The notes under the pieces are model-generated. The model was given only the letters and a program-made list of their open reading frames with translations, was not told the DNA's origin and did no database searches. A DNA stretch of 29,563 nucleotides from an uncultured Nitrososphaerota archaeon (lineage in GTDB: Archaea > Korarchaeota > Korarchaeia > Korarchaeales > Korarchaeaceae): positions 13,806-43,368 of the forward strand of contig CAZUBM010000018.1 of NCBI GenBank assembly GCA_964618805.1, given 5' to 3'. The position numbers and the translations under genes are program-made. Shown here piece by piece: positions 1-29,563 of the stretch (position 1 is the stretch's first letter; every line of letters starts with the position of its first letter).

Positions 1-339
1 TTTCCTTTCACTTCAATAGTGTTCATAAGATTTAGATTTTCTATGTCAAAACCGAACTTTCTAGCAACTAGCCTGAGTGGATGTGAGTAAGGAATCTCGT
101 TTCTTATTACCGAATCTACTGCGGGTCCGGCTACGATTGACACAGATTTTTCCTTTAAAGAAGGAGAGAATCCCCGATAAAACCTCGGGATGAGTAGTGG
201 AAGGGTAGGGTTCATTAGAGGCCAAATTGAGGTTTAGAATAACGCTTTCCCAATCTCTGAACACCGAAGAGAATCTTTGAAGCGCATCCTTGATGAAAGA
301 TCTTCTATCATTAGTTCTTCTATAGAAGATTCTGCACAT
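1..339 (-). pseudogene. DUF362-family protein, frameshifted; runs off the window edge
   Basis: N-terminus VILNLNLASNEPYPSTTHPEVL resembles the DUF362 'KPN...YPTTTHPEV' motif. After a shift in the T5 run at 147-151 the other frame reads SVSIVAGPAVDSVIRNEIPYSHPLRLVARKFGFDIENL, which continues the family pattern and stays open to position 1. Confidence 0.65.
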
Positions 340-413
340 CTCACTATCTCATTTAGATCAGCCCTTTTAATATCGATGCATTCCCTTAATGAGTAAGATG
401 CATTTTTAGTGGC

Positions 414-430
414 ACCTCTTTTTAATCACT
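414..430. repeat. 17-bp exact direct repeat ACCTCTTTTTAATCACT, copy 1
   Basis: Identical to 3386-3402, with partly similar flanks (TTTAG upstream, TTTCTT downstream). Confidence 0.7.
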
Positions 431-754
431 GCAATTTCTTCAGAAATTACTTAGGAAAAATTAGGCCAAGGCCGAAATCATAGCAAAAAACGAATTTGAT
501 AGTTTTTCTAAACGGAAAAGTTGCTAGTAACTTGAAGAGACAATGTCCTGAATGGTTTATATGAGTTTACCTTAAGCAGTATATGAAACTCTCCTATGTG
601 CTTTTCGTCACTTATTTTTATAAACGAAAGTGCCTATCCACAATTATTTTAACGCCAATCAGATGCTAATATTTCGGCTGGGTTGAAAAATTTTAGAATG
701 CCCTTGTTTATTACTATGAGAACTTTAGAGGGATATAGCTTGAGGGTGAGGTGA

Positions 755-1684
755 ATGCTAAGGGAAGCCATGCTTATGGGGGTTTTAACAGCTCTTTTAA
801 TGGCTATGGGGCTTGGTCTGGGTTATTATTTTGGAAATCCTTCACAGTGGATGCTGGCGGGACTAATTATGTCAGCATTCTTCAATATGTTTGCCTATGC
901 ATTCTCTGATAAGATCGTGCTGACCATGACTGGAGCCAAGCTCATACCTGAGGTTGAAGCGCCCATGTTGCATAGGATCGTTGAACGCATCGCCCTCAGA
1001 GCTGGGATCCCAAAACCAAAGGTAGCCTTAGTGCCAGCTCATGTTCCCAATGCCTTTGCAACTGGTAGAGGACCAAAAAATGCTACAGTGGCCGTAACTG
1101 AAGGTTTGATGAATGTCTTAAATGAGAGAGAAATTGAGGCCGTGCTTGGCCACGAGCTTGCACATGTTCTCCATAGGGACACTCTCGTATCAGCTATGGC
1201 AGCTACAATAGCTGGAGCAATAAGCTATTTGGCATACTTCGGAAGATGGGGCTTGTTCTTAGGCAGGAGAAGAGATGATAGGGACTCGGTTCCGCTTATT
1301 GCAGTAGTCTTATCCTTGATTCTCGTTCCAATAGCTGCAGCCCTAATAAGGTTGGCTATTTCAAGAGAAAGGGAGTATAAGGCAGATGAGGAAGGAGCAA
1401 AGCTTACTGGAAGACCAATAGCCCTATCAAATGCGCTGATAAAGATAAGGAATGCAGTTATGCGCAACCCTCCCTTGCCAATAAATCCAGGAACGACTCA
1501 TCTGTGGATAGTGAATCCTCTTAAGGGGGAGTCTCTCTTAGAACTGTTTTCAACCCACCCATCAGTTGAGAAGAGGGTCGCTAGGCTAAGGCAGCTTGCA
1601 AATGAGATGGGAGTATGGGACGATAAACCAATCTCTTTAGAGTCTCTGAGATCAAAAGGAGTTACGTGGTTTCTTTGGAGCTGA
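755..1684 (+). CDS. htpX: HtpX membrane zinc metalloprotease (M48)
   Basis: PNAFATGRGP, HELAH (HExxH), ISREREYKADEEGA and FSTHP motifs; N-terminal TM hairpin; GAGGTGA Shine-Dalgarno just upstream. Confidence 0.95.
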   Translation: MLREAMLMGVLTALLMAMGLGLGYYFGNPSQWMLAGLIMSAFFNMFAYAFSDKIVLTMTGAKLIPEVEAPMLHRIVERIALRAGIPKPKVALVPAHVPNAFATGRGPKNATVAVTEGLMNVLNEREIEAVLGHELAHVLHRDTLVSAMAATIAGAISYLAYFGRWGLFLGRRRDDRDSVPLIAVVLSLILVPIAAALIRLAISREREYKADEEGAKLTGRPIALSNALIKIRNAVMRNPPLPINPGTTHLWIVNPLKGESLLELFSTHPSVEKRVARLRQLANEMGVWDDKPISLESLRSKGVTWFLWS

Positions 1685-1701
1685 TATGATGTAAGACGGG
1701 A

Positions 1702-2805
1702 TCAAGGCCTTACATCAATGGATCCATTCACAACGTCAATTAATACCTCTATCTTTGACTGGGCAAGGGAATATCCTTGGGTCTTAGCTCTTATCCCTTT
1801 TCTATCATCCCACTTTATGAAATCAAAGTCTTCTAGTCCCATTTCGACTGTTCCATGCATTGTGCTTATATCGAACTCAAATCCCTTTTCTTCATCGACA
1901 TTACATTTTATTACAACATTTCCATTAACCACATCAATAGAATACCTACCAGCGGTATTGCCAATTACTTCTAAGAAAGTTTCGCCGTTTATAACTTCAA
2001 GCTCTAGATCTTTAGAGGATACTGAAGCCTTTATCTCTCCATTTGTAAGGCCCGCATCAACTTCATCGAAGTAAATGTTCGAAAGTTCCATCTTACCGTT
2101 GGCGATCTCAGCCGAAAGCTTTGAGCCAGATAAGTTAAAAACTTGTAACTTTCCGTTAAGAGTTGAGTATGTTATTTCGCAGGTTAAATCCGATGGAATG
2201 GAAACTGCTAAGTCAACTTTTGTCCAGACCTTGTTAATCTCAGGGCCGGAGACGCCTATTTTTACGTTTAGTAAGTCTTCAACAACGCTATCTGAGACGT
2301 ATACCTCTGTTTTATTCAACTTATTTAGAGCATCCTTTTTGGTAAATCCTCTTGTTGTGATTTCATATTGAATTAGGATTTGAGACCCCTCATAGCCCTT
2401 TAGCACTACATTTCCGTTTATCAGATCTATTTCAAGACTCAGTTTCGAGATCTCCCCTACTGAAATCGATGTCTGGCCAGTTCTAGAAGCCTCCTCTGTC
2501 CCCATTTGTGTTAGCAATGCTAAAGGTGGGAAGAAGTAAGTTATAGAAAGCAATATTGTAAGGAGAGCTAAAATTGAGACGAAAGTATTGATCGCCCTTA
2601 CAAGCTCCTTTCCTATTGAGCTCTCTACCCAGCCAAGAGCAAAGTAACATCCAAGCAGGATGAGACCAGAGGAGATCAGTATGATGGCCCTATCCTCGGG
2701 AGTGAGAACTTCCCAGGGCACTAGTTGATACAGGAGAAAAAGTAGACCAATAGTCACAAGGAACCATCCAAGATTTATTGCAGTCTTATGACTCAAGGTA
2801 AGCAC
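1702..2805 (-). CDS. Membrane-anchored DUF4097 (Toastrack/adhesin-like beta-repeat) protein
   Basis: Three N-terminal hydrophobic helices followed by repeated 'xNGxI/V' beta-strand units (INGNV, LNGKL, ANGKM, TNGEI, INGET, VNGNV, VNGSI). Start placed at GTG 2805 (or TTG 2796), just after the upstream stop at 2810. Confidence 0.8.
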   Translation of the reverse strand: MLTLSHKTAINLGWFLVTIGLLFLLYQLVPWEVLTPEDRAIILISSGLILLGCYFALGWVESSIGKELVRAINTFVSILALLTILLSITYFFPPLALLTQMGTEEASRTGQTSISVGEISKLSLEIDLINGNVVLKGYEGSQILIQYEITTRGFTKKDALNKLNKTEVYVSDSVVEDLLNVKIGVSGPEINKVWTKVDLAVSIPSDLTCEITYSTLNGKLQVFNLSGSKLSAEIANGKMELSNIYFDEVDAGLTNGEIKASVSSKDLELEVINGETFLEVIGNTAGRYSIDVVNGNVVIKCNVDEEKGFEFDISTMHGTVEMGLEDFDFIKWDDRKGIRAKTQGYSLAQSKIEVLIDVVNGSIDVRP

Positions 2806-2809
2806 CCTT

Positions 2810-2995
2810 CTACTCGACTTGAACGAACCTCTTTTCTTTCCTTGACAGACCATAAGCTATAGCTGCAATTCCAACGAAGATCAAGGCTAGAGGAATGGTG
2901 ATAGTTAGAGAAGAGATTCCCTTTAACGAGATATACCATCCAAGCCCTAGGGAGAGAAAGAAAATCGCTTTGAACAAAATCCATGCCCTAAGCAC
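2810..2995 (-). CDS. Small two-TM membrane protein
   Basis: Two hydrophobic helices and a basic tail. GTG start at 2995 follows GGGGTGA and overlaps the upstream stop (2988), suggesting translational coupling. Confidence 0.65.
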   Translation of the reverse strand: MLRAWILFKAIFFLSLGLGWYISLKGISSLTITIPLALIFVGIAAIAYGLSRKEKRFVQVE

Positions 2996-3362
2996 TCTTT
3001 TCACCCCTAACCGAATATCCAAGTACAATTAGAAGAATTCCAATCAAGATAAGGCTTACGGAAGCAGGTATTTTCTGGCCAATTAGTTCTTGAACAAGCC
3101 AATATCCTCCCGCGGTAACCATAACAGCCCCTATGATTATTATAAGGCTCTCAGAATCTGTGCTTGGTTTAGCTCTAGCAATCTCCCCTTCTTTGGTCAT
3201 CCCTTTAGTTTTGTAAACATAAGCTACCATAAGAATGACTAATAGAGCCGCAATCCAATGAAACATCAGTGCGAGAATAACAAGAATGAAAGCTACCGCT
3301 GAATCGGAAAGATACCTCATTATAACAGCTCCAAGATCTGCAAGCAAATCTGTTAATCCCAT
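2988..3362 (-). CDS. Multi-TM membrane protein with LiaI/LiaF-like TM hairpin
   Basis: Four hydrophobic segments; the C-terminal 'IIGAVMVTAGGYWLVQE...LILIGILLI' hairpin resembles LiaI-LiaF-type TM units. ATG 3362 lies about 30 bp downstream of the TATA-like ATTAAAAA. Confidence 0.7.
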   Translation of the reverse strand: MGLTDLLADLGAVIMRYLSDSAVAFILVILALMFHWIAALLVILMVAYVYKTKGMTKEGEIARAKPSTDSESLIIIIGAVMVTAGGYWLVQELIGQKIPASVSLILIGILLIVLGYSVRGEKSA

Positions 3363-3385
3363 TTTGACCAAGAAATATTTAGGAA

Positions 3386-3402
3386 ACCTCTTTTTAATCA
3401 CT
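3386..3402 (-). promoter_or_regulatory. 17-bp repeat copy 2, containing the TATA-like box of the membrane/DUF4097 operon
   Basis: Reads AGTGATTAAAAAGAGGT on the minus strand, 24-40 bp upstream of ATG 3362; identical to 414-430. Confidence 0.55.
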
Positions 3403-3515
3403 CTGAATATTTCTTTATTGAATAGAATTCTTGACAATAAGTTGAATCCGTAAGTTAAATTCAAACCCTCGAAACGAACTTACAATAAAGCTTTAGTTTT
3501 ATTCAGCACGATTCT

Positions 3516-4199
3516 TCATAACATTCCCTCCATTTCCTTCTCATATCTGTACAGAAATTCGATCATGAACTCATGTCTTCCTTTTGCTAACCTTTTCCCC
3601 TCTTTTGTAAGGATTAGATCCTTTAACCAAAGAAGTTTTGAGGCAAAGTGGTATATCGCGCTTGGATCTGGCCCCTTTATGTTCATCTTAAGTTTAGGAG
3701 GATTCTTTGGATCCCATTCGAGTCTCCCTAGGCCTTCTGGGCAGCCATAAGCTCCTGCGAATGCAAATACTCTAGCTATACCTCTTGCTCCAATGGAGTC
3801 AAGCAAATCAGCATCTCTAAGAACCTTAGCTTCCAGCAAATCCGGCTCAATACCCCTCTCATGGGCTTCATAGGATGCTGTGAGTATTGTCTTGATTACC
3901 AAATCTATTTCCTCGCTTGTAAAACCTAACTTGCTGAGAAAACTTCTGGCCTCTTCTGCACTCGCCTCACTGTGCTTATAATGCTCTGTTACGGCCTTTC
4001 TGGGGATAATGTCATGGAAATAAGCTGCAGGAATGAGAATCCTCATATTTGCACCTTCTTTAGCTCCAATTCTTCTAGCAATATTGACAACACACTCTAT
4101 ATGGTCCCAACCATGTGCAATGTCATTGCATCGAACTTTATCCTTCACGTAATCTCTAATCTCTTTCTCTTCCTCAGGCGTAATTTCCCTAGGTTCCAT
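3516..4199 (-). CDS. HD-superfamily phosphohydrolase (YedJ/COG1418-like)
   Basis: AHGWDH, FHD, LRDADLLDSIGARGIARVF and HFASKLL motifs. Confidence 0.9.
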   Translation of the reverse strand: MEPREITPEEEKEIRDYVKDKVRCNDIAHGWDHIECVVNIARRIGAKEGANMRILIPAAYFHDIIPRKAVTEHYKHSEASAEEARSFLSKLGFTSEEIDLVIKTILTASYEAHERGIEPDLLEAKVLRDADLLDSIGARGIARVFAFAGAYGCPEGLGRLEWDPKNPPKLKMNIKGPDPSAIYHFASKLLWLKDLILTKEGKRLAKGRHEFMIEFLYRYEKEMEGML

Positions 4200-4267
4200 C
4201 TAGCCTATAAGAGCTCTGAATTTTAAATGCCTTGTCAAACCTGTCAACCTCCTCTTCAGATTGTCGC

Positions 4268-5116
4268 CTAGAACATAATGACGTGTATCTCATGATTAAA
4301 TTCGAGCGGTTTAGCCATCATCCTGAGAATTAATACGGTAAGAATTACAACGACAAAGGATTTACTAAGATCAAGGTCTGTTGATTCTTTAGTAGCAAAC
4401 AAAAGAAGGATAAACGTCCAGAGAGCCAATGCTGGCTGTATTATGTATCTAATCCCTATCAGAAGCAAGGAATATTCTAACTCTCCAATTGCAATTAAAC
4501 GGAAGGAGAGCAGATCTCTTATAAGCAATAGGATCAATTCAGGAAGCTGAGCTCTAAGAAAATTCATCATGAAAGGAATTATAGAGGTTTTGACTCCATA
4601 AATGCCAACAGATAAACCTATAGCTAAAATAACCGCTCCTAAAAGGACCACAATAACCTCTATTAGTGCTTTAACTCCTAAAAAAAGGGAGGAAATGAAC
4701 AAAAGGACTCCTATACAAAAAGACACGAGAGTAGCTCCAGCACCTCTATAGGTAAAAGCTCTCCTTGGATTCATCCCTAAATCAAAAAGGCTCATGCTAA
4801 CCTCCGATAGAAAGGCCCAAGGAGAAGCTTGAGGTGTTTTCAGCTTTTGTGGTCTCTTTATCTCCTCCTGAAGAAAGTTAAGCAACCTGTAAGCCAAAAT
4901 TCCCATATCGCTTAGCGAATAAATCCCTTCTTCGTTTTTATTTAAGAGAAGCTCCATCTTTGAGAGATGGTAATTTAACACCCCTGACTGGATACCTAGC
5001 TCATTGAGAAGAGTACCATACTTCATTGGACCTTTTTCTGCGAGCAGCAGTATTATCTTCCGTCTTACCTCGTGGTTAATACCATTAACGACGGCATCTA
5101 TTTCCAAAGCTAACAC
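4268..5116 (-). CDS. ArsR-like winged-HTH fused to a Yip1-like multi-TM domain (membrane-tethered regulator)
   Basis: N-terminal HEVRRKIILLL...LNELGIQSGVLNYHLSKM...YSLSDMG wHTH; 'NPRRAF' followed by about five TM helices, as in Yip1-like domains. Confidence 0.75.
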   Translation of the reverse strand: MLALEIDAVVNGINHEVRRKIILLLAEKGPMKYGTLLNELGIQSGVLNYHLSKMELLLNKNEEGIYSLSDMGILAYRLLNFLQEEIKRPQKLKTPQASPWAFLSEVSMSLFDLGMNPRRAFTYRGAGATLVSFCIGVLLFISSLFLGVKALIEVIVVLLGAVILAIGLSVGIYGVKTSIIPFMMNFLRAQLPELILLLIRDLLSFRLIAIGELEYSLLLIGIRYIIQPALALWTFILLLFATKESTDLDLSKSFVVVILTVLILRMMAKPLEFNHEIHVIMF

Positions 5117-5136
5117 CTTTCTCGCAGTTTAAACTC

Positions 5137-5297
5137 AAAGAGATCCATTTAGTTTGTACTTAATCGAATGAAAATAAAACTATTAACATTTCTTGCCCTA
5201 AAATGACCGAATTACATCTTATGATGCAGAAGAAAACTTATCGAAATCATGTCGTAACCTTAACGGGCTATGCTCGATGATAAAAATGGATCTTTTT
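5137..5297. promoter_or_regulatory. Pair of 14-bp motifs in inverted orientation in a divergent intergenic region
   Basis: AAAGAGATCCATTT (5137-5150) and AAATGGATCTTTTT (5284-5297) are reverse complements with one mismatch. Confidence 0.4.
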
Positions 5298-5341
5298 CCT
5301 TGACCAAATAGGTTAAGTATTGGCCGGGTAGGACCCTGCTA

Positions 5342-6178
5342 ATGTTAGCGGGAGACAAAGAATGCCATAAGACCATAGCTATAATAGGAGCCGGGCAAGT
5401 GGGAAGTACTGCAGCTCAAGTTCTTGCAAAAAGCGGTAAATGGAAAATAATTGCAACAAGAAGGCACATAGATGCGATAAGAGGCCTTGAAAAATTAGGA
5501 GTAAAGCTTTCCACTGATAATGTTGGAGCAGCAAGGGAAGCCGATGTTATCATACTTGCTGTCAAACCTAACAAAGCAGTGAGCGTTTTAAGAGAAATAG
5601 CGGATGAGTTAGATGGAAAATTAGTGATCTCCTTTGTTGCTGCCATAACTCTTGATGTCCTTAAATCAGTGGCTCCAAAGGCAGAGATAATAAGAGCTAT
5701 GCCCAATATAGCCTTAATGGTCAAAGAATCCTTCACTGCTTACTCCATTTCAAATAATGTTAGTGAGGAAAACATAAATCTAGCAGAGAGAATTTTAGCT
5801 GAGTTTGGTGAGACGGCCAGGGTAGACGAGTCTTTAATGGATGCTGTCACAGGTCTTAGTGGGAGTGGCCCAGCTTATGCCGCTACGTTCATCGAAGCAT
5901 TAGCCTATGCTGGACTAAAAGTGGGCCTCTCCAGAGAAATAGCACTAAGAAGTGCTGCTAGAACCTTGCTTGGTACAGCCAAGCTCGTGCTTGATCTCAA
6001 CTTACACCCAGCAAAGGTGAAAGAGATGGTTATAACTCCGGGAGGAACCACAATAGAAGGTATCTATCATATAGAGGAAAGTGGAATAAGATCCTCCGTT
6101 ATGAGAGCTGTTGATGCTGCCTCCAAGAGGTGCAAAGAGATCACCAGCGCACTAGAAAAAGCTTTCAATAAGCGTTGA
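5342..6178 (+). CDS. proC: Pyrroline-5-carboxylate reductase
   Basis: IIGAG Rossmann motif, LAVKP, RAMPN, GLSGSGPAY and TPGGTTIEG motifs. Confidence 0.95.
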   Translation: MLAGDKECHKTIAIIGAGQVGSTAAQVLAKSGKWKIIATRRHIDAIRGLEKLGVKLSTDNVGAAREADVIILAVKPNKAVSVLREIADELDGKLVISFVAAITLDVLKSVAPKAEIIRAMPNIALMVKESFTAYSISNNVSEENINLAERILAEFGETARVDESLMDAVTGLSGSGPAYAATFIEALAYAGLKVGLSREIALRSAARTLLGTAKLVLDLNLHPAKVKEMVITPGGTTIEGIYHIEESGIRSSVMRAVDAASKRCKEITSALEKAFNKR

Positions 6179-6311
6179 AGGAACATTAACGAAGTGGCAG
6201 AACAATCAAATACTTTTCAGGTACTTCTATCAAAATCATGCCATAAACTCCCATCTACTGATGCCACAATTCATCGAACCTAATTAAAGGGAGTAGTAAG
6301 AGTGGTCATGG

Positions 6312-7514
6312 ATGAGCGAGATAATAAGGGTGAGGTTAAATCCAGAAAAATGTCATCATTGTAATTTTTGTAAAACGGTTAGCTTGTGCCCTAGTCCTAA
6401 AGACTGCGTTGGGTGTTTTATCTGTGTGTGGTCTTGCCCATATGAAGCTAGAACTCCGTACAGCCATAAGTCCGATGAAACTGCTGTAATTAGTATTGAT
6501 GGTATTCAGTATGAGGTCCCAAAATCGATCACACTAAAAAGAGCTCTAGAAATTTCTGGTTATGAGGTTGGAGTGTTTCCTGGAGAGGGAAAGATTAGCG
6601 CTCCCTGTTCTTTAGGAGGTTGCTACTCTTGCCTTGTAGAGGCAAATGGGGAGTTTGTCAGGGCCTGTATTACCCCTGTAAAGGAAGGAATGAAAGTCTT
6701 CACTAACAGAGAGGCTCCGGCTCTTAGGATAGTTCACGGTCCCGCCCCTCATTCTGTTGGAGGCAAAGCAACACCCTGGTGGATTAAAGGAGATAGGTAC
6801 ATAGAAGTAGCTATCTGGACTGCTGGCTGCAACCTTAGGTGTCCACAATGTCAAAATTATCAAGTCACCTATGATAACTCCACAGAACCGATATCACCAG
6901 AAAAGGCAGCATACATCTTAACAAGAGCTAGAAAAGTTTATAGAGTGGATAGAATGGCTGTTTCGGGAGGAGAACCAACTACAAATAGGAAATGGCTTGT
7001 AGACTTTTTCAAAGAGCTTAAAAGGCTGAACCCTGATGAAAAAGCTAGGTTCCATCTAGATAGTAACGGTACGCTGTTAACTAGGGACTACATCGATGAG
7101 CTAATTGAATCAGGAGTAACTGACATAGGAGTGGAACCGAAAGGGGTCAGACTTGAGACCTTTATGAAGATTACGGGAATTAGGGACAAAGAACTAGCTT
7201 TAAGGTATCAGAGGGCCCAATGGGAGGCTCTCAAGTACTTAGTTGATCAATATCAAGAAAGAGTCTTCATTGGAGTTGGTTTACCTTATAATAAGGCTCT
7301 AATCGGCTGGGATGAGCTACTAGAGGTTGGTGAAAAGATAGCATCCATAAAATCCGACTTACAAGTAGTTGTTCTGGACTACTTTCCAACTTTCAGGAAC
7401 AGATCCTTGGTTAGACCTACTCCGGAGGAGATGTTAAGGGTTAAAGAGGTGCTAAATGCTGTTGGGCTATCTACTGTAATAGTTCAAACTTCAATAGGTC
7501 ATTTTGGTCCCTAA
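6312..7514 (+). CDS. Radical SAM enzyme (PFL-activase-like) with N-terminal 4Fe-4S dicluster and 2Fe-2S-type domains
   Basis: CHHCNFC and CVGCFICVWSCP ferredoxin motifs; CSLGGCYSC...RAC 2Fe-2S-type motif; GCNLRCPQCQN (CxxxCxxC), SGGEPT and DSNG. Confidence 0.88.
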   Translation: MSEIIRVRLNPEKCHHCNFCKTVSLCPSPKDCVGCFICVWSCPYEARTPYSHKSDETAVISIDGIQYEVPKSITLKRALEISGYEVGVFPGEGKISAPCSLGGCYSCLVEANGEFVRACITPVKEGMKVFTNREAPALRIVHGPAPHSVGGKATPWWIKGDRYIEVAIWTAGCNLRCPQCQNYQVTYDNSTEPISPEKAAYILTRARKVYRVDRMAVSGGEPTTNRKWLVDFFKELKRLNPDEKARFHLDSNGTLLTRDYIDELIESGVTDIGVEPKGVRLETFMKITGIRDKELALRYQRAQWEALKYLVDQYQERVFIGVGLPYNKALIGWDELLEVGEKIASIKSDLQVVVLDYFPTFRNRSLVRPTPEEMLRVKEVLNAVGLSTVIVQTSIGHFGP

Positions 7515-7575
7515 ATTTTTTGTATGCGACCCGATAGATGATCTGTTTATTTTAACATTTCTGGCAGGAAAAAGG

Positions 7576-7622
7576 ATGAGTGGGCTAGTTAATCTATCTC
7601 TTAACAAATAGAAGCCCCATCT
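7576..7622 (+). pseudogene. Decayed duplicate of the 5' end of the 8733..9305 gene
   Basis: Reads MSGLVNLSL versus MGLVNLSL at 8733, with five synonymous-only differences. After a 1-bp gap it matches 12/15 nt of 8763-8777. TATA-like TTTATTTTAA lies at 7546-7555. Confidence 0.55.
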
Positions 7623-7795
7623 ATTCCCAACACCTTTATTGAAAGGCTGATGAGATGGAGCTCCTACGAGCACTTGTGATAAAGTTATAGAATGGGTTAT
7701 AAATCTCCTCTAATTTACATAGGTATATCTATTCCAACTGCTGGGTGAAGTATCGTTTTAAGATCAAACTTCTTCTTTTACTGGTGTTTCTGGTA

Positions 7796-8728
7796 ATGGA
7801 CAATAAGGAAATAAAGGATATACGGCTCAAAGCTGGATTGACCGTAGCTGAATTTGTCTCTCAGATAAGCAATGCTGGATTTCAGGGAACTGAATTGGGA
7901 AAGGCTGTAGAACTGGTGAAGAGAATGAAAGAGGAGAAAGCAGTCATTTTTCTTGCCTTCACAGCGAACATGGTTGCTTCTGGACTTAGAGGAATTTTTG
8001 CGGATCTCGCTAGAACTCATTTTGTAAATGTCATAATCACGACCGGAGGATCGATAGATCATGACCTTATCAAAGCTTACAAATCTTATGAAATTGGTAG
8101 TTTTGATCTTAACGATGCGGAGCTCCACAAAGCAGGAGTTAATAGGCTTGGAAATATCCTGATATCAAACGACAGATATGAACTTCTCGAACAGCTTATT
8201 CATCCTATCTTCATTAAAATTATGGAAAGAGGAGGAACGGTTTCTCCATCTGAAATCTGTAAAGAGATTGGATTAAGCTTAAAAGATGAAGGATCTTTCC
8301 TATACTGGGCCTCAAGGAACGAAATACCTGTTTTCTGTCCGGGGATCACAGATTCTGCAATAGGGCTACAGGCTTTCTTCTTTAAGCAGGACAATCCCAA
8401 TTTTAGAATAGATGTGACAGCAGATATGAAGCAGCTTGCAGACATAGTTTTTGAGGCTGAAAAAACTGGAGCCATGATACTAGGAGGAGGCATAGCTAAG
8501 CATTACACAATCGGAGTAAATCTCTTAAGAGGAGGTTTGGATTATGCTGTCTACATAACAACAGCAGTACCTTGGGATGGCTCTCTTTCAGGAGCAAGGG
8601 CTAAGGAAGCAATATCTTGGGGGAAGCTAAGGGAAACAGCAAGCCATGTTACAGTGTACGGTGATGCAGTAATAATATTCCCCTTAATGATGGCTAAGGT
8701 CTTCAAGGACTTAAGAATTCTTTTATGA
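7796..8728 (+). CDS. dys: Deoxyhypusine synthase
   Basis: GFQG, FTANMVASGLR, NRLGNI, CPGITDSAIG, GGGIAKH, DGSLSGA and EAISWGK (catalytic Lys) motifs. ATG 7796 preferred over GTG 7745. Confidence 0.95.
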   Translation: MDNKEIKDIRLKAGLTVAEFVSQISNAGFQGTELGKAVELVKRMKEEKAVIFLAFTANMVASGLRGIFADLARTHFVNVIITTGGSIDHDLIKAYKSYEIGSFDLNDAELHKAGVNRLGNILISNDRYELLEQLIHPIFIKIMERGGTVSPSEICKEIGLSLKDEGSFLYWASRNEIPVFCPGITDSAIGLQAFFFKQDNPNFRIDVTADMKQLADIVFEAEKTGAMILGGGIAKHYTIGVNLLRGGLDYAVYITTAVPWDGSLSGARAKEAISWGKLRETASHVTVYGDAVIIFPLMMAKVFKDLRILL

Positions 8729-8732
8729 GGGA

Positions 8733-9305
8733 ATGGGATTGGTAAACCTATCTCTTATAGTTATAGCAGCCCTTTCTCTCGGATTTTTAACAAAGCTTGT
8801 TGACTTAGAAGTCGATAATGACATAGATTTACGGGGAATGGGCTGTCTGCTTGCACTATTTTACGGACTAATCATGGTATATACCATAAGAAATGTAGTA
8901 ATTCTCTCCTCACTCATCCTTGCTGTCATAATTGCAGTTATAGCGACGGGAAAGATCGACAGCTTTTCACATGGCATAGGGGTTGGAACTGCTCTAGCAG
9001 GAACGTTAATTCTGGGAATTCCTCCAGTAAATTGGCCTTTGTTTATGTTTTTCCTCATAACAGCTCTTTTAGACGAGATTGCAAGCGATTTAGCAGATTC
9101 AGGAAAGCTAACTGGTTTCCTTGGTAAGTTCTTCAAAATGAGACCGTTTCTGGAGCTTACCACCTTGCTCTTTTCCTTATATACTTATTATTTCGAATTT
9201 TGGGTATTCATATTCATATACGATGTCTCATATCAGCTAACTCGTTTGTTTGTCCTGCATGGTAGAAAACTGAGGGATTGGGATGTCGAGAATAGATCTG
9301 GCTGA
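8733..9305 (+). CDS. Uncharacterised integral membrane protein
   Basis: About six hydrophobic segments with polar motifs (KLVD, GKIDSFSH, LDE, RPFLE, YD); starts 4 bp after the dys stop. Confidence 0.8.
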   Translation: MGLVNLSLIVIAALSLGFLTKLVDLEVDNDIDLRGMGCLLALFYGLIMVYTIRNVVILSSLILAVIIAVIATGKIDSFSHGIGVGTALAGTLILGIPPVNWPLFMFFLITALLDEIASDLADSGKLTGFLGKFFKMRPFLELTTLLFSLYTYYFEFWVFIFIYDVSYQLTRLFVLHGRKLRDWDVENRSG

Positions 9306-9732
9306 TAGAGTAATTGTAAACCTGGCTTTTCAGCCTGAAGAAAAAGTTTTGAGGGCAGAGTCAGGTGTTATCATGATTTTCAGGGGGAAAATTGAGAGAA
9401 CTCCTCAAAGACCTGTGGGGATCTCTACAGGGTTTGAGGGATGGACGATCGAGCCAAATGGAGCTCTAATTTTAACGAATAGGAGGATATTTTTTGCAAA
9501 AGAGGGAAGGAAATATCTTCTACTAAGAGTTCCAAAGATCCTCCTTGAAACTCCAATATCGATGATCTACTCGGTTGGTATAGCGGAAGGTCGCGTAAGG
9601 GAGCTTGTAATAGCCCTAGAAACTGGGACTTGGCGAAAGAACAGGTTCTACTTTAGGGTAAGAGATCCAGATAGCTGGGCCAGAATCATAACTGAACTCA
9701 TCTCATCGCGGATCAAAAACGAAAGAAAGTAA
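9283..9732 (+). CDS. PH-fold (bPH/GRAM/GLUE-like) domain protein
   Basis: FQPEEKVL...NGALILTNRRIFF strand pattern and a C-terminal helix DPDSWARII, typical of PH-like folds; overlaps the upstream gene. Confidence 0.65.
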   Translation: MSRIDLADRVIVNLAFQPEEKVLRAESGVIMIFRGKIERTPQRPVGISTGFEGWTIEPNGALILTNRRIFFAKEGRKYLLLRVPKILLETPISMIYSVGIAEGRVRELVIALETGTWRKNRFYFRVRDPDSWARIITELISSRIKNERK

Positions 9733-9875
9733 AGGAAGCTTATTTTGGCTATACAGCTTTTTTAATGGAAGAAGGGTTCAAGTATGCCAAAGCGCCATTC
9801 TAAAGTTAACCAACAGATAGTTGAGTTCGATGCAAAATATTATTTAGATTTTAACGTTAACATTCTAGGTCGATT

Positions 9876-10352
9876 ATGGAGGAATTAAGAAAGATTTTGT
9901 CGGATTTAAAATCAGTGGATGGGGTGACTGGAATCATACTGATTTCTCCAGAGGGTCTACCGATGGTTAGCGAACTTCCTGAAGCTGTAGATCCAGATCT
10001 TTTTAGCGCAACAGCTGTAACAGTTTATGCAGCCTGCGAGAAGACTATTATGGGGATAGATTTTGGAAAGCCTTCAATGATCTCGATAGAGGCTAATGAA
10101 GGCAAGATCTTCCTAGTAAATTGCGGTGAGGGAATCCTAGGTGTTCTATCAGACAACAGGGTTAACTTAGGGCTTTTAAGGATCATGTTAAACAAGACAT
10201 CAAAGAAAGTAATGGATATGTTAAGTGGCGTTCTTGGAGAGAGACCAAAAGAAGAACTGAGTGAAGAAGAGACGTCAAGGGAAGAGGAAGAAGGAGAAGA
10301 AGGAGAAAGAGAAGGTTATCAGCCTACAGAATATGGGCCCGCAGGCTTCTAA
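9876..10352 (+). CDS. Roadblock/LC7 (MglB-like) protein with acidic C-terminal tail
   Basis: DGVTGIILISPEGLPMVS...FSATA...NLGLLR roadblock pattern; Glu-rich tail. Confidence 0.88.
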   Translation: MEELRKILSDLKSVDGVTGIILISPEGLPMVSELPEAVDPDLFSATAVTVYAACEKTIMGIDFGKPSMISIEANEGKIFLVNCGEGILGVLSDNRVNLGLLRIMLNKTSKKVMDMLSGVLGERPKEELSEEETSREEEEGEEGEREGYQPTEYGPAGF

Positions 10353-10369
10353 AAGGCTTGAACCCTACG

Positions 10370-11138
10370 CTAGGTTAGATCCCCACAAGCACACCAGACC
10401 TCATTAATAGTATTAAATAGGCTGTCAAATCCTATAGCTTGAGTTGCTGATGTCGGAATTACTCTTATAGGAGAGCTAAAGGTTGCTAAAGCCCGAGACA
10501 ATTCTATTAATAGTTCTGATAAAGCTCCGAACTTCTTCTCAGCAAAAGAAAAGGATTTTTCTATATCTCCTCTAAGAATTGCCTCCCAAGCTTCCCTAAC
10601 TGAAAGATCCTTCCACAAATCTAGTTTGTTAACTGCTGGAACCATTGGAATTCCTAGCTTTAACTCAACTATCTTAGACATGAAAGCAGTAGTAATTGAA
10701 TCGATAGGCTCTTTTCCAGGCTCATGATCCCCTAGGAATACCCAGCCAGGCTCATAACATTTCTTAATTCCTCAACTATTTTCCTTCCAGCCCACCTTAA
10801 GGCGAAGACTTCCATTTGGCCAGGAGTGTCGATTACGAGGTAATCAAACTCAAATTTCAAAATCCTATCAATAAGCTCGTCAACTCTCTCAGCAAGAATC
10901 TCTGTTGCCCTTATTAGAGCACCATTTGGCCCAAGACATTATTAGAAGACATCAATTTTTCGACTCTAACGATTTCCCTCGCGTCAAAAATTGCTCGATA
11001 GGGTAGATTGATCACCCTAGGATCCAGATTTACGGCATAGACCCTAGCATTTAGCTCTCTTTTGAGCCACCTCACATAATTTTTTGTAAGCGTAGTTTTC
11101 CCTGATCCTGCAATCCCAGTTATTAATAGCCCCTGCAT
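10370..11138 (-). pseudogene. GPN-loop GTPase (PAB0955 family), two frameshifts
   Basis: GIAGSGKTT and VNLDP; shift near 10940 gives LGPNGAL...DTPGQME; shift near 10741 gives ...VNKLD...TSA...CACGDLT. All motifs are present once the frames are joined. Confidence 0.88.
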
Positions 11139-11192
11139 TATAACCTACCTATTAGATGACGTTAAAAACTATTACTCAACCAAATAAGCCGA

Positions 11193-12305
11193 TCAGATTA
11201 TATACTTGAGGACAAAACACCTTAAGTTTCCGTAAAGGACTTCTCTCTTCTCAACAGGCTTCAGTTGAAAAATCTCCTCAAACCAATTGTTTCCAACGAT
11301 AAGAACCATCGTGGTTCCTTCAAGTTCTTTTATGCGTTGAGAGAGACCCCTATAAAGCTTCAAGGTGGCCTTTTTATTCGCAATTCTCAACCCATAAGGA
11401 GGATTTGTGACGATAAACTCTGGCTTCGGCTTGTAGTCCCATCTCGTTGCATCTCCCTGTACAATGCTTATAGTATCTGGAACACCAGCACTCTTAGCGT
11501 TCTTGATGGCTCCTTGGACGTGTTTCCTGTATTTCTCAATTCCCCATATCTCATATCTATTATTGTTCACCTTTGCTGCTGCTAGTTCTTTTACTTCAGA
11601 AAAAAGAGAAGGATCCAAGAAACGAAGTTTTTCAAAAGCAAAGACCTTTCTAAAGCTGCCTGGAGGTACGTTTCTGGCCATCAAGGCGGCTTCTATCAGA
11701 ATAGTTCCTCCACCACACATAGGATCTATCAGAGATCTTTCAGGCATCCAACCGGAAAGTCTCAAAAGACAACAGGCCATGTTCGGCTTTATGGGTGCAG
11801 GATGCTGGTACACCCTATATCCTCTCTTTGAAAGAGCCTCACCTGACGTATTAATTCCTAAGATTATCTCATCGTCCCTGACAAGGGCTTGAACCTCTAT
11901 TTCAGGATTCTCTAGATCAACCTTCAGCATAAATCCCTTCTCATCCAAATAGGAATCTATTATTGCCTGGCCCACCATCTTCGCAACATCTATGCTGGTG
12001 AAGTAATGGGCACCGTGCCTAGTTGCCCTTACAGCAAAAGTTTGGTCCGGTTCTATGTAATCTGAAAAGCTTATACTTCTAGAAAGGGAATAAATCTCAT
12101 CTAGATTGTTAAACTTCTCTCTTAGAAGCATGATAAAGATTCTATTTGCACACCTGGAGAGATAATTGAGTTTCGGTATCAGTTCAAGATCTCCCTTAAA
12201 GAACACTTTATTAACGTCAACTTCACATTTCACGCCTGCAAGCTCCTCTATCTCCCTAGCAACGACGTCTTCTAGGCCTAAAGTTGCAGTAGCATAGAAA
12301 TACAT
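11193..12305 (-). CDS. trm14: THUMP-domain tRNA (guanine(6)-N2)-methyltransferase Trm14/TrmN
   Basis: GLEDVVAREI, THUMP region (TFAVRATR.G.H.FTS), KRGYRVYQHPAP, DPMCGGGTILIEAA and NPPYG. Confidence 0.88.
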   Translation of the reverse strand: MYFYATATLGLEDVVAREIEELAGVKCEVDVNKVFFKGDLELIPKLNYLSRCANRIFIMLLREKFNNLDEIYSLSRSISFSDYIEPDQTFAVRATRHGAHYFTSIDVAKMVGQAIIDSYLDEKGFMLKVDLENPEIEVQALVRDDEIILGINTSGEALSKRGYRVYQHPAPIKPNMACCLLRLSGWMPERSLIDPMCGGGTILIEAALMARNVPPGSFRKVFAFEKLRFLDPSLFSEVKELAAAKVNNNRYEIWGIEKYRKHVQGAIKNAKSAGVPDTISIVQGDATRWDYKPKPEFIVTNPPYGLRIANKKATLKLYRGLSQRIKELEGTTMVLIVGNNWFEEIFQLKPVEKREVLYGNLRCFVLKYII

Positions 12306-12410
12306 TCTCTCATTTAAATAATCAAAGAGCTGATAAAAGTTAATAAATGGGGAAGTCTTTTCTTCCTAATGTAGGAATAGGTGAGATAAGAACAGGTTAA
12401 CTTACTTTTT

Positions 12411-12433
12411 AGACGCGTGCAATGCACGCGTCT
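12411..12433. repeat. Perfect 23-bp palindrome AGACGCGTGCA-A-TGCACGCGTCT
   Basis: 11-bp arms with a 1-nt centre; GC-rich within an AT-rich divergent intergenic region. Confidence 0.8.
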
Positions 12434-12505
12434 TTGCCAATAAACTTTGCTCTGTCAAAATTGTACAAAATTCTCTTATCTCATTAATTTTTCGGGGTGA
12501 TAAGA

Positions 12506-13279
12506 ATGAGAATAAAAGAGGGCGTTATAATCGCAGCCGGATTGGGAAAGCGATTAGGTTTAGGAATTCCGAAAGCTCTTGTAAGAGTGGCTGGTACCCC
12601 ACTACTTTCTTGGACGCTTTGGACTTTTAAGAAACTTGGGATAAGGAAAGCCTTTGTAGTGATCGGATATAAGGCCCACAAGATTATGTCCTTCTTCTCA
12701 CACCATAGAAGTACACATGGAGTAGATGTGGAGTTCATTTACAATCCATATTACAAGAGGGGAAACGGACTTTCTGTTTTGAAAGCAGAGGACTATGTTA
12801 GCAATAGATTTCTGTTATCCGTTGTCGACCATATATTTGATCCTAGGAGTCTTAAGGATCTGCCAAATGTCGATGGCGGAGACTTGGTGATAGCTGTTGA
12901 CTCAAAACCCAAGCATATAGATCCTCAAGAAGCAACGAAGGTCAGACTTGTTGGAAGAAGGGTTGTAGCCATAGGAAAAAGAATTTGGCCCTACAACGCA
13001 GTGGATTGCGGGATATTTGCATGTACATCGGCAATCTTCCCCGCGATAGCTGAAGCCATCGAACTAGGATTAGAGGAATGGAATGATGCAAAACAGATTC
13101 TTGCAGAGAGGAAAAAGGTAATATCCCTTGATATCAAAGGATCCTTCTGGCTGGATGTAGACGTTCCTGCAGATTTGAAGCGAGCACGAAGGCTTGTTAG
13201 AAGACCTATAGGCGTGATTCCCGTTCCAAAGTATGCCACAATAGAGGAACCTGTAGAAGAAATGGAAAGAATTCATTAG
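12506..13279 (+). CDS. NTP transferase, IPCT-like (inositol-1-phosphate/choline-phosphate cytidylyltransferase, COG1213)
   Basis: IIAAGLGKRL, PKAL, GNGLS, DHIFD, EATKV, YNAVDCGIF and FWLDVD motifs; no fused CDP-alcohol phosphatidyltransferase domain. Confidence 0.82.
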   Translation: MRIKEGVIIAAGLGKRLGLGIPKALVRVAGTPLLSWTLWTFKKLGIRKAFVVIGYKAHKIMSFFSHHRSTHGVDVEFIYNPYYKRGNGLSVLKAEDYVSNRFLLSVVDHIFDPRSLKDLPNVDGGDLVIAVDSKPKHIDPQEATKVRLVGRRVVAIGKRIWPYNAVDCGIFACTSAIFPAIAEAIELGLEEWNDAKQILAERKKVISLDIKGSFWLDVDVPADLKRARRLVRRPIGVIPVPKYATIEEPVEEMERIH

Positions 13280-13290
13280 ATCCTTATAAC

Positions 13291-13309
13291 CTCTTTTTTC
13301 TTCTTTCTT
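13291..13309 (+). terminator. Pyrimidine/oligo-T tract, probable archaeal terminator
   Basis: CTCTTTTTTCTTCTTTCTT about 12 bp after the stop at 13279. Confidence 0.5.
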
Positions 13310-13396
13310 AGTATCTAACGGGAGATAGAGTTCTTATCTCGTTTAATATGATATTTGAAAATATAAGGAAGCAGGAAATAATCAAAGAGCCGCTTT

Positions 13397-13447
13397 TTAT
13401 CACAAGCCAATGTGATAATAGAGATATCTTATAGCCTTATTTAAATA
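13397..13447 (+). promoter_or_regulatory. Operator-like inverted repeat TTATCACA-N6-TGTGATAA plus TATA box
   Basis: Perfect 8-bp arms at 13397-13404 and 13411-13418; TTTAAATA at 13440-13447, 23-30 bp before ATG 13470. Confidence 0.6.
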
Positions 13448-13469
13448 AACTAGGAAATGACTGTCTATA

Positions 13470-14828
13470 ATGAATAATAATGCCTCTCTACTTGGTAGAC
13501 TGCCACCGGAATTGGAAAAATTCTTAAAAGAGGACTCTGTGACTCTCCTTATAAAAGGAGCACCTGGAACAGGTAAAACTACCCTAGCATTAGAGATATT
13601 GAGAGCCATGTCTGGGAAGGAAGAGAGCACCTATCTTTCAACAAGACTATCGTTAGAAAAGATCGAAAAGCAATTTCCATGGATAGAAGAAGAGCTATCG
13701 GTAGAAAAGCTTGGTTTTAAACTCTTAAGCGATATAAGGTTGAGCACTGCTGAATTTTTATCACGACGCTAGGTAAGATAATTCAAAAAACAGATGGATA
13801 CATTGTTTTGGACTCTTGGGATGCAATAGCAAATGAACTTGACCCTAAACAGAGGTTAAAAGTGGAGAAAGCATTAATAAGCATGATTGACACTTCTGAG
13901 GCTAGGCTAATTTTCATAAGCGAGGAATTTGGTCAGCAGCCTTTAGAGTACATGGCAGAAGGGGTTGTTACACTTCGTCATCTCTGGGTCTTTGGAGGAG
14001 GAATGGGCAGCACATATCCTCCGTTAGTTAGGAGGAGAAGTGCAAGAGAGATCGAACTCGAGAAGCTAAGAGGAACCCCTATCTATCAGAGAACATATCT
14101 ATTCACGCTTTGTAAAGGAAGATTCACGTGCTTTTTACCCTATCGACCTGAGACGTAGCTCCATGAAAGCTGTTCCAGATCTAGATGACTGGCATATATC
14201 GACCGGAATTCCAGGACTGGACGAGATTAGCAAGGGTCTACCGAGGAAGAGATTCTTATTGCTTGAAATTTCCAGAAGAGTTGGACTTCGCTTTTATCCA
14301 TTGCTATTTACAATAGTACAGAATACGATTATCTCAGGCAGAGGAGCAATAATGCTTTCAAGCTTTCTTCCCCCTCCAGAGTTCAGAAAAAGCATCAAGC
14401 CTTTGGAGATAGGAATGAATGCAAGATCGGTTAAAAAGAGATTCGGAGAGTTCAAAACGATCTTTTTGGGACAAACTTATGAGGAGACTGCAATAAATTA
14501 TACACGGGAGTATGAACGCCTAAGACACCAACATAAAGAAGTGATAGAGTTTATAGATCTCAATGCAATAGAGAGCAAATTTGGAGCTAGGGAAACCATC
14601 TCTTTTTTATCAGATGCGGCTACCAGAGCATTCGAGTACAATATGCCTGCAGTCCTTCTTGCTAGAGAAGGCATGACTAGTTTAGAACTAATCTCTAGGC
14701 TTGTTGCAACGCATCTTGTAATAGATGATCTGAATGGAGCTCTTGTGCTTTTTGGCATCTCACCAAGGAGCGGATTATATGGTGTTATCAAGGAAGAAGG
14801 TCAGCATCTTTTGATCGACTTAATGTAA
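13470..14828 (+). pseudogene. GvpD/KaiC-like double-domain P-loop ATPase, two frameshifts
   Basis: LLIKGAPGTGKTTLALE and YLSTR; shift near 13764 gives TLGKII...IVLDSWDAI, EGVVTL, EKLRG, YLFTL; shift near 14150 gives the second domain ISTGIPGLDE...LLLEI with a degenerate Walker A. Confidence 0.82.
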
Positions 14829-15075
14829 GCTTTTTGAGCGTAGGACTAGGATCAAAGTCTAAAGGAATTCCCGCAACGCTGTAAGGCTCATCTAAATAAA
14901 TATGTTTGGAAAATGGTATACGAGAATAAGCGTAACTTACGCACGAAAACACAGGATTCTTTTAAAAATTATAAGATATACTGTCTTTTCTCCTTTTTAC
15001 AAAAGCTGAGCGGTTTGTTATGTCCCTTGACTTAGAATTGGATAGAGAGGTGCAGTGGATGTTAGAAGCAAGCTT

Positions 15076-15870
15076 TCACATTATTTTCAGGTGGAACTCG
15101 CAGAATGGAGATTGTAAGGCAATGCACTTGTGTTCAGTTACTTCAACTATCTTTCTAAGCGCAAGCGTCATGTAACCAGCCAAGATTCCTCTTACATACT
15201 GACTGGCAGGCTTTTCAACGCAGCCTTTCATTACCTCACATTCCCACAGGTCGTGGAACCTTATTATTATTGAGCGCTCGGACATTCGAACGATTTCTGA
15301 TCTGCCCCACCCGGCTCCTAGGAAAAATGCCTGTAGGAGCTCTAAGGCCTCTCTACCGGTTATATCGGGGATCCTAGCTGCATACACAGTAAACAATCTG
15401 GTTCCTACCATGTATCCGCTGTGATATAGGAGGGATTCTATTGCTCCCGGGTTGAATACCTTTCTGGCTTCCCCAAATAACACTGAAAGACTTGCTAATC
15501 CAAACAATATGACTCTGCTATCGCTGAATACTAAAGGGAAGAAGTGTTCATCAACTATAACACTTCCTTTTGCCTTTGGTGAAATCAGCTGTACATCAAT
15601 CACTCCAGGAGTGTTCTTTAAGTCGTTCAGAAAATCTGTGGGACTTACTGTCTTACCATAGAAATCTACAGCGAGAAAGATGCTGGCAGACTCTGCATTG
15701 GGACTACTTATTGATGGAATAAAGCTGACTATGTTAACTCCTTTCTTAAAAGCCGCTTGTGATATGCTAGCCGCAACACCGGGGGCATTTTCAACCCTCA
15801 GGTGAAACCCATACACACCCTTCGCTATTATCATGTTTCCAAGAATTAATTCGTCCAGCTCGTGGATCAT
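15076..15870 (-). CDS. ACT + V4R domain protein (small-molecule sensor)
   Basis: ENAPGVAASIS...GVNIV ACT motif; LLYHSG, AGWGR, WEC, RGILAG and EHKCIALQSPFCEF V4R motifs. Confidence 0.88.
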   Translation of the reverse strand: MIHELDELILGNMIIAKGVYGFHLRVENAPGVAASISQAAFKKGVNIVSFIPSISSPNAESASIFLAVDFYGKTVSPTDFLNDLKNTPGVIDVQLISPKAKGSVIVDEHFFPLVFSDSRVILFGLASLSVLFGEARKVFNPGAIESLLYHSGYMVGTRLFTVYAARIPDITGREALELLQAFFLGAGWGRSEIVRMSERSIIIRFHDLWECEVMKGCVEKPASQYVRGILAGYMTLALRKIVEVTEHKCIALQSPFCEFHLKIM

Positions 15871-16073
15871 CGCTACAATCTCCTGCTGAAGGTTTTAATT
15901 CTTTTTGAACCTTTCTATTAATATGTCTGCTCATTAAGAGATCTCTCCTCTATAGGTACTTACATCTAAGGGAAGAAGAAAAGTTCGGACTGAATGACCA
16001 TATTAAAATTGAGTTCCCTAGCATTTATCAGAGATATCATCCTGCCAAGAATAAATAGAGAGCCATTAAGGGA

Positions 16074-16637
16074 ATGAAGCTTATGAGAAAATATGATGTA
16101 CTGGCGATTTTACTTTCACCAACAGTCATGGCGCTTGTGACAGTTCTTGCCGTGTTGAAAGGAAATAGCAACATCAATGATTGGTTAGTTGCTCTATTTA
16201 GTATTGTAATAGGGCCAGTTCTGCCCGTTATACTGCTTGCAGCTATGAAAAGAACCGATTTAAATGTAACCGATCAAGCCAGGAGGACGCCCCTTCTAAT
16301 GCTAGCTATTTTTAGCTATTTTCTTGGGTTTACTTTCTTTCATTCAAAGCACTTTTGGATTATGGAATTTGTAACTTTATCGTATGGAATCGTTACTTTA
16401 GGAGTTGCTATAATTAACGCCTTTTATATGAAAGGGAGCGTTCACAGGGCCGGAATCGTTGGACCTGGCACGATATTACTCCTTCTTGGGTTAAAGGAGG
16501 GGATATATATGCTCTTGTTAACGCCATTAGTGGCTAGTATTAGGCTTAGAGTTAAAGCCCATGATGAGCTAGAGATACTGGCTGGGGGAATAATAGCCTT
16601 AGTTCTTACGCTCTTTGCCTACTACATCTGCACTTAA
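16074..16637 (+). CDS. PAP2-superfamily-like membrane protein
   Basis: Multi-TM; KGSVH and SIRLRVKAHDELEILAG resemble PAP2 motifs C2 and C3. Confidence 0.65.
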   Translation: MKLMRKYDVLAILLSPTVMALVTVLAVLKGNSNINDWLVALFSIVIGPVLPVILLAAMKRTDLNVTDQARRTPLLMLAIFSYFLGFTFFHSKHFWIMEFVTLSYGIVTLGVAIINAFYMKGSVHRAGIVGPGTILLLLGLKEGIYMLLLTPLVASIRLRVKAHDELEILAGGIIALVLTLFAYYICT

Positions 16638-16691
16638 TCAAGAGTGATGGCCAATGTCTATATGTTAAGATGCTCTTTTCAATATCCAAGC

Positions 16692-16716
16692 TGCTTATAC
16701 AAAATGAGTATAAGCA
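16692..16716. repeat. Inverted repeat TGCTTATAC-N7-GTATAAGCA
   Basis: Perfect 9-bp arms, nested inside an imperfect outer pair (16644-16653 and 16728-16737). Confidence 0.6.
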
Positions 16717-16807
16717 AGACTTGTTAATGCCCATCATTACAGCAAGTGGTTGAATAGCGGAACTCAGAATTGATAAGCATCAGGCAGCATCAAAATAAGA
16801 GGTATAA

Positions 16808-17752
16808 ATGAGAGAGGTAAAATTTGGTTGGAGGATTCCAAGTTTCCCGGTTAACGGAAGTAGGACTAAAGACTTCGTTGATCAGATATTCAGAAATCTG
16901 AGAGAAATTGAGGAAGACTTTGATTCAGCATGGATATCCGATCATTTTATACCTTGGGCAGGTTTTGTATCTCCAAAAACAGATACTCTAGAATGCTGGA
17001 CAACTCTATGCTATTTAGCTGGGTTATTCAAAAAGCTTGACTTCGGAACAATCGTACTGTGCAACTCCTACCGTAATCCTGCTTTATTGGCTAAAATGGG
17101 TGCCACTCTTCAAGTTCTATCAAACGGTAGGTTCATCCTAGGCATTGGGGCTGGGTGGAAGGAAGACGAATATCGTGCTTATGGTTACGAATTTCCTACG
17201 GCCGTGACTAGAATTAAGCAGCTTGAGGAAGCAGTTCAGATAATTAGGAGGATGTGGAACGAGGACATTGTGACGTTCGAAGGTAAATACTACAGGATTG
17301 AAGGCGCATACTGCGAGCCAAAGCCAAGACCTCCTCCACCAATAATGATAGGAGGTGGAGGAGAGAAGCTAACTCTAAGGATCGTGGCTCTATATGCTGA
17401 CTGGTGGAACATCCCAAATAAAACTCCAGAGGTATATCAGCACAAGCTAAGGGTGCTTAAAGATCATTGTTCTAGAGTGGGGAGGGATTATGATGAAATT
17501 AAGAAGACATGGGTTGGATGTGCGGCTATCGCTAAGAACAAAAATGAAGCAATTAGAATGGCCAAAAATAGTCTATTCGCAAAGGTAATAGGCTTAGAGG
17601 AGATGATCATTGGTTCGCCAGAACAGGCTACGAGTAAATTAAAAGAATACATTGACATGGGGGTTGAATACATAATTCTTAGATTTCTCGATTTTCCAAG
17701 CTCGCTAGGTGCTAAATTATTTGTTGAAGAGGTCATGCCCAAACTCATATAG
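16808..17752 (+). CDS. LLM-class (luciferase-like), probably F420-dependent, oxidoreductase
   Basis: WISDHF, LECWTTL, YRNPALLAKMGATLQVLSNGRFILGIGAGW and PPIMIGGGGEK motifs. Confidence 0.92.
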   Translation: MREVKFGWRIPSFPVNGSRTKDFVDQIFRNLREIEEDFDSAWISDHFIPWAGFVSPKTDTLECWTTLCYLAGLFKKLDFGTIVLCNSYRNPALLAKMGATLQVLSNGRFILGIGAGWKEDEYRAYGYEFPTAVTRIKQLEEAVQIIRRMWNEDIVTFEGKYYRIEGAYCEPKPRPPPPIMIGGGGEKLTLRIVALYADWWNIPNKTPEVYQHKLRVLKDHCSRVGRDYDEIKKTWVGCAAIAKNKNEAIRMAKNSLFAKVIGLEEMIIGSPEQATSKLKEYIDMGVEYIILRFLDFPSSLGAKLFVEEVMPKLI

Positions 17753-17780
17753 AAATGCTATTGGTATTCAAGCTGCCTTC

Positions 17781-18551
17781 ATGTGTCGGCCAGAATCCAT
17801 CGAATTTATTGGTAAATTCTCTCTAAATCGGAATGAATTGTTCAAAATTCAAAAGTACAGGCAGTACCTTGAAGAGACCGAGCACGTTGATAGTTCACCT
17901 GATTTGCTCAAACTATGTAAAGAGTTAGAAGAAAACTCAAGAAATAAGAGAGAAGCTGCGGTAGCTATTTTCTATCTAGTAAGAGACATAAAGTGGGGAG
18001 CTTCTCGAATTTATAGGGCTTCTGAAGTGTTGAAGAGAAAGGGAGAGCCCCAGATATGTGTTAATAAGGCAATACTTCAGGTTGCTCTTTGCAGAAATCT
18101 TGGAATTCCTGCTAGATTTCATTACTGGATAATTAAGTTCTCAGATGAAGTTATTAAGGCCATTAATGAGTTGCTATTCAAGGAGAGAAGGCATAAGTTT
18201 CGCAATGCTGAATTACATCATGTAGCTGCAGAGATTTATCTAGGTAAATGGATTGTTACTGATTCAACTATAGATAAGGACTTAAAACCAATTTTTCAAC
18301 CTAATGAGTGGAATGGTGAAGAAAATGCCCTTATTAGAGGTTTTGATTTCATTAGGGATCGTGGAGTTTATGTTGATGTTCCAAGGGATCTCATAGAAAT
18401 AAGTAAAGGCAAAGCCCTTCCTACTTACCTCAGGCCATTTTACCCACTCATTAAGGGAAAGATAAACAGGCAGATCAACCAACTTCTTGATCGTATCCAA
18501 TCTCTAAATCGATTAGATCAGAAAAAGGAGCTTCTTCGGAATATAAGATAG
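17781..18551 (+). CDS. Transglutaminase-like cysteine protease-fold protein
   Basis: ICVNKAILQVALCRNLGIPARF, HVAAEIYL and WIVTDST give a Cys-His-Asp triad. Start uncertain (ATG 17781 or later). Confidence 0.82.
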   Translation: MCRPESIEFIGKFSLNRNELFKIQKYRQYLEETEHVDSSPDLLKLCKELEENSRNKREAAVAIFYLVRDIKWGASRIYRASEVLKRKGEPQICVNKAILQVALCRNLGIPARFHYWIIKFSDEVIKAINELLFKERRHKFRNAELHHVAAEIYLGKWIVTDSTIDKDLKPIFQPNEWNGEENALIRGFDFIRDRGVYVDVPRDLIEISKGKALPTYLRPFYPLIKGKINRQINQLLDRIQSLNRLDQKKELLRNIR

Positions 18552-18574
18552 TTTTTCTGAGAAGAGCAAGTCAG

Positions 18575-18593
18575 AGGTCTCATTATGTAATTG
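18575..18593. repeat. Imperfect 19-bp direct repeat, copy 1 (core CTCATTATGT)
   Basis: 16/19 identical to 19737-19755; the two copies bracket the BtrH-like gene. Confidence 0.5.
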
Positions 18594-18633
18594 ATCACCC
18601 TGCCTTCTAATGTTACTTATATTTGGACTTTTA

Positions 18634-19677
18634 CTATGGATAAATTCCTTTTATTAAGTTATATGCCCTCTCTTCTATATCTGCTAGCGATAATAACAGC
18701 TCAGGTATCTCCTCCCTTTTATCCTCTTTACGGTCGAGATAATTTATGATTATGTGACAAACTTTCCTTATTAACTGACCAGATTCATAAAAATAATGCG
18801 ATATCTGCTTAAGTTTAGGATTATTGGTAATGTTCGATAGCTCCCTTAAAAGATGAGAGAATTCTCTTCGCCTAGCTGTGAAGTTGTCTACCTCCTTGCT
18901 TAGAGTTGGTGGAACGTTGGCGAACATCACTAGGTTTTGAAGAGCAAGCACGTAACTCTCCTCGTCCATCAGGCTTTCCCAACCCAAAAATTCCTCAGAA
19001 AGCTTTCTAATTCCAGGAATTCCAAAGTTTCTGATAGGTGGACTTAGCATCTGATTGGCTTTATGTAATAAAGCTCTTTCAATAAGTTCGTCAAAACTCT
19101 TGACCTCTCTCGGAATTGAGAAAGCTATTACTGAGTTCCTTCTTAGATATCCTTTCTCGTCAGTTTTCCATGCTTGCATTAGATTTTCATAACTTAAACC
19201 CTTCAATCCCTCATAATCGCAGTCATAGAGGTATATTCTCTTTGCAGAGTCATCATATCCCACTACAAGGACGAAGTGTGCTGTTGCATGTACCTTCATG
19301 AAGAAATCATGGTATTCAAGGTAGAACATATCAAGTGGACCTATTATGGCGGGATTTCCTTCGTCAATGTTTCTCTTCAATATTTCCATGGCTTTATCGA
19401 AGCTTTTTCCCTCATTCCTTATTTGCACATCGATTCCAAAGATCTCCTTTAAGTTCCTATATTGAACCCTAAGTGAAGGGCCCCAAAATACCATGATAGG
19501 AGGTTTTAATCTCTTGTTCTTTATGTAGTAAAAGCCAGCCATCCCACTCGAGATCATCATTAGCTCGCAAGGCAGCTTTTGACCAGTCTTCCATTCATAA
19601 ACATCTTTGATTCCATTAACCATGCATGTATACTTGCAAACTGAATGAGGGATTTCTAACAGCCTAATCTTTGTCAT
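18634..19677 (-). CDS. BtrH N-terminal domain (peptidase C39-like) / DUF4872-type protein
   Basis: N-terminal H...C, LDMFYLEY, HFVLVVGYD, YLYD and GIPGIRKL; helical C-terminal region. Confidence 0.8.
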   Translation of the reverse strand: MTKIRLLEIPHSVCKYTCMVNGIKDVYEWKTGQKLPCELMMISSGMAGFYYIKNKRLKPPIMVFWGPSLRVQYRNLKEIFGIDVQIRNEGKSFDKAMEILKRNIDEGNPAIIGPLDMFYLEYHDFFMKVHATAHFVLVVGYDDSAKRIYLYDCDYEGLKGLSYENLMQAWKTDEKGYLRRNSVIAFSIPREVKSFDELIERALLHKANQMLSPPIRNFGIPGIRKLSEEFLGWESLMDEESYVLALQNLVMFANVPPTLSKEVDNFTARRREFSHLLRELSNITNNPKLKQISHYFYESGQLIRKVCHIIINYLDRKEDKREEIPELLLSLADIEERAYNLIKGIYP

Positions 19678-19736
19678 ATCTGATAATTTCTGGGTTAAAT
19701 TACCTAAAAAATTTAGTAAGAAAGAACTTGGCCTCT

Positions 19737-19755
19737 AGGGCTCATTATGTGATGG
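19737..19755. repeat. Imperfect 19-bp direct repeat, copy 2
   Basis: AGGGCTCATTATGTGATGG versus AGGTCTCATTATGTAATTG. Confidence 0.5.
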
Positions 19756-19828
19756 GGGGTCCTGAAACTCAACTTAAGAAGATCCTGGGCTGATGGGATT
19801 CAAATAATCTGCTATCCTTTTTCGTAGC

Positions 19829-20347
19829 CTAGTATTTCACTGCCTTTAGCACCGTCCCGTTCTTAGCGTCTATATAAACCTTGAACTTCTCGCTTGGACC
19901 GCCCGTAGAAAATACAACGATCCAAACATAATCTGAGGTCACTTCAGGAACGTCTCCTTTTGAAATCATCCTGTAGTAGATGGCCAATTCTCTGCTTAAG
20001 AGGTGCATTGAAATGCGCACTGGCTTAGATTCACCTTCAATAAAGGACTTCCCTCCAGCATTTAGAGCAATTGATAAGGCTTCAGCTGGTGAGATGCTCC
20101 AGTTCAATTCTAATGGCATAAAATCTGGGAGAAACATTACCTCACCAGGCGGATCTTCGAAGGAGATCTTGCCATGGTCCCATGGGTACTGACAGATGGA
20201 GTCTTTCCATGGACAGTAAAACTTGATCAACCATTGCTCTATGGCTTTTGGCTGAAAGACTTCGTACGGCCATGGACCAGTTGAGGCCATGACGGGATAA
20301 GCTTGAGAACACTTCTTCTTAGCAACCTCTACTATGGAATCTATCAC
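19829..20347 (-). CDS. Hypothetical protein with PepSY-like C-terminus, probably 5'-truncated
   Basis: ISPAEALSIA...VWIV...VYIDAKNGTVL is PepSY-like; no signal peptide and no room for a promoter before the opposing gene fragment. Confidence 0.55.
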   Translation of the reverse strand: MIDSIVEVAKKKCSQAYPVMASTGPWPYEVFQPKAIEQWLIKFYCPWKDSICQYPWDHGKISFEDPPGEVMFLPDFMPLELNWSISPAEALSIALNAGGKSFIEGESKPVRISMHLLSRELAIYYRMISKGDVPEVTSDYVWIVVFSTGGPSEKFKVYIDAKNGTVLKAVKY

Positions 20348-20355
20348 ATCACTAA

Positions 20356-21208
20356 GGAGGAGTAACTCCTATCCCCAGACCAGGATGCAAGTGCAGGGTT
20401 TGTGTTGAAGCTAGAAAGAAAGGGGTTACATATGCTCGCACAGGCTCATCTCTGTTCATCCCAGGTCCCAACATCCTCTTTGATACTCCCGAGGAGATCG
20501 CAATACAGCTGAACAGGGAAGGAATTGACTCAATTGACTACATATTTTACACCCATTGGCACCCAGACCACACGCTTGGCATGAGAATAGTCGAAAGGAT
20601 GTACATGTTCTGGCTTGGGAAATTCGTGAAGAAAGAAAAGCCAGCTAAAAAGGTCAAAATATGCGCTTTAGAGGAGGTAATGGAAGACCTAAGAGCTATA
20701 AGAAACAAACATGGATCATTCTTCTGTTTCTATGAGAGAATGGGCTTGATAGAAACTCTTGAGCTAAAGAATGGAAAGCCTATGAAAATTAGAAACCTAC
20801 TTATAACACCTCTCATGGTCCAATCAAGCCCGAATGAGATATCTACTGTTTTTATCATTGAAGAGGGCAGTAAAAAAGTGATTTATGCCCCTTGCGACTC
20901 AAAACCATTCCCTGAGGGCGATTTGCTAAGGGAGCCAGACCTTCTGATAGTAGGAAATGTCTTCCCTGAGGGACCTTTGAAAGAGGGATTATTCATTCCA
21001 GAAGGTAACGTGTTAAGAAAGGAACTCTTCTCCCTAAAAGAAAGTCCTAGAACTGTCTAATAGACTGCATGCAAAGGAATTGATAATAACCCACATAGAA
21101 GAGGAGTGGGGCAAGAGCTTCGATGAGTACAAGCAACTAGAGCAGAAATATAGCGAGTATAATGTCAAATTTGCGTTCGATGGAATGAGAATACGCATAC
21201 CTGATTAA
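20356..21208 (+). pseudogene. PhnP-like metallo-beta-lactamase-fold hydrolase, 5'-truncated and frameshifted
   Basis: In frame upstream of the track ORF: GGVTPIPRPGCKCRVCVEAR...FDTPE...THWHPDHTLG, preceded directly by TAA with no start codon. A shift near 21042 gives ITHIEE...FAFDGMRI*. Confidence 0.85.
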
Positions 21209-21246
21209 GATTTGATGTTAAACTGGGATTATAAAATGATCTTTAC

Positions 21247-21516
21247 CTAGCCGCCGCCTACTGGCGGGAATATGACAATAAGATCTCCATCTCTAACCTT
21301 CTCGTCTGGTTTAGGCCATCTTTCATCCCTCATTAGATGAAACCCTCTCTTTAGTGTCCCATCTCCGTTTAGCAATCTTTCTTTTAGCCTAGGTTTAACA
21401 CTTGCTAGTTCTTTTACAGCATCTAAGATCGTTGCTCCATCAGGAAGTAGCACTTCAATTTCAGAAGTACCTGCTTCCTCTCTGAAGATGGAGAACAGTT
21501 TGAACCTTACCTTCAT
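21247..21516 (-). CDS. MoaD/ThiS-family ubiquitin-like small protein (SAMP-like)
   Basis: Beta-grasp pattern and C-terminal IFPPVGGG; ATG 21516 lies about 25 bp downstream of TTTAAA (21541-21546). Confidence 0.92.
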   Translation of the reverse strand: MKVRFKLFSIFREEAGTSEIEVLLPDGATILDAVKELASVKPRLKERLLNGDGTLKRGFHLMRDERWPKPDEKVRDGDLIVIFPPVGGG

Positions 21517-21577
21517 TTCTATATTAACATCTCCCACATGTTTAAATATGTCTCACTTTCCCTCGGCCAATGTTTCT

Positions 21578-23507
21578 TTAATTATTCCCTTTTCCAATGA
21601 TTTTTCCTTTACATTGTAATGTTCCCTGTATTTTCAAATGTTCTCCCTCGAAAAACAAGAGCCTTATCGCATTCAAGGTTACCACAAGCGACAATCCTAC
21701 ATCCCCAACACCAACAGCAACCCACAAGGGTACCTTGCCCAGAGCAGCCAATAACGCAAGAGCAAGCTTAATTGTGACCGATGCTATGATGTTCTGCTTT
21801 ACTACACCCACGGTTTCCCTGCTTAAGTCTATTAAGTATGAAAGCTTTCCTATGTTATCCCTAAGCAAAACTATGTCTCCAGCCTCTATGGCAGCATCAC
21901 TGCCTATTCCACCCATCACAATGCCTACCGATGATCTCGCTAAGGCTGGAGCATCATTGATACCATCACCAATCATTGTGGTAACGATACCCTTTTTTGT
22001 AAGCTTTTCAATCACGTTTACCTTGTCTTCTGGCAATAAGTTCGCTCTAAAGATCTCTATTCCTATTTCTCTTGCTATAGCCTTGGCTGTATTCTCGTTA
22101 TCGCCTGTCAGCATAAGAGTTTTCAGCCCTAGCTCCCTCAACCTGCTTAATAGAGGAATTATTTCTGCTCTTAGCGCATCTCTAAGGCCTATAACACCAA
22201 CCAGTCCCTCTTTATCCATCACAAAAACGCACGTTTTTCCTCCAGATCTGAGTTTAGAGACAATTTTCTCATAATCTGAGTTGGATCCCTTAATCATCGT
22301 CTCAGATCCCATAGCATACCAAGTACCATCTATCTTGCCAGAGACGCCCATTCCGATGTGAGCAATGAAACTGTCAGGCTCAACGAACTCTATCCCATCT
22401 TTCCTTGCCTTCTCAACAATTGCCTTTGCAATCGGATGTTCAGATCTGCTTTCTAGGGAAGCAGCTATTCTCAACAAGCCTTCAGGAGAGATGCCATCTT
22501 TCAGAGGTATCACATCTGTTACCTCTAATTCACCTTTGGTAAGAGTTCCTGTTTTGTCAAACGCGAACACCTCTGTTGAAGCAACAGTCTCAAGATATCG
22601 ACTTCCTTTAATCAGAATGCCCCTTCTTGTTGCATTAGTCAAGGCGGATACCATAGATACAGGGATTGAAATAGCAAGTGCACAAGGACATGAAATTACG
22701 AGGAAAGAGAGCGATCTATAAATCCAAGATGCCTGAAGTGTGCCGTACCTTAGAGCTGGAACAGCTATGGAAAGAATAGCAAGCGCTATAACAGATGGAG
22801 TATAGTAGGTAGAGAATTTCTCAGTAAACCGCTCGTACCTGGACTTGCTTTTACTGTACTGCTCTACCAGCTCAAGTACTCTAGCAAGGACTGTATCATG
22901 CTTTTTCTTGATTACCCTTATCCCTAAGTAACCATCTATATTCAGCGTTCCAGCGTATACCATGTCTCCAGGCTTTTTCTCTACAGGAATAGATTCTCCA
23001 GTAAGAGGAGCCTCATTAACTGAGGATCTGCCCTTTACTATGATTCCATCAAGTGGTATCTTATCTCCTGGTCTACAGATTACTATATCTCCCAATTCAA
23101 CCTCTTCTACTGGAACAATGGCCTCGATCCCCTTCTTCTTAATAACCGCTTTCTCAGGAGAGGTCTCCATTAGATCTCTAATTGACTTTCTGGCCCTGTA
23201 ACTTGTATATCTCTCCAAGAAGCTTGCAATAGAGAAAAGAAAAATCACAGCAGCCCCTTCCTCAACTTCACCTATTAAGAAAGCTCCTATTCCTGCTGTT
23301 ACAACAAGGAGTTCTACATCAAATCTACTTTTGTAAATGAGCTCCCTTCCAGCCTCCAATACTAATCGATAACCTGATATTATTGAAGCAAGTGCGTAAA
23401 GTAGGAAGGCTATTTTTGTATTTAGAATTATTCTTTGCGAGATTATAGCCATAAAAAGCAGAATTCCGGATAAAAAAACCTTCTAACGAATTCTGTTTTA
23501 AATTCAT
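21578..23507 (-). CDS. P1B-2-type heavy-metal (Zn/Cd/Pb) P-type ATPase, no N-terminal metal-binding domain
   Basis: LTGES, SCPCAL, FDKTGTLT, SEHP and GDGINDAP motifs; Lys in the penultimate TM and DVG in the last TM. The main ORF starts at 23452, but the first TM extends to ATG 23507 if the 7-nt run at 23472-23478 is read one base shorter. Confidence 0.92.
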
Positions 23508-23618
23508 GATATCTCAATATACTCTCCTCTGCGCGTTCAGCGCCGTGAAAGGCATTAGTTTTTAACAATTCGGCGCGCGCCAAACAAACTACTTAATTTC
23601 TAAACAGCCCAGCACGCA

Positions 23619-24084
23619 CTATTTTAGTGGCTCCACGAAGGTTCCATACCCCGGTTTTCCCACTACTTCTCCATTTTCCATGACTACTTCACCCCTGACC
23701 ATCGTTAATACGGGTATACCCCTAACTTTCAACCCATCATATACATAGAGATCTCTGGCTTTGCTGTACATTTTTCGGCTCTTATCGTCTTCTCTTTCTT
23801 GGGATCCACTACGACAAGATCTGCGTCAGAGCCTATTTGTATAGTTCCTTTTTTGGATAGACGCCAAAGATCTTGGCTACCGATTTGGAAGTAATCTCGG
23901 CAAATCTCATAAGAGAAATTCTCCCCAAGTTCACTTGAGTCAGTAAGAGTGGAAGCATCGTCTCGAGTTGTGGACCCCCTGCATATGCTTTCCAGATGTC
24001 GATCCATCCTGGATCCTTCTCCTCTTTTGTATATGGTGCGTGGTCGTTGACAACGATATCGATGGTGCCATCATTTAAACCTTT
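23619..24084 (-). pseudogene. C-terminal remnant of a cyclic amidohydrolase (allantoinase/dihydroorotase/dihydropyrimidinase family)
   Basis: KGLNDGTIDIVVNDHAPY...GGPQLETMLP...AKIFGVYP / KKGTIQIGSDADLVVVD / YDGLKVRGIPVLTMVRGEVV...G.PGYG. Frameshifts at runs 23849-23854 and 23771-23775; N-terminal part absent. Confidence 0.88.
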
Positions 24085-24250
24085 CAGCTTCTCGTTTAGT
24101 GTAAAACGAACCTACTGGTTTCGAGGGATCTTGGAAATCTGGATCATCCTCGTTGACAAGTACCTGTGTTACTATCATAGCAGCTTGGATGTCTAATTCA
24201 TACTCTTTCAAATAGTTTCTTAATGTCTGTTGTAACATATAACCTATCTG
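24071..24250 (-). pseudogene. arcC: Internal fragment of carbamate kinase
   Basis: QIGYMLQQTLRN...IVTQVLVNEDDPDFQDPSKPVGSFYTKREA matches the carbamate kinase signature region; both termini are missing. Confidence 0.85.
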
Positions 24251-24258
24251 ACGCGCGT

Positions 24259-24310
24259 ACGATGAGTAGGAGAGAAGCACTAATGAGGAGAGTTCACGGA
24301 GCCCAGCTGA
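24259..24310 (+). ncRNA. Candidate archaeal box C/D guide sRNA
   Basis: C box ACGATGA (24259-24265), 14-nt guide, D' CTAA (24280-24283), C' TGAGGA (24284-24289), guide, D box CTGA (24307-24310). 52 nt, intergenic, followed by a T tract. Confidence 0.55.
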
Positions 24311-24319
24311 AAAATCTTT

Positions 24320-26214
24320 TTAGGCTATTTTCAAAAATGAAATTATCCTCCAAACTAAACCAGCAAATAAAAGACCATAAATCATTGAAGTTATCGTCAA
24401 AGCTACTGCTTTTTTAAATCCGAATTCTTTGATAAGTACCCCTAAAGCAATTATACATGGAATCCCAATGGTGGTTGCTATGCCAAATGTGTATATTTGA
24501 ATTGGAGTTAACATTAAAGATATTTTACTGCCAAGGACTGACATAAGCATTGCCCCAGTTAAATCCTTCTGCAAAAAACCAAAGACCAGAGGGATAATGG
24601 TTAGAGTAGGTAATCCTAACCAGATAGCGATCGGTGAAAGGGGCTTCAGTATAATGGTGGTAAGGTCTGTTAGATCCAGAATACCATAAGCAATTCCTCC
24701 AAGTGCTAATAGGGGGATAACTATATACACAAAATCTTTCATCCTAATCCAGCTTTTAGCAAGAACATTTTTAATCAAAGGTCTTCTGTAGGGAGGCAGT
24801 TCTAAAAGCAAAGGTTCACTCTTTATGTGGATAATTCTTTTTATCCCAAAGGCCCAGATTAAACCTGCAACGAGCAAAGTAACAAAAACAGAAAAAGCTA
24901 GCTTTATACCTCCATAAAATCCAACTATCCCCATTATTATTGCAGTTCTTGAGGAACAAGGTATGAAAGCAAGTAGTGAAGCAGTATGGAATTGCTCTTT
25001 CTTAGATGACAAGACTCTAGTAGCCCTAGTTGCTGGTGCGGTACATCCCAAGCCTAATATTAAAGGAATAAATGATTTCCCGGGCAAACCTAATTTTCTC
25101 AAAAACCTTTCTATATTAACAATAAATCTTGAAAGAAGTCCTATGTCTTCTAGTAATCCCAGAAGTAAATAAAATAAAAATACATAAGGCAAAGCAATAG
25201 AAACACCTGCTACAAGTCCGGTTAAACCTTGAGCTATTATCGTAGTAATAATAGAAGGTTCTACTGCGCCAAAGGACGATAAAAGGCTCTCAGTCAAATC
25301 CATAAGGGCTCCTTGTATCAAATTGCCAAGGTATAAAAGTATTCCGAAGATGGAAAGAAGGAATAGGCCAGCAATAAGTGGGCCCCAGACTTTATGCAAG
25401 AGGACTCGGTCGGTCTTTCCTCTTATTTTTTCTTTTCTTAAGGAAGTTATCTGAGTAACTTTTTCTGCTATGAATGAAGCTGTACCATACCTAGTTATGG
25501 ATATATCTTCTGCAACTTTTGGATGATCTTTTAAGTTTTCTTTAGCCTCTTCGATTGCCCTCTCGTCCTTCAAATATTTATAAAAATGTTCATCTCCTTC
25601 CAAAACCCTTAGTGCTATAAACCTCTTTGGTATAGAAGTTTCTTTTATCTGTGATGATATTTTATTTATTGCCTTTTCTATGTGATCATCATATCTAACA
25701 ATGAAAGTTCTCTTTGGTATTTTTTTTTAATTTTTAAAACTGCGTCTACAATCCTGTCTATTCCTTTTTTTGTTAGAGGATTTATGGGAATTACAGGAAT
25801 ATGAAGAATTTTTTCTAGTTTTTCGCAATCAATTTCTATTCCCCTTTTCTTAGCATCTTCTACAAAATTTAAAGCCATAATAGTGGGTATTTTTGCCTCT
25901 AGGATCTGCAAAGCCATGTAAAGACTTCTCTCGAGAGAGATTGCATCGGCAATTACTATTGCTCCATCTGCCTCTTCTTCAAACAAAACCCTTTTAGTAA
26001 CTTTCTCTTCTTCACTTCTATCAGAAATAGAATATATCCCTGGAGTATCCACAAACTCAATTTCTGTATTGTTAATCTTCTTTTTGGCTTTAGTCACTTC
26101 AACAGTAGTTCCAGGGTAATTGGATACCGTAACTCTTGGACCAACTATTGCATTAAGTAAAGAAGATTTTCCTACGTTTGGCTGACCGATTAATAATATT
26201 TTAAGACTTTTCAT
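24320..26214 (-). CDS. feoB: Ferrous iron transporter FeoB, split by a frameshift at an A9 run
   Basis: GQPNVGKS, NYPGTTVE and DTPG; membrane part has LEDIG, GLGCTAP, PCSSR and LELPPY. The two ORFs join via IPKRTFIVRYDDHIE...LRVLEGD if the A9 run (25720-25728) gains one base. Confidence 0.9.
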
Positions 26215-26815
26215 ACTTTATTACCTCAATTTGTTTCGCTATATCTTTATCTAAAACAAATTTTTTATTTTTCACTACAACAACAATACAATTCGGGATT
26301 TCATTTATTATTTCTATTTTTTCTCCTGGATGTATTCCCATACTAACCAATCTCTCAAATAATCTAATGTTAGCGTTAATATCTATAATTAAACCTTCTT
26401 CTTGTTTGAATTCTGTTAAAGGAACGCCTTTCTTTTTGAAAGTTGATAGTTTTTTGATGGTATCAATAACTTCTATAGAAATATAATGCTCTAGAATATT
26501 AGCTGCCTTAATTGCTTCTTCATCGCTCCTTCTTTGCTTAAAATAGTTTTCAAGAACAGAATGCTTTTTGATAATAACATTTGCATTAACTTGCCCTTCC
26601 TTCGTCAGTTGTATATACTTTCTTTGAGATTTATTTTCTGAAGAAACTTTAACCAAACCCTCTTCTTTAAGTTCCTTTATTGCTTTAGACACGAAAGAAG
26701 GAGAAACAGTAACTTCTAGTTTCATAGATTTCAAAGGGATTCTTTTATTCTCCCTGCCAAGTACTTCTAATATATCTTCTTTCACTATTTTTAAAATATC
26801 AGATTCTTTGGCCAT
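26201..26815 (-). CDS. DtxR/MntR-family metal-dependent regulator with C-terminal FeoA domain
   Basis: wHTH (VSPSFVSKAIKELKEEGLV), LTKEG...KHSVLE...LEHYIS dimerisation domain, RLVSMGIHPGEKI FeoA/SH3 domain; overlaps the feoB start. Confidence 0.88.
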   Translation of the reverse strand: MAKESDILKIVKEDILEVLGRENKRIPLKSMKLEVTVSPSFVSKAIKELKEEGLVKVSSENKSQRKYIQLTKEGQVNANVIIKKHSVLENYFKQRRSDEEAIKAANILEHYISIEVIDTIKKLSTFKKKGVPLTEFKQEEGLIIDINANIRLFERLVSMGIHPGEKIEIINEIPNCIVVVVKNKKFVLDKDIAKQIEVIKYEKS

Positions 26816-26874
26816 ATTATCACTACAATTATCATGGTTAATAATTTTTCTTTTAGGGAAGGCGGCGGAATTAG

Positions 26875-26951
26875 ACATGATTTGTGGATAAAGGAAGTTG
26901 CCGAAGGCAATTTGGGGAAATCTTTGATTTGCCTTTTACCCGCTGTTAGGC
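26875..26951 (-). mobile_element. Integron attC-like recombination site with damaged R' core
   Basis: 24 bp after the MBL stop, the minus strand reads GCCTAAC (RYYYAAC). Arm GCGGGTAAAAGG pairs with CCTTTATCCAC leaving one extra base. Inner hairpins AAATC-AAA-GATTT and TTGCC-TTC-GGCAA follow, then AAATC-ATGT where GTT is expected. Confidence 0.6.
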
Positions 26952-26974
26952 GAATTGCAAATCGAGGATACCTT

Positions 26975-27613
26975 TTATCTAATTTCAATTATCTTTCCTG
27001 CTCCTCCCTCGATATATTTCTCTGGATAAAGAGATCTTATCTTTAATTTATATCGAGTGCAGTGAGTAGGACAAATCAAATCCAAGTCTTTCAAGGATTC
27101 AGGCCTAGTCCCATGCAACCCCCCTATAATACCATAAACTCTGCCAAATTGAGAAGCTGTTTTAAGAATATGCTCCATCCTTGGGTGAGAGCATCCTGCT
27201 ACGATTACAATACCTTTTTCTGTCTCAACGCAGAGGAATTGTTCTATTCCCTCAAGCTCACCTGTAGAGTAAATCCCTTCGTAAAGCTTTGTAGGCTTTT
27301 TAACTTCAATGACCTCCCTTGCATTCTTTGCTTCAGAGAAATAAGAAGGAATCCAGAGTTTTACTTGATTATTTAAGCGAAGAAAAGATGACAATCCGCC
27401 TATATGATCCCAGTGGAGATGAGAGATAAAAACATCTCCTATTTCTTTTGGATTTATTTTAAGTTTTTGCATATTTGAAAGCAAAATCCTTCCGTTTGTT
27501 CCGGTATCAAAAAGGATTTTTCTTCCCTTAGCTTCTACAAGTGTAGAGAAACCCCAATCAGCTTGAAGATCTTTTCTGAAAGCGGTATTATCATAAATAA
27601 TGGTAACCTTCAT
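26975..27613 (-). CDS. MBL-fold metallo-hydrolase (COG1237 type)
   Basis: IIYDN, DWGFS, ILFDTG, SHLHWDHIGG, GCSHP, IGGLH and PTHCT motifs; GGGGTGA Shine-Dalgarno before ATG 27613. Confidence 0.92.
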   Translation of the reverse strand: MKVTIIYDNTAFRKDLQADWGFSTLVEAKGRKILFDTGTNGRILLSNMQKLKINPKEIGDVFISHLHWDHIGGLSSFLRLNNQVKLWIPSYFSEAKNAREVIEVKKPTKLYEGIYSTGELEGIEQFLCVETEKGIVIVAGCSHPRMEHILKTASQFGRVYGIIGGLHGTRPESLKDLDLICPTHCTRYKLKIRSLYPEKYIEGGAGKIIEIR

Positions 27614-27751
27614 CTTCACCCCCCTTATGCGCGTTCTCCATCGCACCTGTATAACCTACTTTTACACCTTTCTCTTCCAGATATATTCCCCGTTCGTAGA
27701 TGAACAAAGATCTGGAACAATTTCATGGACCTTCTATGACATTTTTGCACT

Positions 27752-28135
27752 CTAGGAGAACGATATTCCTTTTTTAGAACTAACTACATTATAGTTGCGA
27801 ATTCCTGAAACATAACCTCTCTGCCTAATTAGTAAACATATATTGCAAATTCCATGACATATCTCTAGATTAGAGAGATCTTTTTTTACTAGCGCTGAGC
27901 TAAATCTTTCAATAGCGTTCCTTATTTCAGGATCGATGCTAAGCACGTCTAGCGCTTTTCCTCTTATTCCTTTAAGGAAATGGCTCACGCTTGGTTGAGA
28001 GATCTTCAAAAGGCTCGCAATTTCGGCTTGCTTCAGATGAAATTTCTCGTGTAACACTCTGACAATTCCCCTCTTTACGGCTGGCAGAATGAACCTCGCA
28101 CTTTCTTCGCAAGGTAGTAGCAAGCTATTCACCAT
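27752..28135 (-). CDS. Archaeal HTH transcriptional regulator (COG2522-like) with Cys motifs
   Basis: LPCE...ILPAVK...LKQAEIASLLKISQPSVSHFLKGIRG HTH and ICHGICNIC. Start ATG 28135; the longer track ORF is antisense run-through of cooC. Confidence 0.85.
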   Translation of the reverse strand: MVNSLLLPCEESARFILPAVKRGIVRVLHEKFHLKQAEIASLLKISQPSVSHFLKGIRGKALDVLSIDPEIRNAIERFSSALVKKDLSNLEICHGICNICLLIRQRGYVSGIRNYNVVSSKKGISFS

Positions 28136-28139
28136 CGTA

Positions 28140-28179
28140 ATATTACAATTGTCATATTTAAATAATGCCGCTGTAATAT
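28140..28179. promoter_or_regulatory. Symmetric bidirectional promoter/operator ATATTACA-N7-TATTTAAATA-N7-TGTAATAT
   Basis: The palindromic TATA (28155-28164) and the 8-bp inverted arms (28140-28147, 28172-28179) share one dyad axis, between divergent ATGs at 28135 and 28194. Confidence 0.7.
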
Positions 28180-28193
28180 CTGCTCGATTAAAA

Positions 28194-29090
28194 ATGAATA
28201 GACGGGAAAATAAAAAACTCGCTGGTAAAAAAATAGGAATACTGGGGAAAGGAGGAAGTGGAAAAAGCACTATTACGGTCTTATTGGCTAAAGCTCTCAG
28301 AAAGTACGGATACGATGTTTGTGTATTAGATGCTGATTCAACCAATATAGGGCTTCATCAAGCATTAGGGATAGATAAACCCCCTGCATCTCTTATAGAT
28401 TATTTTGGAGGAACTGTGTTTAGCGGAGGATTAGTAACTTGTCCGGTAGATGATCCTACTCCTTTGCCTGGAGCTGAGATTTCTTTGAATAAGCTTCCTC
28501 ATAAATATTACACCCAAAGCAAAGAGGGGATATTCTTCCTAGTAGCGGGAAAAATAGGAGATAAGGGACCGGGAGCAGGATGCGATGGTCCTATCTCTAA
28601 AATAGCCAGAGATTTAAAAATATACGGGATTGGAAATTATCCTGTAACTTTAATAGATCTCAAAGCAGGTCTGGAAGATCTTGCTAGGGGAGTAATCACT
28701 AGTTTAGATTTGGTAATTGTAGTGGTGGACCCCACTAATGCTTCTATTCAAATAGCAGCGGATATAAAAAATATGGTAGACCAAATAAAGGCTGGAAAAT
28801 TGCCCGCCACTAAACATTTGAAAAATCCTGAACTTGTTGAGATAGCAAATAAAATATTCCTAGAGGCTAAAAACACAGATGTTTTAGTAATATTGAACAA
28901 GATCGGGAATAAAGAGACAGAAAGCTATGTAAAAAGGGAACTAAAAAAGAGAGGGATAGAGCCTATAGGAACAATCCACGAAGATCACTCAATTTCCTTA
29001 TCTTGGCTAAAAGGACAACCTCTTGAGAATGTTAAGGCCGAGACGGACGTAGAAAAGTTGATTAAACGACTAGAGGCGGTGAGTATATGA
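28194..29090 (+). CDS. CooC/AcsF-like (MinD/ParA-class) P-loop ATPase, atypical Cys motif
   Basis: GKGGSGKST, LDADSTN.GL..ALG, GAGCDGP, IDLKAGLEDLARGV, VVVDPT and ILNK motifs; start ATG 28194. Confidence 0.85.
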   Translation: MNRRENKKLAGKKIGILGKGGSGKSTITVLLAKALRKYGYDVCVLDADSTNIGLHQALGIDKPPASLIDYFGGTVFSGGLVTCPVDDPTPLPGAEISLNKLPHKYYTQSKEGIFFLVAGKIGDKGPGAGCDGPISKIARDLKIYGIGNYPVTLIDLKAGLEDLARGVITSLDLVIVVVDPTNASIQIAADIKNMVDQIKAGKLPATKHLKNPELVEIANKIFLEAKNTDVLVILNKIGNKETESYVKRELKKRGIEPIGTIHEDHSISLSWLKGQPLENVKAETDVEKLIKRLEAVSI

Positions 29091-29115
29091 ATAAAAAGAT
29101 TAAAAGGGGGATTAA

Positions 29116-29563
29116 ATGAGAAATAGCATTAAGCCAAGTTCAGAGGGTTACTTTGTTCTACTACAAAGGAATCGAAACTTTCGCATTTTTTGGCTCGGCA
29201 GAATCGTCTACCTAACAGGAAACTTTTTCCGCTCAATCGCCGTTTCGACGATGCTTTATCAATTAACTGGTTCCGGACTTGCACTTGGCGCATCCTTCGG
29301 CTTTAATACTCTGCCACTTGTAATAGCCAGTCCATACGCAGGCGTCATCGCTGATAGGCATGATCGAAGAAGGATTATGATCGTTGCCGCCCTGAGCACC
29401 GCAAGTATTGTCCTCGGCTTTCTTTTGATAACTAACGTTGAGCTCGTTTGGTTGGCCTATCCAATCATTGTTTTGCTCACTATCGTAGGAGCATTTTCCG
29501 CTGCGGCACATGATGCATGGATGCCAGATCTTGTCACAAAAAAGCAGTACCCGCTTGCAAACG
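29116..29563 (+). CDS. MFS transporter (DHA3/MFS_3-like), partial at the window edge
   Basis: Not in the ORF track (no stop in window): RNRNFRIFWLG...YQLTGSGLALG...AGVIADRHDRRRIMI (MFS motif A)...MPDLV...LAN. Confidence 0.9.
   Translation, partial: MRNSIKPSSEGYFVLLQRNRNFRIFWLGRIVYLTGNFFRSIAVSTMLYQLTGSGLALGASFGFNTLPLVIASPYAGVIADRHDRRRIMIVAALSTASIVLGFLLITNVELVWLAYPIIVLLTIVGAFSAAAHDAWMPDLVTKKQYPLAN

Follow-up and report, generated by a model that had tools for sequence, protein, structure and literature searches.

The gene for an MBL-fold hydrolase in an archaeal chromosome is followed by a degenerate integron-type recombination site, and we consider it very probable that this gene once came in as a mobile cassette of which the site is the decayed 3' attC. 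The locus lies in a 29,563-nt stretch of DNA (29.6 kb, hereafter the window) on contig C18 of a metagenome-assembled genome (MAG; 62 contigs, 93.69% complete), and its features are collected in Table 1.

Table 1. Features around the attC relic (window positions; a dot means that no strand applies).
Feature	Position	Strand	Remarks
4.19-kb block	23550..27738	.	stands in for a 714-bp nikR-like segment of the congener G033
feoB, two ORFs	24320..26214	minus	Pfam FeoB_N, Gate, FeoB_C
feoB, membrane part	24320-25603	minus	
feoB, G domain	25678-26214	minus	
DtxR/FeoA fusion gene with its own 39-nt upstream region	26201..26854	minus	Pfam FeoA, Fe_dep_repr_C
Short remnant AATTCCG..CCGCC	26855..26871	minus	by-eye likeness to the leader after R' in L098, L121 and L136
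Match of covariance model R1	26866..26967	minus	75.1 bits, E 5.6e-17
attC relic proper	26872-26951	minus	degenerate attC, 77-80 nt
Spacer and R' position	26872..26883	minus	ATGTCTA against family GTTAnnn; crossover triplet lost
Spacer AAATC	26883-26879	minus	followed by ATGT, 26878-26875
L' arm CTTCCTTTATCCAC	26884..26897	minus	consensus CTTCTTTTATCCGC
Hairpin 2, TTGCC-TTC-GGCAA	26910-26898	minus	inner part
Linker CCCCAAA	between the two hairpins, inside 26898..26930	minus	inner part
Hairpin 1, AAATC-AAA-GATTT	26930-26918	minus	inner part
L'' arm GCGGGTAAAAG	26933..26943	minus	family consensus GCGGATAAAAG (alignment of copies)
R'' inverse core GCCTAAC	26945..26951	minus	intact, read from sequence
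MBL-fold hydrolase gene, ORF of the probable former cassette	26975..27646	minus	Pfam Lactamase_B 51.2 bits

A sequence-only reading of the window had described an attC-like string with a perfect RYYYAAC inverse core behind the MBL gene. The string is present on the minus strand (26951-26875, 77 nt in total) and opens with GCCTAAC at 26951-26945, 23 nt after the MBL stop codon TAA (26977-26975); a single A separates this core from the L'' arm. The covariance model R1, built from 78 related copies with the window copy among them, matches the element at a score that is not due to chance, and the attC-like architecture proposed for it is that of a large family. By the same model the 29.6 kb hold no second element, the next match (E 0.63) lying inside dtxR on the opposite strand. 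The suspected loss of the R' GTT is borne out by the R1 alignment, in which CATG and a 3-nt gap stand where the family has CGTT (consensus AAAaCGUUauaug against AAAUCAU---GUC in the window), and as the triplet is not kept we call the element a relic rather than a working site. The ATG at 26878, inside the lost R', is the start of the long version of the DtxR-FeoA ORF, and other metagenome contigs sharing the core (loose ends at 26881) read ...CGTTAT at this place. Decay is also visible in the non-standard pairs flagged in the R box of the R1 match and in the L' arm, which pairs only imperfectly with L''. When folded as single-stranded DNA, the window copy gave z-scores of -0.86 to -1.98 with the L-box stem absent or weak, whereas this stem formed in intact copies (z -3.4 to -4.2 in three of four), whose folds covered only the stem and the two hairpins, the R'' box being outside the folded sequence. 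The z-scores of the window copy are weak, and thus folding energy alone is not diagnostic.

A scan with a 21-nt motif (the second hairpin and its flanks) found at least 124 stretches in public genome contigs from many bacterial and archaeal phyla, and the 80 loci retrieved yielded 81 distinct copies. The shared architecture runs from RYYYAAC through an 11-bp stem, two inner hairpins, a return arm and AAAAC to GTTRRRY in about 80 nt (78-89 nt in the 38 copies, of 81 examined, that fitted a regular expression), and both the family and the window copy fall within the ~57-141 bp of attC sites. Among the 78 aligned copies AAC and GTT are nearly invariant and their columns form standard pairs in 66-69. 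The commonest R' forms of the family are GTTAGGC, GTTATAC and GTTATAT. Paired cells amount to 83.9%, against 77.9% in shuffles (0/500 as high) and 29-47% with the partners slid; the L-box helix is 91.3% paired, with 7 of its 11 pairs changed on both sides, and array members keep the stem despite quite different sequences (GCGGACATACG/CGTATGTCCGC, GCGTGTTTGCG/CGCAAACACGC). The consensus 11-bp stem is without a bulge, and the spacers on its two sides are unequal: AG in 33 of the 38 regex-fitting copies, AAAAC and similar 5-nt strings opposite. The multi-copy linkage to gene 3' ends that the sequence-only reading had named as a check was found in this family, which has the GTT: a same-strand ORF ends within 200 nt upstream of 64 of 69 copies. 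In the array of L209 eight elements, each behind an ORF, follow one another on one strand within 6.3 kb; L211 and L215 have four each and L210 three. The window copy has the 3'-of-ORF position of the arrays, but it is single.

The arrays obey a cassette rule: the 5 nt that follow GTT in one element base-pair with those that precede AAC in the next. Over 14 array junctions a mean of 4.57/5 positions are paired, nine junctions being perfect, against means of 2.43/5 within the same element and 2.66/5 for random pairs, and none of 20,000 permutations reached the junction mean. In R1 the partner of R'' is its own element's R', so that a bias, if any, works against the adjacent-element result. Complementarity of R'' and R' within one element (2.26/4 against 2.06 ± 0.14 shuffled; 38 of 81 copies, by regular expression) is not significant. 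The junction pairing is the signature of integron cassettes with a crossover at G|TT, and the junctions themselves show this step, the cutting and joining of cassettes after the G in the GTT of the 3' box; a cassette cut in this way starts with TTnnnnn, to which the nnnnnAA in its own 3' site is complementary.

This rule and the positions of the copies bear on two other readings of the element. A miniature transposable element (MITE/REP-like), with terminal inverted repeats and moved by a transposase, would likewise be a short, high-copy palindromic repeat over many phyla, and in the vent-metagenome run X1 the element has a summed contig depth of 4940 against ~14-36 in most flanking bins. Such an origin is nevertheless very improbable given the 64 of 69 copies just behind a same-strand ORF, the regular ORF-element arrays and the variable ends, which are complementary to the neighbouring copy and not to themselves; nor was a target-site duplication seen among the 81 copies read in 80 loci. 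Conserved hairpins, a stem with compensatory changes, the intergenic position on the sense strand and a T-rich run behind the second hairpin could alternatively speak for a structured RNA, whether a small RNA gene, a 5' leader or riboswitch for the metal regulator, or the MBL gene's own 3' UTR or terminator. However, Rfam gave no match at gathering score in the window and only two, at E 3.9 and 9.8, on an intact family copy, while G-T and A-C mismatches on the sense strand are alike in number (24 vs 31 in the L box, 44 vs 48 in the R box). In an RNA, G-U would be preferred, so there is no signal of an RNA strand. The genes downstream of the copies are unrelated (a regulator, an AbiEii fragment, a methyltransferase), and an RNA would not make the 3' box of one copy pair with a 5' box that belongs to its neighbour ~1 kb off; we therefore give this reading very little chance.

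Four family copies are present in the archaeon's own genome: the window copy and those on contigs C11, C50 and C12. A three-copy nhmmer profile run over the genome returned no further copy (next E 0.81) and missed the one on C12, which the covariance model recovered. Only the C11 copy keeps both triplets; the C50 copy has AGT for AAC and GTC for GTT, and on C12 AAC reads AAA. The MBL gene itself has paralogues on C50 (83% identical) and C11 (44%), whereas the best match that the order's 37 other genomes offer has 42% identity; NCBIfam models match it weakly and far under their cut-offs, so its subfamily is unassigned. Its likely start is the ATG at 27613, preceded by GGGGGGTGA, and the listed ORF starts at the GTG at 27646. 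About 60 nt before its start the C11 paralogue has a proper cassette 5' edge, GTTAGGCGAAATTGC, in which four of five positions pair with its own R'' and one forms a G-T. For the window cassette the rule predicts the edge GTT|AGGCG, and the predicted GTTAGGCG is absent upstream of the MBL gene. A GTTATAC on the minus strand (27655-27649) had been put forward as this edge and has to be given up, with 2/5 positions paired and neither an attC remnant nor a model match there. Thus only one end of the cassette is visible.

No integron integrase was found in the genome. The best match to TIGR02249 reaches 91.6 bits against a cut-off of 265 and skips model positions 177-225, and the recombinases of this genome share 24-32% identity with the array-type ones described below. 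That the window holds no integrase, as first noted from its letters, agrees with the window ORFs tested. The genome-wide search for IntI suggested at the same time also came back empty, a result that in a MAG of this completeness does not prove absence; another genome that carries the family (G042) does have IntI. With CATG in place of CGTT and no integron integrase found, the window element is a single attC, locked in its place after the MBL gene.

The MBL gene and the iron-uptake genes behind it stand together in a block foreign to the lineage. The block is bordered by a conserved P-type ATPase gene and a ParA-like gene, and in the congener the sequence on either side continues across it: positions 1-850 of G033:C219 match window 22701-23549 (75%) and positions 1565-2885 match 27739-29055 (90.5%). 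Vertical inheritance in synteny, which would have spoken against the cassette reading, does not hold for these genes: G033 has a nikR-like gene instead of the block. The AT-richness noted from the letters holds as well, with a GC content of 0.365 for the block and of 0.349 for 24320-27646 against 0.425 for the genome; a fraction of 0.0003 of 3,980 same-size genome windows are as low as the latter.

Whether the DtxR-FeoA/feoB unit was also cassette cargo is a separate matter. The unit could be a large integron cassette, next in a former array and locked when GTT was lost: it has the relic attC immediately on its 5' side, all three genes are on the same (minus) strand, and the ~17 nt past R' resemble, weakly and as compared by eye, the leaders after R' in other arrays. 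It is also foreign and AT-rich (GC 0.289 for dtxR-feoA, 0.353 for feoB), and no DtxR-FeoA homologue occurs at E <= 1e-25 among 42 other genomes of the phylum. Against this, R1 finds no family attC after feoB or elsewhere in the whole window. In the closest relative found, the metagenome locus L217 (89% nucleotide identity), homology begins at 26854, including AAAAGAAAaATTATTAACC...ATG, that is, 24 nt past the crossover point and not at G|TT. In L217 an aminotransferase gene, itself preceded by an NAD kinase gene, ends 23 nt before this promoter and gene, and no attC is present (best model match E 0.43); L217 is the one close relative of the unit found, and its contig ends inside dtxR. We therefore regard a feo cassette as very unlikely: the unit is not part of the MBL cassette and was joined to it by some other event. 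Of the former cassettes supposed to be locked in place, the MBL gene behind its relic attC stands and the feo operon does not. A pair AGCCTAAA...GTTATAT after feoB (24325-24237), picked out by eye, has no stem and no model match. L217 also bears on the idea that TTGCC-N3-GGCAA is an operator of a DtxR-type regulator or part of a promoter, as an inverted repeat ~80 nt upstream of the regulator start might be: in that locus the promoter-proximal 39 nt are retained and the palindrome is missing. In more than 70 contigs of other phyla this sequence precedes unrelated genes, and because the palindrome is common to unrelated loci we reject the operator, which has next to no probability.

As to the genes of the unit, the long DtxR-FeoA ORF spans 26201-26878 with a likely true start at the ATG at 26815, and feoB is broken at a run of nine T (A on the coding strand) at 25720-25728. 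There a contig from run X2 is two letters shorter, at 25720, a difference that would bring both parts into one frame (depth 2.5 of 4.8), and a contig from X1 agrees with the window. Among the matches listed, no Logan contig spans the whole element, the pieces ending at 26915 and beginning at 26914, and no X1 piece crosses 26915-27123; only the MAG contig and the synteny of both flanks with G033:C219 support the join across the element. The metagenome contigs matched to the window include no joint that removes the MBL cassette, and each joint listed (24960>26547 and others) comes from one low-depth contig of 90% likeness, probably derived from a relative.

In other genomes, family arrays lie just 3' of XerA-type recombinase genes that are oriented towards the array and whose products are without the extra domain of IntI. 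The recombinases of L209, L213 and L214 have no additional domain around patch III (ALERKYP...WQYVFP), where pairwise alignment with the IntI of G042 leaves gaps of 26 and 14 residues. Array recombinases score 220.2 and 214.7 bits with TIGR02249, below its cut-off of 265, and 237.4 and 242.1 bits with NF040815 (XerA_Arch), above 220, while G042 encodes a bona fide IntI (477.8 bits with TIGR02249) and carries 13 family copies. At most ~100 nt after the recombinase gene stands an attI-like site, with repeats TTCG[GT]ATAT[AC]C and then GTTnnnnnGAAAT, the core of which pairs 5/5 with the first attC in six of seven loci. Intact genes for this putative integrase occur in an Altiarchaeum and a Methanoperedenaceae genome, both archaeal; on the bacterial side four contigs keep just the last ~50 codons of the gene. 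In each of these two archaeal genomes the array-side recombinase is the sole XerA above the family cut-off, and so the host's own Xer enzyme may serve the cassettes. Among the titles and abstracts listed by full-text literature searches, none reports Xer-type integrases next to arrays of attCs, and the family's 13-nt hairpin string occurs in no paper. We tentatively raise the possibility, about which we remain rather more doubtful than convinced, that the relic belongs to an undescribed integron class with ~80-nt bulge-free attCs, a XerA-type integrase and an attI-like site, occurring in Archaea and Bacteria and with a very large cassette pool at vents.

The family resembles integron attC sites (59-base elements) in its RYYYAAC and GTTRRRY boxes and its imperfect palindrome of 78-89 nt, and integron cassettes in its place behind single ORFs, its co-oriented arrays and the G|TT crossover inferred from the cassette rule. 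Unlike textbook attCs, its consensus stem has no bulged (extrahelical) bases, its spacers are 1-2 nt instead of 5-6 nt, and its inner part is a three-way junction with a sequence near-invariant across phyla. The VCRs of Vibrio, a repeat-type attC family of sedentary chromosomal integrons, are much alike within an array or lineage and begin and end with ATAAC...GTTAT; the likeness of attCs to one another is thus shared, but that of VCRs stays within one genus whereas that of the present family crosses phyla and domains. IMEX are Xer-dependent integrating elements, among which the CTX phage integrates as a folded single strand at dif. Like them, the arrays have a Xer-type enzyme as the sole recombinase beside them, and the repeats after its gene resemble Xer binding arms; unlike them, the arrays consist of single-gene cassettes and not of whole elements at dif, and the link between XerA and the site is a candidate one drawn from sequence.

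Integron attC sites and cassettes have been reported in archaeal MAGs (Ghaly et al. 2022, PMC9668308), and the present family is similarly found in both domains. In the data sheets of that study attCs continue after the inverse core as AAC-AAnTC..., where the family has AAC-AGCGGATAAAAG. The survey excluded singleton attCs; three 17-nt family motifs are absent from its Data S sheets, which hold only some attC sequences, and the accession prefixes of the array contigs are absent from sheets in which genomes go by GCA number, so these searches do not show that the family is missing from the survey (Ghaly et al. 2022, PMC9668308). A preprint on SALINs (single attCs lacking an integron integrase) counts 3,400 of them across 2,469 genomes of bacteria, and explains their origin by a proposed insertion at genomic attG (GWT) sites. 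With one model match in 29.6 kb and no tyrosine recombinase found on C18, the window locus is SALIN-like, having one cassette with one attC and neither an integrase nor another att site close by; unlike the SALINs of the preprint it has an archaeal host and a decayed attC. Its 5' junction is not recognisable, and insertion at an attG-like site thus cannot be shown.

In the mechanism that we propose, intact members would serve as sites behind single ORFs in tandem arrays. An integron attC is bound by a tyrosine recombinase in folded single-stranded form, and by analogy the family site may act in the same form. The window copy stands alone, with ATG and 3 nt missing in place of the GTT of the 3' box and with a mismatched stem. 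As the site is decayed and neither an integron integrase nor an array-type Xer-like one was found, the MBL gene would now be fixed in place, the site being at most a spacer between it and the DtxR-FeoA/feoB promoter.

Taken together, the window presents a foreign gene fixed in an archaeal chromosome as a cassette with a decayed recombination site, and it separates this MBL gene from the neighbouring iron-uptake operon, which arrived by another route. Starting from the relic, the analysis arrived at a family of attCs with conserved sequence that spans Bacteria and Archaea and reaches very high abundance in vent metagenomes. In arrays this family obeys the cassette rule yet adjoins Xer-type recombinases without the domain held to define integron integrases. 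If the array recombinases are the integrases, surveys that require the IntI domain would miss a whole class of gene-capture platforms, and the origin of integrons from Xer-like systems would become testable with natural intermediates.

The attC-like string described by the sequence-only reading is present exactly as given on the minus strand, from 26951 to 26875, and is separated by 23 nt from the stop codon of the MBL-fold gene (Table). Its first seven bases, GCCTAAC (26951-26945), correspond to the 5' box (R'', RYYYAAC) of an attC site and are followed by A, GCGGGTAAAAG, the hairpin AAATC-AAA-GATTT, CCCCAAA, the hairpin TTGCC-TTC-GGCAA, CTTCCTTTATCCAC, AAATC and ATGT, which ends at 26875. 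The three flanking genes are AT-rich, as had also been proposed, with a GC content of 0.349 (24320-27646) vs 0.425 for the genome, a value as low being found for a fraction of 0.0003 of 3,980 equal-sized windows. The genome belongs to an archaeon, as a 102.3-bit match to RNA polymerase subunit N (PF01194) shows; among 14 control genomes only the four archaeal ones match.

Table. Coordinates of the genes of the window and of the recombinase genes associated with archaeal arrays
Feature	Position	Strand	Remark
MBL-fold gene	26975-27646	minus	stop TAA 26977-26975
DtxR/FeoA fusion gene	26201-26878	minus	ORF and domain search
feoB, read as two ORFs	24320-26214	minus	ORF and domain search
feoB G-domain ORF	25678-26214	minus	
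feoB membrane ORF	24320-25603	minus	
XerA-type recombinase gene	L209 699-1860		upstream of array
XerA-type recombinase gene	L213 3123-4265	minus	upstream of array
XerA-type recombinase gene	L214 578-1340		upstream of array

When one genome of each prokaryotic species was scanned for exact matches to the 21-nt motif CCAAATTGCCTTYGGCRACTT, at least 124 stretches were found, about one being expected by chance according to our own arithmetic. The matches listed include Anaerolineales, Atribacterota, Patescibacteria, Dehalococcoidia, Fervidobacterium, Altiarchaeum, ANME-1, Methanoperedenaceae, Thermoplasmata, Pacearchaeota and many others. From 80 fetched loci we obtained 81 distinct copies, two of which (L079, L135) are apparent chance matches within coding sequence, while four (L069, L091, L123, L139) are without the 5' half; the family alignment comprises 74 fetched copies and four from the window's genus (78 rows). 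Its consensus reads nnnTAAC-AG-CGGATAAAAGG-[variable hairpin]-CCCAAATTGCCTTCGGCAACTT-CTTTTATCCGC-AAAAC-GTTAnnnGAAAT. In the 38 of the 81 copies that fit a strict regular expression, box-to-box lengths are 78-89 nt, and the commonest boxes are ATATAAC, GCCTAAC and GTATAAC on the 5' side and GTTAGGC, GTTATAC and GTTATAT on the 3' side (R', GTTRRRY). The expectation that such elements would be multi-copy and tied to gene 3' ends was borne out, since 64 of the 69 copies with enough flank have the end of an ORF (at least 60 aa, same strand) within 200 nt upstream; the start of such an ORF lies within 200 nt downstream in 46 of 63.

The bases of the named structure (R box, L box formed by the stem arms, two hairpins) are paired in 83.9% of the alignment cells vs 77.9% after shuffling (none of 500 shuffles as high), a value that falls to 29-47% when the partners are slid. 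The L box is paired at 91.3%, with changes on both sides in seven of its 11 pairs. G-T and A-C mismatches are equally common on the sense strand, a result that disfavours an RNA and is in keeping with a DNA site; the Rfam search returned no match at the gathering score in the window, and an intact copy gave only E-values of 3.9 and 9.8. In single-stranded DNA folds, the stem and the two hairpins form in three of four intact copies (z -3.4 to -4.2), and the stem of the window copy forms poorly (z -1.5 to -2.0).

A covariance model of the family found four copies in the window's own genome, four in the congener G035, 13 in a Dehalococcoidia genome with a bona fide IntI (G042), 16 in the genome of an Altiarchaeum (G038) and 33 in the complete genome of a Methanoperedenaceae archaeon (G039). 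One Altiarchaeum contig (C2, locus L209) carries eight elements after eight ORFs or ORF pairs, all on one strand and within 6.3 kb, and a Dehalococcoidia contig (G042:C128) carries four spaced by about 0.9 kb. Array members keep the AAC, the GTT and the stem while the sequence of the stem changes completely. In integrons the crossover occurs between the G and the TT, so that the TTnnnnn at the start of a cassette is the complement of the nnnnnAA in that cassette's attC. Within an array, the 3' box of each site is accordingly expected to pair with the 5' box of the site that follows and not with its own. Over the five positions beyond GTT and AAC, the junctions of four arrays have a mean pairing of 4.57 of 5 (nine of 14 perfect), compared with 2.43 within the same element (21 elements) and 2.66 for all other pairs, and none of 20,000 permutations reached the observed mean. 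As the covariance model pairs both boxes of one element, any bias would oppose this result. The arrays come from MAG contigs and one complete genome. Taken together, the junction pairing, the arrays and the position 3' of ORFs identify the family, at the level of sequence, as attC sites of mobile cassettes. The same evidence excludes reading the elements as an RNA, a MITE or an operator. Searches of the open-access full-text literature found no description of this family.

Three archaeal arrays (L209, L213, L214) start just downstream of a same-strand tyrosine recombinase gene (Table). Two of the encoded proteins match the archaeal XerA model (NF040815) with 237.4 and 242.1 bits (cut-off 220) and the truncated third with 199.1; all three are below the cut-off of 265 of the integron integrase model TIGR02249 (220.2, 214.7 and 175.6 bits). 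Aligned with the IntI of the Dehalococcoidia genome, they are missing 26 and 14 residues exactly at the IntI additional domain, an absence that, from structural work on IntI, is presumably linked to that of the bulged attC bases. About 90-110 nt past each recombinase stop lie repeats of TTCG[GT]ATAT[AC]C and then GTTnnnnnGAAAT, resembling an attI site. On four bacterial contigs (L067, L074, L110, L114) such a gene is reduced to its final ~50 codons, which are 62-87% identical to the archaeal genes and have the same kind of site behind them. In six of these seven loci, the five bases after the attI-like GTT are complementary at every position to the 5' box of the first attC downstream, the exception being L067 (three of five), where 1.6 kb separate the two sites. 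In the Altiarchaeum genome and the complete Methanoperedenaceae genome, the array-side gene is the only XerA above cut-off. The window's own genome has no close relative of these recombinases (24-32% identity), nor an attI-like site behind its own xerA. The latter (G000:C4:44732-46774) is one open frame of 702 aa in which ~1.25 kb separate the parts matching model positions 1-221 and 220-263, and may contain an intein or another in-frame insertion. Ghaly et al. 2022 (PMC9668308) state that the IntI-specific domain is present in archaeal IntIs and that a call required a match to both profiles; recombinases like the present ones would have gone uncalled. Searches of the open-access full-text literature found no description of Xer-type integrases next to attC arrays.

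Two further copies were found in the window's own genome by DNA search, on contigs C11 (87% identity) and C50 (86%), and a profile search (nhmmer) of this genome returned none beyond these and the window copy; the later covariance model added a fourth, diverged one on C12. Either AAC or GTT is broken in three of the four. A match is present in four of 38 genomes of the order, the window's own included, and in three of 36 of the family. The C11 copy likewise lies 3' of an MBL-fold gene, whose protein is only 44% identical to that of the window; the last six codons and ~100 nt beyond are 87% identical. The C50 copy (L003 1559-1775), 12 nt ahead of a methyltransferase gene, has no R'' box adjoining the stem; CGCCTAACAG is found ~190 nt further upstream, and the intervening stretch, with the inverted repeats CTATATTAAAAG and CTTTTAATATAG at its borders, has the appearance of a small insertion within the attC.

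The MBL gene fits as cassette cargo. It lies directly ahead of the site and has two paralogues in its own genome; among the order's 37 other genomes no close orthologue was found, the best match being 42% identical. In the C11 paralogue a proper cassette start (GTTAGGCGAAATTGC) precedes the ATG by ~60 nt and pairs with the paralogue's own 5' box at four of five positions plus one G-T; upstream of the C50 paralogue lies a degenerate attC remnant, and its 3' flank resembles the site minus the ~52-nt core. The predicted start of the window MBL cassette, GTT-AGGCG, is absent from the sequence, and the GTTATAC at 27655-27649 (minus strand), suggested as the upstream cassette edge, is not supported as such, with pairing at only two of five positions. 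The proposal that the feo unit was cassette cargo is likewise not supported, the covariance model finding no attC after feoB. On the metagenome contig L217, a DtxR-FeoA gene with 84% protein and 89% DNA identity comes, together with its promoter, after NAD kinase and aminotransferase genes, without attC. The stretch homologous to the window starts at 26854, which is 39 nt ahead of the ATG at 26815 and 24 nt past the crossover position; thus, the ATG at 26878, created within the decayed 3' box, is probably not the true DtxR-FeoA start. A leader after the crossover point (GAAATTCCGAACCCCGCC...) is common to several cassettes (after the R' boxes of L098, L121 and L136), and 26855-26871, which resembles it weakly, may be a shortened form of it ahead of the feo promoter.

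In the congener G033, the P-type ATPase (82% identical) and ParA-like (89% identical) genes lie on one contig, 714 bp apart, the gap holding a nikR-like gene (139 aa, G033:C219 ~975-1395, in L205 and L199) that looks NikR-type ribbon-helix-helix by sequence; the window equivalent measures 4,189 bp (23550-27738). The MBL and feo genes are thus not syntenic there, and the metal regulators between the two flanking genes differ among species. The adjacency of both flanks in G033 speaks for a correct join of the MAG contig across the repeated element; no single one of the Logan contigs listed spans it. The right flank (28398-29563) is 97.5% identical to G035:C40 and the ATPase side (21240-23267) 76% to G035:C27, both contigs ending inside these genes, a pattern suggestive of recent exchange, mis-binning or a repeat-rich gap. 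On the minus strand the block holds, in order, the MBL cassette, the relic attC, dtxR-feoA, feoB and three short ORFs (23619-24280) that look like pieces of one broken gene, one with a faint match, below cut-off, to the C-terminal part of Amidohydro_1 (E 0.0052). No DtxR-FeoA homologue was found at E <= 1e-25 in 42 other genomes of the phylum. The feoB gene is split at a run of nine T (25720-25728; A on the coding strand), where a single frame would need one letter more or two fewer. One low-depth contig of vent metagenome X2 (2.5 of 4.8) is without two letters there and an X1 contig agrees with the window; possible causes of the break are a genuine frameshift, slipped-strand variation and a homopolymer error.

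In four vent runs the summed contig depth is 4940 (X1), 391, 12 and 3306 (X4) over the element (26873-27023); it is 220-280 over part of the MBL gene (27175-27325), and most flanking bins have ~14-36 in X1 and less in the others. As sums over all organisms, these depths demonstrate no more than a very high frequency of the repeated core in those communities, where many related sites and MBL genes exist.

The covariance model matches the window copy with 75.1 bits (E 5.6e-17), the next match in the window having E 0.63. Its 5' box is intact, and the intact copy of the congener G035 ends in ...CCGCAAAACGTTAGGCG, whose GTTAGGC is the exact complement of the window GCCTAAC. The loss of the R' GTT, anticipated from the sequence alone, is confirmed: the window copy reads AAAUCAU---GUC against the consensus AAAaCGUUauaug, CGTT having become CATG with 3 nt missing. 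From dtxR to position 26915 inside the element, Logan contigs from vent metagenomes show no difference from the window, and many other contigs sharing the core read ...CGTTAT at the same place (loose ends at 26881). A search of the genome for IntI found none, the best TIGR02249 match having 91.6 bits (cut-off 265) and skipping model positions 177-225, with the remaining tyrosine recombinase matches on C35, C29 and C5; as the MAG is 93.69% complete, this absence is not proof. Given the broken 3' box, the single model match and the lack of a detected integron integrase, the window site is a dead, single attC, an object for which a preprint (10.1101/2022.09.11.507474) uses, in bacteria, the name SALIN.
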